Positions 1 to 64,000 of a DNA stretch of 64,000 nt are shown one piece after another. The position numbers and the translations under genes are program-made. Location of the stretch: positions 248,001 through 312,000 of IMG/VR virus record IMGVR_UViG_3300033145_003233, one strand, 5' to 3'. The notes beneath the pieces are model-generated. The model had not been told where the DNA came from. It was given only the letters and a program-made list of their open reading frames with translations, and did not search any database. Numbering within the stretch: the first letter of the stretch is position 1; each line of letters opens with the position of its first letter.

Positions 1-864
1 ACACATATCTCCAGCTATAATATGAAAATCTCCTTTTCCTGCATTGACTTTAATAGCATCGCATACACTTCTGAATTGGGAATAGCTATTTCTCATATCT
101 GCTGTAACTATAAAATGCCAAGGTAGAAAATTAGGTTCTGTCTCAGATGATTTAGATTTAACTGGTTCGGGAATATGAGCCAACCAATGTTGAGAGAACA
201 TGGTGAAATCTACTATATCTACCGAACCATCTTTATTAAAATCATAAGGCATATCTTCATATCCAAGAGGATGGACCGTAATTTTTATATTACTTATATC
301 CTGCTTCGATGGACCTATTGCAGGATTATCTGTTGCAGTTAATACCATCTCATGAAGACCCACTTGCTCCATTGTGGGGTTCCATATAAATAGTTTAGGG
401 TCATATTGAGAACCTTCAAAAGTAGCTCCTGAAGGAAGATCACTTGTTGTTAATTCAACATTATCTCCATCTGGATCTGTAGCAGTAAATAAATATTCAA
501 ATTCAGTTTTGACAGGAATTGCAAATTGAGTATTAGAAACAATTATCCCTACAGTTTTAAAAATAGCGGCTGAAGTAAAAGTTATTCTATAATGGCCGGC
601 CTGAACATCCGTAGGAGTCCATTGAAATAAGGTTCCATCAAATACGCTTCCTTCCGGCAGGTTCCTTGCATAGACAAGAGAATTACTATCTGAGACAATA
701 GTAATAGACAAAGATTCTCCCTCATCTACTTTTTTAAAATCTACTATCTCTTGAGATCCCCCCTCTACATCAGAAATAGAGATTGCAGAATAAGAGATAG
801 AAGAGAAGGCGAGAATTATTAATGCCAAAAATATTTTACTGTTTCTACAAATTGTTTCCACCAT
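1..864 (-). CDS. Secreted protein with Ig-like repeats, a dockerin-like domain and the start of a metallophosphoesterase domain (truncated by window edge; not in ORF track)
   Basis: Manual translation from ATG at 864: MVETICRNSKIFLALIILAFSSISYSAIS (signal peptide), ATDPDGDNVELTTSDLPSGATF...FIWNPT (Ig-like), DFNKDGSVDIVDFTMFSQHWL (dockerin-like), WHFIVTADMR...FHIIAGDMC (calcineurin-like phosphoesterase motifs I/II). Confidence 0.75.
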   Translation of the reverse strand, partial: MVETICRNSKIFLALIILAFSSISYSAISISDVEGGSQEIVDFKKVDEGESLSITIVSDSNSLVYARNLPEGSVFDGTLFQWTPTDVQAGHYRITFTSAAIFKTVGIIVSNTQFAIPVKTEFEYLFTATDPDGDNVELTTSDLPSGATFEGSQYDPKLFIWNPTMEQVGLHEMVLTATDNPAIGPSKQDISNIKITVHPLGYEDMPYDFNKDGSVDIVDFTMFSQHWLAHIPEPVKSKSSETEPNFLPWHFIVTADMRNSYSQFRSVCDAIKVNAGKGDFHIIAGDMC

Positions 865-1034
865 TCTTTTAGTTCCTTTTTTTTCTTTTTTGAAAATGAA
901 CCATCAGGGACCACTTTAGTTGGAAGTAATCCAGCATTCCTCAGTTCTATTATGGCCTGTCTCGAGGAAAGAGTTTCAATAGTCCCGCTGACATCTTCCC
1001 CATCTTCATTAAGAGCTTCGTAATAATATCTCAC
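819..1034 (-). CDS. Stand-alone PilC/GspF N-terminal-like protein
   Basis: YYYEALNEDGEDVSGTIETLSSRQAIIELRNAGLLPTKV resembles the N-terminus of type II secretion F/PilC proteins; GTG start at 1034 follows GAGGT (ORF track starts at 1052). Confidence 0.6.
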   Translation of the reverse strand: MRYYYEALNEDGEDVSGTIETLSSRQAIIELRNAGLLPTKVVPDGSFSKKKKKELKEWWKQFVETVKYFWH

Positions 1035-1042
1035 ATAATACC

Positions 1043-1318
1043 TCAGGCACATGATAATTCTTTTTCTACATTTTTTAATGTCTTCTGAAGATCTTTAATT
1101 TCTTTTTTTAATTCTTTTTTTCTTGCTCTTAATCTAAATTTATGTTGTATTTCTTTAGTCTCTAATCTAAATAAAACACTTTCTAAATTATATACATATC
1201 TAGAACGACAGGAATAATATGCTAATTGATAACCTGATTTATTCTCTGCCCCATCAACAATACACTCCCACTCAGAATGACCCTTCCATAATATATATAG
1301 AACGATATATTCTCTCAT
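1043..1318 (-). CDS. Hypothetical protein
   Basis: ORF track; overlapping start/stop with neighbours. Confidence 0.5.
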   Translation of the reverse strand: MREYIVLYILWKGHSEWECIVDGAENKSGYQLAYYSCRSRYVYNLESVLFRLETKEIQHKFRLRARKKELKKEIKDLQKTLKNVEKELSCA

Positions 1319-1509
1319 GTCAGAGATATTGGCCAGGAATCTCCCGCATTATTATCCCACCTAGCGTATTGATATATAATTCCTTTTACCGTAGAATGGG
1401 TCTTAGGGAAATGGGCTATAAATAAACCATCATTAGATTTGATTTTATAAGATCTTTTTAGATCTGGTAGCTTTATTTCTAATTGTGTAGTATATGTATA
1501 GTTTCTCAT
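1315..1509 (-). CDS. Hypothetical protein
   Basis: ORF track; GGGGGG SD-like run and promoter directly upstream. Confidence 0.5.
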   Translation of the reverse strand: MRNYTYTTQLEIKLPDLKRSYKIKSNDGLFIAHFPKTHSTVKGIIYQYARWDNNAGDSWPISLT

Positions 1510-1518
1510 ATCCCCCCT

Positions 1519-1546
1519 ATTATATCACATAATTTTCACTTTTCAA
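1519..1546 (-). promoter_or_regulatory. Class 1 (sigma70-like) promoter with AAGTGAAA box
   Basis: TTGAAA-AGTGAAAATTATGTGA-TATAAT. Confidence 0.7.
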
Positions 1547-1551
1547 GTATA

Positions 1552-2637
1552 TTAAAACCACTTTTTGTAGATATTAGCATAAGTCCCATTCTCATAAAGA
1601 GTTAGAATAATCTTATCTATAGGACGTTTTAATTCACTTCCCTTAGATAGAACAAATCCATAGTATTGTTCATCAAACATACCGCCCGCCATAACAACCT
1701 TATCGGGATTGTCTTTTACATAGTTTAAGAGGATAGGATAGTCATAGACAACAGCATCTCCTCTTTCAAGCAGCAGATTATCACAGGCACTACTAATACT
1801 ATCAACTGTTTTAACTTTTGCTCCTAATTCTTTCACATATCCAACACTTGTTGTCCCTTTTTGAGTTAAGACAATTTTGCCTTTTAAATCGTCAGGGCTT
1901 TGAATATCTCCAGCTATCTTTTCCGTTGTATAATCAGCAGACAAAAGAGCAGTAAAATTACAAAAAGCCATAATCCCGCAAAAGATAAGTGCTATTGTTA
2001 TTATTTTTGTTATCCATTTCTTGGGAGTATAATCTCCATATCCAACTGTTGAGCAGGTAACAACACAGAAATAGATAGCTTCAAAAATCCCTGGGATATA
2101 TTTATTATTAATACCCTCGTCTTTCCCTCTTTCGGCAATCCATATTATATGAGAGAAGAGAAGTATAAAGAATATAAAAATACCTATAGGTCTAGACAAG
2201 GCCTCATAAAGAATAGCTCCTCTTGCAATAAAGCCACTACTGGCTTGGTTTTTCAAGACCATAATACCCAAACCAGAGTTCATAGTGGGAACAGAGAAAT
2301 CTGCCCATTCCATTCTAGCAGAACGGATTGTAAGACCTGAGCAACCCACATCTGCATTGCCATTCTTGATATTAGTTTCTATTTCATCCCATGGAACAGC
2401 ATTAAATTTCCAACTTGCAATAAGCCCTTGGGAAACCAATTCTTTTCCTATGGCATTCCATAGTTCTATTTCAAAACCTGAAATTTCTTTGGGGCCATAT
2501 TCGTTATCAGTATTAACAATTACACAGGGGGGCATATCTGAAACATAAACTTGCAAAGGCTTAAAAAAATCGTCCTGTGCCGAAACTATTTGACAACCAA
2601 CAAATAAAACCAACAAAATTACCAACGTTTTCTTCAT
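1552..2637 (-). CDS. GluR0-type ligand-gated potassium channel (SBP family 3 domain split by a two-TM K+ pore)
   Basis: Signal peptide; S1 lobe with SGLTIRSAR; TM helix; pore TCSTVGYGD (K+ filter TVGYG); TM helix; S2 lobe with GTTS, YDYP, EQYYGF, GTYANIYKKWF. Confidence 0.9.
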   Translation of the reverse strand: MKKTLVILLVLFVGCQIVSAQDDFFKPLQVYVSDMPPCVIVNTDNEYGPKEISGFEIELWNAIGKELVSQGLIASWKFNAVPWDEIETNIKNGNADVGCSGLTIRSARMEWADFSVPTMNSGLGIMVLKNQASSGFIARGAILYEALSRPIGIFIFFILLFSHIIWIAERGKDEGINNKYIPGIFEAIYFCVVTCSTVGYGDYTPKKWITKIITIALIFCGIMAFCNFTALLSADYTTEKIAGDIQSPDDLKGKIVLTQKGTTSVGYVKELGAKVKTVDSISSACDNLLLERGDAVVYDYPILLNYVKDNPDKVVMAGGMFDEQYYGFVLSKGSELKRPIDKIILTLYENGTYANIYKKWF

Positions 2638-2659
2638 AGTTTTGTCTCCTAAAAATTAA

Positions 2660-2688
2660 AGAGAGAGAGGATATTATCCCCTCTCTCC
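2660..2688 (-). terminator. Hairpin/terminator between pspA and the channel gene
   Basis: Minus strand GGGAGAGAGGGATAATATCCTCTCTCTCT followed by TTAATTTTT. Confidence 0.55.
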
Positions 2689-2728
2689 CGGTTATAACAA
2701 CGTTACAAAAGCCACACACACGACCACG

Positions 2729-3394
2729 TTATTTCTTTGCCATCAACCTTGCAACTTCATCGTCAACAGCACTATCTCCATGAGTGCCGTACTTACTTTC
2801 CATGTCTTCGATACCACCGGAGGGAGCCATCTCTTCGAAAGCTTCCGCTTCGCACTCATCCGACTCCACAGCGTCTTTAAGCTTATTAAGCTCTGAGAAG
2901 CAATTGTCCGAATCAAGCCCTTGACTTGACTTCGCAAACTCTTTTCTTGCTTCTGCCATTTGCTTACGGACTGCCAGTTGAGTATGATCGCTCTCGGCCT
3001 GACTAACCTTGTTGTTTTTGTCTTGCCATTGGCTCTTCATTCTACCAAGCATCATCTCATCCTGAGAGATCATCTTCTTAAGGCTGTCCGCCCTTTGCTG
3101 GGCCTGCGTCTTATTGGTGATACACGTCCGAACATCATCTTCCTTGCCAGCTTCTGCTGCCTTCTTAGCAAGATTAGTCCATTTCTTGATATCGGCCATT
3201 TCGGTATCAAGTTGACGCTGATTCTTTTTAATTTGTGCCGAATACTTACCAATATTGGCTTGTATCTCAGACAACTTTTTCTTAGAATCCTCAATAGCAA
3301 ACTTGCCATCGCGGATCGGATCTTCCATCGACTTCGCAGCCTTATCCTTTTTCTCACGAGCGGTATTTTTTAACATCTTCCAAAAACTTGCCAT
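2729..3394 (-). CDS. pspA: PspA/IM30 (Vipp1, ESCRT-III-like) family protein
   Basis: 221-aa coiled coil with EDPIRD..FAIED, W...AKKA.EAG.ED and C-terminal VDDEVARL. Confidence 0.85.
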   Translation of the reverse strand: MASFWKMLKNTAREKKDKAAKSMEDPIRDGKFAIEDSKKKLSEIQANIGKYSAQIKKNQRQLDTEMADIKKWTNLAKKAAEAGKEDDVRTCITNKTQAQQRADSLKKMISQDEMMLGRMKSQWQDKNNKVSQAESDHTQLAVRKQMAEARKEFAKSSQGLDSDNCFSELNKLKDAVESDECEAEAFEEMAPSGGIEDMESKYGTHGDSAVDDEVARLMAKK

Positions 3395-3439
3395 CTTTTT
3401 ATCTCCTGATTATTAAAACCTAAAAATCGTTATGGTCTC

Positions 3440-3892
3440 TTACAAAGACTCAACAAGGTGAACATCAAATAAGTTTTTCGCCGTTAAGAGCGCCGCATTT
3501 AAGCTCCTCATAGAAGCAAGAAGCTCATTTTCCGAAATATCCCCAACTGGTATGCTGTCGATTAAAACAACAGGCCACGAAGATCTGTCATCTCCCTCAC
3601 CATCAATGTCAGTTAAGACACTGAAGGCATACGGAAGTGTTTGAGAATTCATGTCCAGAAGACCAAGAAAAAAATCCTCTTGCATCTCAGTATCGACCTT
3701 CGCTATCAACTGACCCCAAGTTGCGATTTCACAACTGATAGTCAGATTGGTATTATCCATCAGGATAACACAAGGGAAAGGGGCAGTGTCACTCCCCATG
3801 GGAACAGCAACGCTATTCTCGTTAAGCTTGGGAGAAAAACCCTGAGCCTCAAGAGTGCGTTCTACGTCAACTAATGTCTTAATATCGTTCAT
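3440..3892 (-). CDS. YjfI (DUF2170)-like protein
   Basis: Size, LLDMNSQTLPYAFS motif and adjacency to PspA as in yjfI-yjfJ. Confidence 0.55.
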   Translation of the reverse strand: MNDIKTLVDVERTLEAQGFSPKLNENSVAVPMGSDTAPFPCVILMDNTNLTISCEIATWGQLIAKVDTEMQEDFFLGLLDMNSQTLPYAFSVLTDIDGEGDDRSSWPVVLIDSIPVGDISENELLASMRSLNAALLTAKNLFDVHLVESL

Positions 3893-3924
3893 CCTACTTG
3901 CTCCTAAAAATTAATTTTAATTGT

Positions 3925-4653
3925 TTACTTCCACAACTTTACATCATTTATATTGACTTTGCATCCTTGAAGAAAAGTTATAAAACTATTTTCTTCATCA
4001 ACATCAATACCTTCGGTAATCTCTGTTTCTATTTCCACATCACCGTATGCGTCCAGCTCAAGAGACTCTTCCTCATCTCTCCATTCTTGAACGTTGTTAA
4101 ATTCAAGAGTAAGTGATTCGGGATTCTCACAGTCAGATTTGGTTTCATATTCCACCACAGTTGCAAATGATTTTTCCCCATCTTCCATGCACAGACCATA
4201 TCTAGGCCCTTCAGTTACATAAACAATATCCTCATCCTGACCATCATCATTCTGGAATATTTTTTGGGAAAAAACAAGAGAAGGAAGTTCGCAATTTTCA
4301 AAGTCTGCTTTTTCAAAGACCCAATCGCTGCCACTATCCAACATATCAGCACGATTACCTTCTTCGAAATCGTCAGGGATATACATAATTTTTAGCTCAA
4401 ACTCATGCTTAATTATCTTTACAATCAAATACCATAAAATATCGCCAAATTCTATATCAAGAATAATCCATTTAATAGGAGCATCTTGACAAGTTATGAC
4501 TCTTCTTCTCTTTATGGTAAAATCAGCACCATTGGCTATATCCTTATGGCCCTCATCCATTAAAAACGATAAAGTCTGCTCATCAGATAGTTGAACTATA
4601 TCATCTATTTTTAATTGCTGCCACTGGGCCACTTTTTCTTTATCTTCTATCAT
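3925..4653 (-). CDS. Acidic hypothetical protein of the PspA operon
   Basis: ATG at 4653 after AAGGAAAAG; co-oriented within the operon. Confidence 0.6.
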   Translation of the reverse strand: MIEDKEKVAQWQQLKIDDIVQLSDEQTLSFLMDEGHKDIANGADFTIKRRRVITCQDAPIKWIILDIEFGDILWYLIVKIIKHEFELKIMYIPDDFEEGNRADMLDSGSDWVFEKADFENCELPSLVFSQKIFQNDDGQDEDIVYVTEGPRYGLCMEDGEKSFATVVEYETKSDCENPESLTLEFNNVQEWRDEEESLELDAYGDVEIETEITEGIDVDEENSFITFLQGCKVNINDVKLWK

Positions 4654-4674
4654 TGCTACTTTTCCTTTAAGATT

Positions 4675-4698
4675 GAGAGAGGGGAAAACCCCTCTCTC
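4675..4698 (-). terminator. Intra-operon hairpin
   Basis: GAGAGAGGGG-AAAA-CCCCTCTCTC inverted repeat. Confidence 0.5.
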
Positions 4699-4724
4699 GC
4701 TCATTTCTCCACAAGGAGACAAAC

Positions 4725-5375
4725 CTATGTAGACTGTTTTCGATTAGCCAAGACAATAGCAACAACGATACCGCCGACCACGAGCAAAGCCACGACTCCT
4801 AAGAGACCGTTATAGTTCCCCGGAGGACGACCGTACACATAGTTGTTGCGAGTCATCAGGGTGTTCATCATCACAGCATCCGACATGGCACTATACATCA
4901 TCCACGTACCAACGTTGTTCATATAACCATATCCACCATAACCAGAATTATAGGAAATGTTAACATTCGTATTCCCTACTCTCGTTGTTTGGGGGATATG
5001 ACTTGGACGGGAAGCTGGCTGTTTGGTATACTTAGAAGTATACTTAGCTGAGTTCTTACTCTTGAACGCGGCTGTCGCTTCAGACTTGCTCTTGAATGCC
5101 GTTCCATTCTTTTTAGCTGTCTCGAATGACTTTTTTGAAACAGCACTTCTTTTTGGAGCAGTTTTAGCACGACCTGTTGATGCTTTCCTCTTCGTCTGAG
5201 TTTTCGCCCTGTTGCTACTCCTATTACTACTTTTATTACTACTCCTGGCGCCACTTCTGCTGCCACCTCTGCTGCCTCCACCTCTACTGCCTCCTCTTGC
5301 AAAAACATCACTCATGCTTGCAAGAAGGAAGATTGCTGCCACCGACAGCACTACCAACCATCTAAATTTCTTCAT
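4725..5375 (-). CDS. Secreted/membrane-anchored protein with an RGG/Ser/Lys-rich region and C-terminal TM helix
   Basis: Signal peptide MKKFRWLVVLSVAAIFLLASMSDVFA, RGGSRGGGSRGGSRSG repeat, C-terminal LLGVVALLVVGGIVVAIVLA; SD AAGGAG. Confidence 0.7.
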   Translation of the reverse strand: MKKFRWLVVLSVAAIFLLASMSDVFARGGSRGGGSRGGSRSGARSSNKSSNRSSNRAKTQTKRKASTGRAKTAPKRSAVSKKSFETAKKNGTAFKSKSEATAAFKSKNSAKYTSKYTKQPASRPSHIPQTTRVGNTNVNISYNSGYGGYGYMNNVGTWMMYSAMSDAVMMNTLMTRNNYVYGRPPGNYNGLLGVVALLVVGGIVVAIVLANRKQST

Positions 5376-5428
5376 CGTTTGTCTCCTTTCAAGAAACATT
5401 ACAAAAATCATTTAAGATTTAAAAATGC

Positions 5429-5456
5429 ATTATACAAAATATACTTTCACTTTCAA
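5429..5456 (-). promoter_or_regulatory. Class 1 promoter driving the PspA/channel operon
   Basis: TTGAAA-GTGAAAGTATATTTTG-TATAAT. Confidence 0.75.
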
Positions 5457-5523
5457 GCATTAAAAAAAATATTTATAACTGTCTATTATAAAACAAGTTA
5501 TAAAAAGCTCATTTTTCACAACT

Positions 5524-5781
5524 TCACTTATCTTTCTTAGCTGGCCCCTTTTTTACCTCTCCTTTTCCCACTTTTTTATCTAATTCGTAGTTCTTATCTT
5601 TTCTATAATCAGTAGCATAAAAGCCACTTCCCTTAAAAATTATACCCGATCCTGCTCCAATTAAACGATTAAGTTTTAATTTCTTGCATTTAGGGCATTT
5701 CTTAAGAACACGACTAGACATCTTTTGAAATTTCTCGAATTGATGATTACAAGCAGAGCATAAATAATCATAAGTAGGAAT
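5524..5781 (-). CDS. FmdB-family zinc ribbon protein with non-canonical ATT start
   Basis: IPTYDYLCSACNHQFEKFQKMSSRVLKKCPKC...GAGSGIIFKGSGFYATDYR; SD AAGGAG 7 nt upstream of ATT at 5781. Confidence 0.8.
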   Translation of the reverse strand: MPTYDYLCSACNHQFEKFQKMSSRVLKKCPKCKKLKLNRLIGAGSGIIFKGSGFYATDYRKDKNYELDKKVGKGEVKKGPAKKDK

Positions 5782-5785
5782 TTTC

Positions 5786-6589
5786 TTGCTCCTTAATAAA
5801 GGTTTTTTACAATTTATTCATAATATAGAATATGTGGAAACAGTAATAAAAGAAAAAATCATTAATATCTATAAAAACAATTTCAACAAAACAATTGTAG
5901 ATATTGCTTCTCAATTTAAAGTTAGCCGTAATACTATTTATAGAGCATTGGAAAAAAATAGAATAGATAAAAATCTGTTAAAATTTGACCATAATTTTTT
6001 CTCTTCCATTAATTCCGAAAAAAGCGCCTACTGGCTCGGTTTTATATTCGCAGATGGGTGCATATGTGATTCACACGGAACTACAAAATCCCTAAATATC
6101 CATTTATCTACTAAAGACGAATTACATCTTAAAGCATTTCAAAAAGATATTAAATCCAGATTAAAAATACATCTTGTAAAAGAAAAAGACAAAAACTCGG
6201 TTTATTGCAGATATTATTCTAATAAATTATGCGAAGATCTTATAAGACTAGGCTGCGTGCCAAGAAAAAGCACTATTTTGAATTTTCCCGACATCCCACC
6301 GCTTCTGCATCGACATTTTATCAGAGGATATATAGATGGAGATGGATGTATTTGTCTAAGAAAAAATGGCCTAAGAAAAAATTTACAGATAGGAATTATA
6401 GGAACTGAGCAGTTTTTATCTTCTCTACAATCTTTATTTTTCAAAGAGCTAAATATTAATCACAAAAAACTTCAGAATAAGGGCAGAGTTAAAAGTTTAA
6501 CCATTAATGGTAACAAGCAATGCCTCCGATTAATAAAATGGCTATATCAAGATAGCACAATATATCTTGCTAGGAAGTGCATAATATAA
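5786..6589 (+). mobile_element. Free-standing LAGLIDADG homing endonuclease with N-terminal HTH
   Basis: AYWLGFIFADGCI and RHFIRGYIDGDGCI motifs; opposite strand to its neighbours; real start may be GTG at 5834. Confidence 0.9.
5800..5824 (+). promoter_or_regulatory. Class 2 (sigmaH-like) promoter
   Basis: AGGT-N17-TAAT upstream of the LAGLIDADG coding region. Confidence 0.5.
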
Positions 6590-6603
6590 TTCATAGGTCG
6601 GCA

Positions 6604-7182
6604 TTACTCTATTTTTCCTATTTTCGAATAATAGTATAGAATTCCCCAAGCCTTAGCTCCAACCTTCTTCCCCGAACCTAATAGCTTATTAATGTCGTCT
6701 ATATCATAAAACAACACTTCTATATCCTCACTATCTTCTTGATCAGTATAACTAATTTCTCCCGCTGCCTTTGCAAACACAATAACACATGATTCATCAC
6801 AAATACCAGGAGAAGAATAAATAGGGCAACTTACATCTGTAATTTCTGTAATATCTAGACCAGTCTCTTCCTTCAATTCTTTAATAGCGGTTTCTGCTAT
6901 ATCTTGCCCCTCTTCTATCAATCCAGCAGGGAATCCATATTCACATCCTCCAATAGCGACTCTATACTCTTTTGTAATAACAAGTCTTCTACCAGTAGGA
7001 GTATCTACAATAGGAGCAATAACAACAGCATCAACACTTGGATCTGCAATAGGATGTTCTTTTCTGGAAACAAAAGTCCATTCTACAGTATTTAATTTAG
7101 CATTAATATATTTCACAAAAAATAAATTAATCCATTTGTTATCTGTAAGTTTTTTAAGTTGTAATATTTTTCTCAAGTTCAT
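6604..7182 (-). CDS. NUDIX hydrolase (ADP-ribose pyrophosphatase-like)
   Basis: Nudix box PAGLIEEGQDIAETAIKELKEETGL; YSSPG. Confidence 0.9.
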   Translation of the reverse strand: MNLRKILQLKKLTDNKWINLFFVKYINAKLNTVEWTFVSRKEHPIADPSVDAVVIAPIVDTPTGRRLVITKEYRVAIGGCEYGFPAGLIEEGQDIAETAIKELKEETGLDITEITDVSCPIYSSPGICDESCVIVFAKAAGEISYTDQEDSEDIEVLFYDIDDINKLLGSGKKVGAKAWGILYYYSKIGKIE

Positions 7183-8489
7183 CTGTCCATTTCTTCCAAT
7201 AACTTTTTATAACGATTTCTATAGTTAGCACTCAAGTGATCTATCTTTTCAGATAACATTATCTCAAATAATTCATCTGGATCAAAATTAGCTAACTTGG
7301 CAAGACCAAGAATCAAGAGAGGAGTAGGAGTGTAGCTCCCTCCTTCGCTTCTTGCCACATTAGAAACACTCACATTTACCTCCTTACATAAAGATAGCTG
7401 ACTTTTCCCTATTGAGGTTCTTTTATTTTTTATATAAGCAGACGTTTTTTTAAAATTCCATCCTATTCCCTTAGAAGTTCCCTCATCAAAACGGAAGGCC
7501 CACCCTCTATTATCTTTCAATTCTCCCTTTTTATATTTATCAAATACTATTCTATGTTTATAATCATACCATCTTACCCTATCAGATAAAACCATCTCAT
7601 AAATAGGCTCTAAATTTAAAAATAAAGAATTACATAATCTATATATCATCATTTGGCCAGGCAGATTCCATGAAAGACAGATACTCCTTATAAGATGAGG
7701 ATGAACTCCTATCAACTTTGACTGCTCTCCGTATGTTAATCCTCGAATTGCTTCTAAGTAAAATACAGAAAAATCAGATTGAAATTCTTCATCCCTCAAT
7801 AATACTGTGTGAGGACAAGAAACATTATCTCTATGATAAGATTTAATTAATTTTATAACTTCATCTTTATCATCTTGCTTCTCCCTGTAATACTCCATAT
7901 ATTCAGCCACTTTTTTTTCTGCATGAGCCACATAGCATTTTATCTTCTCTAATAATTGCATATGAAAGAGATCATATGGGTTAATCTTCAAACATTTAGA
8001 TATAGCAAAAATCTTCTTTAAAGGTAAACTTTTTCTACCAGCTTCTATAGATAAAAGTTCCCTCCTCTCCATCCCCATTATCTTGAGAAAATTTATTATA
8101 GTCAGAGATTGCTCAACTCTCCTATTATGTATATATCTCCCAGTTTTTTTTAATTTTAATGAAACTTTACCTCGAGAATTAGAAGTAGAAAAAAAGATAC
8201 AATTATAAGGGTTCTTGCTAAAATCTCCCTTCTTTTTATAATCCTTATAAAAAAGAACATTCTCTTTAGCAAATCTTTTAGACCATTCTATTATAATAGA
8301 TTGGCAAAAAGATGGCGGATCAATACCCATAGCTTGTGCTATGTGAAAAGCCTTATGAATAGAAGGGATGATCTCTCCTTTTTCTGTCCTCAATATAACA
8401 TCAGGATGAACTCCAGATATCTTAAAAAGATCTTTAAGTGTCCATCCCTTAGAGATTCTTTGAGAACGTACTAGTTCGGCTACATTCAT
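7179..8489 (-). CDS. Transcriptional regulator with multiple XRE-type HTH repeats
   Basis: Repeated XRE-like segments (VRSQRISKGWTLKDL..., IHNRRVEQSLT..., IKNKRTSIGKSQLSL...E.G). Confidence 0.7.
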   Translation of the reverse strand: MNVAELVRSQRISKGWTLKDLFKISGVHPDVILRTEKGEIIPSIHKAFHIAQAMGIDPPSFCQSIIIEWSKRFAKENVLFYKDYKKKGDFSKNPYNCIFFSTSNSRGKVSLKLKKTGRYIHNRRVEQSLTIINFLKIMGMERRELLSIEAGRKSLPLKKIFAISKCLKINPYDLFHMQLLEKIKCYVAHAEKKVAEYMEYYREKQDDKDEVIKLIKSYHRDNVSCPHTVLLRDEEFQSDFSVFYLEAIRGLTYGEQSKLIGVHPHLIRSICLSWNLPGQMMIYRLCNSLFLNLEPIYEMVLSDRVRWYDYKHRIVFDKYKKGELKDNRGWAFRFDEGTSKGIGWNFKKTSAYIKNKRTSIGKSQLSLCKEVNVSVSNVARSEGGSYTPTPLLILGLAKLANFDPDELFEIMLSEKIDHLSANYRNRYKKLLEEMDR

Positions 8490-9085
8490 CTGCTAACAAA
8501 ATCCTCAACAACATATCCATTTTCATCTACATAGTTTTTAATTCTTCCCGCCATGTTATTAATAATTTGTCTAATTCTCTCTCTACTATAATCCAATACA
8601 TCTGCTATTTCAACCATTTCCATTCGTTGCTCATAATAATAATATTTGATTTGCTCTTCTAATGGGCTTAATTCAATTCTGTCAAACAAAAACTCTAAAT
8701 CTCCCCACTCAACAAATGGCTTATATTTCTCTCGTATAGGGCGATAATGGTATCCATATTCTTCTTCGCTTTCTCCAGCAAATTCAAAACCCATTATTTT
8801 AAATCTATCTTCCCACCTACTACGTAAATCTATATAGATAGAGAACCCTGTTCTAAAAGCAAATTTTGCATAGGTAGAAAATTTCACACCCCTAGACGGA
8901 TCATATTTCTCAGCGGCCATACACAAAAACCATATTAAATGACCAGCAACATCATCAATTTCGGGAGGCCTTATTTTTCCGCGATTTAATAACGTTTTTA
9001 TATACCACCATACCAAATTGATATTATCAGCAGCTAGTTGTTTTTGTTCTTCCGTTAAATAATGTTGTCCATAGGGTCTTCCCAT
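8486..9085 (-). CDS. Sigma-70 family RNA polymerase sigma factor
   Basis: DNINLV, KYDPSRGVKFSTYA (region 2); EIADVLDYSRERIRQI (region 4). Confidence 0.85.
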   Translation of the reverse strand: MGRPYGQHYLTEEQKQLAADNINLVWWYIKTLLNRGKIRPPEIDDVAGHLIWFLCMAAEKYDPSRGVKFSTYAKFAFRTGFSIYIDLRSRWEDRFKIMGFEFAGESEEEYGYHYRPIREKYKPFVEWGDLEFLFDRIELSPLEEQIKYYYYEQRMEMVEIADVLDYSRERIRQIINNMAGRIKNYVDENGYVVEDFVSR

Positions 9086-9091
9086 TTCATC

Positions 9092-9664
9092 CTAATCTCT
9101 TATATAAAAATCATTTTTCAATAAACTCCGCGACCTTATAATCCTTCTTAGCTTATTCAGCATCTCCATTATAATTTGCTGAATTCTTCTCCCACTAAGA
9201 TCATATTTCTTTCCCAGTTTTTCCTGAGAAATCTTATGAGAATAATATTCTATCAATATCTTTTTATCTCTTTCTTTAGCATTTATGCCATCAAGAAGTT
9301 CATATAGAAAATCTTTTTTAACCTCTGTTTTTTTAGCATCCTGAACAACACTTTCCTCAAGATAACGAATGTGGGATGAAGAACAAAAATTATATCTATC
9401 AAATTTTTCTTTCTCTTTCCCATAAATTTGTGCTATGCTTTTATTAAACCCCCAATAAGCATAAGTAGAGAACTTAGTTCCATAATCTTCATCATATTTC
9501 GAGGCAGATATACAAAAATTCAAACAAAGATCACTAATTAAATCATCCTTCAAATGAGGAAATATAAATTCTTTTTTCCTCAAATCCGAAATAAAACCTG
9601 TTAACAATCTAATATTATTAGTTACTAATTTCTGTTGTTTTTTTGTTAATCTCGTTCTGCTCAT
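9092..9664 (-). CDS. Sigma-70 family RNA polymerase sigma factor (paralog)
   Basis: KYDEDYGTKFSTYA; SQEKLGKKYDLSGRRIQQI. Confidence 0.8.
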   Translation of the reverse strand: MSRTRLTKKQQKLVTNNIRLLTGFISDLRKKEFIFPHLKDDLISDLCLNFCISASKYDEDYGTKFSTYAYWGFNKSIAQIYGKEKEKFDRYNFCSSSHIRYLEESVVQDAKKTEVKKDFLYELLDGINAKERDKKILIEYYSHKISQEKLGKKYDLSGRRIQQIIMEMLNKLRRIIRSRSLLKNDFYIRD

Positions 9665-9672
9665 TTAAAATT

Positions 9673-9700
9673 ATTATACTATATATACTTTCACTTTCAA
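9673..9700 (-). promoter_or_regulatory. Class 1 promoter driving the sigma/sigma/XRE/NUDIX operon
   Basis: TTGAAA-GTGAAAGTATATATAG-TATAAT. Confidence 0.75.
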
Positions 9701-9704
9701 ATGG

Positions 9705-10499
9705 TTATTTTTCACCTTCCGTGCTTTCCCACATAGCAAACGGATTGATTTTCCTAAGATTATGTCTCTTTTTCCACTTTCTACCATCAAACATATGGGT
9801 TTCAGGAATCCTACATAACCAAAAAGGTAGTTTCCAATTTTTAGTATAAATCGCATAATCCCAACTATTTAGATATTCCCTATTTATTAGTGGGGCTTTC
9901 TGATCTCTAACTTTATAATGGTCTCCCCACAACTGAAGCTCTAAACTTATCTCATCATTCATTAATTCCGACATTTTCCTAACAAATTCCCCTCTAAATA
10001 ACCCTGGCGATGCCGTAGGTTTCTCTACTTCTATAAACAGTTTTTTATCTTTTTCTGATTTATAGGCATGATAAAAAAAGGGGTCAGGACTACCATCAGC
10101 AAGAACATACTTATGTAAATGCACCCAGGCAATCTTAGGATACTCATCAATAATATAAATTAAATCTTCTAAATCAACTTCTGTCATAGAGATCCACATA
10201 TCTTCAAGATTAAAGACATACTTAGAAGTAGTTTGTTTCCACACCCATTTAAAGGCATGAGGCCATTGATGAGTTTTTGGAGAATTGTAAATTATATCAC
10301 TAAAGTACTTTTTAGCCACATTTAGGACATCTTTATAATCATATCTATCATCTCCTATAGGATCTATATTAATGATTAGACGATAATGATATTTATCTTT
10401 ATATTTTTCAAAAAGATTAGCCCAAAAACTCTGATAAGTATTGTCCAGAATCTCTGGTCTTAGAGTTGCTGTGGTTGTTATATCTATTAATTCTTTCAT
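9705..10499 (-). CDS. GT-A-like glycosyltransferase
   Basis: TTTATLRPEIL...INIDPIG...KYVFNLEDMW (DxD-like) pattern. Confidence 0.55.
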   Translation of the reverse strand: MKELIDITTTATLRPEILDNTYQSFWANLFEKYKDKYHYRLIINIDPIGDDRYDYKDVLNVAKKYFSDIIYNSPKTHQWPHAFKWVWKQTTSKYVFNLEDMWISMTEVDLEDLIYIIDEYPKIAWVHLHKYVLADGSPDPFFYHAYKSEKDKKLFIEVEKPTASPGLFRGEFVRKMSELMNDEISLELQLWGDHYKVRDQKAPLINREYLNSWDYAIYTKNWKLPFWLCRIPETHMFDGRKWKKRHNLRKINPFAMWESTEGEK

Positions 10500-10547
10500 A
10501 AAAATCCCTACTATTCAATATCGGAAAATAGTAAGAATTTAATAATC

Positions 10548-10850
10548 TCAGTCCCACAACCAGTCATTTTCTGTACGGAAATAAGGAAGATTGTCATAAT
10601 CTTTCCTAATCATGGCTTGACCTGTTTTGGCTCTGCGGCGTTTCCATTGATGTCTTTTCCAAAACTTGGGAGATTTACGATGTGGTTTCTGATCTCTGCA
10701 AGAATGAGTGTTGTAAAGATAATAACCAGCATGGCTACGGAACCATACTTTTAAAATAATTTCCCCTTTTCTTCTATGCCAGTAACGAATAGGGTTTCCA
10801 TATTCTGGCCCATCAACATAGGAAGGGTAGTTACGATACGTTCTAGTCAA
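10548..10850 (-). CDS. Small basic Trp-rich protein (TTG start)
   Basis: ORF track; SD AGGAG, predicted to be sequestered in a hairpin. Confidence 0.6.
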   Translation of the reverse strand: MTRTYRNYPSYVDGPEYGNPIRYWHRRKGEIILKVWFRSHAGYYLYNTHSCRDQKPHRKSPKFWKRHQWKRRRAKTGQAMIRKDYDNLPYFRTENDWLWD

Positions 10851-10856
10851 TTTATA

Positions 10857-10912
10857 GTCTCCTAATTAATTATATTGTTGTTAATTAACTAAAAGACATC
10901 ATAAGCTTCCTT
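10857..10912 (-). promoter_or_regulatory. uORF (MMSFS*, 10885-10902) overlapping a 16-bp SD-sequestering hairpin
   Basis: mRNA AAGGAAG-ctt-ATGATGTCTTTTAGTTAA; GTCTTTTAGTTAATTA pairs with TAATTAATTAGGAGAC. Confidence 0.6.
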
Positions 10913-10926
10913 AATTATAGTTCCCA

Positions 10927-11106
10927 TTATATTTCTCTTTCTATCTCTCTTTGTGCTATTTGTCTTGCACTTGTTTTTCTGCTCTTTTGAGCGTTCTTTC
11001 TTTGCGTAGGAGTTGTAGTGTTATATCTGTCGCTTGGATATTTATCATGTCCTGGGCAACAGCCACCATCTTTTCTTTTTTTACCATACGCTTTCATTTG
11101 CGTCAT
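10927..11106 (-). CDS. Small basic protein with CCPGHD motif (below ORF-track cutoff)
   Basis: Manual translation MTQMKAYGKKRKDGGCCPGHDKYPSDRY...EIEREI*. Confidence 0.5.
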   Translation of the reverse strand: MTQMKAYGKKRKDGGCCPGHDKYPSDRYNTTTPTQRKNAQKSRKTSARQIAQREIEREI

Positions 11107-11114
11107 TCATTCTA

Positions 11115-11537
11115 CTATATTGGACTTCTTCCTGTCAATACTCTAGTCTCATCATCTCTCAACATCATTTCCAAGACTGCTTTGATGTCCATGATATAAA
11201 GCCTCATTCGAGGATCTGAAGCATTCATCTCAGCAATAATGCTATTTACAATGAGATCAATTTCTTCAGCCCCAATTTCAAGAGTCTCTGCATCATTAAG
11301 ATGTTGCTTGAATGTGGAAAGAGCTAAAATCCACTTCTCAAGATCTGCCACATCACACGGCGAAACATTTTCTGCTGCACATGCATCTAAAGCAAGCATT
11401 TTTTCAAACTCAAGATGATTAACAGCAATACTGGTCACAAGAACAAATGTATCCTTGTGAGAAGGATCTCCTATTGTGCATCCCGTAAAACCCAAGGACA
11501 TAACAAACAGTAATCCAATTAACAATAACTTTTTCAT
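11115..11537 (-). CDS. Putative lipoprotein
   Basis: Signal peptide ending in LGFTGC lipobox. Confidence 0.65.
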   Translation of the reverse strand: MKKLLLIGLLFVMSLGFTGCTIGDPSHKDTFVLVTSIAVNHLEFEKMLALDACAAENVSPCDVADLEKWILALSTFKQHLNDAETLEIGAEEIDLIVNSIIAEMNASDPRMRLYIMDIKAVLEMMLRDDETRVLTGRSPI

Positions 11538-11563
11538 AATTTCTCCCCTAAATATGTTTTTAA

Positions 11564-11909
11564 TGGAGCCGGACGCATCGAAGCGTCGTCCACTGTAGCT
11601 TTAAATCAAACATCTACATGCATAGTTAGTTATTTAGGTTTCGCAAATCAAATCCAAACTAACATGGTTTATCATCGCTATCTCAAATTAGTTTCGCATC
11701 ATATTCTCTTGAGAAAAAGAATATTCAACTATCCTGTTGTCGTGCTTGCTTCCCTAACAGGAGTCAGGAGCAAACAGCCTAAATTGGCTTAGGCAGCCAT
11801 TGCGTAACTGTTGCCAGTTAAAGCTTTTTAGTAGATTTTTACTGAGCCAACTACTATCTCAGGCATGCAATCCAATTCTCTATTCTACGTGTCGATACCT
11901 TTCGACCCC
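11564..11909 (-). ncRNA. ssrA: tmRNA; tag peptide (A)GNSYAMAA* at 11789-11815
   Basis: 5' GGGGTCG pairs with 3' CGGCTCC-A including G3.U70; T-arm GACGC-TTCGAT-GCGTC; resume context TTAACT-GGC; tag ends AA-stop; GCATGC helix; no encoded CCA. Confidence 0.93.
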
Positions 11910-11932
11910 TTTTAATTTTTTAAAGAACAAAA

Positions 11933-12176
11933 ACGTCAATACATTAGACAGGATTGGCTTATTACACCATCTCTAAGAGCAAAGTGCAACTCTCCGCTAC
12001 CCGCTAAGATTTCTGGCTTGCCTACGCGCCTGACTACCAGATGCCCTCTATACCATTGGTCAATTTTTATACCCACTGTTTATTAAACTCTTAACCCTCA
12101 CCTTGTGGGCTAATAACGGGGTCGGAGCTTTTCAAGCGGTTCAATGTGTCGCACCACATCACCAATGTATTAACAT
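11933..12176 (-). ncRNA. Unassigned ~244-nt structured RNA
   Basis: No ORF; GC-rich relative to flanks; 15-bp terminal stem ATGTTAATACATTGG/CTAATGTATTGACGT; several internal hairpins; loop-loop complementarity; consensus promoter immediately upstream. Confidence 0.7.
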
Positions 12177-12189
12177 TTTAATTATCGGT

Positions 12190-12217
12190 ATTATACCAGA
12201 AAATTATCACTTGTCAA
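12190..12217 (-). promoter_or_regulatory. Consensus sigma70 promoter for the ncRNA/tmRNA unit
   Basis: TTGACA-AGTGATAATTTTCTGG-TATAAT. Confidence 0.85.
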
Positions 12218-12219
12218 GT

Positions 12220-12612
12220 CTAAAAAGCATAAACTTTTTCTAAATCTGAAGATGACGGCATTTTCTGATAAATTTCCCCTCTTGGCCCAACAAAATTAGG
12301 GCCTTGCCTTCTTAATTTTACAGTTTGTTGAGAACCATTACTGTTAGTAATCCATATAACCACTGTATTTTGCTCTGCTCTAATTTCTTCTATTTCACTT
12401 CTAATATTTTCCTTATCTTTTTCACTTCCTATTGCATATCCAATAGCTGCCCCAACAACGGCCCCTTCTTCGCCTCCAGCTATAGCTCCTATAATTGCTC
12501 CTGTTGCTGCTCCATTTTGAGCCTCATTATTACATCCAGCCACAACTATTAAAAAGAATAAGGCTATTGCCAAAATCCATAATAATTTTCTAAGTTCACT
12601 TTTTTCTTCCAT
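12220..12612 (-). CDS. Glycine-zipper lipoprotein
   Basis: VVAGC lipobox; GAATGAIIGAIAG...GAAIGYAIG; C-terminal WITNSNGS...GPRGE. Confidence 0.75.
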   Translation of the reverse strand: MEEKSELRKLLWILAIALFFLIVVAGCNNEAQNGAATGAIIGAIAGGEEGAVVGAAIGYAIGSEKDKENIRSEIEEIRAEQNTVVIWITNSNGSQQTVKLRRQGPNFVGPRGEIYQKMPSSSDLEKVYAF

Positions 12613-12635
12613 CTTATTTCCTTTCTACATTATTT

Positions 12636-13496
12636 TTAATCAAGTAGATTTGAAGTCCCTTTTAACATATCCCTAGTAACAGAAAGATCCTTAGCAAGCC
12701 ATGGGTCTCCGCAGAAATCAGCATAATAAGAATATGGCAAATAACCATAACCAGCTGCTCCCCAAAATTGACTCCAACTATTTTTAAGTTGAAAAACCTG
12801 CTCGGCATCATCATATCCAATAACTAGTATTGCATGCCATCCCCAATCTTCATTTGGCTTAGAAGGATAAGGGATTTTACCATTCACTAAAAGACCATAC
12901 ATTTCTTCAAAGCAAGGCATAGCAACAACAGCTGGACCTTCGACTAATGCTCTTTTAAGCCCTTCAACACTACCACTCTCAATGCTCCAATAAGAATCAA
13001 TAGTAGCCCACTTAGCAACCATGTGCGCCCATTGTTTAGGCTCTCCTATATTAATTGGATCGTCTCGATAAGGCCATCCTTTTTCAGTCGGAACGCCAAT
13101 CTTATGAATTACTTTAAAACCAGACCTAAGATTAGTTCCCTGTACATCTGGTCCCCATGGGTCTATCTTCTTAGCATTCCAATATACCCATTGTTCTGAA
13201 AAATTATATTCTCTATCTTTTCTATGATCTTTCTTACCAGCCTCTACTTCTGCCTCATGCTCTTTTCTCTCCTGCCACTCTTTTAATGCGCATACAGCAA
13301 AACCAACACAACTTCCCAATGCTCCTTGATACTTTACCGGAGACATTTCTGGTATCCTATCTATTTTGGGAGGTAAACTAGATGCAGTTTTTAAGATTCT
13401 ATTCTTGTCAGGAAGAGCCTCAAACTTATAATCTTTTTCGTCTGGAGGATCTTTAAATAAACCTCCCGATAAAAACGGTTGCTTAATTTTGCTCAT
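12636..13496 (-). CDS. Papain-like (C1A) cysteine protease
   Basis: QGALGSCVGF, WHAILVIGY, KNSW catalytic motifs. Confidence 0.9.
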   Translation of the reverse strand: MSKIKQPFLSGGLFKDPPDEKDYKFEALPDKNRILKTASSLPPKIDRIPEMSPVKYQGALGSCVGFAVCALKEWQERKEHEAEVEAGKKDHRKDREYNFSEQWVYWNAKKIDPWGPDVQGTNLRSGFKVIHKIGVPTEKGWPYRDDPINIGEPKQWAHMVAKWATIDSYWSIESGSVEGLKRALVEGPAVVAMPCFEEMYGLLVNGKIPYPSKPNEDWGWHAILVIGYDDAEQVFQLKNSWSQFWGAAGYGYLPYSYYADFCGDPWLAKDLSVTRDMLKGTSNLLD

Positions 13497-13541
13497 AATA
13501 TAATCCCCATATAAAAAATCTTAATATTTATCATTTTTTAT

Positions 13542-13566
13542 ATTCGATATTCTATCCAATATCCCT
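13542..13566 (-). promoter_or_regulatory. Class 2 (sigmaH-like) promoter
   Basis: AGGG-N17-GAAT upstream of the C1A protease. Confidence 0.55.
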
Positions 13567-13854
13567 GTTTTTTTCTAAAATTTAACTTTCCTATATTTAT
13601 CTCAAGCCTCTCAACTTGTTTTCCCATTTTTTTTCAAAATAAGCCGTTCTTTTTCTCTCTTGTCTAATCTTATGATTTTTATACACACTAACTAACCATC
13701 TAATTAAAAAAAATTGACTTACTCTTACCATTATCTTCTCTTTCAATGATGACACATAAAAAGAAAAATTTGCCCAGGTCATCGCAAGGCAAATTCTCGG
13801 TTAAAAAGCTAAATATCTCCCATATTAATAGATTAAAAAGATAGAAAATCCTTT

Positions 13855-14439
13855 TTAATTATGCTCAAAATTGATATTAGCTATTTCTCGCTCATTAATC
13901 AAACTTTCTACACGCGGATTAAATTCGTATAATCCCTCATCATACTTAAATCTCTTAATGATGATAGGTTGATTTTTAAGAAGAGAAGGATATTTATCAA
14001 GATACTCTTTGTTATCAGTCATTACAGAATTATAAGGTCCATATACAATTTTCTTTACCCTAACCTGGATCATAGCCCTAACACATTCTATGCAAGGAAA
14101 TCCAGTGATATAAAATACAGAACCCACCAATGGAGTATTATGATGAGTAGCCATATAAATACAGTTTCTCTCTGAGTGTTCAAAATATATATATTTCTCA
14201 GGCCTAGTCAAAGGAATTTCCGCATCAATAGAGCCTTGAGGTGGGCTATTATAACCTGCTGATAATATTCCCCCTTTAGGATCAATAGCTAAACAACCGT
14301 GCTTGCTGGACGGGTCGAGAGACTTCCTAGCAATCTCAAAGCAAAGATTCATACAATACAAATCTACACACGGCCTTCCCAACTCGTCCATCCCCAATTC
14401 ATCTATTGTTTTAAACGAGTTTGTTTTTTTCTTTTTCAT
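13855..14439 (-). CDS. dCMP deaminase
   Basis: SAGYN, HSERN, PCIEC zinc-dependent deaminase motifs. Confidence 0.85.
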   Translation of the reverse strand: MKKKKTNSFKTIDELGMDELGRPCVDLYCMNLCFEIARKSLDPSSKHGCLAIDPKGGILSAGYNSPPQGSIDAEIPLTRPEKYIYFEHSERNCIYMATHHNTPLVGSVFYITGFPCIECVRAMIQVRVKKIVYGPYNSVMTDNKEYLDKYPSLLKNQPIIIKRFKYDEGLYEFNPRVESLINEREIANINFEHN

Positions 14440-15194
14440 TTTTGCTCCCTATTAAATTGTTTAAGTGGACCTTCCCATATAGGCATGCTTTCGCCCCTAT
14501 CCCAAATTTCTACCAACCCATCTTCCTGCAATTCTTCCAATGTGATTTCTCTACTTTCTCTTTTGGAAACCTCTACAAGAATTTTCTTATCATAGAAGGG
14601 CATACCATTATCGCTATATTTCACCCCTCCTGAAAAAAGACTTAATCTTTTTACACAAGCAGAATTAAGAAATAAACACTTATCAGTGGTTGTTAAAAAT
14701 ATACTACTATTGTGTTTCTTATAACATTGCAAATTATTAACCTTGAAAAGAGCAACATCATTACTTACAAAATTCTTTATCTCTATTGTTGTATTATAAT
14801 TATTTAACATTACTTTAAAATCAGGATGGTTGGGAGCTTTAAGATATGCCCATCCAAGAGGTTTATCATCAAATGTCTGAATTTCTACCTTATTACCTTT
14901 TCTCTCCAATAGGTCTTTAAATTCTGTCATCAACCTAAGCTCTTCTCTCCCTGTGCGGCGCTGTTTAAGTTGAAACTCTGCATCATCTCTATAATCATTT
15001 CTACTATGTCTTACTCCCTGCCCTCCAGAACATGGAACTCCATATAGTTCAGCATTTTTTCTTATTTTTGCATTCTTCTCACAAAATAAAGTACGAGTTA
15101 TTTTATTCTCTTCTAACTCATCTAAATAATCATTAAGCTTAGCTTCTAACAAATCTCTTATTCCATTTGTTGTTAGGGTTTTCTCTTCTATCAT
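14436..15194 (-). CDS. Putative PD-(D/E)XK nuclease
   Basis: HPDFKVML...IEIK; translationally coupled to the methyltransferase. Confidence 0.5.
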   Translation of the reverse strand: MIEEKTLTTNGIRDLLEAKLNDYLDELEENKITRTLFCEKNAKIRKNAELYGVPCSGGQGVRHSRNDYRDDAEFQLKQRRTGREELRLMTEFKDLLERKGNKVEIQTFDDKPLGWAYLKAPNHPDFKVMLNNYNTTIEIKNFVSNDVALFKVNNLQCYKKHNSSIFLTTTDKCLFLNSACVKRLSLFSGGVKYSDNGMPFYDKKILVEVSKRESREITLEELQEDGLVEIWDRGESMPIWEGPLKQFNREQK

Positions 15195-16396
15195 TTTAAA
15201 ATTTCCTCTATCGTCTTAACTTCTATCCCATAAAACATGGTAGGATCTGTTGCAGATTCTCCTCTCCTACTTTTCGTGGTATGGGCCTTCTTCTTACCCT
15301 TCCTGGATTTAGCGAAAGTAAGTCGTTTTCTGGCTTCTTTCAGATACTCCTTATTCGTGTCAATACCTACATAATTATGATCATGTTTTATAGCTACCTC
15401 TCCCGTAGTTCCTGTTCCATTAAAAGGATCTAATATCAAACATTTTTTAATTTTATTTATATCACATTTGCAAGCTTTCTCAAAATCTTCCGGGACTAAC
15501 TCCAGACGATAGCCCTTCTTATTATTAGCTGGTATCTTAACTTTACTAAACTTTCTTTCCCATGGCTTGCCACAATTAGCACAACAACCAGCGTTAGAAG
15601 CAGAAGCTTTAATACAAGGTTCAATTAGAGCCGGAGGATAAGTGGCATAATGTTTTCCCTTGTAGCTAGCAACAGAAGTTCTCCACACCGACCTCTTATT
15701 CCTTTTACCATAATGCTCAAATATTCTATCTTGATCTTGCCTGAATGTCCCATGCTGTTCATTTGCCCCAAACCCCTGGATACCATCAGGTTGATCTTTA
15801 GTATCTTCTAAAACACCATAATAATCATAAAAATATTTAGGAGACTTACTAAATAAAAATAGATATTCGTGTCCACGAGTCGGCCTATCTTTAGCTCCAT
15901 CAGGCATGGGATTTGTTTTTTCCCATATAATATCACAACGCAAATACCACCCATCTTTTTGGAGAGCAAATGCAACCATCCAAGGAATGCCGAATAATTC
16001 TTTCTTCTTTATATAAGAATGCTTAAGGGCCTTTTTGTCCGCAGAACCTCTCGTTCTTCCTTTTCTATCCCACCCATTTGTAGCCCTAGTAAATCCAGAA
16101 TCATTGTTATAACTATCTCCCATATTAAGCCAGAAAGTTCCGTCTTTCCTCAGAACCCTTTTAACTTCTCTTAAAATTTCTACTAAATTTTCTACATATA
16201 ATTCAGGAGTGGATTCCTGCCCTAGTTGATCATCTGCAAAATAATCTCTTAGTTGCCAGTATGGAGGACTAGTCACAACAGTTTGAAATGTATTATCTGG
16301 AAATTGCTTCAAAACATCCCTAGAATTTCCTTCTAACAAAAGAAATTTTTTCGTAATACTTTCCAAAGACATTGTTTGTACATCTATACCTGACAT
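15191..16396 (-). CDS. N4-cytosine/N6-adenine DNA methyltransferase (beta class)
   Basis: TSPPY, HYATYP, DPFNGTGTT motifs; CxxC insertion. Confidence 0.9.
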   Translation of the reverse strand: MSGIDVQTMSLESITKKFLLLEGNSRDVLKQFPDNTFQTVVTSPPYWQLRDYFADDQLGQESTPELYVENLVEILREVKRVLRKDGTFWLNMGDSYNNDSGFTRATNGWDRKGRTRGSADKKALKHSYIKKKELFGIPWMVAFALQKDGWYLRCDIIWEKTNPMPDGAKDRPTRGHEYLFLFSKSPKYFYDYYGVLEDTKDQPDGIQGFGANEQHGTFRQDQDRIFEHYGKRNKRSVWRTSVASYKGKHYATYPPALIEPCIKASASNAGCCANCGKPWERKFSKVKIPANNKKGYRLELVPEDFEKACKCDINKIKKCLILDPFNGTGTTGEVAIKHDHNYVGIDTNKEYLKEARKRLTFAKSRKGKKKAHTTKSRRGESATDPTMFYGIEVKTIEEILK

Positions 16397-16936
16397 TTAT
16401 TCTTCCAGTTTAGAAATAATGTAATTAATTATCCCGTCCTGATCAAGACATGAACGACTCGTAAAAGATATTTTATTCGCAACCAGAACCCCCTTCACTG
16501 AAATATCTATACGTTTTGCCTGTGGCAACGTTTCATATCTTCCAACTTCATCATAAAATTTATCTTCCCTGTCAATAAAAATATGAAGAGCAGGATACAA
16601 CTTCTCAAATTCTAAAGCTGCTAATCTCATAGGCTCCTGCAAGGGCACTTTATGATGATAAGCATAAAAATATTGAAGCATAAGAGGGGAGTCACTAACT
16701 ATTAAATCTACGCCTGCTCTTAGCCTGATATCCTCTTTCTGGATCTGCCCTGCTTGAAGATAAAAACTATCACAATCTTTTGGGATGCGAGGAATATAGG
16801 TCCAATCTTTTATACACTCATCTACTAACTCAATATCATATCCTTTAAAACCAAGTTGAGCACGTATATTAGTAGCTGTTATAGATTTTCCACAACCTGC
16901 TCCACCATATAAATTTATTCTTCTTATCTTACTCAT
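16397..16936 (-). CDS. AAA_28/NadR-like P-loop NTPase
   Basis: INLYGGAGCGKS; SDSPL; GRYET. Confidence 0.7.
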   Translation of the reverse strand: MSKIRRINLYGGAGCGKSITATNIRAQLGFKGYDIELVDECIKDWTYIPRIPKDCDSFYLQAGQIQKEDIRLRAGVDLIVSDSPLMLQYFYAYHHKVPLQEPMRLAALEFEKLYPALHIFIDREDKFYDEVGRYETLPQAKRIDISVKGVLVANKISFTSRSCLDQDGIINYIISKLEE

Positions 16937-17559
16937 ATTTCTCTCCCGGGAAATACATAATTATCAAACTCTTTTAATTTGCTATCTATTTTTCTTGATG
17001 CTGCATAGTCCGCTAATTGAACAATTTGTAATATTAGCTTATTATTCTCGTCCATTACATCTTTCCATGGAAAAGATAATGACTCATTTGTGAACCTTCC
17101 CATATGTAATGCTACACAGGCTATAATAGCTCCTGCATTCTTCGCTTCTATCTCTCTAGGATAGTTATCATATAAATCCCTCATTTGAATAGCTAACATT
17201 GGGCCATGAGTTTCCCAGTATCGTGCTAATGTGGGCTTTTTATCCTTATCTAATAACTTGCCAAATTTTTGGAGATCATGTAGGAGGAGAGAAGAAATTA
17301 TAATATCAAGATCTGTACAGCCAAAATTGTCTGCCAATTTCCTACCCCACCAGACGCATAATTTAGTATGAATTACAATCCCATGTTCTCCATTACATGC
17401 CTGAGGGTGATGTTTATGAGACGAGGAAGCCGAAAAATCCCAAAAATAATCTGGAGTTAACTTATCAAAACAACTTAAAGTAAAAGATTTTGTACAACGA
17501 GATTGTATATATTTTAATTCTTCATCAAAAACTTTTCTCGCTATCTCTCTATTAGACAT
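16933..17559 (-). CDS. HD-domain phosphohydrolase
   Basis: ASSSHKHHP, HT, LLHDL, HMG, LADY. Confidence 0.8.
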   Translation of the reverse strand: MSNREIARKVFDEELKYIQSRCTKSFTLSCFDKLTPDYFWDFSASSSHKHHPQACNGEHGIVIHTKLCVWWGRKLADNFGCTDLDIIISSLLLHDLQKFGKLLDKDKKPTLARYWETHGPMLAIQMRDLYDNYPREIEAKNAGAIIACVALHMGRFTNESLSFPWKDVMDENNKLILQIVQLADYAASRKIDSKLKEFDNYVFPGREI

Positions 17560-17903
17560 TACATATTCTCCATTTCCTCTAAAACTTTATCCCAGTCTCC
17601 CCTGAACCCTATCCCTCTGTCATCTATATAGAATGTAGCAGGTGGCTTATCACTTTTCAACACTTCATCATACGGAATTTCATGTTTATCAAGATATTCT
17701 TTCATAATTCTACGTTGAGTTTCTTTATCAATAGGATATTTACTCATCTCATCTGAGGTTCTAGCAGAAAGAATAAGAATAGTAAAACCCTTATCTTTTA
17801 TTTTTTGAAGAGCTTCTTTAGCTCCCCTTGTAGGAGGCCCCATGCCAGGATAGTCTCCCCACTCTGCTATAGTCCCATCAAAATCTATTATAACAGTTGA
17901 CAT
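17559..17903 (-). CDS. HAD-superfamily phosphatase
   Basis: DFDGT, SAR, KPPATFYIDDR. Confidence 0.8.
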   Translation of the reverse strand: MSTVIIDFDGTIAEWGDYPGMGPPTRGAKEALQKIKDKGFTILILSARTSDEMSKYPIDKETQRRIMKEYLDKHEIPYDEVLKSDKPPATFYIDDRGIGFRGDWDKVLEEMENM

Positions 17904-18662
17904 CTACTTTCCAGACTTTCTTTTATTTTCAACATAGATATTAACTTTCTCTACTATTCTTAAGGCCTCATCATCTCTCATTTTAAAAGACAAAATATGA
18001 TCAGATGGTTTGTGACTTAAACTATCATGCCACCTATATTTTATTAATGGTTCATGAAAATTAACTAATATTTTATCACTTAGAACCATCCTAATAAAAA
18101 GATCTAAGTCATGAGCTATAATTAACTCTTCATCATATCCTCCCATTTCATAAAATGCTTCTCGATGATAAACACAGGCGGGATGAGTAGTATAACAACG
18201 ATACAATCTTAAGAGATGTCGTAACATTTCTTTTCTATCTTTTGCATATTGTATAATTTCACCATTACAAACACCATCCTTATCCATCTTGAAAGCAGGA
18301 GCACTAACTAAAGAATATTGGGGATTATCTTCCAGCATCTCCACTTGTTTCTCAAATCTATGAGGTAAACTAATATCATCACCATCTACAACTCCTATGT
18401 ATTTCCCTCTTGCAAGATTATTTCCTATATTACGAGAGACTGGACAATTCATATTTTTTTCATTACTAATTATCTGATATTCCCCATCAAAATTTTTCAT
18501 TGTTTCTTCGATAATTTTAAGAGTACAATCTGTAGAGCCATCATTCACAATAATAATTTCAAAATCCTTGAATGTTTGATTAAGAACTGATTCTAGAGCT
18601 TCTTTAATATATTGTTCAGAATTATAGACAGCTATAACCACACTTAGTATAGGATCTGTCAT
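17904..18662 (-). CDS. Glycosyltransferase family 2
   Basis: SVVIAVYN, VNDGSTD, DGDD, GGYDE motifs. Confidence 0.9.
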   Translation of the reverse strand: MTDPILSVVIAVYNSEQYIKEALESVLNQTFKDFEIIIVNDGSTDCTLKIIEETMKNFDGEYQIISNEKNMNCPVSRNIGNNLARGKYIGVVDGDDISLPHRFEKQVEMLEDNPQYSLVSAPAFKMDKDGVCNGEIIQYAKDRKEMLRHLLRLYRCYTTHPACVYHREAFYEMGGYDEELIIAHDLDLFIRMVLSDKILVNFHEPLIKYRWHDSLSHKPSDHILSFKMRDDEALRIVEKVNIYVENKRKSGK

Positions 18663-19507
18663 CTTATATGTTGCTCTAAATCAAACAGATATTTGTCATC
18701 TAACTCATTAACTATGATAGGAGAATGAGTAGTTGCTATAATCTGAATATTAGGGAATATTTCTTCTATCTTATTCAATAAATTCATATGCCTTTTAAAA
18801 TAAATATGCATTTCTATATTATCTATAAGCAAGATATCACTTTCATCGGCCCTCCTGAATAGGCTAACAAGCAATGTAGCTATCTTCTTCTCTCCCTCAG
18901 AAAAACTTTTATAATGAACCTGAGTATTCCCATGTTTCATAATAACGAAATCAGTATAAAGATAATAATTACTTTGCTCTTGAACTATAGACTGATGTGG
19001 TAAATAGCAATCAAAATTATAAACAGTCTTAGCTATATCAATGAATTCTGCTTCCCATTTTTGAGCTATTTGGAAACCATACATATTAATAGGATTATCA
19101 GAATCAATATAGGAAGACGCAGACAAAAGTTCTCGAGGCAGTTCATTTGTAGTTAGCCCCATCTTATCATCCCAATTATTTTCTACTATAACTTTCTTTT
19201 CCCCTTCTTCAGTGAGAAAAACCGCTTCCATAAAAAGATTAGTCTTTTTTTTATCGAAGGCCACATATGTAGGATTATAATTAGGATGATAAGTTAATCT
19301 ACGAAGAAAGAGTTTATTATCTAATCTTCCAATAAGCCTTCGAGGGGATGACAATAGATCTACGGCCCTTATAAGGTTGGATTTTCCAACCCCATTAGGA
19401 CCATAGAATATTGCCCATCTTTTTACTCCCTCTCCATCTGATAGATCTAACTCAAAATCCTTATACCCACAATAATTAGTAAGTTTAATACTTTTGAGTT
19501 TAATCAT
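18659..19507 (-). CDS. ABC/SMC-like ATPase (AAA_15/AAA_21)
   Basis: GPNGVGKS, FSEGEKK, LLIDNIE, TTHSP. Confidence 0.85.
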   Translation of the reverse strand: MIKLKSIKLTNYCGYKDFELDLSDGEGVKRWAIFYGPNGVGKSNLIRAVDLLSSPRRLIGRLDNKLFLRRLTYHPNYNPTYVAFDKKKTNLFMEAVFLTEEGEKKVIVENNWDDKMGLTTNELPRELLSASSYIDSDNPINMYGFQIAQKWEAEFIDIAKTVYNFDCYLPHQSIVQEQSNYYLYTDFVIMKHGNTQVHYKSFSEGEKKIATLLVSLFRRADESDILLIDNIEMHIYFKRHMNLLNKIEEIFPNIQIIATTHSPIIVNELDDKYLFDLEQHIR

Positions 19508-19525
19508 AAACTACCTAAATCCATA

Positions 19526-19936
19526 TTAAATAGAATCAAATTCTTCAGTCGATGCAGGTGTATCGTTACCAGCTATAGCGGGAACTCCCTCATTAGCCTT
19601 TTTGCTATCAACAAAATTGAAGTTCTCTACCACAACCCTAATACGACTTTGGTTCTTGCCACTCTCCTTGTCAGTCCATTTTTCTTGCTTGAGGCGACCA
19701 TCGAGGAAAATAGGTCTTCCCTTTGTGAAATGATCAGCAATAGTCTTAGCTGCTCCACCCCAGATTTCACAATCTATGAAGGAAACTTCACTTCCGGCTT
19801 CTCCTTGAGGACCAGTCCAAGTCCTGTTTACAGCAATGACAAAATTTGCCACCTTTTTTCCACCCTGAATTTCCTTGTATTCAGGATCTTGGGCAAAATT
19901 TCCCATCAAAATCACTTTGTTATAGTCTCTAGACAT
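19526..19936 (-). CDS. ssb: Single-stranded DNA-binding protein
   Basis: NKVILMGN..QDPE, FIDCEIWG, GRLKQEKW. Confidence 0.92.
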   Translation of the reverse strand: MSRDYNKVILMGNFAQDPEYKEIQGGKKVANFVIAVNRTWTGPQGEAGSEVSFIDCEIWGGAAKTIADHFTKGRPIFLDGRLKQEKWTDKESGKNQSRIRVVVENFNFVDSKKANEGVPAIAGNDTPASTEEFDSI

Positions 19937-20022
19937 ATTAACAACTCCTTACTAAAATTAAACTAAATTTCTAAAATACTCGATTAAATATACAGTAATC
20001 TCTTTCACTTTTAAAGTAAAAA

Positions 20023-20295
20023 ATGAAAAACTTTAAAACTCCATTTATTAGCAAAAAATCTTTTAAAAGAAGACACAGCAAATGCCAAATTTGCGAAGAA
20101 AAAGAATACAAGCTGTTGGACACTCATAGAATCATAGCCGGTGGAAAATATGAAGAAACTAATTGTGTGTGCATTTGCACTTCTTGTCATCGTAAACATC
20201 ATTCTAAACTAATAATTATAAAAAAATGGGTTCATTCTTCTGCCGGTAATTTACTATATTATATAGACGAAGACGGAAATGAACAATTTAGATAA
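20023..20295 (+). CDS. Small HNH endonuclease
   Basis: CQIC...DTHRII..GKY..TNCVCICTSCHRKHH. Confidence 0.75.
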   Translation: MKNFKTPFISKKSFKRRHSKCQICEEKEYKLLDTHRIIAGGKYEETNCVCICTSCHRKHHSKLIIIKKWVHSSAGNLLYYIDEDGNEQFR

Positions 20296-20536
20296 AAGGA
20301 TAATACCCCTCCTGATCGGCTTCAGATGCTAATAAACACAACTTCTCCACATATACTTTAATTTCTTCTAATGTGGGAATAAAATCAAAACCAACCGCTA
20401 GATTATAGCCCTTATAGTCATCAATCAAACACAAAATATCTCCCCCAGGAACAGATATGTAAGTTATATCATCTGGAGGGAAACCTATTGCCTGAGCAAC
20501 TAAACATCTAATTAATTCTAGTTCTCTATTCGTCAA
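20288..20536 (-). CDS. Hypothetical protein
   Basis: ORF track; shares a PPDDI segment with its upstream neighbour. Confidence 0.45.
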   Translation of the reverse strand: MTNRELELIRCLVAQAIGFPPDDITYISVPGGDILCLIDDYKGYNLAVGFDFIPTLEEIKVYVEKLCLLASEADQEGYYPFI

Positions 20537-20537
20537 T

Positions 20538-20858
20538 TTAGCTCATCTTATTTAATATATCTCTAACATATCTTTCTTCATATACGTCTACCCAATCAAA
20601 AAATGGACTTTCTCCCGTTAAAATCATATCAATAATTTTTTCTCCATATTGATTGTAAATAGCTTTTTTCTCTTCTCTCGTCAAAGGAACAATATCATAC
20701 AGCCCATCTTCTCTAGAACAAGCATCCCTCACAGTCCTCATAATACATTTTATAATGGCTATCATATTTATATCATCAGGAGGAACATCAAAATGCTTCG
20801 CTATTATAATCCTCCATGGTTCACAAAATCTAAATTGTCTTTTTTCTCTACTATTCAT
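20538..20858 (-). CDS. Hypothetical protein
   Basis: ORF track; coupled to thioredoxin. Confidence 0.5.
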   Translation of the reverse strand: MNSREKRQFRFCEPWRIIIAKHFDVPPDDINMIAIIKCIMRTVRDACSREDGLYDIVPLTREEKKAIYNQYGEKIIDMILTGESPFFDWVDVYEERYVRDILNKMS

Positions 20859-21192
20859 TGAAAACCTTTTCTATATCTTTCTTTATCTCTTTTTTAGAAC
20901 GTAAACCCATATGTTGATCTACTAATTCCCCATCCTTAAAAATTAAAATAGCCGGAACCCCGGCTATACCAAATTTAGAAACAGTGCTACTATTAACAGT
21001 CACATCTGCTTTGCAAATCTTAACTTTTCCATTATATTCATTATTTAATTCTTTGATAGTATTAGCGATAGTTCTACAAGGACCACACCAATCGGCATAA
21101 AAATCAACTAGCACTGGTTCAACACTCTCTATCACTTCTTTCTGAAAATTGTCATTTGTTATCTCTTGTATATCTTGTATTTCTTCCGCCAT
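20851..21192 (-). CDS. trxA: Thioredoxin
   Basis: VDFYADWCGPC. Confidence 0.95.
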   Translation of the reverse strand: MAEEIQDIQEITNDNFQKEVIESVEPVLVDFYADWCGPCRTIANTIKELNNEYNGKVKICKADVTVNSSTVSKFGIAGVPAILIFKDGELVDQHMGLRSKKEIKKDIEKVFNE

Positions 21193-21222
21193 TATCTTTC
21201 CCCCTATTTAAGATTCGAGTTA

Positions 21223-21552
21223 TTATATTGTTATATTTTTTTTCCTACATTCATCACAAAGTTTCTCCCTCAAATCATCTAGAAAAAGAGACCTTCCTCT
21301 AACCTCACATATTGCCTGATAACTCTGTCCTTGAGCAAATCCCTCATTATATGCTTCTTTATTATTATCAACAAATGCTTCCGTTGCCTTTTCATAGTGC
21401 ATTTCAATCTCTTCTTTCTCAGCTTGCAATTTTTCAACTAAATTCTTAGCGTAACGTGTTAAATCAGTTTTACAACAAGAAGACGACATCAATTTTTCAT
21501 GCAATTCTTCATCAGTAGGTACTGCACCTGTTGTTTTATCATTTTCTCCCAT
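21223..21552 (-). CDS. Hypothetical protein
   Basis: ORF track. Confidence 0.5.
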   Translation of the reverse strand: MGENDKTTGAVPTDEELHEKLMSSSCCKTDLTRYAKNLVEKLQAEKEEIEMHYEKATEAFVDNNKEAYNEGFAQGQSYQAICEVRGRSLFLDDLREKLCDECRKKNITI

Positions 21553-21648
21553 CTCGTTTCTCCCATCTTTATGTACATACCTTTATGGCAGACAGTGTGT
21601 ACATTGTTAAAAATAATTGAGTTCTCCCCCCATTATTTTCTTCCCCCT

Positions 21649-21855
21649 TTATTGCCCTGGAGGTTTTATCCCAAGAAGGCTCATAACCAAGCCAAAGGCA
21701 AATGGAACCCATAAAGGCGCCCATACTCCCCACCAACTCCATGTTATAATAGCAAGCAGCTTTAATGTAATAAACATAAAAACTAATGCCAAAATAAAAA
21801 CAATAAAAATGATTCCCATTGTTTTTTGAAAATCTGGATCAAACGGATCGTACAT
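21649..21855 (-). CDS. Small membrane protein
   Basis: Two hydrophobic segments; LKLLAIITWSWWGVWAPLW. Confidence 0.6.
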   Translation of the reverse strand: MYDPFDPDFQKTMGIIFIVFILALVFMFITLKLLAIITWSWWGVWAPLWVPFAFGLVMSLLGIKPPGQ

Positions 21856-21878
21856 GATTTTCTCCCTTTCTTTCTCTT

Positions 21879-22298
21879 TTATAAATCCATAAGCTCAAAT
21901 CTATCATCACCTGTATAATTATCCTCTTCTTCCTCTTTTTTCTTCTCTTTCTTAGCATCTTCACTTCTAGCAGCAACCTCATGATAAAGGTCATCGAGAG
22001 CATCAGTTGCTGGGGGTTGAGGAGCAAAACCTTCAGCTTGAAAAGCTTGCTCCTCTTCGGTAGGTTCTGTGTCCCCAGCATCGGTCGCTGCTAAATCAGC
22101 TTCGTGTTGTGCTTGTTGCTGCCTTTGTCTTACTCTTATCTCTTCCATCGTTTTGCCCATATGGTCTAATCTTCTCAGTTCCTCAAGAGCCTCTGCTTTT
22201 CTCTTAGTACTTCTCCCTTTTAACCATCCAGCTATCATCCCAACAGCAGCCGCTCCTGCGACATAAACAACCGGAACTAATGGTAATACCGCTAACAT
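21879..22298 (-). CDS. Membrane-anchored hypothetical protein with C-terminal RFELMDL
   Basis: N-terminal TM segment, acidic tail. Confidence 0.55.
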   Translation of the reverse strand: MLAVLPLVPVVYVAGAAAVGMIAGWLKGRSTKRKAEALEELRRLDHMGKTMEEIRVRQRQQQAQHEADLAATDAGDTEPTEEEQAFQAEGFAPQPPATDALDDLYHEVAARSEDAKKEKKKEEEEDNYTGDDRFELMDL

Positions 22299-22303
22299 TT
22301 TAC

Positions 22304-22630
22304 TTACTCCTTCAAATCCAATATGTCAAATCTACTAGATATTCTATCACTTTTCAACTTATTTCTTTCACTTTCTCCGAAATGACCATCCAAACATTCG
22401 AATTCGATGTTAGGATACGCTTTAACTATATCCCTTACCGCTTGGCGTGCCCAACTCTTACCCCACCACCCATATAATAATACTATCGTATCTTTTTCCA
22501 TAACTTCATTAAATTTGTCCAAAGTGCGAGCATGCGTAGCTTCTTTGCCTGTAGAATATTTATTTTTTCGCAGGTATGTCCAATAAGAATCAGATTTTCC
22601 GCTAATTACGTATCTCATTAATATATTCAA
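22304..22630 (-). CDS. Hypothetical protein with C-terminal RFDILDL
   Basis: ORF track. Confidence 0.5.
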   Translation of the reverse strand: MNILMRYVISGKSDSYWTYLRKNKYSTGKEATHARTLDKFNEVMEKDTIVLLYGWWGKSWARQAVRDIVKAYPNIEFECLDGHFGESERNKLKSDRISSRFDILDLKE

Positions 22631-23216
22631 ACAAATCGTTAAAAGTCTCTTCTAAATCAACATCTCCATCAAGTAGATGAAAAGGAGAAGGCCATTGAAA
22701 TACATGACCACCAAATTTTCTGAATCTCTTAATCTTTCCTTTATCATCATCTACAAGAAGTGCCCTGGGAGAAGCACAAAGATATTTGTTCCTTCCAATA
22801 AGAAAGTCCTTAAAATCATCTCCAAAATGTTTTCTTAACCATTGCACTTTTCCTGCTGCACAATCAGGGTCATTAGAAGGAGAACTCAAGAAGGAAAAAT
22901 AATCTGATCTCTTCTTTAGCTCTTCGTATAGTCTTTTACCCCAAGGCAATAACTCCATATCAGCCCACCACTTACTTCCTTCTTTCTTTATTATAGGCCA
23001 CATCTTCTCATCCCCGCCGACATAAGTTTCCATCCTTTTACCATTCTTAATTTCTTCCCTTATTTTTTCATCCTCTATATCTATACCGAGTGTCTTACCA
23101 GCAGATTTCTCCCAGAATGAGCAAACGCCATCAATATCTAAAAATATTATCAAACCACTTTTCTTTTTACTTTTTGCCATAATTATTTTATTCGGATCTT
23201 GCACTTTCATTAACAC
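22602..23216 (-). CDS. 5'(3')-deoxyribonucleotidase (HAD)
   Basis: FLDIDGV, LSSP, GKVQWL, LLVDD. Confidence 0.8.
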   Translation of the reverse strand: MLMKVQDPNKIIMAKSKKKSGLIIFLDIDGVCSFWEKSAGKTLGIDIEDEKIREEIKNGKRMETYVGGDEKMWPIIKKEGSKWWADMELLPWGKRLYEELKKRSDYFSFLSSPSNDPDCAAGKVQWLRKHFGDDFKDFLIGRNKYLCASPRALLVDDDKGKIKRFRKFGGHVFQWPSPFHLLDGDVDLEETFNDLFEYINEIRN

Positions 23217-23221
23217 GCCCT

Positions 23222-23791
23222 TTACAACTTTCTAATATCTTTGCCATCTATTTCATTACCGATATAATCCCATACCGGAGAGGGATCGGCAAAGATATCT
23301 ACTGTTTCTGTAGGTCTAGCAAAAATCTCCACGCGAGGAGAGTAGCTGACCTTCTCTATCATTTTTCTCATTGCTTCTGGTTTCTCGCTATGTTTGCCTC
23401 TAGGCCAAGAAAAACCAGTTTTCCCCTGTTGTCTTTTTCCATCTATCACCTTGTAAGGTAATCTACCTTTTACTCCAAACAAGCAATCTTCTGTTACACC
23501 CCTAAAATACTGACCTAATCCTATTTTCCCTTCTTTAAACCATGTGATTTTAGTAATATATCTAAAACCCCATGCTTCCATAACATCCCCGCCATCAAAG
23601 AAAAAATTATTAGTTACCCATAGATATAAATGACAATTATCCTCTGAAATGCTTTTTATAAAATCACCCATAGCTATAATGTCTGATGTTTTCATTAGAG
23701 GATAATGTTTATCTGCTCCTCTCTTGATTTTACCTCCGCCACGTTCATTCCAGGGCGGGTCCGCATAAATAGTTTTATATTTCTTTATCAT
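23222..23791 (-). CDS. MT-A70 family adenine methyltransferase
   Basis: IYADPPW, HYPLM, LYLWVTN, HSEKP, EIFAR. Confidence 0.9.
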   Translation of the reverse strand: MIKKYKTIYADPPWNERGGGKIKRGADKHYPLMKTSDIIAMGDFIKSISEDNCHLYLWVTNNFFFDGGDVMEAWGFRYITKITWFKEGKIGLGQYFRGVTEDCLFGVKGRLPYKVIDGKRQQGKTGFSWPRGKHSEKPEAMRKMIEKVSYSPRVEIFARPTETVDIFADPSPVWDYIGNEIDGKDIRKL

Positions 23792-24048
23792 TATTTAACC
23801 ATCACTTTCTTTACTCTTAAGCTTTCTATAAAATGCTCCATACCATTAGGAACATTATATTTACCCTCTCTTGGATTATTCCCAAAAATTACTTTAAAAT
23901 AATTCACAGGCATAGAAATAATAGCTCTTAATCTCTTTGTTCCACCATATAAAATAGTACAATTCCATAAACTACAAAATTCTGCCAATGTAGTCATAGA
24001 TATTTTATAAGGGAAAATAAGATCTAATTCTATAAGAACTCTTATCAT
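23791..24048 (-). CDS. Hypothetical protein
   Basis: ORF track; translationally coupled. Confidence 0.5.
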   Translation of the reverse strand: MIRVLIELDLIFPYKISMTTLAEFCSLWNCTILYGGTKRLRAIISMPVNYFKVIFGNNPREGKYNVPNGMEHFIESLRVKKVMVK

Positions 24049-25055
24049 TTTATTTTTTCAGTTAAAAAATCTATAATTTCCACATCATCTAATATATTTA
24101 TTTCTGACTCCCATATATATATTATATGATATCCATATTTTTCAGCATTTAATCTTTTTTTATCATCTCTTTTCCATATTTCTGATGCCAACTTATATCC
24201 ACCTGGATAATTTATTGCATCTTCCTTTTTATATAATAGAGGATTAGCATGCCAATAATCTCCATTAACCTCAATAATTATTTTTGATTTATTTATTTTA
24301 AAATCATAACTTTTTCTATTAATCCAAAACTGCCATACATAAGAAATATTCAACCACATCAAAGCTTTAGACACTCTAGTTTCTAATTTACTTTTAAAAA
24401 AATAAGATAAATTCTTACATCTTTTTTGTATTATCTCATTTTTTTGCTCATCTGTTAATGCTTTCCAATATCTTTTATAACCATCATTCATTGCTTTCAC
24501 GCGTTGCAGTTTTTCTTCTTTTGTTTTTCCATCCCAATATTTTTGTGTATTACCATATCTATTTGGTAAAGATTTTTTACCATATTTTGTCTTCATATAA
24601 TTATGTAACCACTGATAATATTCTTTGCTTTTCCAAATATTATCTACTCCATAATTCTTTATAAATGTTTCTTTCTTTTTGTCTTTTATGCTTTTTACTT
24701 TCGATACATTATCAACTCCATACTTTTTAATACATGTTTTTTTATATTTTTTTGCCCTACTATCTAAAGCATTAGATGTCCCTATGTCTCTTTTCTTAAT
24801 TTTAAAATAATCTAATAAAAATATAGTTTGATTATAGTTTAATTCATATTCTTTTTTAAAATCTGGAAGACTATATTTCTTAACGAGATATAGGTCTTCC
24901 ATCTCAGATTTAGTGAAATTATATTTCGTAATAAAACATATTTGTTTAAATTTTATTTCTTTTCTATCTAAATTTAACTCATTTTTATTTGCACAAAAAT
25001 AAATATGCCTACCATTTTGAGGTTTTATTTTTTGTTGACATACAAAACATTCCAT
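24045..25055 (-). mobile_element. Putative homing endonuclease (DUF559/Vsr-like catalytic domain, KYGVDN repeats)
   Basis: SKLE...YDF...IIEVNGDYWH...RD..K; TCIKKYGVDN and TFIKNYGVDN repeats; very low GC. Confidence 0.75.
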
Positions 25056-25090
25056 TTTATTTCCCTTAATAATATAACTTACTATATACT

Positions 25091-25115
25091 ATTAAGTAAA
25101 AAAATAGATATTCCT
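25091..25115 (-). promoter_or_regulatory. Class 2 (sigmaH-like) promoter
   Basis: AGGA-N17-TAAT upstream of the DUF559 endonuclease. Confidence 0.5.
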
Positions 25116-25139
25116 CTAATTTTTTAGTAATATTTTAAT

Positions 25140-25424
25140 TTATTCTTTATCTCTTAAAAACCTAATTATTCTTTCTCCTTCCGTTTTTTGGTCCTCCATC
25201 CATTGCCAGAATTCATCCCAAAAATCGATATAACAAATCATGCAAATACCCTTCACTCCATCTATTTTATGTTCTAATCTGAGAAAAAGAGAAAAATTAT
25301 TATCCATATTTTTCATGAACTCTCTATTAAAACCAGGAATGTCTTCTAGCAATTCTCGGGCCTGTTGGCCAGCTATCTTTAATTCACTATCATCATACTT
25401 CCTTTTACATTTTTTACATTTCAT
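25140..25424 (-). CDS. Hypothetical zinc-finger protein
   Basis: CKKC...CMIC. Confidence 0.5.
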   Translation of the reverse strand: MKCKKCKRKYDDSELKIAGQQARELLEDIPGFNREFMKNMDNNFSLFLRLEHKIDGVKGICMICYIDFWDEFWQWMEDQKTEGERIIRFLRDKE

Positions 25425-25438
25425 TTTACCACCTTTTC

Positions 25439-25705
25439 CTAAATTATCTCCTTGTGAGCAACATTTAACTGTCCTATGAAATCTCCTATATCATCTAAAC
25501 ACCCCTTATTAAAAACAACAACATCTGCCATCACTATCTTTAATATAGGGGAAAAAACATATTGTCTCCAAGGAGCATACCACTGAACTCTTCCAAGTTC
25601 ATCTCCATTACTATTGCTTTTACAAGAATATACCTTTGTTTTAGGTTTTTTCTCTATTTCTACAAAATTAATATACTCATTTTTCATCTTCAAATCTTTC
25701 AGCAT
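25439..25705 (-). CDS. Hypothetical phage protein
   Basis: LGRVQWYAPWRQYVFSP...FNKGCL..I. Confidence 0.55.
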   Translation of the reverse strand: MLKDLKMKNEYINFVEIEKKPKTKVYSCKSNSNGDELGRVQWYAPWRQYVFSPILKIVMADVVVFNKGCLDDIGDFIGQLNVAHKEII

Positions 25706-25707
25706 AA

Positions 25708-26148
25708 CTACTCTGGTATCTCACTTACCCATCCCTTCCTATATATAGAGGAAATTTTCGCACTGTCTGGAAATTTATTTTTTTTTTCTTCACAGATTTC
25801 GTTCCATGCTTCTTCACTAGGGCAGTCAAGCTCACCTCCATAACTCAATGGAGAAAGTTCTCTCCACATTTCAAGACTGAATATATGACAATCATAACAT
25901 GTAAAATCTCCGCTTACCCACATTGAAGGTTTCTTTTCTTCACAAAGCTGACAAATTCCCTTTATTGTTGCTTCTCTTCTTGCTTGCTGATATCTTTTTT
26001 CTTCATCTTTTTTTCTCGCTGTTTTTCTTCTTATATATTCTTCTGCTGTTTCAAAGATAAGAAGCTCAAATCTATTTTCTATTTCAAAGCCGTCCACTGT
26101 AATAATCATCCCATCTTTCTTGCCAATGTTCATTATATTGAGAATCAC
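25708..26148 (-). CDS. Zn-finger protein with RFELLIFETAEE module
   Basis: CQLC...CYDC; N-terminal module shared with its neighbour. Confidence 0.55.
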   Translation of the reverse strand: MILNIMNIGKKDGMIITVDGFEIENRFELLIFETAEEYIRRKTARKKDEEKRYQQARREATIKGICQLCEEKKPSMWVSGDFTCYDCHIFSLEMWRELSPLSYGGELDCPSEEAWNEICEEKKNKFPDSAKISSIYRKGWVSEIPE

Positions 26149-26440
26149 AAGTAGGGCATAGAAAATAAGATCTATTAGGATCTTCTAATGGCTCTTTATC
26201 TACGTCCCATGTATACATAGTCCTAGATGAAACCCATGATAGATTTTCTCTACCATGACACTCATAAAAATATCCTTCACAACAACCACTATTTTCTATC
26301 TCTTGTAGTTTTCTATTTCTTTCTGATTGTTCCCTATTTCTTCTATCTTTTTCCTCCTCAGCAGTTTCAAAAAGTAACAACTCAAACCTACTGTTTATAG
26401 GAAGCAAATAATAAGGATCTTCTTCCCACCAAAAATTCAT
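26084..26440 (-). CDS. Zn-finger protein with RFELLLFETAEE module
   Basis: CCEG...C...LCPTC. Confidence 0.55.
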   Translation of the reverse strand: MNFWWEEDPYYLLPINSRFELLLFETAEEEKDRRNREQSERNRKLQEIENSGCCEGYFYECHGRENLSWVSSRTMYTWDVDKEPLEDPNRSYFLCPTCDSQYNEHWQERWDDYYSGRL

Positions 26441-26444
26441 TATA

Positions 26445-27311
26445 TTATCCCAACCCCAATATTTCAGCTTTTTCTTTCCATTCTCTATTCTCTAATTTCC
26501 CCACTTTTTCAATTGTCTTTAAAGGCCCACCAGGAAAAAGAATTCTCCTTAATGCCAATACCTCATATCTTGTAAGCAACATACCTCCTCGATAAGGGCT
26601 ATAATCTTCCCACGCATCAGTAGCCCAAGGAACAATAGGCTTAATTAAATCTAAGATCGCATCAGCATATACTTGCACTTCTTGTTGAGCATGACTATCA
26701 CATCTCAAATCTAAAAAGTGAAGTAAATTTTTAAGGTCTATCTTCCAGTACCACTCTGTATAAATGTTTAGGGGAAGAGTCATCCTGGCCTGTTCTCTAA
26801 CTAAGTCCCTTTCAAGAAAATCTTTATACAACTCATAAGCACCCAGGGAGGTTCCATCCAACATATCGATAATATTATCTGCTTCCTTCCCTTCAATTCT
26901 GCCCTCAGACCCTTGCTTATTGATAGCAGATTGTTTCCTGATGTTATCTGTTGCTGGAATATAAAATTCATCTGGCATTTCAGAGTACCTACCGCTTAAC
27001 TCATTTATAGAAGCAGTTCTATGACGCACAATCTGCCTTGCCACGAAGATAGGTAATTTCATGTGAAATTTGAATGTCACCATTTCAAAAGGAGAAGTAT
27101 GATTATGTCTTAATAGATATCTAATAAGAATTTTATCATCAGTGATGGTCTTAGTTCCTCTCTGATAACTACATCTAGCAGCCTCTGCTATAGCATGATC
27201 AGCAGTATCTTCCCCATCACGTATCTGCCTTGGCATACAGTCCACTAGCTTAACATAACCCTTATCAAGACACCTAATATCTGTTACCCTACCACTCATA
27301 ATATCCAGCAT
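26445..27311 (-). CDS. thyX: Flavin-dependent thymidylate synthase
   Basis: HTSPFE, RHRTASINELSGRY, HAQQEV. Confidence 0.95.
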   Translation of the reverse strand: MLDIMSGRVTDIRCLDKGYVKLVDCMPRQIRDGEDTADHAIAEAARCSYQRGTKTITDDKILIRYLLRHNHTSPFEMVTFKFHMKLPIFVARQIVRHRTASINELSGRYSEMPDEFYIPATDNIRKQSAINKQGSEGRIEGKEADNIIDMLDGTSLGAYELYKDFLERDLVREQARMTLPLNIYTEWYWKIDLKNLLHFLDLRCDSHAQQEVQVYADAILDLIKPIVPWATDAWEDYSPYRGGMLLTRYEVLALRRILFPGGPLKTIEKVGKLENREWKEKAEILGLG

Positions 27312-27384
27312 AACTTATCTCCATTTTAATTAACTATATATTCTCTACATTCTACCGTATTTATTTTCACTTTCACATAAAAAA

Positions 27385-27409
27385 AGGTTTTAAGCTATAA
27401 ATATTGAAG
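27385..27409 (+). promoter_or_regulatory. Class 2 (sigmaH-like) promoter for the response regulators, back-to-back with the class 1 thyX promoter (27349-27376, minus)
   Basis: AGGT-N17-GAAG on plus strand; GTGAAA-GTGAAA...TAGAAT on minus strand. Confidence 0.5.
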
Positions 27410-27449
27410 TTATATTTATCATCCCATGGATTATATAAGGATATAACTA

Positions 27450-27923
27450 ATGAATATAAAGAGATTTACGGTACTTTCTATAGAAGATAATAAACCCGAT
27501 TTTGTTCTTTTAGAAAAAGCTTTGAACAAGATTGAGGGTCTTTCTCTTGATATTATTAATATCCCCAGCGGAGAAAAATCACTAGATTTTATATACAAAA
27601 AAGGGGAATACACAGAAGCCACTACTCCTGATTTAATTATTTTAGATATTAATTTACCCCTTTTAGATGGTCAAGAAATATTAAAAATCTTAAAAGAAGA
27701 TAAAAAGTATAGAATAATACCTGTCATCATGTTTAGCACTTCTGACAACGAAAAAGATATAAAAAAATCCTATGGCCTATATGCCAATTCTTACATAACT
27801 AAAACATTTGATATTAATGAATTATTCAGAAAAATAGCCGACATGGGAGAATACTGGTTAAAAACCAGTGAAATCCCAAATCTGAATAATATTTGTATTG
27901 TACAAAAAAACAATAAAAATTAA
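27450..27923 (+). CDS. Single-domain response regulator (Rcp1-like)
   Basis: IEDN, PDLIILDINLP, IPVIMFSTS, ANSYITK. Confidence 0.92.
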   Translation: MNIKRFTVLSIEDNKPDFVLLEKALNKIEGLSLDIINIPSGEKSLDFIYKKGEYTEATTPDLIILDINLPLLDGQEILKILKEDKKYRIIPVIMFSTSDNEKDIKKSYGLYANSYITKTFDINELFRKIADMGEYWLKTSEIPNLNNICIVQKNNKN

Positions 27924-27933
27924 GGAGAAAAAA

Positions 27934-28350
27934 ATGAAGATATTAGTAATAGATGATAGCAGAGAAGATAGGGATCTCATAATCACTCATATAAAAAAAT
28001 CTCAAAGAAGAGAAAAAATCACCACTGACGAAAGCAACTGCTTAGAAGATGCTCTTAAAAAAATTAAATTAAATAATTATGACGTTATTATTTTAGATTT
28101 GATTCTCCCAGAAAGCGATGGCATAGAAACTGTTAAAAATATTGTAAGACATCTTAAAGAAACAAATAAAAATATACCCATAGTTATCCTAACAGGAGTG
28201 GAAGACTACAAGGTAGGAAGAGAAGCAAGACTTTTAGGAATAAAAGATTATCTTATCAAAGACGAAATTCAAGAAAAAGATCTAACAAGAGCATTGAGTT
28301 TTGCTATTCGAGGAAATCATACCAAAAAAAGATTTCTATCATCTGCATAA
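27934..28350 (+). CDS. Single-domain response regulator
   Basis: ILVIDDS, DVIILDLILPESDG, IVILTG, DYLIK; SD AAGGAG. Confidence 0.9.
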   Translation: MKILVIDDSREDRDLIITHIKKSQRREKITTDESNCLEDALKKIKLNNYDVIILDLILPESDGIETVKNIVRHLKETNKNIPIVILTGVEDYKVGREARLLGIKDYLIKDEIQEKDLTRALSFAIRGNHTKKRFLSSA

Positions 28351-28351
28351 A

Positions 28352-28382
28352 TATAGGGCCATTAATGTAATGGCCCTATATC
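28352..28382. terminator. Bidirectional terminator between convergent genes
   Basis: ATATAGGGCCATTA-ATG-TAATGGCCCTATAT inverted repeat. Confidence 0.75.
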
Positions 28383-28383
28383 T

Positions 28384-29544
28384 TTAACTACCTACTTTTA
28401 AATCTTCCATAAATCCCTCTTTTTTCTCTTCCCTCTTCCCAGCTTTTAAGATTTTTTTCAAAGTTGCTTGATCACAATAATTTATGTAAATCATCCCCGC
28501 AGGTTCTTTGTCCCAGTGACCTATCTTCTTAGGATCATCATAAATATCTTGTTTAATTAATGCTCCTGCTCCTATCTCTAACTGTTTAACAGGAGTGATC
28601 TTCCTAACATTTGATGCCGCTTGAGGAGCTACATTACCTTTCTTCATTTTGAACTTAGCACTAGTGTTACTACTACTAGAAACTGACGAGGAAGGAGAAG
28701 ATGAACATCCGGAACTAGACACACCTTTCCCATATGCACCACCCACAGATTGCCCACATGCACCACCCACATAACCTATAAAAGGAGGATGACTCCCAAG
28801 GCTTTTTAAATTGCTGCTCATATCCATATCATCCACTGATAAACAATCTAAAGTACCTTCAAACGTATTGTTTGAAATAAGATCGTTATATGCTCCCCTT
28901 GTTGGAGCAGGCTTTGGTTGAGGCTTCTTTTCTTTACTCAGATAAAAAGCCACTCCTATAGCAAAAACTCTTTCTTTTCCTATTAATTGAGCAGCTATCC
29001 CCCTCATTTCTTCACTGGTAAAAATATATTGTCTTATTTTTCCGTCAGGAGCACGGAAGCCATCAAGCCACAACCCTCCGTAAGGAGTCCCAGTATTACA
29101 AATGTAATTTTGTCCTGGCCACTTAAAACCACATTTTTCACAGAATCTATCCTGTTTAAAATTAACCTTATGAACAGGACATTTCTTTTTATATTTTTCT
29201 AAGCGAAGAGGCTTCTTGCCAACCATCTTTTGTCCCGTAATCGGATTAACTCCCTGAATTGAGATGACGATTGCAACATCATGAGTATGACGAGTACACT
29301 GGTTAAAATCAAGCCACATTCCATGATCTTCTTCAACACCCACGAAATAGCTACTAGCCATATCTGAGCCATGCATCCAGGTAGAAGGGCACCCAGGATA
29401 TTCATCCACAGGATAAACAGTTTGTACAGCGTATGGAGGTAAATTTTGAGCTACTTCTTCTCCATCAGAAAACCAACTATCTACCTTACGAGGCATATTA
29501 AAAGAACATACTAAATCTTTTTTAACTGACATATTATTTGACAT
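28384..29544 (-). CDS. Conserved uncharacterised protein with Zn-ribbon insertion
   Basis: LPP...MWLDF...QNY...WLDGF...IRQY...GAGALIKQDIYDD pattern recalled from an uncharacterised bacterial/fungal family; CPVH...CEKC. Confidence 0.55.
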   Translation of the reverse strand: MSNNMSVKKDLVCSFNMPRKVDSWFSDGEEVAQNLPPYAVQTVYPVDEYPGCPSTWMHGSDMASSYFVGVEEDHGMWLDFNQCTRHTHDVAIVISIQGVNPITGQKMVGKKPLRLEKYKKKCPVHKVNFKQDRFCEKCGFKWPGQNYICNTGTPYGGLWLDGFRAPDGKIRQYIFTSEEMRGIAAQLIGKERVFAIGVAFYLSKEKKPQPKPAPTRGAYNDLISNNTFEGTLDCLSVDDMDMSSNLKSLGSHPPFIGYVGGACGQSVGGAYGKGVSSSGCSSSPSSSVSSSSNTSAKFKMKKGNVAPQAASNVRKITPVKQLEIGAGALIKQDIYDDPKKIGHWDKEPAGMIYINYCDQATLKKILKAGKREEKKEGFMEDLKVGS

Positions 29545-29566
29545 ATTATTTCTCCTTTAATCGAAA

Positions 29567-29594
29567 ATAGGTGGACAGACCAGCTGCCCACCTA
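29567..29594 (-). terminator. Rho-independent terminator-like hairpin
   Basis: TAGGTGGGCAG-CTGGT-CTGTCCACCTA-TTTT. Confidence 0.65.
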
Positions 29595-29609
29595 CCGATT
29601 CAACGGTTA

Positions 29610-30488
29610 TTAACACTCTATGTTGTCGCCAAAAGGCTGATTACCGCGATCAGATTTTCCGCTGCCTCCGAGTTTCATCTTAAGCAATGGAAGACTTCCA
29701 GTTTTTGATAACTCATCAAACTCCAAGGAAGCCTGAGGATATCTGCTTCTTAGGGTGTCTAAGGTACAACTTTTAGTCATCACCCTATCAAGAATATCAT
29801 TTGCATCAGCAGCAGCTTCAACACAAATCTCTTCAGTTCTCTCAACAGCTATCCACAGCAACTGACGAATATCCATAGAAACACCATCCCATGAACGACC
29901 TGTCTGATCGCATGTCTCGCCGGAACGTAATGACCTTCCTGGATAAATAGGATTCTCATTTGCATAAGAATCTGGACGGTCCCCTACTCTATACGTAGCA
30001 GTAGGCCTTCCCCCTACAAAAGCACGATCAACTTCTGGCAAATTGTTTTCCAAGTCCTCTAATAATTTAGCTGACTCTTCCACAACCACCTTGCCATCGT
30101 TATCAAAGATAATAAAACATTTCCCTTCGGAACGCTCTTTTAATCTTTTACCGACAGCATTCTTCACATCTTTTGGATTGTAACGTTCCAAAAGCCCTCT
30201 TGCATCCATGCCATTAGCCTTTCTTTCAGAGACATAACCGGATTTCTTTGTACTTCCGTTGTCTGCCTGCCGAAACATATGGGCCAAGCTCCGTGCCATT
30301 ATCTTAGGAATACCGCAACTCTGCAAGTCTTCCCAGCTAACAGCTTTTAACGTTTGTTCTGATGTCCCGCCTAACTTACGCAGACTTTGCAAAAAATTAT
30401 CAAAGTCTATCTTATCGGGGGCATCAACAGTGGAATTGTGCTCATCTATAACCTGACGAGCGGATTGGATCTTTGAATCAAAACTCAT
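29610..30488 (-). CDS. Hypothetical protein with SAM/HhH-like N-terminus
   Basis: LKAVSWEDLQSCGIPKIMARSL; strong SD AAGGAG. Confidence 0.6.
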   Translation of the reverse strand: MSFDSKIQSARQVIDEHNSTVDAPDKIDFDNFLQSLRKLGGTSEQTLKAVSWEDLQSCGIPKIMARSLAHMFRQADNGSTKKSGYVSERKANGMDARGLLERYNPKDVKNAVGKRLKERSEGKCFIIFDNDGKVVVEESAKLLEDLENNLPEVDRAFVGGRPTATYRVGDRPDSYANENPIYPGRSLRSGETCDQTGRSWDGVSMDIRQLLWIAVERTEEICVEAAADANDILDRVMTKSCTLDTLRSRYPQASLEFDELSKTGSLPLLKMKLGGSGKSDRGNQPFGDNIEC

Positions 30489-30500
30489 TTGAATCTCCTT

Positions 30501-30552
30501 TACTCTAACTCTAAACTACTAACTAACTAACTAACTCTAACTCTAAACTCTA
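30501..30552 (-). repeat. UAG-repeat tract (10 TAG triplets) in a 5' leader directly upstream of the SD
   Basis: Minus strand TAGAGTTTAGAGTTAGAGTTAGTTAGTTAGTTAGTAGTTTAGAGTTAGAGTAAAGGAG. Confidence 0.85.
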
Positions 30553-30582
30553 CGTAGCAGAACAACTACCACTATATTAACT

Positions 30583-30639
30583 ATTCGACAAGAATAGCTC
30601 AACTCCTTTAATTATACCAGATAATCTTTCACTTTTCAA
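30583..30639 (-). promoter_or_regulatory. Tandem class 1 (30611-30639) and class 2 (30583-30607) promoters
   Basis: TTGAAA-AGTGAAAGATTATCTGG-TATAAT, then AGGA-N17-GAAT. Confidence 0.65.
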
Positions 30640-30855
30640 GAAAAAATAAAAATTATGCCCAATCTAAATTTTCTGGGTCTGTTGGAATCCCCTTCCCTAT
30701 ACTAAACCCATAATCTACTAGTATAAACCGATCATTCCATGAGTGAATAAGCCCACGTTGTCTTAATCCTCCATCATCAAAAATGACATCCTTCATTTTA
30801 TCCTTTTTTGTAAGTTCTTTAATGTCAATCATATAGACATTATAGCATATTATTT

Positions 30856-31632
30856 TCACTTTTCAAGAGAATTTATAAAAGGATGATCTCTCCAAAAGAT
30901 ATGATTCTTATTTATCTTATCCTTAAAATTCTCCATCATGTCCCTATATTTAAAAGAACGAGGTTTTTTATATTTATGACTTGAAGAGAAATTCCATGAA
31001 GTCAAAAAAGACACGTCCCTTTTTTCTAATAAAGAAGATATGCATATCTTATCAAGATACCTATATATATTAGTCCTTTGATATTCGGCCTTTCGTTTAT
31101 TTTTATATCGTATTTTATCACAATATAATATATGATTATCAAAAAACAATATTGTAATATTTAAACAAACATAAGCAGTCCACCACCAAGAAATATCATC
31201 AAAACCTAGAAATGTGGGAAAACATAAATCTATTATATCTCTATGAAAAGCAAGCACAGCCGTATCATATGTTGTAAATTTTTGATGGAAACGATAAGCA
31301 AGAGTTCCAACGGCAGGCTCATATTCTATTAAGAAATCATCAAACACTTTCCATGGGTTTTTGCCCCTGTCTTCTGAATACTTCTTTTCCCGTATGAATA
31401 ATTCCAGGTCATCATCTAAAACGACATAATATAAATATTTTTTAGGAACGGCCTCTATCAACTTATTCCTACCCTCCCAAACAGTACTATCAGGAAAGAA
31501 TATATTATTCTTATGTTCTACAGGTCTCTTCCAAGAATGTATATAAACATCTCTCCCCATATCCTCTAATATTTTGACATAATCCGGAATGTAGTCGGGT
31601 GTTTGAACTAAATATGCAATGTTATTATCCAT
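30856..31632 (-). CDS. Glycosyltransferase-like protein, paralog 1
   Basis: GRNKL..VPKKYLYYVVLDDD; N-terminus near-identical to its neighbour. Confidence 0.5.
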   Translation of the reverse strand: MDNNIAYLVQTPDYIPDYVKILEDMGRDVYIHSWKRPVEHKNNIFFPDSTVWEGRNKLIEAVPKKYLYYVVLDDDLELFIREKKYSEDRGKNPWKVFDDFLIEYEPAVGTLAYRFHQKFTTYDTAVLAFHRDIIDLCFPTFLGFDDISWWWTAYVCLNITILFFDNHILYCDKIRYKNKRKAEYQRTNIYRYLDKICISSLLEKRDVSFLTSWNFSSSHKYKKPRSFKYRDMMENFKDKINKNHIFWRDHPFINSLEK

Positions 31633-32404
31633 TAATAAAAGGATGGTCCTTCCAAAAAATATGATTTTTATCTACTCTATTTTTAAAATTCTCAGCCATC
31701 TTCGCATAGTCTCCTAAACGAAATTTCTCTGGCGGGAGAAATAAAGTTGGATATTCCTGTTCATGATAAAAAACACGTTTGAAATTATCTTTGTCCTCTT
31801 TATACAAAAAAGATTTCTTCCATACATTATTAAACAACCTATTAGAATAAGCCCTGCAATATTCTCTACCTAATTTATTCGCGAATTCTAATCCATCACA
31901 ATAATACACATACAAGTAAAAAGCATAAATAAGAGTTATTATATGCATAGATCCAGTCCACCACCATGAGAGATTATCAAAGCCGGTATATACAGGGAAA
32001 CCCACTTTCATAACATCCTTATGATAAGCCAAAATTGATCCTTCACACCTAACTCTTTTTCGAGTAACCTCATAAGCTATAGTCCCTACAGCAGGTTTAT
32101 ATTCAATTAAAAAATGCTCGAATACTTCCCACGGATTTTTATTTTTAAAACATCTACCTTCCTTAATATATAATTCAACATCATCTTCCACAGAAATATA
32201 ATATAGATATTTCTTAGGTACTATTTCTGCCAATTTATTTTTTCCCTCCCAGCATGTGCTCTCTGGAAAGAATATATTATTTTTATGTTCTAATGGCTTC
32301 TTAAAAGAAAGTAGATACACATCTCTACCCATATCCTCTAATATTTTGACATAATCGGGAATGTAATCTGGAGTTTGTATAAGATATGCTATATCTTGCT
32401 TCAT
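31625..32404 (-). CDS. Glycosyltransferase-like protein, paralog 2
   Basis: IAYLIQTPDYIPDYVKILEDMGRDVY...VEDD...KNHIFW.DHPFIN shared with paralog 1. Confidence 0.5.
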   Translation of the reverse strand: MKQDIAYLIQTPDYIPDYVKILEDMGRDVYLLSFKKPLEHKNNIFFPESTCWEGKNKLAEIVPKKYLYYISVEDDVELYIKEGRCFKNKNPWEVFEHFLIEYKPAVGTIAYEVTRKRVRCEGSILAYHKDVMKVGFPVYTGFDNLSWWWTGSMHIITLIYAFYLYVYYCDGLEFANKLGREYCRAYSNRLFNNVWKKSFLYKEDKDNFKRVFYHEQEYPTLFLPPEKFRLGDYAKMAENFKNRVDKNHIFWKDHPFING

Positions 32405-33547
32405 CTATTCTTCTTGAAAATCAATCGATTTAGAAATAGTAAAATATACATAGGACCCCTTATCTTTTTCTGAATCTATCCATATCTTACCCCCATGGGC
32501 TTCTACTATCCTTTTACAAAGTGCTAACCCTATCCCTGTACCAGGATATTCTTCCCTAGAATATAATCTTTTAAAGATACCGAATACCCTGTCCATATAT
32601 TTAGAATCTATCCCTAAGCCATTATCTTTAACATAAAACAGCCAGCACGAATCTTCATCACAACAACCTATCCTGATAAAAGGAGATTCCTTGGACCTAA
32701 ATTTTAATGCATTACTAATTAAATTATGTAATAATTGTTTAATTCTAAAACGAATACCAAGGATGTGTGGCAAATCACCCTCCACAATAATTTTTGCACT
32801 GGACTCCCGAATCTTCACCTCAAAATCCATCATTGTTTCTTCTAACAAGTCATTTAAATTGATGGTCTCAAATGGCTTATCCCTTCTCCCTACTCGTGAA
32901 AAATCAAGTAGCTCTTCTATAAGTGTCTTCATTCTTATAGTGGCATCAATAATATAAAGAAAATACTTTTCAGCATCTTGATCTTCATCATATAAAGACT
33001 CACCTTTTTTCCTTTTCTCTGTAAGCAACTGACAATAACTAGAGACCACTCTTAATGGCTCCTGTAAATCATGAGAAGCGACATACGCAAATTCTTCAAG
33101 TTCCTGATTGCTTTGTCGCAAGGCATCTGCCGTTTCTTCCAATGTTCTACCATCCCTTATCCTTTCAGTAGCGTCCTGTTGAAAACCTACAAACCCTATT
33201 GTTTCGTCCTTATCGTTTTTTAACGGAGAAACAGTGAGGTCCATTAAAAAAATATCTCCATTTTTACGTTTATTTTTTAATAACCCCTTCCACGTTCCCC
33301 CATTATTAATTACCCTGGAGATACCATGTTGTATCTCATCTTTATTTACCTCCGCATTTAATATGCCAGGATGTTCCCCTAGTAATTCTTTTCTATCAAA
33401 ACCATATAAATTTTCCGATGCCTTATTGATGTATACTATACTTTGGTCTAAATTTGTAACAATAACAGATTCATGCATCTGCTCCATGACTGCCTTAAAA
33501 AACCATATTTCCTTATAAAAATTTTTATTTATAATATTCTTGTTCAT
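32405..33547 (-). CDS. PAS-domain sensor histidine kinase (Cph1-like HisKA-HATPase)
   Basis: PAS/PAC; FAYVASHDLQEPLR; NLISNALKF; DNGLG; GTGIGLA. Confidence 0.95.
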   Translation of the reverse strand: MNKNIINKNFYKEIWFFKAVMEQMHESVIVTNLDQSIVYINKASENLYGFDRKELLGEHPGILNAEVNKDEIQHGISRVINNGGTWKGLLKNKRKNGDIFLMDLTVSPLKNDKDETIGFVGFQQDATERIRDGRTLEETADALRQSNQELEEFAYVASHDLQEPLRVVSSYCQLLTEKRKKGESLYDEDQDAEKYFLYIIDATIRMKTLIEELLDFSRVGRRDKPFETINLNDLLEETMMDFEVKIRESSAKIIVEGDLPHILGIRFRIKQLLHNLISNALKFRSKESPFIRIGCCDEDSCWLFYVKDNGLGIDSKYMDRVFGIFKRLYSREEYPGTGIGLALCKRIVEAHGGKIWIDSEKDKGSYVYFTISKSIDFQEE

Positions 33548-33549
33548 TT

Positions 33550-33912
33550 TTAGGCTTCTTTAAGAGCAACCCATTCACCTATACAAACCCTAGCTATTAT
33601 CTTACCATCTTCTTCAATAATACTTATCTTTGAATCAGCATGCATTTTCATATTCATCGTAGGAGCATCTTCTATTTCTATATCATAAGAAGAAACAAAG
33701 ATAATCCTATCAGGCTTATGCCCCTGAGCCGCACAATAAGCTATGATATCATCTACCACCAACCCATGAAAGTCGAAAATAGCATGATTTGTCTTCATTA
33801 AAACTACTCCATTCATTTCATATAAGATATTATCAGATAAAAGATATTTCTCATTTCTTCTAAAATATTTATTCAAAATATCTACAAAAGATTGTTTTAA
33901 ATTAATTGCCAA
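33550..33912 (-). CDS. Hypothetical protein
   Basis: ORF track; SD AGAGGGG. Confidence 0.5.
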   Translation of the reverse strand: MAINLKQSFVDILNKYFRRNEKYLLSDNILYEMNGVVLMKTNHAIFDFHGLVVDDIIAYCAAQGHKPDRIIFVSSYDIEIEDAPTMNMKMHADSKISIIEEDGKIIARVCIGEWVALKEA

Positions 33913-33944
33913 GTTTAAACCCCTCTTTTTATTAAAATACTATA

Positions 33945-35462
33945 TTAATAATTAAAATCTAATTTTTCCTTCATTCCTATGTAAACTGCTTCATAAGCTG
34001 TTAGTTTACCTTCAGAAGTTAATTTAATAAGAACTTTTTCCTTTTCGGAATTAGTTAAACCTGCTAATCTAGGTTCAATTATATTATAAGTTTTTTCTAA
34101 TTTAGTCATATCTTCATCACCAAATACAAATTTTGCTCCACCATGAACTGATTCCTCGCTTGAGCTGCTTGAGCTACTTAGGCTTGAACTACTTTGGCTA
34201 GAACTTGAACTACTTAAGCTAGAGCTACTTTGGCTTGAACTACTTGAGCTAGAGCTACTTTGGCTAGAGCTACTTGAGCTAGAGCTACTTGAGCTAGAGC
34301 TACTTGAGCTAGAGCTACTTGAGCTGGAACTGCTTGAGCTAGTAGCAACCGAAGCACACTCATCAGTGTTAGTATCACAGACAGTAGTATGAAAATAATT
34401 TGGACCAAATACTGTAGCACACCATGCTGTCCCAGATGTTGCTTCACAATTAGCGTCTATACTAATAGCAATCGGCAATTGATCTTCCCTTACCACAAAA
34501 CACGAATGTTTAGCTGCATTAGTAGACCTTCCCCAATCAGTCGCCAGATGTTCTCCCTCAGCTACATACTGCCCCCATCCTTCCCCATATAACTTTAAAT
34601 AATTAGGATGAGAAGGAGAAACACCATCGCAAGGATTATTAACACAATCAGGTGGATTACTCTGGCTAATTAATCTTCTACTTGTCCCCACACAACCACT
34701 ATCCCATATTATTTCTCCGGTACAAGTTTGTCCATCATAATTAGCGTATATAATTATTCGATCTCTTACTGTATAGGTAGTATATTCCATAAGAAAATTA
34801 GCCCATCTATTCGGAGATGTTCCCTGCCAGTCACTAGGGCATTCTAATCCCAGACAACACGATTCACAACTATTATATATAGGAGTAGGAATAGAATCTA
34901 AAATCAATTCCCCTCCCACAATGGGAGTTTTATTGTCATAGGCATCTTGATCTACATACCAGCACAAATCATCATATTTAAAATAAGATGGCAATACAAC
35001 CGCTGCCGCCTCATTTACGTATAAAGTATAACCTGGTGGAGTCTGTGGAGGATTACATCCAGTATCGCATAATTGAGCTTCCACCTTTTCATCCCCTATT
35101 TCTTCGCATAATAAACTGGACTCAGCCTGTATGTCACTTTCAAAAAAAGTCTGATCTATCCTAACCTTTGCCTTAAAATAAACTATACCATCACAACCAG
35201 ATACATCTATGGTAGCAGAATATGGCTCGTTCAAAGAAGAAGAATCTAGAACATTATCTAAAGAAGAACTATTATTACAACTCCATAATAATTTATTATA
35301 TGTAAGAGTATCAAAAGATCTATTATAACTATCTTCTATAACCCATTCTACACGCAGATTGTTACCAGAACAATTCCAACCAGTGATAATAACCTGTATA
35401 TCTTCTGGACAAACAGGTTGCTCACATTGATCAAAACCATTTACATATCTTTGAAAAGCCAT
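33945..35462 (-). CDS. Cys-rich paralog with poly-Ser linker (probable virion fibre/appendage)
   Basis: MAFQRY.NGFDQC family; about 22 Cys; ~60-residue Ser tract. Confidence 0.6.
   Translation of the reverse strand: MAFQRYVNGFDQCEQPVCPEDIQVIITGWNCSGNNLRVEWVIEDSYNRSFDTLTYNKLLWSCNNSSSLDNVLDSSSLNEPYSATIDVSGCDGIVYFKAKVRIDQTFFESDIQAESSLLCEEIGDEKVEAQLCDTGCNPPQTPPGYTLYVNEAAAVVLPSYFKYDDLCWYVDQDAYDNKTPIVGGELILDSIPTPIYNSCESCCLGLECPSDWQGTSPNRWANFLMEYTTYTVRDRIIIYANYDGQTCTGEIIWDSGCVGTSRRLISQSNPPDCVNNPCDGVSPSHPNYLKLYGEGWGQYVAEGEHLATDWGRSTNAAKHSCFVVREDQLPIAISIDANCEATSGTAWCATVFGPNYFHTTVCDTNTDECASVATSSSSSSSSSSSSSSSSSSSSSSSSSSQSSSSSSSSSQSSSSLSSSSSSQSSSSLSSSSSSSEESVHGGAKFVFGDEDMTKLEKTYNIIEPRLAGLTNSEKEKVLIKLTSEGKLTAYEAVYIGMKEKLDFNY
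34158..34340 (-). repeat. Poly-serine coding repeat (15-bp unit GAGCTAGAGCTACTT on plus strand)
   Basis: Three perfect tandem units at 34276-34320 plus degenerate copies. Confidence 0.9.
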
Positions 35463-35480
35463 AAAAATATTTTCTATATA

Positions 35481-36806
35481 TTAATTAAGGAAATCTAATT
35501 TCTCTTCAGTGCCAATATAGATAGCCTCATAAGCAGTTAATTTTCCATCTCCCACCATCTTAATGAGAAATACCTCTTTTTCAGAATTAGTTAAACCTGC
35601 TAATTGTGGCTTAATTAAGTTATAAGTTTTTTCTAATTCAGGTTCATCCTCTGGTGTAAATGAAAATGTATAAATTTCATGAATATCGCTAACCATGGGA
35701 GAACACAAATCATTACTACCTCCGCAAAAAGTAGCATGAAAATTATTTGGACCAAATACGGTAGCACACCATACTGTAGGATCTCCACTATGACAGTTGG
35801 CATCTATACTAATACCAATAGGCAATTGATCTTCTGCTACTCCAAAACATGCTTGCTTAACATTACTTTGACTATGTGTCCAATCAGTAGCTAATAACTC
35901 ATCTCCACTGACATATTTACCAATGCCCTCACCATATAAAGATCTATAATCCGGGTGAGCTGGAGGAACACCTTGACACGGATGATTGTGGCAATCTGCC
36001 TTACCGCTCCTTAATGTTCTAGCTGTCCCCACACAACCACTAGTCCATATTATCTCACTACCTAAACAAAACTCTGGAACATAATTAGCCCACACTCTTA
36101 TTTGATCTCTAGCCGAATAAGTAGTATATTCTATAAGAAAGAGACCCCAAGAATTGGGAGTTAGCCCTTGCCAGTCACTAGGGCATTCCAATCCTAAACA
36201 ACATGATTCACAAGTAGCATGAGAATTAGGGAGAGATGCTAAAACAAAATCCCCCGCAGAAATAGGAGTCCTATCATCATAAGCAGATCGATCTACATAC
36301 CAGCATAAATCATCATATTTAAAATAAGCTGGCAAGGCCACAGCAACTGCTGCCTCATTCACATATAAATCATAAGCAGGAGGAGTCTGTGGAGGATTAC
36401 AAGTCTGGCATAATTGTGCTCTTACTTTTTCATCTCCCAACTCCTCGCATAAAAAAGTAGACTGATTCTTAATATCACTTTCAAAAAAATCATTATCTAT
36501 TTTAACTCTTGCTTTAAAATAAACTATGCCATCGCAACCAGACACATCTACAGTAGCAGAATAAGGTTCTATCAAAGAGGGAGAATTAACACTATTGCTA
36601 AATGAAGAGCTATCATTACAACTCCATAATAATTTATTATATGGAAGATCAGGAAAAGATGTATTGTACGTATCTTCTATAACCCATTCTACATATAAAT
36701 TATCATTAGAACAATTCCAACTACTAATAACAACACTTATGTCATTAGTAGGACAAGTAGGAGGGTTACATTGATCAAAACCATTTATATATCTTTGAAA
36801 AGCCAT
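35481..36806 (-). CDS. Cys-rich paralog
   Basis: Collinear with 33945-35462 including C-terminal LEKTYN.I.P.LAGLTNSEKE domain, but without the Ser tract. Confidence 0.6.
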   Translation of the reverse strand: MAFQRYINGFDQCNPPTCPTNDISVVISSWNCSNDNLYVEWVIEDTYNTSFPDLPYNKLLWSCNDSSSFSNSVNSPSLIEPYSATVDVSGCDGIVYFKARVKIDNDFFESDIKNQSTFLCEELGDEKVRAQLCQTCNPPQTPPAYDLYVNEAAVAVALPAYFKYDDLCWYVDRSAYDDRTPISAGDFVLASLPNSHATCESCCLGLECPSDWQGLTPNSWGLFLIEYTTYSARDQIRVWANYVPEFCLGSEIIWTSGCVGTARTLRSGKADCHNHPCQGVPPAHPDYRSLYGEGIGKYVSGDELLATDWTHSQSNVKQACFGVAEDQLPIGISIDANCHSGDPTVWCATVFGPNNFHATFCGGSNDLCSPMVSDIHEIYTFSFTPEDEPELEKTYNLIKPQLAGLTNSEKEVFLIKMVGDGKLTAYEAIYIGTEEKLDFLN

Positions 36807-36837
36807 TAAAATATTTTCTATAAAACCAAAATTAAAT

Positions 36838-37167
36838 TTATTGCCATGTTCCGTTTTCTGCCGTAACTAACCAGTCCCCATATCTATTTGATACTATCGT
36901 TATACATTCTCCAGCAGCATCTGCCCAAAGAGGAGTAGAAATTGGGTAGTACTGATAGTTAAAAGAAGCTCCATTTGGATCTATTCTTAATCGATACTGT
37001 GCTTGACAAGCTATAATAAAATAAGTACCAGATTCAGGATTAACTGGCAAAGTCAAAGTTATTGTCCCACCTGCCCCATAATTCGTATGCACACTACCCG
37101 ATTCAGACTCTAGAAGAGTATCATTAGATGTATGATTTTCTACCGTTAAATAATTATTATAAGCCAT
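36838..37167 (-). CDS. Fibre-repeat-like single-domain protein
   Basis: TITLTLP..P.SG...LRIDP...WADAAGECI...ENGTW. Confidence 0.55.
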   Translation of the reverse strand: MAYNNYLTVENHTSNDTLLESESGSVHTNYGAGGTITLTLPVNPESGTYFIIACQAQYRLRIDPNGASFNYQYYPISTPLWADAAGECITIVSNRYGDWLVTAENGTWQ

Positions 37168-37170
37168 TAT

Positions 37171-37530
37171 TTATGTTTCCATACTCCATGTTCCATTTTT
37201 AGATGTAGTTAACCAATCCCCATTTGAATCCGCGACGAAAGAAATACATTCTCCCATAGAATCTGCCCAAATATATTTATTAGGAGTCTTAGATTGATTA
37301 GAGTTATCTATAATGGCAGCCGAACCAGGATCAACCCTTAATTGAATCGGAGGAGTATATAGAGTCTCAACAGAAAAACAGAATGTAGTTCCCATAGAAG
37401 CAGATGCCGGAAGAAAAATAGTTATATCCTCAGTAGCATTTAAATTAGTATGGATCGACCCTCTTTGCGAAGAACGTAAACTATAATCATTCGTATGATT
37501 TCTTACACATAAATTTTCTTTATTATACAT
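37171..37530 (-). CDS. Fibre-repeat-like single-domain protein
   Basis: GSIHTN..A...LP...LRVDP...WADSMGECI...KNGTW. Confidence 0.55.
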   Translation of the reverse strand: MYNKENLCVRNHTNDYSLRSSQRGSIHTNLNATEDITIFLPASASMGTTFCFSVETLYTPPIQLRVDPGSAAIIDNSNQSKTPNKYIWADSMGECISFVADSNGDWLTTSKNGTWSMET

Positions 37531-37548
37531 ACTGATTCCTATAAAATC

Positions 37549-38913
37549 TTAAGCTTGTTCAGACCATGTTCCATTTTTAGCTATTGTAAACCATTGGTTA
37601 TTCACCCCATAAACTATTGTCAGAGTTTCTCCGACAGCATCTGCCCATTTATATTTGCCGGGAGTCCACCCGCTATTGTCCCGGATAGTATTAGACCCAA
37701 AAGGTTCAATTCTTAACTGATTATTTCTATTAACCATAAATGTATACCATGTGCCTATTGGGGGAGAATCAGGAAGATTAAACTGAACAGTACCAGCATC
37801 TCGAACAAGCACAAAACAAGTCCCCGTTTCGCTAGCGATTGTATTATATGGTGTAGAAGCAACTTCTACCACATCTCTTGAAAAATATCTTCCGGTACAA
37901 TTACTAGGAACATCAAAACAGCCGCCTTCATCTCCTCCACATTCTTCTAGTTCGAAACCATCTGGCCCTTCTATATATACACACCATCTGGTTCCTGATC
38001 CCCCCGCACAATCAGGAGCAATCTCTATCCCTATCGGAAGTTGAGACTCAAAAACAGGGAAACAAGCTGCCCTAACACTCCCTACAGCTAATCTTCTAGT
38101 ATTATTTCCCAACGGTTCTCCCTCCCCTTCTCCTAGACTAGTCCCAGCACAAGTGCTGCTCCAAACAACATCCCCGGTACATGTATCTTCATCGAAATTA
38201 GAATATATTATAATTTCATCTTTAATAGTATAAGTTTCATATTCTATATAAAAATTAGCTATATTATCTCCACTAAGAGCCTCCCATTCAGTAGGGCATG
38301 AATCTAATTCACAACTATCACAATTATTATAAATAGAACCTACGCTATCTAAAACTATTCCTAAACTATCATCATATGTTACTTCATTATCATAAGAATC
38401 TTCATCTATATACCAGCATAAATTATCATGTCTAAAATATAATGGTATTGTTGGCACTCCCGTTTTATCAATATATAAATCAGAATAACCCTGCGGGACA
38501 TCTCCTATAGAACAGGCTTGTGCTCTAACCATATAAGTATTAACAGTAAGACCGCACATATCAACATTAATAGAATAAGTATCGCTTTCAAAGAAGGTTT
38601 GATCAATTCTTATTTTAACTTTAAAATAAACTACCCCATCGCATGAAGATATATCAACGATAGCATTATAAGGATCGATATCAACAAAAGAAATGACAGA
38701 ATTATTAAATGAAGAGCTATCGTTACAACCCCACACTAATTGATTGTAACCTAAATGGGAAAAAGATCTATTATAAACATCATTTATAGTCCATTCTACG
38801 TACAAGCTCCTATCTATATTACAACTCCAATTTATTATATTTATTGTTATATCGCTAGGACAAACAGGGGGTTCACACTGGTCAAAACCATCTATGTACC
38901 TTTGAAATGCCAC
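37549..38913 (-). CDS. Cys-rich paralog with C-terminal fibre-repeat-like domain
   Basis: MAFQRYIDGFDQC N-terminus; C-terminus WADAVGET...KNGTW homologous to the two small ORFs. Confidence 0.6.
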   Translation of the reverse strand: MAFQRYIDGFDQCEPPVCPSDITINIINWSCNIDRSLYVEWTINDVYNRSFSHLGYNQLVWGCNDSSSFNNSVISFVDIDPYNAIVDISSCDGVVYFKVKIRIDQTFFESDTYSINVDMCGLTVNTYMVRAQACSIGDVPQGYSDLYIDKTGVPTIPLYFRHDNLCWYIDEDSYDNEVTYDDSLGIVLDSVGSIYNNCDSCELDSCPTEWEALSGDNIANFYIEYETYTIKDEIIIYSNFDEDTCTGDVVWSSTCAGTSLGEGEGEPLGNNTRRLAVGSVRAACFPVFESQLPIGIEIAPDCAGGSGTRWCVYIEGPDGFELEECGGDEGGCFDVPSNCTGRYFSRDVVEVASTPYNTIASETGTCFVLVRDAGTVQFNLPDSPPIGTWYTFMVNRNNQLRIEPFGSNTIRDNSGWTPGKYKWADAVGETLTIVYGVNNQWFTIAKNGTWSEQA

Positions 38914-38947
38914 TTATTTCTCCCCCATTGTTCATAATTAAAAGCAT

Positions 38948-39670
38948 TTATTCATAATATTCTTCTGGTAATATTACATCTCCCTGACCGAGACAAGTTA
39001 ATAGATTATCCCAACTCATTTTATAAAAACCTTTTCTATATTTCTTCCTTTTATATTTATAGAATTGGTGATGGGAATCAACTATCCATAATCCCTTATC
39101 ATCATATCCATTAGCAGCTACGGCATGCTCCACCCAATCTCCATTAATAGAATCATAATTTCCATCTTCTCCATCTTTTGGAAATTTCTGAAACATAGTC
39201 CACACATATGACAAAAGAACTGGCTTACGTCTATTCAAATGTTGTTGAATATATTTTCTAAAATCAAAATTTATCTTAATATTATTATCGTAATCTATCT
39301 TCTTAAGCCATTTATAAACATTTTTAGTTGTCTCTTTCTCTTCTTCATCTTCTTTTTTATTGCAAGAATCTTTTAATGTTTTTATTAATCTTTTTCTCCC
39401 AAAATTAGCCCAAGAATAATCAAAAACAGCTAAATCACTAGTTATAAGAGTAACCTTATAAAAGCCTAATAGATTTAGCAATAAACACATCTGACCAGAA
39501 TCTAAACCTTGTTCTTTAAGATCTTCTTCAGACATTATCTTCTTGTAAGCCAAGTCCCTGACATATTCATAATCTATTTCAGGATTATAATAATTCGTCA
39601 CACAAGCTATCGAAGCGACAGCACAGTGAGCAGGCTCTTGTAAAAAATGGGTCATCTTTAACCGTCGCAT
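38948..39670 (-). CDS. C39-like cysteine peptidase
   Basis: QEPAHCAVAS, EHAVAANG, IVDS (Q/C/H/D). Confidence 0.65.
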   Translation of the reverse strand: MRRLKMTHFLQEPAHCAVASIACVTNYYNPEIDYEYVRDLAYKKIMSEEDLKEQGLDSGQMCLLLNLLGFYKVTLITSDLAVFDYSWANFGRKRLIKTLKDSCNKKEDEEEKETTKNVYKWLKKIDYDNNIKINFDFRKYIQQHLNRRKPVLLSYVWTMFQKFPKDGEDGNYDSINGDWVEHAVAANGYDDKGLWIVDSHHQFYKYKRKKYRKGFYKMSWDNLLTCLGQGDVILPEEYYE

Positions 39671-39705
39671 ACTACTATCTCCTTACTCCTTGCAAAATAA
39701 TTTCA

Positions 39706-40218
39706 TTATATCTCGAATTCTCCTCCGCTTTTATAAATTTCATATAACTTAATAGCCTTATCTAACATCTCAGCAAATATTTCTTTAGATTTTCCGCTAT
39801 CTTTAAAATGAGCCTCTATAATAGGATAAATCGTTTTTATAACTTCTGTTTTGCTTTTCCCATTAATAAATTCCCATGTCATTTGAAGTACAAAACTTTG
39901 GACCTCCTCTGGGTCATTAAAATAAAACATCTCTTCTGATCTTCTCTTTAACCAATGAAAGAACTCATGAATAACAAAATGAAAGTTTTCTTTGAAAAAA
40001 TTATCATCTAACAATCTTTCATCAATTCGTATAAGCCTCCCATTCCCCTCAGAAAACTTACCTTGCAAATCTAGAACCTCTATTTCTAGATTAGTATCTA
40101 TCTCAGACAAAGGTATATGATAATAATCAGCTATAGACTGAGTAAAAGGGTGGTTCTTTAAAATAGATTTTAATCTATTTATAAAATTATCATTATCACC
40201 TTGTTTATACCAATTCAT
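39706..40218 (-). CDS. Zincin-like metallopeptidase with MNWYK N-terminus
   Basis: IHEFFH...PEE. Confidence 0.6.
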   Translation of the reverse strand: MNWYKQGDNDNFINRLKSILKNHPFTQSIADYYHIPLSEIDTNLEIEVLDLQGKFSEGNGRLIRIDERLLDDNFFKENFHFVIHEFFHWLKRRSEEMFYFNDPEEVQSFVLQMTWEFINGKSKTEVIKTIYPIIEAHFKDSGKSKEIFAEMLDKAIKLYEIYKSGGEFEI

Positions 40219-40231
40219 ATCCTATCCCCCT

Positions 40232-41116
40232 TTATGTCGTAAAATTAACTCTGAAAGTATCAGAGATACCACTTAATTGTCCACTAATTGCAATATCAAC
40301 ATACGCATTTTCTCCTTCAGAAATTAAATATTTATAAAGAATATTATCGATTAAAATCACTCCTGCTTTATGAAAATTAGGAACATTCATTACCGATATA
40401 ACTTCCTGAATAAAACTATGACTATATGATGATATAGAAAAAGAATAATTCTCGTCATTAAAGGTAGTTTGCCTTTTATAAAAAATAGAATTTAAAGGAT
40501 AAGAAAAATCAGACTGAGATTCCGCTGCCTCTGCTAAATAAGCATATGGAGAAAACAGAACATAATAATCACTTGAACTCTCTATTCTTACATATACATC
40601 TCTTCCCACAGAAGTATAGGTGCTCCTATTAGTAATATCTGTCACTTTCACAGGAATATAATGAAAATATTTATCTTCATCATTTACAAGAACCCGAAAC
40701 TTTATAAAATCATTATCAGTAGTATCTCTTATATAACAATCTATAGCTCTAACTCTTACTGTAGGATTAGATAAGTCTATGGAATTAATAACATCTAAAA
40801 CTAAAGGAACACTTCCCGATGGGTCATCGTTCCACCCCCCATAAACACTATTAGTAATTAATGAATACTCCACATCCTCCCCATTACTAGCATCTGTTAC
40901 ACTTATAGAAAAATCAGTAACTTGGATATCTTCCCATTGCGTTTCTGCTTCATCAAGCCTTTTTCTAATTAATATATAAAATCTATCAGCTTTAGGGCTA
41001 GTAATTTCAAGAGGGAACATAATGTTAAACCCCGGCTCATAGTAGTTAGGACTTCCTACATATTGAAGAATCCCATCTTCTATAACTTGATATCCTCCTA
41101 AAGCAACCTGAAGCAT
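40232..41116 (-). CDS. Hypothetical beta-rich (probably structural) protein
   Basis: ATG at 41116 after GGAGG. Confidence 0.5.
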   Translation of the reverse strand: MLQVALGGYQVIEDGILQYVGSPNYYEPGFNIMFPLEITSPKADRFYILIRKRLDEAETQWEDIQVTDFSISVTDASNGEDVEYSLITNSVYGGWNDDPSGSVPLVLDVINSIDLSNPTVRVRAIDCYIRDTTDNDFIKFRVLVNDEDKYFHYIPVKVTDITNRSTYTSVGRDVYVRIESSSDYYVLFSPYAYLAEAAESQSDFSYPLNSIFYKRQTTFNDENYSFSISSYSHSFIQEVISVMNVPNFHKAGVILIDNILYKYLISEGENAYVDIAISGQLSGISDTFRVNFTT

Positions 41117-41117
41117 T

Positions 41118-43643
41118 TTATACCTCCGCCACAATCAAAGATAAAACAGCAGTATCTTCTATCATGTCAAAAACTTCTTTCCTAAGTTTTTCTTTATTAT
41201 CTGGATTCCATATAATCCTAACTTGAGTACCCTTGATATCATCTACTTTTCCATATTCTTGAGGATTAGCCATCCCCTTCCTTCTGTCTCTTACCCTCAT
41301 ACCTACTTGATATTGAGGAAGAGCTTCTTTCGGACCTTTCACAATTTCTGTTTTATCTTGATATAACTTATCAATAGCCTCCGGTAAAACTTGTGACAAT
41401 TTTACTTGCTTAAACCAATTCCCTGACATTAGCGGCTCCCTATATTTATTAATTATTTCTGGGGCCATCGCATGGACGGCCTGAGTAGCTTGAACTTTAG
41501 AATTCTCAAAAACATTTTGTTTCTCATTCCCGTCTGGCATAGTAGCAAAACTCATATCAATCTTGCCAGTATCTTGAAGCTCTTTAAGTCTATTTAATAC
41601 TTCTTTTATATAACCAGTAGAAGGACTTAAAACAGGAGTAAGAGTAGAAAATATATTTATTATATCACTTCCATTTATCACTGTTCCTCGAAATATCCCA
41701 GTTGGACTTTCTACAAAATTACTAAAATTTTCAAAGAATTTAGTATGTTTTTCTTCATTATAATTATCTGGTTGAGATGCCATATCATCAGCTTGAACAT
41801 GATACAAAACGTACTTCCATAAGTCTTTATGTTCTTCATCTTTACCATGCATTCTTGTATCTCTTAAAAATCTACCCCTACCTTTAGGCCCCCACTTATC
41901 AGCAGAATGAGGACGCATATGTAATCTTATAACCTGATTAACTATATCTCTCTCATCTCTACCAACACCAATAGATTTAAGGATCTGATTTGCCATCTTA
42001 GTAGATGCTCTCTCGTGATCTATATATTGCATCTGTTCCACATTCTTAGGATGAGGCTTCTGCACACCACCTTTCATCTTTCCAAAATCATGAAATAAAG
42101 CAGCAAGATTCATAAGGCCCCTCATATGATCACTTTCTCCATTATCTTGCATTATCTTATTCATATTTTTTACAACTTCTAAAGTATGATCTAATAAATT
42201 ATATTTATGATAAGGAGTTTGTTGATTCATCATTATACCTTCAGGATGCAAATCATCCATTTCAGGAACTTTAAATGCTGACTTATATAAACCAGTACTA
42301 AATAATAATTTAAGAGAATCAACTGGATTTCCCATTAACATCTTCATTAATTCTGGTCCAGCTCTTTCAGAAGCTACCTTCTTACTATATGATTCATGAA
42401 TAGAAGGATCTCCCATTGCCTTAACAATAGAATCATCAATTACGCTATTAGGAAAACGACTATGAAAACGCAAAACTCTCAAAAGCCTAAGAGGATCTTC
42501 ATGAAAAGTTTTATATGATTCATCTGGAGTTCTTAAAACTATTTGACCATCTCCCTCTATCCCCAAATCTTTTTTCCCGCCAACAAAATCATCTACCTCA
42601 CCTGTATCTATATTATAATAAAGAGCATTGATAGTTAAATCTCTTCTTCTAACATCTTCCTTGGGATTATTTGTAGTAGTAATTTGTGGTTGACGACTAT
42701 TGGGATCAGGATAATGCTCTGTTCTCATTGGAACAAATTCTATTTTTTGGCCGAATAAATCAACTGCTCCAACCATCAACTTATCATCAGGAGCTTTCTC
42801 TAATGGATCAGCAGATTTCTCCAAACTTACCTTATATGCTTTAGAAACATCAATTATATTATGCCTAACGGCTGCTTCAGCAACTAATTGAGCGAAATCA
42901 TAACCAGGCATATCAATAGCTATATCTATGTCATCACTAGGTATCCCCAATAACTTATCTCTCACCCATCCACCAGCTACTCTCATTTGAATATTAAGCC
43001 CGTGTCCTTTTTTAACTGTCTTTAAAAACTCAAATATGTTTTTCTCCTTAGGAGTAAGAGATAATTCAGAATGACCCCCGATTACTCTCTGCCCCTTTTT
43101 AAAAACCTTCTTCCCAGTAGTAGATAATCTAGAAGTAGGAAAAGAGAGACCAGGAACACTATTAGAAACCAAACACTCCACACCGATATCAAATTCTTCT
43201 ACTATATTTTTAACCGAGTCAAAAGATCCCATAGCAGCAGGCTCATTAACAATAATTCTTATAAGAGAATCAGATATATCTAACTCTTCTGCAAAGTTTA
43301 GTTGCAATCCCCCAAAGCGACTCTTTTCAGCCCCTGTTTTTTGAGAATCTAGTACTAAAAATATAGAATACTCTTTAAAATATTTATCAGCAAACCTCTG
43401 AGAAAACAGAGGAATAGGACTAAAAAAAGATATCTTATTCTTAATTAAAAAACCTCTTAAGTCTATAATATCACAAGGAAAAACCATATGTCTTGTAGGC
43501 AAGAAAGCAGCAAGGTCATCAATTAATCTGTCCGAACAATCAGCCACATAGGAAAATAATGACCTAAATCTTTGCAAACAGGATAAAATAACATCCTTAT
43601 CCACGTTTATTGGATCTCCTCTTATTTCTCGAACAACCCCCAC
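41118..43643 (-). CDS. cca: CCA tRNA nucleotidyltransferase with HD domain and N-/C-terminal extensions
   Basis: GGWVRD, DDIDIA, RRDLTINA, DPLRLLR, ERAGPEL, LFHDFGK. Confidence 0.9.
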   Translation of the reverse strand: MGVVREIRGDPINVDKDVILSCLQRFRSLFSYVADCSDRLIDDLAAFLPTRHMVFPCDIIDLRGFLIKNKISFFSPIPLFSQRFADKYFKEYSIFLVLDSQKTGAEKSRFGGLQLNFAEELDISDSLIRIIVNEPAAMGSFDSVKNIVEEFDIGVECLVSNSVPGLSFPTSRLSTTGKKVFKKGQRVIGGHSELSLTPKEKNIFEFLKTVKKGHGLNIQMRVAGGWVRDKLLGIPSDDIDIAIDMPGYDFAQLVAEAAVRHNIIDVSKAYKVSLEKSADPLEKAPDDKLMVGAVDLFGQKIEFVPMRTEHYPDPNSRQPQITTTNNPKEDVRRRDLTINALYYNIDTGEVDDFVGGKKDLGIEGDGQIVLRTPDESYKTFHEDPLRLLRVLRFHSRFPNSVIDDSIVKAMGDPSIHESYSKKVASERAGPELMKMLMGNPVDSLKLLFSTGLYKSAFKVPEMDDLHPEGIMMNQQTPYHKYNLLDHTLEVVKNMNKIMQDNGESDHMRGLMNLAALFHDFGKMKGGVQKPHPKNVEQMQYIDHERASTKMANQILKSIGVGRDERDIVNQVIRLHMRPHSADKWGPKGRGRFLRDTRMHGKDEEHKDLWKYVLYHVQADDMASQPDNYNEEKHTKFFENFSNFVESPTGIFRGTVINGSDIINIFSTLTPVLSPSTGYIKEVLNRLKELQDTGKIDMSFATMPDGNEKQNVFENSKVQATQAVHAMAPEIINKYREPLMSGNWFKQVKLSQVLPEAIDKLYQDKTEIVKGPKEALPQYQVGMRVRDRRKGMANPQEYGKVDDIKGTQVRIIWNPDNKEKLRKEVFDMIEDTAVLSLIVAEV

Positions 43644-43809
43644 ATCCTCCTACTACTCTCTTCGTAGGAGTTTTTAATGTTCTAACTCCAGTAGGGGGAA
43701 CATTTTTAATAGTATCGGACTTACCAATAATAAGAACATCCTTTTTTCTATTCCCGATACGAACTACCTGCCTAGTAGCTTTAAGATTTGGACTGTTTAT
43801 TTCTTTCAT
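43597..43809 (-). CDS. Small basic protein with GCGGC motif
   Basis: ORF track. Confidence 0.4.
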   Translation of the reverse strand: MKEINSPNLKATRQVVRIGNRKKDVLIIGKSDTIKNVPPTGVRTLKTPTKRVVGGCGGCSRNKRRSNKRG

Positions 43810-43811
43810 TT

Positions 43812-44465
43812 TTACCCCTCTATAACCATATCTCCTACGCTATCTTTTAATCTAGTCAAAACCTTGCTTAGAACCTTTTTAGTTTTTGTACTGTCTATAT
43901 GTTGCATCTCATCATTTACTATTATTTTTAATTGGTTGAAAATCAAATTAACGGGCTTAGCATTATCATAATAATCAGAAAGTTTATTTTCATAAGTAAG
44001 AATGGTTTCAGCTAGTTTTTTTATTGTCTCGGCACTTTTTCTTCTCTCCACCAAATCTATATCCTCACTTTGTTGAGCTATAGAAAACATCTCTCTCTCC
44101 ATGACAGCTATTCTAGATCTTAAAGCAGCAACCTTGTTTGTCTGCATATTCACCCATTGTTGGATATTATCTGCATACTCTTGAAGAGACACATTGTTTT
44201 GAGATGCCTTATGATGATAAACAATATGATTCCTAACAGCAGGGCCTGAGATATCAAAATTGTGTTCATTCTTTAACTTATTTTTTATTTCAGTGTAGTT
44301 TTTTCTTCCTTGATTATCATAAATTCTTTCTGCCTCTTCCCTTAAATCAGAATTACACAATTTACACGTAGGTCTCTTTATCTTATCCATACTAAACAAA
44401 TAAGGAACAACACTGGAATCTACTGGTGCTCCAGCAACAACTATTTCTTCACTTTTTTTTGCCAT
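43812..44465 (-). CDS. Zn-finger/coiled-coil hypothetical protein
   Basis: CKLC...H..YH. Confidence 0.5.
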   Translation of the reverse strand: MAKKSEEIVVAGAPVDSSVVPYLFSMDKIKRPTCKLCNSDLREEAERIYDNQGRKNYTEIKNKLKNEHNFDISGPAVRNHIVYHHKASQNNVSLQEYADNIQQWVNMQTNKVAALRSRIAVMEREMFSIAQQSEDIDLVERRKSAETIKKLAETILTYENKLSDYYDNAKPVNLIFNQLKIIVNDEMQHIDSTKTKKVLSKVLTRLKDSVGDMVIEG

Positions 44466-44824
44466 TATACCCAGCCTTTCATAGGTTTTTCTTTTCCTTC
44501 ATGAATAAATTCTGTCCTCTCCTTTTTAAAAGAAGATATTAACATATCAATTTTTTCAATCCCTTCTTCACATAACGATGCGAATTTCCACGGACTATCT
44601 AATGCTAGATAATCTGCTTGAATTAGAATCTCATGTAATAAAGGATAAGATGTTATTTTTGAAGAGCTTATAATTCTATAATTTGCTTCTTTAGCATTTT
44701 TGCCACTTTGAAATATAAGTTTCGCAAGAGTTGTTAAAGTATCTTTTGTCTCAGTTAAATATCTTATCTTACTGTTAAGAAGATTTCTCTTACCGAAATC
44801 CTTAGCTATTTTGAACCAGTTCAT
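44465..44824 (-). CDS. Hypothetical protein with MNWFKIAK N-terminus
   Basis: ATG at 44824 with SD AAGGAG. Confidence 0.55.
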   Translation of the reverse strand: MNWFKIAKDFGKRNLLNSKIRYLTETKDTLTTLAKLIFQSGKNAKEANYRIISSSKITSYPLLHEILIQADYLALDSPWKFASLCEEGIEKIDMLISSFKKERTEFIHEGKEKPMKGWV

Positions 44825-45452
44825 TACGATTCTCCTTGCCATAAAGAGCTATCAATAGGCTTTCGGCCATCCCATCCGTATTTGTCTTTTCGAAGACTTT
44901 TGCCATTTTAGGGTACAATGTCGAAACAAGGGATCTAGCTGCTGTTTTAGATTCAGCTTTTACCTGCCTATTTAATTTATCTATTTGCTTTTTATTCTCA
45001 TTTTTAGCCTGCTTTTCCTCTAAACTTTTAGATAACACCCTTAAATCCCTAATCTCGGCTTTTTTCGCAATAATACCATCAGTGATTAATTCTGAAAATT
45101 GTTTCTTCCATTTTTGAGATGATACGATGATAGGCAAATGATTAAAAAGGCCCATAACTATCCCCTCTAGATTCCCAAAACCCTTGCCAAAAGCAAATGA
45201 ACTTACTGATCCTTCTCCCGGCATGCTAGAAACCCTCTCTAGCACAATCATACTTTTTTCACTAAGATGCTTTACAAATATATCTCTTATTTTTTGTAGA
45301 TCATAAAGTCGCTTCGTCTTTATCTTACCCTTAACTTTCTTGGTGAGTTTTATTACGGGCATTTTATACACAACCGGGAGTGCTTTCCGGCTATTGGATA
45401 AAATAGATATCCCCCCACTGAAGCCTGGGTCTATTCCACAAAATATTATCAT
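44802..45452 (-). CDS. ruvC: RuvC-like Holliday junction resolvase
   Basis: GIDPGFSGG, VLERV, SAFAFG-like SSFAFG, QKWK, DGMAESLLIA. Confidence 0.8.
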   Translation of the reverse strand: MIIFCGIDPGFSGGISILSNSRKALPVVYKMPVIKLTKKVKGKIKTKRLYDLQKIRDIFVKHLSEKSMIVLERVSSMPGEGSVSSFAFGKGFGNLEGIVMGLFNHLPIIVSSQKWKKQFSELITDGIIAKKAEIRDLRVLSKSLEEKQAKNENKKQIDKLNRQVKAESKTAARSLVSTLYPKMAKVFEKTNTDGMAESLLIALYGKENRNELVQNS

Positions 45453-45509
45453 GCTTTCTCTCCTAAATCATTATACTTACTTATCGACTTAGGAGAGAAT
45501 TTATATAAA

Positions 45510-45541
45510 AATATAGCCACATGTATTTATGTGACTATATT
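45510..45541 (-). terminator. Terminator-like hairpin
   Basis: AATATAGTCACAT-AAATAC-ATGTGGCTATATT-TTT. Confidence 0.55.
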
Positions 45542-45562
45542 GTTCAGAACTGATTACATGTA

Positions 45563-45766
45563 CTATCCACAGAAAATTGTATCTCCGACTATCACCTTAA
45601 CTTCTTCAGAACCTTTGAAAAATTCTTTCAATTCTTCTATAATTTCCTGATCCCCCTCTACAAGATAAGATAGAATCTCCAGCAATTTTTTGTTATGCTC
45701 CCTATCCCCTCTTTTAAACTTTATATGCCCAGTCGGAAGAATCTCTAATTTCAAATCATCTAACAT
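45563..45766 (-). CDS. Hypothetical protein
   Basis: ORF track. Confidence 0.45.
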   Translation of the reverse strand: MLDDLKLEILPTGHIKFKRGDREHNKKLLEILSYLVEGDQEIIEELKEFFKGSEEVKVIVGDTIFCG

Positions 45767-46127
45767 TTTTCTTTTTGTTCTTGCCTTTTATATGATTTTT
45801 TTTCTTTGCCTTTTTCTTCTTAGCCTTCTTGACATTTTTTTTAGCTACTGCGGTTTTGATGGTATATTTAGAATCCATCTCCATCACCTGACAGTCAGGC
45901 TCTTTCAAATCCCTAGCGATGCTCTCAACAGGAATGATTTCAGTCCCTCCATCACTTAAAGAAATCTCTCTCATCGGGGAGCTAGCCTCTTGGGTAACGT
46001 CTGCTCTAACCGTATAAATAATACTGCCGATTCTGTACCGGAAACCGGGTGGAAAAGCAAGTTTCTCCATTTTCGTATCCCCTACTATTATTGGAGCCTC
46101 TGTTTTAAAAATTTTCTTAAATGCCAT
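45756..46127 (-). CDS. Hypothetical protein with Lys-rich tail
   Basis: ORF track. Confidence 0.5.
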   Translation of the reverse strand: MAFKKIFKTEAPIIVGDTKMEKLAFPPGFRYRIGSIIYTVRADVTQEASSPMREISLSDGGTEIIPVESIARDLKEPDCQVMEMDSKYTIKTAVAKKNVKKAKKKKAKKKNHIKGKNKKKNVR

Positions 46128-46139
46128 AATTAAATTCTC

Positions 46140-46334
46140 CTACCATCTTTGTTTTACACGTACTTTTTGATCCTTGTAAAATTCAGACTTCTTAGTAACT
46201 TTTTTCTCATCTCCTAGAGCATTAATCAGATCTTGGATATCTCCCTGACATTCTTTTCCAGAGTATCCAATTTGATCGAACTCTACGGTCCCATCATCAT
46301 TAATTAATACTTTAATTGTTCTAAATCCAGCCAT
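46140..46334 (-). CDS. DUF2997-like small protein
   Basis: IKVLINDDGTV..D.IGYSGKEC...LG...KSEFY. Confidence 0.6.
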   Translation of the reverse strand: MAGFRTIKVLINDDGTVEFDQIGYSGKECQGDIQDLINALGDEKKVTKKSEFYKDQKVRVKQRW

Positions 46335-46577
46335 TATTTTTATTCCTTAATTAAAAATCCACTTTCTGTTTTAACAGCAGATATCTTGTCTTTATCTTCT
46401 TCCTGAAACACCATTTTAACAATTTCTTCTTTCACTTTCAAGAACTTTTTTTCACAATTATCAACAATTAGAATCAATTTATCCGCTGTCTTCTCTCGAT
46501 CCTCTTTATTCTCTTCTTTATACTTACAACACATACCTGCCAATTGGGTCAAAGAATGAATAAGTAAAATTACTCTT

Positions 46578-47777
46578 TTATATATTTCTTTCATCTTCCC
46601 ATATCCCATAAAGCATTTTTTTATGCTCTAATACTCCATCTACCGTATTCTTTTTTGTTATTTCCGCACATATAGTAAGAAATATTACTTGAAAAATCGC
46701 TCTTATTTCTGCATCGGTACATCCTGAACGAATTTTTAATAAAGCCTTTATCAAAACATAATAAATCAATATTAATTCATTATAAGTATAACAAGAAACT
46801 TTTGCTTTATTAAACCTCGTCTCGAATATAGAATTAATCATCTTTAACGAGTATTTAGAAATCGGCTTACCATCTTTAGTTTTTACTGTCGTCTTTATTC
46901 TCTGCGATCTTCCCGAACTTTCTAACTTATTTATATTCGATATTTTATCCTTAATTTCCTTTGATGACATATTGTTATTCGTTCCACTTTTGGCTAACAA
47001 TAACAATTCATATCTCCATGCCATCCCCTGTATCAATAGAATAGCTTCTTGACGGAAATATTTAGCTCTCTCAAGATGATCAGTAACAATCCCCATAGAA
47101 GAGCAATATTTCTTAGCATCTAAAAAATTATAAAGAGTCCAAACAACGAATTCCCTAGAAGAAGAGCAAACAGCATAAATATCTTTTTCTTTAACTTTGG
47201 TCTTACCATAGATATAGTTATAAGTCTTTAACAACAATAAACGCAGTCGATCTACATCTACATCTTGTCCTTTAATATTTAAAGAATCAACAATTAATCT
47301 ATTTAAATCTTCATCTAACTCTATTTTTCTTTTCTTAAAGAAACGATATGCGGCTTTAATACCATCTATCTTATTTATTTTCTGAGGAAACTTAAAAACC
47401 TGTCCATATTTTCTTACTTCTTTCGAAAAGGACTCAGCCGAAACTCCAACTCCATTAAAGATAAGAACATTACCAGCAGGAATTGAAGGGAATAACTTCT
47501 TAAAATTATTAAGAACTTTTGTTCTTTCTTGAGTTTTTAATTTAGATTTATCTTTTGTTACTTTTTTAGCGTTAATCTTAATTTTAGGCAAGGCTTTTAC
47601 AATAAACAATCTTCTTTGTGCAAAGCAGGAAATCTCTGTAGCCATATGAGAAACCTTTTCATAATTATCTTCCTCATCGAAGAGAAAAAGCTCATAATCC
47701 CCCATAGATTGCTTGATCTTCTCAAGTTGTCCCTGCCGATCAAACAGATTGCCTTCTATAAGAACAACAGTATCCAT
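46578..47777 (-). CDS. holA: DNA polymerase III delta subunit-like (clamp loader)
   Basis: EISCFAQRRLFIVK...IYAVCSSSREFVVWTLYNFL; adjacent to the clamp and dnaX. Confidence 0.6.
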   Translation of the reverse strand: MDTVVLIEGNLFDRQGQLEKIKQSMGDYELFLFDEEDNYEKVSHMATEISCFAQRRLFIVKALPKIKINAKKVTKDKSKLKTQERTKVLNNFKKLFPSIPAGNVLIFNGVGVSAESFSKEVRKYGQVFKFPQKINKIDGIKAAYRFFKKRKIELDEDLNRLIVDSLNIKGQDVDVDRLRLLLLKTYNYIYGKTKVKEKDIYAVCSSSREFVVWTLYNFLDAKKYCSSMGIVTDHLERAKYFRQEAILLIQGMAWRYELLLLAKSGTNNNMSSKEIKDKISNINKLESSGRSQRIKTTVKTKDGKPISKYSLKMINSIFETRFNKAKVSCYTYNELILIYYVLIKALLKIRSGCTDAEIRAIFQVIFLTICAEITKKNTVDGVLEHKKMLYGIWEDERNI

Positions 47778-47779
47778 AA

Positions 47780-49093
47780 TTATTTCGTAGAAACCGTAAA
47801 AAATATATAAAAATTCTCAGAAGTGTTCTTAACCTCATTCTCTATTGTTTGAAATTTAATAAGAACAGGCTTCATCTGTTTCAACTTATCATCTTTTATA
47901 GAGTCTAAGACAGACTGACTATCGAAATTTAATTGAACTCTACCCTTCTTGCCACCTTGGACCATCATCTCAAACAGATATTCTGAATTACAACGGAACC
48001 AGATTTTCTCTCCCTTAGTAATAGAATGATCTTCATCTACAATACCTACAGCAGAAGGACTGAGATATGCTGTTTGAGGAGTCACCACAAAAACTTCATT
48101 ATCTGTATCAAATACTATTTCCGTATTATGGATATCAGCATCATGTTGTCTATACGTTCCTCCGATAGTCGCTACCGCATCCTTCCACTCCTCTAACTCG
48201 GTGTAAATTCTATTAGGATATTGATAATCAAGGATATCTACTAGATTAGGATATTTGGTGAAATATTCTAATCCAAAAACACACATTATCATCTCATCAA
48301 ATTCTATCATAATTTGTTGAGGGATATCGTCTTTAGCATTTGCTTTTACCGTTTTTATCGTTACCTCTTCACAACTAGCCTCTGATAAAAGCTTAAAAAT
48401 AGTTTGATGATTTATCTGTGGAAGAATCACTCGCAAGTCCTTATCTCCCTTGACAAGATGCTCCCCTTCAACTGACTTAATGGCAAACCTGCCACCGCTA
48501 CCTGCCGAAAACCTTAAAATATCTTTTGTACCTTTAGTCGCTATTTCTAGAAGCATACACATGTACATTATATACTTTTCTTCGAAAGCAGGAGCGAAGA
48601 GGATATCCTTCATACCAACCACAAAAGCTTCTCTATCTATAACTGACTCTTTAGAAAATTCTCTCCCTATATTCGGAGGGACAACAGTTTCAGAAACAAC
48701 AGGCATAGATCGACTGGACATCTTAAGAACTTTGTTTTTACTTTTATCTTTAGTTTCAACTATAGGAATTATCTTTAGTTGATTAGACTCCAGCGAAAAT
48801 TCAACCGACTTACATGAAGAAAAAGAATTAGTAAACTTAAATAAATCTTCTCCATATACTGTGGCCTTACCATCACTTTTGCACTCATAATCTAAAGAGT
48901 CACAATTGCTACCAGATATAGGAGAGATAATGCTAGCTCTCCCACTATAAGCAAAAAGGATAATCCTATCTTTTTCTGCCTTTATTGTTATTAAATTAGC
49001 GAACTTGGCATCACTTGGAACATTTCTAGTTGCTACTTCAACAGCCGGTTTGATAGCCTTACGAAATGCTTCTACATTAACTTCAAATTTCAT
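47780..49093 (-). CDS. dnaN: DNA polymerase III beta sliding clamp-like
   Basis: MKFEVNVEAFRKAI; GKATV; RFSAGSGGRFA; KYPNL..I; FRCNSEYL. Confidence 0.7.
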   Translation of the reverse strand: MKFEVNVEAFRKAIKPAVEVATRNVPSDAKFANLITIKAEKDRIILFAYSGRASIISPISGSNCDSLDYECKSDGKATVYGEDLFKFTNSFSSCKSVEFSLESNQLKIIPIVETKDKSKNKVLKMSSRSMPVVSETVVPPNIGREFSKESVIDREAFVVGMKDILFAPAFEEKYIMYMCMLLEIATKGTKDILRFSAGSGGRFAIKSVEGEHLVKGDKDLRVILPQINHQTIFKLLSEASCEEVTIKTVKANAKDDIPQQIMIEFDEMIMCVFGLEYFTKYPNLVDILDYQYPNRIYTELEEWKDAVATIGGTYRQHDADIHNTEIVFDTDNEVFVVTPQTAYLSPSAVGIVDEDHSITKGEKIWFRCNSEYLFEMMVQGGKKGRVQLNFDSQSVLDSIKDDKLKQMKPVLIKFQTIENEVKNTSENFYIFFTVSTK

Positions 49094-49172
49094 CTCTCAT
49101 CTCCTAATATTCTAAACATATCACTCATCTCACTATATTAATATATATACTTCCACTTTTCCATTCTTTTTT

Positions 49173-49895
49173 TTAAGAACATGATTCTCCATACTTGTCA
49201 TATATCTCTTTTGCCTTCATCTTAATACGAGAAAGAGCGTTATCAATACTTTTGATATTAGTACGTTTTTTAGTACCACCCTTGATATATACTTTATTAA
49301 TTTTTGCAGTAATTTCTTCATAAGAACATTTATGTGCATATAATATGAAGACATTTCTCTCTAATTTAGATAACCTTTGATATAACCTACTAAAAAGATT
49401 TTTGTAATATTCCTTATCGCTAACTATATCAATAACACCTGCTTTAGTTTTAGGCAGGATATCTGACAAATATAATTTTTCATCTTCATGAGTCCCTCTA
49501 TCTTGATCTAACGATAAACTCGTATTTAATGCTTTTCTTTTATTTTGAAAACTGCTTTTTAATATAGTCGATAAATGTCTTCTAATACACAAAATAGCAA
49601 ATTTATCAAATGGATATGGTTGATCTCCCGATCCTCTCTCTTTATTATAATCAGGAATAGCCTTGAATCTCAAAGCATATAAGCCCTCTTGTAAAATATC
49701 ATCAAAATTAAAACCTGGTATATAAAATTGCCTAGTAATATAAATTAATTTTGATTTTATACGATGTTCTATTTCATTATAAGCACAATTTTGTCGCCTT
49801 TTTCTTCCTTCTCCTCTTACTATTTCTACTAAATCTTCATACTTTAATTTTTCAACAGGCCCCAAAATCCTTTTGGAAATCCTGGATCTTGCCAT
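49173..49895 (-). CDS. SigH-like sigma factor
   Basis: FYIPGFNFDDILQEG; FAILCIRR; KRKALNTSLSLD; SYEEI...KSIDNALSRIKMK. Confidence 0.85.
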   Translation of the reverse strand: MARSRISKRILGPVEKLKYEDLVEIVRGEGRKRRQNCAYNEIEHRIKSKLIYITRQFYIPGFNFDDILQEGLYALRFKAIPDYNKERGSGDQPYPFDKFAILCIRRHLSTILKSSFQNKRKALNTSLSLDQDRGTHEDEKLYLSDILPKTKAGVIDIVSDKEYYKNLFSRLYQRLSKLERNVFILYAHKCSYEEITAKINKVYIKGGTKKRTNIKSIDNALSRIKMKAKEIYDKYGESCS

Positions 49896-49962
49896 TGAAT
49901 TCCCCTTCCTATATAATCTTTATAACATATTTATATCGACATATAGAAAAAAAGGGATTAAT

Positions 49963-51078
49963 CTACCTCTTAGACTTCTCCTGACTAGCTATGAGAAGAG
50001 ATTCAACTGCAAATTTATTAAAAAGCTGCACCGGATTAAGGCTATATTCCACTCCAAATGCCACATTGCTTAAAAGATTCATTAATTTTAGAATCATATC
50101 TCCAGAAGAAATGCTGGAATTCTGATGAAGATATCTCTTAATTTCTTCCTGAGTAAAATCAAATGGATCAAGATCTTGCTTGCATGTTCTTATTAGTAAT
50201 AAATTATTAAGATGCTCGTACACTCCATCAAGAATAAATTTCACCTCTTTGCCATCTCGAAATATCTGATTAATAGTTTGAAAACATCCTATACTATTTT
50301 TGCTAATAATATGATCAACCATCTCAAAATATAAAGATTCATCTATAACCCCCAATGCTTCCCTGGCCTTGGTAGCTGTAATTTCTTCCTCTCCTGCATA
50401 ATTCATAAGAGTTTGCAAATTCTGAAGACAATCTCTAACAGACCCCTTTGCATGTTTGGCTATTATCTGCAATGCTTTTTCCTCACAATTCAATCCTTCT
50501 TTCTGAACAATCTTTTTAAGATGCTCAAATATCTCAGGCCACGGTACTTTATTAAAAGTCCATAAAATACAGCGACTATGAATCGTTGGTTTAAAAGATT
50601 GAGGCTCTGTAGTACAAAGAATAAATCTCACAAATTTAGGAGGTTCTTCAATCATCTTTAAAGAAGCTTCAGCAGCAGCCCCCGTTAAAGAATGTGCCTC
50701 ATCAATAATAACGTATCTTGTTCTGCATTCAACTGGACAATGATACAATGATTTGTGTAAATCTCTAATATCATCTACCTTTCCTCCGCTTCCAGCATCT
50801 ATTTCCCTCACTTCGTAAGACTTCCCTGTAAAAATTTCTTCACAATTTGAACATTTTCCACAAGGATCTTTTTTACCTTCTTTGCAATTCTCCATAGCTG
50901 CTATAATTCTAGCTGTAGTCGTCTTGCCACAACCATAATTACCCGCTAAGATATAAGCATGATGAAGAGTATTAGATTTAAAAGCATTTGTAAAAGCTTT
51001 TACAACAACTGGTTGTCCAATAACATCTGATAATTTCTTCGGTCTATATTTTAAACATAATGGTTCTTCGATATTCAT
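49963..51078 (-). CDS. dnaX: DNA polymerase III gamma/tau subunit
   Basis: KYRP, HAYILAG..GCGKTT, C..PCGKCSNC, IIDEAH, EEPP, TIHSRC, GSVRD. Confidence 0.95.
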   Translation of the reverse strand: MNIEEPLCLKYRPKKLSDVIGQPVVVKAFTNAFKSNTLHHAYILAGNYGCGKTTTARIIAAMENCKEGKKDPCGKCSNCEEIFTGKSYEVREIDAGSGGKVDDIRDLHKSLYHCPVECRTRYVIIDEAHSLTGAAAEASLKMIEEPPKFVRFILCTTEPQSFKPTIHSRCILWTFNKVPWPEIFEHLKKIVQKEGLNCEEKALQIIAKHAKGSVRDCLQNLQTLMNYAGEEEITATKAREALGVIDESLYFEMVDHIISKNSIGCFQTINQIFRDGKEVKFILDGVYEHLNNLLLIRTCKQDLDPFDFTQEEIKRYLHQNSSISSGDMILKLMNLLSNVAFGVEYSLNPVQLFNKFAVESLLIASQEKSKR

Positions 51079-51289
51079 TTTCTTCTCCCTTAACCACCAT
51101 CAACGAGATCCCATTAAAATTTTAAGGTATTCTTTAATAAGCTCAAAAGCTTCTGGTTTGGTAAATCCCTCTTTCACTAATTCGTTATACATGGCTTTTA
51201 AAGCTCCAGGTAAAGTTCTATTGAATAACTCAGTAAATTGATCAAATTCAAAAACAGCTTTATTTGCCGAGGGCAATTTTTCTTTATCT

Positions 51290-52027
51290 TCAGCCATCTA
51301 TTAACACCTTATCTTTAAGAATAGAATTCATTAATCTATAAGTTTCTTCATTCTGCTCTTCAATAGACATCTCCCTATTATCTATAACATAAGCATTCCC
51401 CCCTAACGATTCCCAATCATAGTCATCAAGTGCGACTTCGCTTTCATGAGGATCTACATCACAAATATCTCTAAGTAATCTAAAAATAATCCCCTCATTT
51501 TTAGCAATCCCTTCAACTTCGCTAGGAAATCTTGCATCAGAGATAAGAGCAATATCAAATTCTTCTTTTTCAATAGCTCTGAATGTTGCATTCACCCATA
51601 TAGAATCATCAAAATATTTTCTAAAAATATTAGTTCCGACTATTTGCATGACTTCTCTAGCTGTCATAAACCCATCTTTTCTTACGAAATCAGCAAGAGG
51701 AGTCCCTGGCATACGATATGCGGGAGAGCGTTTAAGCTCTCTATATTTATCCCCTATTTCTGATGGTAATCTGTTCCAGCTATATGTGGTTAAACTATTT
51801 TTTTCTTCATCGCTACCATAACACTGCTCACGACTGAGACCCATAACATCCATACAAATCTTTTCCTTTAAAGCATCTGCGAAACTATACATCTTAAGAC
51901 TATATTGGGAACAGTCTTTATATCTAAATTTTAGTCGAAAGAATTTTGTTAGTCCATCGCATAAAGTATTTTTTCCAGATTGCTTTTTACCTGACGCACC
52001 GATGATAAAAGTTTTCTTTTTTCCCAT
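51290..52027 (-). CDS. Deoxynucleoside monophosphate kinase
   Basis: GASGKKQSGKNT, SFADALK, REVMQIVGT, SDARF, HESE. Confidence 0.85.
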   Translation of the reverse strand: MGKKKTFIIGASGKKQSGKNTLCDGLTKFFRLKFRYKDCSQYSLKMYSFADALKEKICMDVMGLSREQCYGSDEEKNSLTTYSWNRLPSEIGDKYRELKRSPAYRMPGTPLADFVRKDGFMTAREVMQIVGTNIFRKYFDDSIWVNATFRAIEKEEFDIALISDARFPSEVEGIAKNEGIIFRLLRDICDVDPHESEVALDDYDWESLGGNAYVIDNREMSIEEQNEETYRLMNSILKDKVLIDG

Positions 52028-52048
52028 TATCTCCCCCTCCTAATTCTT

Positions 52049-52498
52049 TTAGATTTTCTTAATAAAGAAAGAGGTTTTCCCTTGCAAGTCCTCATGATCT
52101 GTCGATTCAATAGTATTACCCTTCACATCTTTAGCAAACCAATCTTTCTCATTGGCTCTACTTGCCGAGACATTCCCTAAATAAATTCTTACTGTCGCTT
52201 TTTTAATATCTTGCAAAGGAACAGATTTAGCATCTTCTCCCGTGATAGCATATGCCGCCTTGTACATCAGGGGTTCACTCCCACCATAGACATATTTAGT
52301 TTTTTTGTTAGGAGTCTTAATATCAACCATATAAGCTTCCCAGCTCCGCTCTCTATCAGAAGCCGTAAGAGCATTATTAACATTAATATCAGTAATCTCC
52401 TGTTTGGCCCTCTTAATAATCTCATCGATATCCGTAGAAGTCAACAAGATACTACCTTGCCCATATTCATCCCTTGACCATAATTGATAACTAGCCAT
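52049..52498 (-). CDS. Hypothetical protein
   Basis: ORF track; SD AAGGAG. Confidence 0.5.
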   Translation of the reverse strand: MASYQLWSRDEYGQGSILLTSTDIDEIIKRAKQEITDINVNNALTASDRERSWEAYMVDIKTPNKKTKYVYGGSEPLMYKAAYAITGEDAKSVPLQDIKKATVRIYLGNVSASRANEKDWFAKDVKGNTIESTDHEDLQGKTSFFIKKI

Positions 52499-52800
52499 TT
52501 TTTTCTCCTTTTATAAATCTAAATTTTATTTTTGAACAATTCTTCATAACCCCCTGATCATTCTCTTCGCAAGGAATTAAATCACCAAGTTCCGGATTCC
52601 AAGTTACTGCTATTGCTTCTCCATTGAGAACAGCTTTAGCATCTTTGATTCTTTGTTTCCTTATTTTCCAGTATTTTTTTGTAAGAATACCATAATAAAA
52701 AGGCATTGGCATGTGATTGACCCAAACCCCAGGTTCAATTTCTGACTGGCACATGTATAAACTCTTATAGTATTCTAAAAATTTATCTATTCGGTACATT

Positions 52801-53253
52801 TTAATCTATTAAAGTTTTTAACTTATCTTTTCCCATTGTTTCAAAAGAAATAGCATGGTGAGTAACAAGAATAGATGGTGTAAAATCTAAGTCCATCAAA
52901 TCGACTAGCCTATCTATAGCTTCTTCAAAATTCTTTAAATCTTCTTCAGAAGCTGGTCTATCATTACTTCCCACTTTTACAATAAAAACATTATTTTTAA
53001 AATCATCTTTATCTATTTTGCAAATTTCATAAGCCATTTTTAGCTCCTTATTAAAATTTCTTTCATTTGCTTCTGCTATAGCTTCATAAGCATCGTCTAC
53101 AAACAATTTTTTACAATCCTCTGAACAATAGACATATCTTCCATCTGTAATAACTGCTTTCTTTTCCTGACACCAATCACAAACGTCTGTTTCTGATAAT
53201 TCTCGAGGATGGAAATCCATTTCAGCTTTAATCTTGCTATAATCTATTTCCAC
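52801..53253 (-). CDS. Hypothetical protein with Zn-finger
   Basis: CDWC...YCSEDC; VKVGSNDRPAS. Confidence 0.5.
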   Translation of the reverse strand: MEIDYSKIKAEMDFHPRELSETDVCDWCQEKKAVITDGRYVYCSEDCKKLFVDDAYEAIAEANERNFNKELKMAYEICKIDKDDFKNNVFIVKVGSNDRPASEEDLKNFEEAIDRLVDLMDLDFTPSILVTHHAISFETMGKDKLKTLID

Positions 53254-53711
53254 TTAAAATCATCATCATTTAAGATATGAGGAATATCAGGATCATCAAG
53301 AAAATCAATCCCAAGACTTCTGAACATAGCCCCAAATCCTTTTGTATCACAAGAATTAACTTTCCCCTCATTGTCCTCACCTGTTGGCAATCCATGAAGA
53401 ATATCTGCTGTGTGAGCTAGCTTATGCTTTTCACTCATCTCTTGCCAATCATGAGCATATAAAACAACGTACCACGAATAAGGACAATGAATAGCAACAG
53501 GCATTTTAACTGCCTGAAGATTCCATGTTCTCTCTCCGTTGCCTTCTTTTTCTTTCCTGGTTTTATTAGTGATATTGACACAGCAAACTTTATCTATATC
53601 CACACTTATAAATTTCTCAGGGAATTTTCCTACAATCTTAACTGCCATCGTATTAAATTCATCATTTACTTCATATTCCGGTTTTTCTTGTGCCATCTTT
53701 AACTCCCTCAA
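53244..53711 (-). CDS. Putative phage metallopeptidase-like protein (degenerate HExxH)
   Basis: DWQEMSEKHKLAHTADILHG. Confidence 0.45.
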   Translation of the reverse strand: MRELKMAQEKPEYEVNDEFNTMAVKIVGKFPEKFISVDIDKVCCVNITNKTRKEKEGNGERTWNLQAVKMPVAIHCPYSWYVVLYAHDWQEMSEKHKLAHTADILHGLPTGEDNEGKVNSCDTKGFGAMFRSLGIDFLDDPDIPHILNDDDFKWK

Positions 53712-53779
53712 TAATAAAATATTACAATATTCTTCATTCGTAAGTCATATTCTATAAAAATAACTTTCACTTTGCAAAC

Positions 53780-54355
53780 TTAAACCACGACCCACCTATC
53801 ATCAGGGACTATTTTCCCCTCATACATTAATTTAAAATGCTCAACACATTCCTCAACAGAATCAAAGACCTCATCTTCATCTACATGCTGTATTAACCAT
53901 GATGGAATATCATATTTATCTTGACCTTCTGCCATGATTACAAAACATGGTTTATGTTGATGTTTTGCCGTAACAAACTCTTCATAAGAACCACACAAAT
54001 GAACATCAATATCGCAATATAAAACAAGGACATGACTCAAATCAACCATTCTCAAATCAAACCGTGCAAATATTTTAACCTCTGCTTTAGCTCTCTCCCA
54101 TTTCCTTCTTTTCATCAACTCCTGAATCCTCGTCTTCTCATCTCCTACTTCCGATCCCATTCCCTTAGGCTTATTAGTAGGATCAAAGAAAAGAAATGGA
54201 AGTTTAAGTCTTTTGCATCTTGCAATAAATTCTTTTCTCCACCCGATACCATCATCTTTGACCCTATCAATAGGACCACTTAAAAAGATCTTCACCCCGT
54301 CCAAACTCTTCATATTTTTCTCCCTCTTATTTATTCTCCATGATTTTTTAAACAA
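53780..54355 (-). CDS. Nucleoside 2-deoxyribosyltransferase-like protein
   Basis: IFLSGPID...GWR...DP...DLRMVD...GSYEE. Confidence 0.7.
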   Translation of the reverse strand: MFKKSWRINKREKNMKSLDGVKIFLSGPIDRVKDDGIGWRKEFIARCKRLKLPFLFFDPTNKPKGMGSEVGDEKTRIQELMKRRKWERAKAEVKIFARFDLRMVDLSHVLVLYCDIDVHLCGSYEEFVTAKHQHKPCFVIMAEGQDKYDIPSWLIQHVDEDEVFDSVEECVEHFKLMYEGKIVPDDRWVVV

Positions 54356-54532
54356 TTTTTAGTTACACATCTTCCTTTAAGATCTACTTGAATGGGACCG
54401 CAACCCTCACACAAAACGCGTGCTGCAAGACCTTTATCCCATTCTTTTTTAGTAGTCATTTCCCTAAAATCTCCATACGGAAAATCTAAATCTTTGGCAC
54501 ACTGTTCACAAAAATCTGCCATATCTCCACTC

Positions 54533-55378
54533 TCACTCTATTATCAAATCGATGTCTCTTTGTCCGACATCAAATATCTCTTCTTTGGTTCTCTCATTAT
54601 TAAGTAAAAGATCAGCTATCTCTTCATCAAACAATTCATTAGCTTCATCACATTCATTTTTATCCCAGTAACTATCAGGTTCAAATATGTTAATTGCCTC
54701 GCCCCCGCCACCTGGAGGGTGCATAACAGTAGAAATACCAGAAGGAATCTTCACATTAAATGACTTACCATTCCACTCTATTATAAAAATACCGTCAGCA
54801 GGACGATAATCTTGATCATAAGCTTCATCATTATGATTTACCCCTTCGACCTGATAAGGAAAAAAACGTCTACGAATTAAAGCTATCAAACTTATAGTAG
54901 GAGAAAACAATTCAAAACCCCAACCATAAAAACAGGCTCTTTCTATTTTATCCACTCTAAATTCAAAAAAAGTGTCGCTTTCCGTCTTATGCTGCCTTGT
55001 TTTTTCTTTCTTATTACGTCTAGAAGGACTTTGCCAATGGCTGCCATAAACAGGTCCACTAGCACTAAAACTATAAGCATTATATGGCCTACTCCTGTCA
55101 AGCACATCTTGCCATCCTTCTACTTTTTCATCATTAGCATCCACTACTAACGCATACGGATTTCCCCAAGCTGACCAACTAGCAACAAATGATAAAGAGT
55201 TATTAGAATCTTCATAAATAAGTCGTTTAATTGGCATCCCTTTTACTTCTTGAAAAATAAAGTATTTGCCTGGCCCTGTTTTACAAGAAAAGATAAAATC
55301 CATTTTATACAAATTCTTGCCAAATCTCATCTTTATAATATCAACTATATTTTTAATATCAGTCAACTTTATAGACAT
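54533..55378 (-). CDS. Hypothetical protein
   Basis: ORF track. Confidence 0.5.
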   Translation of the reverse strand: MSIKLTDIKNIVDIIKMRFGKNLYKMDFIFSCKTGPGKYFIFQEVKGMPIKRLIYEDSNNSLSFVASWSAWGNPYALVVDANDEKVEGWQDVLDRSRPYNAYSFSASGPVYGSHWQSPSRRNKKEKTRQHKTESDTFFEFRVDKIERACFYGWGFELFSPTISLIALIRRRFFPYQVEGVNHNDEAYDQDYRPADGIFIIEWNGKSFNVKIPSGISTVMHPPGGGGEAINIFEPDSYWDKNECDEANELFDEEIADLLLNNERTKEEIFDVGQRDIDLIIE

Positions 55379-55640
55379 TTAATTTTCTTCTTCCTCGACA
55401 ATTTCTAATGCAAAATCAAGAGCCTCTTTTAATTTTAATAGAGCAGTTCTATTTCTTATATTTAATTCAAATGAACCACTCCTTATAGATAAATGACATA
55501 GCTCATTATTTACCGTCCCACGTATGTTCCCCTTAGAAAAATCATGGTCATAAGATAAAGACTTATAGCCAGTAGCTTCCACCGCTTCATCTATCTTCAC
55601 TCTTTTATATTTGTCTTTTGGTACTGTCCTCTGCATTTTA

Positions 55641-56090
55641 TCAATCCTTTATATTTAATAATTTGCGTTCTTCTGAACTTAACTTACTAATAGCCCTACT
55701 TCGCTTTTCACGACGCTCTCTTGCCTGTTTTTCTTTTTTCGTCAATTCCCTATCTATACCTTTAGTCATTGTTAAAAACCATTTTTTATGATAATCACTT
55801 ACGGGATGGATTTTAACAGCAACACGATAAAGTTCATCAGCAACTTTAGCAGGATCTCTCTTCTTGCTTTTTGCCCATTTCTTTAAAATAACATCTCTTA
55901 CTCTTTTTGTGTCTTTCTCCTGATGCTCGGCCCACCATTTACTTATCTTGGTATTTGAATAGTCGCGAAATAAACCATCTCCTTGCAATTCCCCACAAAG
56001 AAAACACAAATTTTGTGTAAGTTCATCTATTTCATTTATATAATCACTATGATCACAACCGACATCACCAAAATCACTTCTGCACGGCAT
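55641..56090 (-). CDS. Hypothetical phage protein (MPC...LC..C...WW.EH..KD pattern)
   Basis: ORF track. Confidence 0.5.
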   Translation of the reverse strand: MPCRSDFGDVGCDHSDYINEIDELTQNLCFLCGELQGDGLFRDYSNTKISKWWAEHQEKDTKRVRDVILKKWAKSKKRDPAKVADELYRVAVKIHPVSDYHKKWFLTMTKGIDRELTKKEKQARERREKRSRAISKLSSEERKLLNIKD

Positions 56091-56370
56091 CTTTAGTTCC
56101 CTGAATCATTTCTTCCAGCATTATTCTTATCCCCTATGTCCACATTCGCACCAACCATAAGAGCTATTTCTCCATCTATAATTCTATACCAAGAATAATA
56201 TTCTTCTGCTTTTTTCTCTTCTAAAGATTTTGCAGTAGGATCTTTAATTCCTATTTCAAAACCTCCATCTCTCATGCATACTACTAATTTTTCTCCCTCT
56301 TCTGTTTCAAAAAGGACAGAATTAAAAACTTCTTTTAATCGGATAGTCATACCTTCTGTTACATCTATTT

Positions 56371-57147
56371 TCATTTTATCAACCATCCTATAATCCTAGA
56401 TATCCACCCTGGTTTTTGGTCAACTTTTGATTTATTATTCTGAGTATTAAGCAATCCTCCTTGATTGTTCACTTCAGAGTTGCCACCGGATTGAGTGTTA
56501 TTTCCTTTTGATCCGATAATGTTATTATTAACAAAATTTGCTTCCATTGTTACCCCATCTTTCTTTAGTCTTAATTCAGGCAAATTTTCTATTTTATACT
56601 TGTCCTGAATTTCTATAATATACGTATTTAATTTTTCTCTGAACCCCCGTTCTATCGATTCTAAATGCCACAGAGTATATTCCACCATCCAATTTGGCAT
56701 CCCTTCATAAAATACAAAATTTGACAGGCCAAATTCTTTGCGTTCTTCATCACTAACTTCCTTAAGTACTTCAAGCAGACCAGTATTTTTTTTAACACTC
56801 CTGCATATTTCACTTATAGTTAAGGTACATTCCCATTCCTCAAATACATGATACTTCCGAAACCCATTATACTCCCATCCACCGCCTTGACCGAATAAAA
56901 AAATACCACAATCACAATTCTTTAATTTTCTATAATAAGAACCAAATTTAGAAATATCTCCTGCCTCATATCCTTTGATCTCCTTCTCTATCCACTTAAC
57001 TAGATTTTTATTACAGATCTTAAGAAAAATCTTTCGAGCAAGAAAACTTAATTTTACAGTATCTTCTCCATTTAATAGCCCCTCCTCAATTCGATTAATC
57101 GATTTTATTATTTTATCTTTCATTTCATTATACCAGATTATTTTCAC
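56371..57147 (-). CDS. AbiTii-like domain protein
   Basis: LAR.I...WIEKEIKGY...YYRKL. Confidence 0.5.
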   Translation of the reverse strand: MKIIWYNEMKDKIIKSINRIEEGLLNGEDTVKLSFLARKIFLKICNKNLVKWIEKEIKGYEAGDISKFGSYYRKLKNCDCGIFLFGQGGGWEYNGFRKYHVFEEWECTLTISEICRSVKKNTGLLEVLKEVSDEERKEFGLSNFVFYEGMPNWMVEYTLWHLESIERGFREKLNTYIIEIQDKYKIENLPELRLKKDGVTMEANFVNNNIIGSKGNNTQSGGNSEVNNQGGLLNTQNNKSKVDQKPGWISRIIGWLIK

Positions 57148-58034
57148 TTTTCAATTACAAAATACTGACCATTTGATCTATTGAAACCTACAATATCTTG
57201 TTTATATAAATCGGCAACACAATTCTGCAAACTAATATGAGAGCTAGTGTGCTCAGATCTTGTAAGTAACAACAAATTATTAATATAATTATTTAAAGTA
57301 TCTCCGTCTATATGATGGACACACTCGTTAATAAATAGCTTCCTTCCAATTTTTAACTCCATTAACGCTACATGATAATTTTTTGTAATCCACTTCCCAT
57401 TATTGTTTTTATAAGCATATTTATAATAGTAACTATTCGTCCTTTTATAATGAATTTTATAAAGCTTATTGACATTTAAATTATATTCATTATGATCTAA
57501 AAATGAAACAGTTTCGTTCAAAACATATTTTTTATTTACTCTATCAAACCATATCTTTTCACCAAATAAATCATAACCGATTTTTTCCGTTTGATGATGA
57601 CACCTACTATGATCTCCGTTTAAATTAAATAAATATAAATTAAATATTTCATTATTTATTTTATTAAAATCAATATGATGAATTCTCTCTTCTTTATTTA
57701 ATTTTCTACCAAGATGTTGCTCCATTACATATTGATGTTCAAAACATTTCCTACCGTTATCAACAGTAAGCAATCTATATCCCCCATTATGCAATCCATG
57801 TTTAAAATTCTTATTTTTTTCGCCCCTAGGTCTTTTCCCGCTATATTTTAGCAATTGAGAACAAGAGAGACATAAATCAATTTCATTATTCCTATTTAAA
57901 CGTCCTTTTTTAACAACATCTAAACGAGATTCTTTTTTAACTCCACATTCTTCACACTTTATTACACATATCGTTCTATACTGTTTTTTGTTATTTTTAC
58001 CAACTATTTCTTTTTTAAATGTTCTTATAACCAT
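57144..58034 (-). mobile_element. HNH homing endonuclease (two HNH domains)
   Basis: EHQYVMEQHLGRKL..EERIHHIDFNKINN; YHVALMELKIGRKL...VHHIDGDTLNN..NL.LLTRSEH. Confidence 0.88.
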
Positions 58035-58098
58035 AGGAATCCTCCATTGTTAAAGTATTTTTCTATTATATAATTACTCTAACGATGGAGAAAATCCT

Positions 58099-60093
58099 TT
58101 ATTTTTTCTTCCACTTTTTAAACTTTTTCTTTTTAAATACTATCTCTTCTCCCGTATCTTTGTCATAAAAGCCCCTGCAATCATCTTTTCTCCAGTTTCG
58201 ACAGCCAAGATACTCCCAATTTTTTTTACTTTTCTTTTTAATCAGCGGCTCATCACAGTTAGGGCAAACAAAATTACTTTCTTCTATTTCTATTTTTGGT
58301 TTTTCTTTTGGTTCGCCATCTTTAGAAATATCACATTTATAATCACATTTGATAGTTTTATTGGATCTATTGCTACAACTCAAAAACTCTCCCCATTTAC
58401 TATATTTTTTTAAGAGATTTGCTCCGCACTGAGGACATTTAAAATCAGTTTTACTATTCTCTTCTTTTTTCTCTTTCGATCTTTTAATATCTTCTTTTAA
58501 TCTATCCCAAAATTCTTGTAAAACATCTACCTTACAACAATCTCCCCTAGAGATACAATCAAGCTGGGTTTCTAAATTAGATGTGAATCCAAGGTCAACA
58601 AAGCAAAAATTTGCTCCCACCAAGAAATCGGAAACCCTAATCCCCATCTCTGTAGTATAGATTATATTTTTCTTCTTTTCGATGTAACCTCTTTTAAACA
58701 AAGTAGTTGGAATAGAAGCATATGTACTAGGGCGACCAATACCCCTCTTTTCAAGTTCTTTTGTAAGAGATGATTCACTATATCTTGGAGATGGAGAAGT
58801 GAATTTCTGCTCAGTTTTTACATTTATCAGTTTTAATTCTTCCCCAACGACAAATTCGGGCAAGACAGAAGTAGAAAAAGACCCATAATTCCATACTTTT
58901 TTCCATCCATCAAAAATCACTTTACTTCCATTTGCCCCGAAAATGTACTTCTCACACTCAAATTCTGCCGTTCCAACGAACTGAATTAGATTTGCCATCT
59001 GAGAGGCTACAGTCCGTTTCCAGACGATTTTATATAATTTGGCATTATCACCCCCAGATACGCTTTCTTCGGCTATATCGGTCACTCTGATGGCTTCATG
59101 AGCCTCCTGAGCAGTAGACTTATTGGCAAATACATTCTTCTTACTTGAAAGATATTTATCTCCATATTTAGTTGGAATTAGACATCTCATAGCTTGAACA
59201 AAATCAGGGACAATATATGTCGAATCGCTTCTTATATATGTGATAGATCCCTGCTCATAAAGAGATTGAGCCACCTGTGCTGTCTTCTTAGATCCCCATC
59301 CAAGAATAGAAGAAGCTGACTGATATAATGTCGAAGTAGTAAATGGAGGATAAGCTCTTGTAGATTTTTCTTTTGTCTCATATTTTGAAACTATCCATTT
59401 TTCCTTCTTCAACACATCAACAATGTCATTAGCTTGCTTTTCTGTTTTTATTTCTAATGGCTTAGGAACCTTAATATTAGCTATTACTCTTTCCCCATTG
59501 TTCCTTTCTAATTCTACTTCAATTGGCCAATATTCTTGTGGAACAAAATCCCTTATCTCTTTTTCTCTCTCTGCAAGAATTCTTAATGCCGCGCTTTGAA
59601 CTCTTCCAGCAGATGGACCACCAGTAGCTTGTTTTGTGGGGAAAGATGCCTTATACCCACACAACCTATCAAGTATTCTTCTACACTCATAGCTAGCAAC
59701 CATATCCATATCTAAATCACCAGCATTTTTAATTGCCTCTTGAACAGCACTTTTTGTAATAGAACCAGTCACTGCTCTTTTAATAGTTGTACCTTTAGGA
59801 ATATAACGAGAGATATGCCATGCAATTGCTTCTCCCTCTCTATCAAGATCAGACATAAGATATACTATCTCTGCCTTCTTAGCCTTATCTTTAATCTTTT
59901 TAATAGTATCTTGTTTATCAGAATTGATAGCATAAGTTGGTTTGAAATCATTTTTCAAATCAACGCTTAATTTCTTTTTAGGAAGATCTGCAACATGTCC
60001 CATAGACGCAATTACATCGTAATCTTTACCAAGATATTTCTTAATGTAACCAGTCTTTTTAGGAGACTCAACTATTACTAAGTATTTGGACAT
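58099..60093 (-). CDS. topA: Type IA DNA topoisomerase I
   Basis: IVESP, DLDREGE, SAGRVQS, ITYIRSDS, GIGRPSTY, C-terminal Zn ribbons. Confidence 0.97.
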   Translation of the reverse strand: MSKYLVIVESPKKTGYIKKYLGKDYDVIASMGHVADLPKKKLSVDLKNDFKPTYAINSDKQDTIKKIKDKAKKAEIVYLMSDLDREGEAIAWHISRYIPKGTTIKRAVTGSITKSAVQEAIKNAGDLDMDMVASYECRRILDRLCGYKASFPTKQATGGPSAGRVQSAALRILAEREKEIRDFVPQEYWPIEVELERNNGERVIANIKVPKPLEIKTEKQANDIVDVLKKEKWIVSKYETKEKSTRAYPPFTTSTLYQSASSILGWGSKKTAQVAQSLYEQGSITYIRSDSTYIVPDFVQAMRCLIPTKYGDKYLSSKKNVFANKSTAQEAHEAIRVTDIAEESVSGGDNAKLYKIVWKRTVASQMANLIQFVGTAEFECEKYIFGANGSKVIFDGWKKVWNYGSFSTSVLPEFVVGEELKLINVKTEQKFTSPSPRYSESSLTKELEKRGIGRPSTYASIPTTLFKRGYIEKKKNIIYTTEMGIRVSDFLVGANFCFVDLGFTSNLETQLDCISRGDCCKVDVLQEFWDRLKEDIKRSKEKKEENSKTDFKCPQCGANLLKKYSKWGEFLSCSNRSNKTIKCDYKCDISKDGEPKEKPKIEIEESNFVCPNCDEPLIKKKSKKNWEYLGCRNWRKDDCRGFYDKDTGEEIVFKKKKFKKWKKK

Positions 60094-61600
60094 GCGTTTT
60101 TTCTTTTAATCCTTCAGAAAATTCTTTTCTAATTTTTTTAGAAAGCTTATTACCTAATCCCATCTCTTCTTCCTTATCGACAATAAATTTCAAGATATTG
60201 TCACATATATCCTGTATTTCTTGTCTCTCATACCAACCCTTTTCTAGTCCCAGTTTTATTTCCTCTGATTCAGATAAAGAATTAGTTTCAAGATGATCTG
60301 GAAGATATAAAAAAAATAACATTTCTTTATTATGTAAAGGGAACTCGGGGCAATAACTCGATATAGTTTGTTCATGAACAAAATGATGGCAATGTAATTC
60401 TGGCCCTCTTTTATAACAAGTGGGAAATTTTATTCTATATAAATAATCACTATATCCTTTTATTGTAGCTATCTCTATAGTTTCACGACCACCATAATCT
60501 ATAGCCCATTCAAGATCGTTTTTAAATAAATCCTCAAATACCTTTATTAAAGCATATAATTCAAAATCCCTATAATCAATGTGAGAATAACAATGTTTTT
60601 TATTCATCACTTTATAATTTCTCAAAATTGCCGTTTCTCTCTTTATCTTTTTGGTTATTTCCTTTTTAACCTCATCAAAATTAGATGGTATAGAAGTAAA
60701 TGCTAAGTAAGGATCTTCTATATTAATACCTTCAAACATATTTCTATTTACAATAATATTTTTGTAGCCAGAATAATTAACAGATTTATGAACAGGTCTT
60801 TCTGCACAACCATATATATAATCAGACATATGAAATGATTCTATATGAGAAATATTTATATTATGTTCTCTTAAGGCTTTCTTTAAAGAAGACGGGGATT
60901 TAAAAGAATGTGACTCTATATTCAAACATAATTTTGTATTGATAGGAGCATTATGATATCCCTTTTGTCTAAAAAACTCTTCAAAATCATCCTCCTCAAT
61001 TTCTTCAAACTTCTCTATGAAATACTCTCTCCACTTTTTCTCCGCAAAATCATATGCTTGCCTATTAACAGAATCTTCTTCAGCATATTTATCTGGTCTA
61101 AGATATAACATTTTCTTATTTTTATATTCTTCTGTCCACAGAGAAAAATCCACAAATCCCACTTTTTTCATGATAGAAAGAATATTCCATGAATAATATC
61201 TTGAATCCTTAGTATAATTAGGAGAAATTCTAAAATATTTAGAAGCCCATCCTGTGAAAATATAAGAACTTTTCGAGAAGATGACTCTGCCAGAAGAATG
61301 ATTATCAACTAATTTCTTTTTTGTGGTAGGCCTCTGGTCCATCTCCCACAAGCCAGATAAAGTAGTCCCCCCGATATTATATGCCCATTGATATCTGCGA
61401 TAACTTAACCCTCCTATATTAATAACTTGATGAACATAGTCCATTACAGAAAAAATATGTTCTTCTAAACCAAAAACATAGTTACGATTTCTATAGTTAC
61501 GATCTTTAAAGTTCTCTATAAATATTATAGAAAATAATCTCTTATTAGGACATCGGGCTGGAAGATATATATCAGGAAGCTTACTTTTATATTCCATCAA
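60068..61600 (-). CDS. Hypothetical protein
   Basis: 510-aa ORF. Confidence 0.55.
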   Translation of the reverse strand: MMEYKSKLPDIYLPARCPNKRLFSIIFIENFKDRNYRNRNYVFGLEEHIFSVMDYVHQVINIGGLSYRRYQWAYNIGGTTLSGLWEMDQRPTTKKKLVDNHSSGRVIFSKSSYIFTGWASKYFRISPNYTKDSRYYSWNILSIMKKVGFVDFSLWTEEYKNKKMLYLRPDKYAEEDSVNRQAYDFAEKKWREYFIEKFEEIEEDDFEEFFRQKGYHNAPINTKLCLNIESHSFKSPSSLKKALREHNINISHIESFHMSDYIYGCAERPVHKSVNYSGYKNIIVNRNMFEGINIEDPYLAFTSIPSNFDEVKKEITKKIKRETAILRNYKVMNKKHCYSHIDYRDFELYALIKVFEDLFKNDLEWAIDYGGRETIEIATIKGYSDYLYRIKFPTCYKRGPELHCHHFVHEQTISSYCPEFPLHNKEMLFFLYLPDHLETNSLSESEEIKLGLEKGWYERQEIQDICDNILKFIVDKEEEMGLGNKLSKKIRKEFSEGLKEKTHVQILSNS

Positions 61601-61621
61601 AATAATCCCTCTTTCATCGAA

Positions 61622-61660
61622 AATGGCACGAGCACATCACAAAAACATGCCCGTGCCATT
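61622..61660 (-). terminator. Terminator-like hairpin
   Basis: AATGGCACGGGCATG...TGTGCTCGTGCCATT-TT. Confidence 0.6.
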
Positions 61661-61681
61661 GCCTGAGTGGTTTATAGGCTC

Positions 61682-61891
61682 TTATACAACAATCTCAGGT
61701 AAATCATAGAGTCTGGTAGCTCCTGGAGCAGATTGGATATATCCACCATACTCTCCTCGGCAAGCTACGACACCATCAATTCTACCCTTCCTCGCAAGAT
61801 CATATGCTCGTTTGCGAGAAATCCATTTGCCTCCTACTTTCCACTGAACAGTATGTCTCTTAACATCTGTTCCTCTTTTTTGTACCTTCAT
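61682..61891 (-). CDS. DUF3892-like small protein
   Basis: ISRKRAY.LA..G.I.GV...YIQS.P....LYDLP. Confidence 0.5.
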   Translation of the reverse strand: MKVQKRGTDVKRHTVQWKVGGKWISRKRAYDLARKGRIDGVVACRGEYGGYIQSAPGATRLYDLPEIVV

Positions 61892-61986
61892 AATTATTCT
61901 CCTGTTAAATACAAAATACGTCTTTTAGACATCAAAGCTATATTCTAACCTATTAGCTTTCACTTTCCAAATGTTTTTTAGGAATG

Positions 61987-62457
61987 TCAAGACTCCGAGG
62001 GGCAAATCATCACGTTTCGCGAAGGTGTTTCTTCTACTACTTCTTCTTCTTCTTTCTCCCATCCCCGTATCCCCGCCTTACCTGAAGCAACGCCCGCTAT
62101 GATACACCACGCATTTCTCTCCCTATGTGAACCCTTTATCCATTCTTTATCAGAAGCATTGCTTGTCAAACAAGGATCTCCTTTGACATTATATTTAGCG
62201 GTAAAAATGCCATTAATTCTCAACCTTTCGAATGCATGACGAAGAGAATCATTCTGACCTGGTATATCTAAATGTTTTGATAGAGAAAATAAATTAGCTT
62301 GCACTCCCTCTATAACAGATATGACACAAGCTATGCCAAGACACCCCTCCCAATCTGAATCTGATAATTGAGCGTACTCCTCAATTCCACAAATAGTTTT
62401 TAAAAGAGGCTCGTACCTTTTTAGTCCATTGAAATTTCTACTCATTCTTTCCCCCAT
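61987..62457 (-). CDS. Hypothetical protein
   Basis: ORF track. Confidence 0.5.
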   Translation of the reverse strand: MGERMSRNFNGLKRYEPLLKTICGIEEYAQLSDSDWEGCLGIACVISVIEGVQANLFSLSKHLDIPGQNDSLRHAFERLRINGIFTAKYNVKGDPCLTSNASDKEWIKGSHRERNAWCIIAGVASGKAGIRGWEKEEEEVVEETPSRNVMICPSES

Positions 62458-62484
62458 GGAAATTTAAATTTTACTATCGTTGAT

Positions 62485-63393
62485 CTAATCTATGGCAAGG
62501 TCTACTGGCAACATCGATAGAAACTTTTCATCCCTATTGATTACCCCCGCAACCGCCTCCATATAGAGCTTCCAAACTTTCTTCACATCTGGTTTATCGC
62601 GAAGAACAGATTTAGGACGCATCTCTTCTGCTTTTTTAACTACTTCATCATGAAGCACTTCAAGTTCTTCCTTAGTATATTTTCCAGCTCTAATATCCAA
62701 AAGTTCTTGAGCATTAGGCCTTGGAAAAGTCATCGTTCCAGTTTCCATTAATTCTGTAAGTTGTTGAACAAGACGAATAGAGTGAGCAGCACTTTTACGA
62801 CAGAAACCGTATTTTTCAATATCTGCTTTTCTCTTAGCTCCAAGTCCGGTCATAGAGGAGATACATTTCTTTTCATCTACAGAATTAAGAATGTCAATAA
62901 TTTGATCTATCTTTTCTTTCTTGAGCTGCCAATGACTACGAACATCATTAATAACTTCTTTTTTACTTTTATTAAATCTAGTAGAAACCAGTTTAACAGC
63001 CATAGCCTTACGCCATTCACCTGTACTATATCCCATAATCCTACCATAGATAGCATTACTGATGATATGTTCCTTTAACTCCATAATAACTTTTCCCAGA
63101 GGAGTCACAATCTTAATATGTTCAGTAGGCGCAAAAAATAATTCTGAGCATTGAGGATCTCCCTTAAGAACAAGCCTAATAAAAGCTAAAATGCTATAAA
63201 TCTTGGTGTCCCCTTCCATTTCTTGACTATCAAATTTCTTTACCCCAATAAGATAAGGAAAGGGAGGAGCTACAAACCCTCTTAGATCGTAATCTGACGT
63301 AGGAGTGGCCATGCCATAAAGATAGCTGCCAGACTCACAAAGGAAATCTGGGTTAGCTAAAGCAATTTGTAGTAATTCTTCGTCTTTTTTCAT
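62485..63393 (-). CDS. Pol-beta-superfamily nucleotidyltransferase (YcgL/RlaP-like)
   Basis: SGSYLYGMATPTSDYDLRG; KSAAHSIRL; LLDIRAG. Confidence 0.85.
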   Translation of the reverse strand: MKKDEELLQIALANPDFLCESGSYLYGMATPTSDYDLRGFVAPPFPYLIGVKKFDSQEMEGDTKIYSILAFIRLVLKGDPQCSELFFAPTEHIKIVTPLGKVIMELKEHIISNAIYGRIMGYSTGEWRKAMAVKLVSTRFNKSKKEVINDVRSHWQLKKEKIDQIIDILNSVDEKKCISSMTGLGAKRKADIEKYGFCRKSAAHSIRLVQQLTELMETGTMTFPRPNAQELLDIRAGKYTKEELEVLHDEVVKKAEEMRPKSVLRDKPDVKKVWKLYMEAVAGVINRDEKFLSMLPVDLAID

Positions 63394-63482
63394 TTTCTCT
63401 ATTTTCTTTAGGATACACTAAAATCTTTCACTTTCAACTACTTTTTAAAAAAAACATTTGTCTGGAAATTTAGATTATTATC

Positions 63483-63944
63483 TTATCCAAATATCTGACC
63501 TATTTCAGGTATCTCATCATCCATGATTTCCAGGATTAAAGTCCCCTCTTCTTCTTCATAAGTATTTTCACCTGGATAAACCGTGAAAACTACTTGCGTC
63601 TTCATCTCTATCTTATTGTACTTCAATTCTACATCTCTAATAGTATTCTCTATAGTAGGAGCATCAGTTACAGCAGACGCAAAAGTAAGTTTCTTTTTAG
63701 TCATCTGAACTTTATTTATTATAGAATAAATATCTGCCATAAATATCTTATTCCTTCTTTTCCTCTTTTTCTTCTTTGTTCTTTTCTTTCTAACATTTTT
63801 TACAACCTTCTTCTTACGTCTTGTAACAGCCTTTTTCTTAGTTTTTCTTTTTACAACTTTCTTCTTTTTCTGTTTCTTTAATTTTACACTCTTTTTTTTC
63901 ACTTTGATAGTTCTTTTTTTTATTTTTTTCTTAGTTTTTTTCAC
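63483..63944 (-). CDS. Protein with histone-like Lys/Arg-rich N-terminus
   Basis: About 65 N-terminal residues dominated by K/R; acidic C-terminus. Confidence 0.5.
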   Translation of the reverse strand: MKKTKKKIKKRTIKVKKKSVKLKKQKKKKVVKRKTKKKAVTRRKKKVVKNVRKKRTKKKKRKRRNKIFMADIYSIINKVQMTKKKLTFASAVTDAPTIENTIRDVELKYNKIEMKTQVVFTVYPGENTYEEEEGTLILEIMDDEIPEIGQIFG

Positions 63945-64000
63945 TCATACTCCCCCAGTCCTTCGCAGTTATCAGCCCTAGCAGACATTTTTTCAGCAAT

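Follow-up and report, generated by a model that had tools for sequence, protein, structure and literature searches.

A UAG-repeat leader before two genes of huge phages, a candidate RNA operator for an unidentified protein

Triplet-repeat RNA operators read by multi-subunit proteins are known from very few systems, essentially TRAP (MtrB) and HutP in Bacillus. TRAP binds the trp, trpG, trpP and ycbK mRNAs, and its natural targets are 9-11 NAG repeats (N = G ~ U) with nonconserved spacers, mostly of 2-3 nt; it can block ribosome binding, as at trpG and trpP, and (UAGUU)11 is one of its laboratory ligands (PMC1474065; PMC4347634). HutP binds the hut mRNA at two sets of three UAG triplets with 4-nt spacers, ahead of a terminator. 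Two phage systems are also relevant, specifically: 1) the autogenous translational operator of T4 gene 32, in which a structured element at the 5' end (a pseudoknot) is followed by a repetitive tract of UUAAA/UAAA that runs to the ribosome-binding site (RBS), and is bound by the cooperative single-strand-binding product of the gene itself; and, 2) the promoter-plus-stem-loop cassettes (PeSLs) of T4-type phages, which are scattered among many early genes.

Here we describe a run of UAG triplets lying just before the Shine-Dalgarno (SD) sequence of a gene in a huge phage. The window analysed is a 64,000-nt stretch, positions 248,001-312,000 of a 547,943-bp IMG/VR virus record that is rated complete, with a GC content of about 34% and almost all genes on the minus strand. 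An initial annotation of this stretch had reported ten TAG triplets within 48 nt, and this observation is confirmed. The triplets lie on the minus strand (30505-30552), starting at 30552, 30545, 30539, 30533, 30529, 30525, 30521, 30518, 30513 and 30507, with spacers of 4, 3, 3, 1, 1, 1, 0, 2 and 3 nt, and there are only two C in the surrounding 60 nt. The array is followed by AGUA, then by AAGGAG (30495-30500), 4 nt after the last UAG and 6 nt before the ATG (30488-30486) of the ORF 29610-30488 (-), which encodes a 292-aa protein that we call p292. Tandem Repeats Finder reports the array as period 4 and period 7. A count of 10 TAGs per 48 nt is the maximum on either strand of the genome, and thirty first-order Markov simulations of the genome gave maxima of 6-8. 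The other dense clusters, of up to 8 TAGs, lie out of frame in serine-rich coding repeats; one such ORF, of 505 aa (33945-35462, -), contains a 15-nt tandem repeat of about 9 copies (34168-34342) that encodes a serine- and leucine-rich stretch, and similar serine-rich repeat ORFs at both genome ends account for the other TAG-dense stretches. An antisense or sponge partner RNA was sought and rejected, as there is no CUA-rich array on the coding strand and no dense TAG array on the opposite strand.

The array is the last part of a longer leader. Upstream of it lies a sigma-70-like promoter (30611-30639, -; TTGAAA, 17 nt, TG-extended TATAAT), and a second promoter (30839-30866, -) sits 227 bp further upstream, before a small ORF (30653-30859) that separates the two and is not conserved in relatives. 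Both match the consensus at 11 of 12 positions and have a TG-extended -10. The initial annotation had proposed tandem class 1 and class 2 promoters, and this is only partly confirmed, since the two belong to one sequence class, TTGAAAAGTGAAA-N9/10-TGNTATAAT, defined by the extended -35 element TTGAAAAGTGAAA and present in about 13 copies in the genome. The same class precedes the vWA or p292 leaders of 28 relatives. The predicted, but not mapped, 5' end of the transcript falls at 30603-30610 (-), where UAAAGGAG corresponds to an AUUAAAG box that is nearly invariant in related leaders. The predicted 5' UTR of about 116 nt folds into two hairpins followed by the array. Hairpin 1 (30579-30599, -) has an 8-bp stem with the loop UUGUC, and its 3' arm carries the nearly invariant CGA of a YCGAW motif; hairpin 2 (30554-30572, -) has a 7-bp stem that holds one UAG, and an equivalent GUAGUUGGCC-type hairpin is present in many relatives. 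Altogether three more TAGs lie upstream of the array, inside or next to these hairpins. After p292 there is an intrinsic terminator-like hairpin plus U tract (29565-29592, -), with an equivalent in relatives.

A DNA search of the genome found one homologous leader, 73% identical over about 120 nt, at genome position 6.6-6.7 kb. It has the same promoter, a hairpin in the same place with a different stem, five UAGs and AAGGAG, and it precedes a 212-aa protein with a von Willebrand factor A (vWA) domain that carries the DxSxS metal-site signature. A scan of all 895 SD-preceded ORFs of at least 50 codons ranked p292 first (10 TAG, 2 C). The vWA gene (5 TAG, 1 C) was the only other clear repeat-type leader; two ORFs with 6 TAGs had irregular, non-repetitive upstream regions. 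Two further genes show weaker resemblance. The phage SSB gene (PF00436; 19526-19936, -) has a promoter of the same class and a short leader (19937-19990, -) with three UUUAG-type pentamers and one UUUAA before AAGGAG, but this is a weak version of such a leader, and SSB leaders in four relatives are A/U-rich and keep AAUCGAG at the 5' end without a UAG array. An AAA+ ATPase gene (PF00004) outside the window (genome position 418926, -; L006:3-1445) has the same promoter class and a C-free leader with four irregular UAGs, and its homologue in G001 (a 351-kb genome of a relative) has a UAGUAGUAG...UAG leader; as AAA+ and vWA proteins often work together, this may be a weak third target or partner.

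Whether homologous genes in other phages keep similar leaders had been put forward in advance as a way to check the operator reading, and for the close relatives they do. Megablast of the locus against the phage collection and a single-protein locus search in viral contigs found nothing, and tblastn found one distant relative, LR756511, whose leader has hairpins but no array. However, p292 has 105 relatives in the large protein collection, none of them annotated, and alignment-based scans returned 36 viral and 80 metagenomic loci. In the close clade (45-63% protein identity) nearly every p292 gene is preceded by a UAG array directly before the SD, and in most of these phages the vWA gene lies immediately upstream of p292. 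The unit then reads PAS histidine kinase, promoter, AUUAAAG box, hairpin, UAG array, vWA, UAG array, p292, terminator, with vWA and p292 forming one promoter-to-terminator operon. In the phage of this window the pair has been split (vWA at genome position 6.5 kb), and each gene has kept the promoter, hairpin and array. A scan of genome contigs gave one hit, a 546-kb contig (L147, CALFYV010000090.1, 546,147 bp) that is assigned to a Bacteriovoracaceae MAG and encodes a p292 homologue (34% identity); it is probably a huge-phage genome binned with a bacterium and gave no clue to the host.

We compared 58 non-redundant leaders of relatives (38 p292, 20 vWA). In these, TAG is the most frequent trinucleotide, at 7.1 per 58 nt, the longest runs hold 5-13 triplets with a mode of 8, and C makes up 4.7% of bases. 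The spacer is 2 nt in 245 of 341 cases (72%; UU 170, AA 40), 4 nt in 42 (mostly AGUU), 3 nt in 23 and 0-1 nt in 20, and the units are UAGUU, UAGAA and UAGAGUU, and several relatives carry essentially (UAGUU)9-10. Periods of 5, 6 and 7 each dominate in different lineages. Of 29 exactly duplicated repeat units, all nine that occur in three or more leaders contain UAG, namely AGUUU, AGAGUUU, AGUU, AAUAG, AGAGU, AGAGUU, a 10-mer, AGUUUU and AGUAU. The arrays also change in copy number, as two contigs whose p292 coding sequence is 100% identical differ by one 7-nt unit, AGAGUUU, and a pair at 91% identity has 8 versus 12 UAGs. Thus the arrays turn over fast by slippage, yet the UAG triplet, the orientation and the position next to the SD persist across proteins that have diverged to about 50% identity. 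It should be noted that shared descent of the repeat units could explain part of this constancy, and that one sub-clade (loci L012 and L075-L079) has only 4-5 irregular UAGs together with extra hairpins, which shows that the array is not indispensable in every lineage. The initial annotation had also offered a slippage-tuned expression switch, which is half right, because copy number does differ between otherwise identical phages, but the array is not in a promoter spacer or in the SD-ATG spacer and so cannot act as a simple on/off switch. Read-level variation in repeat number, which had been suggested beforehand as a test, was not examined, nor was expression.

In three genomes of 300-550 kb the arrays occur only at these two genes. 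In G001 and in G002 (a second relative, 298 kb) a period-5 UAG pattern hits only the two leaders, and the full scan of SD leaders again ranks vWA and p292 first, with 8 and 5 TAGs in G001 and 11 and 10 in G002. A different short UAG-containing repeat leader is present in G002, where four copies of an AAUAGAAU-type unit lie directly before the SD of a 68-codon ORF (C1, about 145880-145940). Across IMG/VR, the exact (TAGTT)4TAG string occurs in 69 stretches, and apart from this clade (L159 in G002, L198 in G001) these are microsatellites with no adjacent SD, with the exception of a pair of related viral contigs (L154 and L181, of 105 kb and 177 kb), not otherwise linked to this clade, in which the array is followed by AGGAG and a 26-codon ORF.

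Other features of the leader RNA are also conserved. Twenty-eight promoter-bearing leaders share AUUAAAG and a hairpin whose 3' arm holds the nearly invariant CGA, with stems that differ between lineages but form in the same place. RNAalifold on a plain MAFFT alignment of the 5' leader returned no structure, because the 5' arms are out of register, and we therefore used single-sequence folds and z-scores; the first 46 nt fold better than shuffles (mean z -1.7, 21 of 28 below -1, p about 1e-8). In a distant clade (32-43% identity) the gene order is p292 then vWA, and vWA has an ordinary leader. There, p292 has a purine-rich leader with a few UAGs, preceded by a GCAGC-loop-GCUGC hairpin that is paired in all 19 distinct sequences, with compensatory changes at three of five pairs, which 0 of 500 shuffles reached. 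A conserved leader RNA thus accompanies p292 throughout the family, and the periodic UAG array is the elaboration found in the close clade. A search of Rfam with the leader gave only chance-level hits (E 0.9-5.5, below gathering scores).

The module as a whole is conserved and unannotated. Searches of Pfam, PHROGs, NCBIfam and PADLOC gave nothing for p292 or its neighbours, apart from the kinase, vWA and receiver domains. The PAS histidine kinase gene (32405-33547, -) lies, in relatives, directly upstream of the promoter-hairpin-array-vWA-array-p292 unit. Downstream of p292, after the terminator, o386 (28384-29544, -) is a gene of unknown function and no known family, conserved in 47 loci but without a UAG leader; the ESM Atlas places its product structurally near bacterial proteins, some of them fused to vWA domains (TM about 0.53). 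Two receiver-only response-regulator genes (27450-28350, +; 27450-27923 and 27898-28350) are convergent with the module, of which the second is conserved in relatives and the first found no match in the flanks examined. Together with the kinase they make up a two-component system within a conserved island (27450-33547) and flank vWA/p292/o386 in relatives, and no output domain is evident. Other recognisable genes of the window are an N6/N4 DNA methylase (15191-16396), ThyX (26445-27311), a CCA-adding/poly(A) polymerase with an HD domain (41118-43643), a DnaX-like clamp-loader subunit (49963-51078) and a type IA topoisomerase (58099-60093). Many small ORFs (genome 146-152 kb, 508415 and 521186; window about 22300) end with a shared C-terminal motif of the type NR(F/S)E(I/L)LDL, whose codons run straight into the SD of the next gene, suggesting a large paralogous family of tandem small genes.

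The initial annotation had given p292 a SAM/HhH-like N-terminus, and this is weakly supported. The protein models well (pLDDT 85), but in Foldseek and VIA searches only residues 1-78 find structural neighbours, HhH and SAM domains at Z 6-7, while the separately modelled body (pLDDT 92) has a best Z of 4.1 and no detectable known fold. A profile search against PDB sequences was empty and the ESM Atlas gave no lead. Five arginines, a tryptophan and a CDQTGRSW block are invariant or nearly so, which is compatible with nucleic-acid binding but does not show it. A prediction of a p292-vWA complex returned no verdict, which counts neither for nor against binding. Family searches of the phage genome for other candidate readers, TRAP, HutP, Hfq, RRM_1, RegA and S1, were all negative.

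We hypothesise that the UAG run is the main part of a cis-acting RNA operator. In this view the mRNA begins with the AUUAAAG box and hairpin and then presents 5-13 UAG triplets on variable spacers up to the SD of p292, and also of vWA; an oligomeric or cooperatively binding protein would read the triplets and, when bound within the 30S footprint, would set how much of the two proteins is translated. The initial annotation had inferred such an operator for a ring-shaped or cooperative RNA-binding protein, possibly p292 itself, and its interpretation is partly supported, since UAG is kept while spacers, period and copy number change and the arrays are confined to one gene pair, although no binding protein was found. 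As the operator occurs only at these two genes, stays with p292 in every gene arrangement, and p292 has a conserved leader RNA even in distant clades, the most economical binder is a product of the module itself (autogenous control by p292, or by p292 with vWA), with a host TRAP-like protein as the alternative. What our analysis shows is the anatomy of the leader, its conservation, its restriction to the module and its turnover by slippage, whereas binding by a protein, the identity of that protein and the direction of regulation are inferred, in the absence of any binding or expression data. We hold this explanation tentatively, as the best of those considered but not as one more likely than not. 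A more speculative reading, which we regard as doubtful, is that p292, with its 190-residue body, is a new kind of RNA-binding translational autoregulator, which nucleates on the leader hairpin and spreads over, or wraps, the triplet array to control its own synthesis and that of its vWA partner; the array plus p292 would then be a new protein-RNA recognition system, analogous to TRAP but unrelated to it.

The main rival is a leader that needs no protein. Here the array would be a C-free spacer with no start codons and many stop codons, serving as a ribosome landing or standby zone that escapes loading of Rho (which prefers C-rich RNA), and UAG would be a frozen feature of an ancestral unit propagated by replication slippage. 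The low C content, the absence of AUG, GUG and UUG from the arrays, the slippage seen directly and the ease with which (TAGTT)n arises in 69 unrelated viral contigs, mostly with no SD nearby, may be consistent with this, and A/U-rich enhancer leaders are established. However, the arrays are not predicted to be more open than 185 control leaders of the same genome (0.44 versus 0.47 unpaired), which argues against selection for mere lack of structure and weakens the simplest form of this reading. Moreover, G is kept once per unit, almost always as UAG, in nine different recurrent units, only two genes in 300-550 kb use such a leader although many genes must be highly expressed, and a conserved hairpin accompanies the arrays. 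We consider this rival less likely than the operator, but as slippage can propagate an ancestral UAG-containing unit, C-free leaders escape Rho and no binder is in hand, it keeps substantial weight.

Two other readings fit less well. The initial annotation had mentioned an iteron, and direct repeats of 5-7 bp together with the resemblance of the p292 N-terminus to HhH DNA-binding modules could indicate repeats acting as DNA, either as iterons or as a roadblock operator for a double-strand DNA-binding protein. However, the arrays are always on the sense strand and always next to an SD, they often lie between two cistrons with no promoter, 50-100 bp from any promoter, and their variable period breaks helical phasing. 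No origin-like features were seen, but origin activity was not itself assessed; position and orientation argue against iterons without deciding the matter, and we regard a DNA-level role as very unlikely. A link to stop-codon reassignment or suppression, as a sink or sensor for amber-decoding factors, could be suggested by stop codons in all three frames and by the recoding of TAG in some huge phages. This was rejected, since all 29 tRNAs of the genome are standard with no suppressor, ORFs are long, dense and contiguous under table 11, and the array is untranslated, so TAG is an ordinary stop codon here.

If a binder exists, it is either a new RNA-binding protein family or a case of a phage using a host metabolic sensor, and either would be a new example of translational control in huge phages and a compact, tunable RNA-protein pair for engineering. 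The leader is also a candidate new cis-regulatory RNA family. The design of the known triplet-repeat operators is kept here across more than fifty lineages of uncultivated huge phages, with some arrays matching the laboratory ligand (UAGUU)n, and yet with no known reader protein present.

TRAP sites are the closest working analogue. In common with them, the arrays consist of multiple UAG triplets with nonconserved spacers, at the translation initiation region, in an operator so long that only very few genes carry it; the ten triplets of this window fall within the 9-11 of TRAP targets, and the 5-13 of the relatives are similar. For spacing the comparison is divided, as 268 of 341 spacers in relatives are 2-3 nt but only 4 of 9 in this window are, five of the nine being 0-1 nt and too short for TRAP geometry, which leaves this criterion undecided. 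In contrast to TRAP sites, the triplet is almost only UAG, periods of 4, 6 and 7 also occur, which argues against one fixed ring geometry, the arrays end 3-8 nt before GGAG rather than overlapping it, and the genes are unrelated to tryptophan. No TRAP protein (PF02081) was found at E <= 1 in the phage genome or in four relatives (G001-G004). It is possible that the host's own TRAP binds the arrays and ties translation of the two genes to the host's tryptophan level, given the (UAGUU)n arrays of many relatives with 7-11 triplets and 2-nt spacers, which match TRAP's optimal ligand, and given that the strong AAGGAG SDs, TG-extended -10 promoters and 34% GC fit a Bacillota-like host. However, the host has not been identified, so its TRAP was not searched for, and TRAP has a narrow distribution while the samples are marine, lake and subsurface sediments; with the spacing and periods given above, we consider this unlikely.

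HutP sites share UAG triplets with 4-nt spacers, as in the UAGAGUU units of several relatives and in part of this window's array. However, there is no HutP homologue (PF09021) in the phage genome, an SD and not a terminator or antiterminator follows the array, most spacers are 2 nt, the copy number is much higher than two sets of three, and the genes are not histidine genes, and this is thus not a TRAP or HutP site in the strict sense. The gene 32 operator of T4 is matched in its anatomy, with a conserved structured 5' element followed by a repetitive tract that reaches the RBS, confined to the regulated gene or genes in a phage setting. The repeat is UAG-based rather than UUAAA/UAAA, the 5' element is a hairpin rather than a pseudoknot, and p292 is not a recognisable single-strand binding protein, although binding of p292 to its own leader was not measured here. 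Finally, like the PeSLs of T4-type phages, a promoter, hairpin and leader cassette is present at two distant places in one genome (278.6 kb and 6.7 kb), but here the cassette carries a UAG array and is tied to two specific genes.
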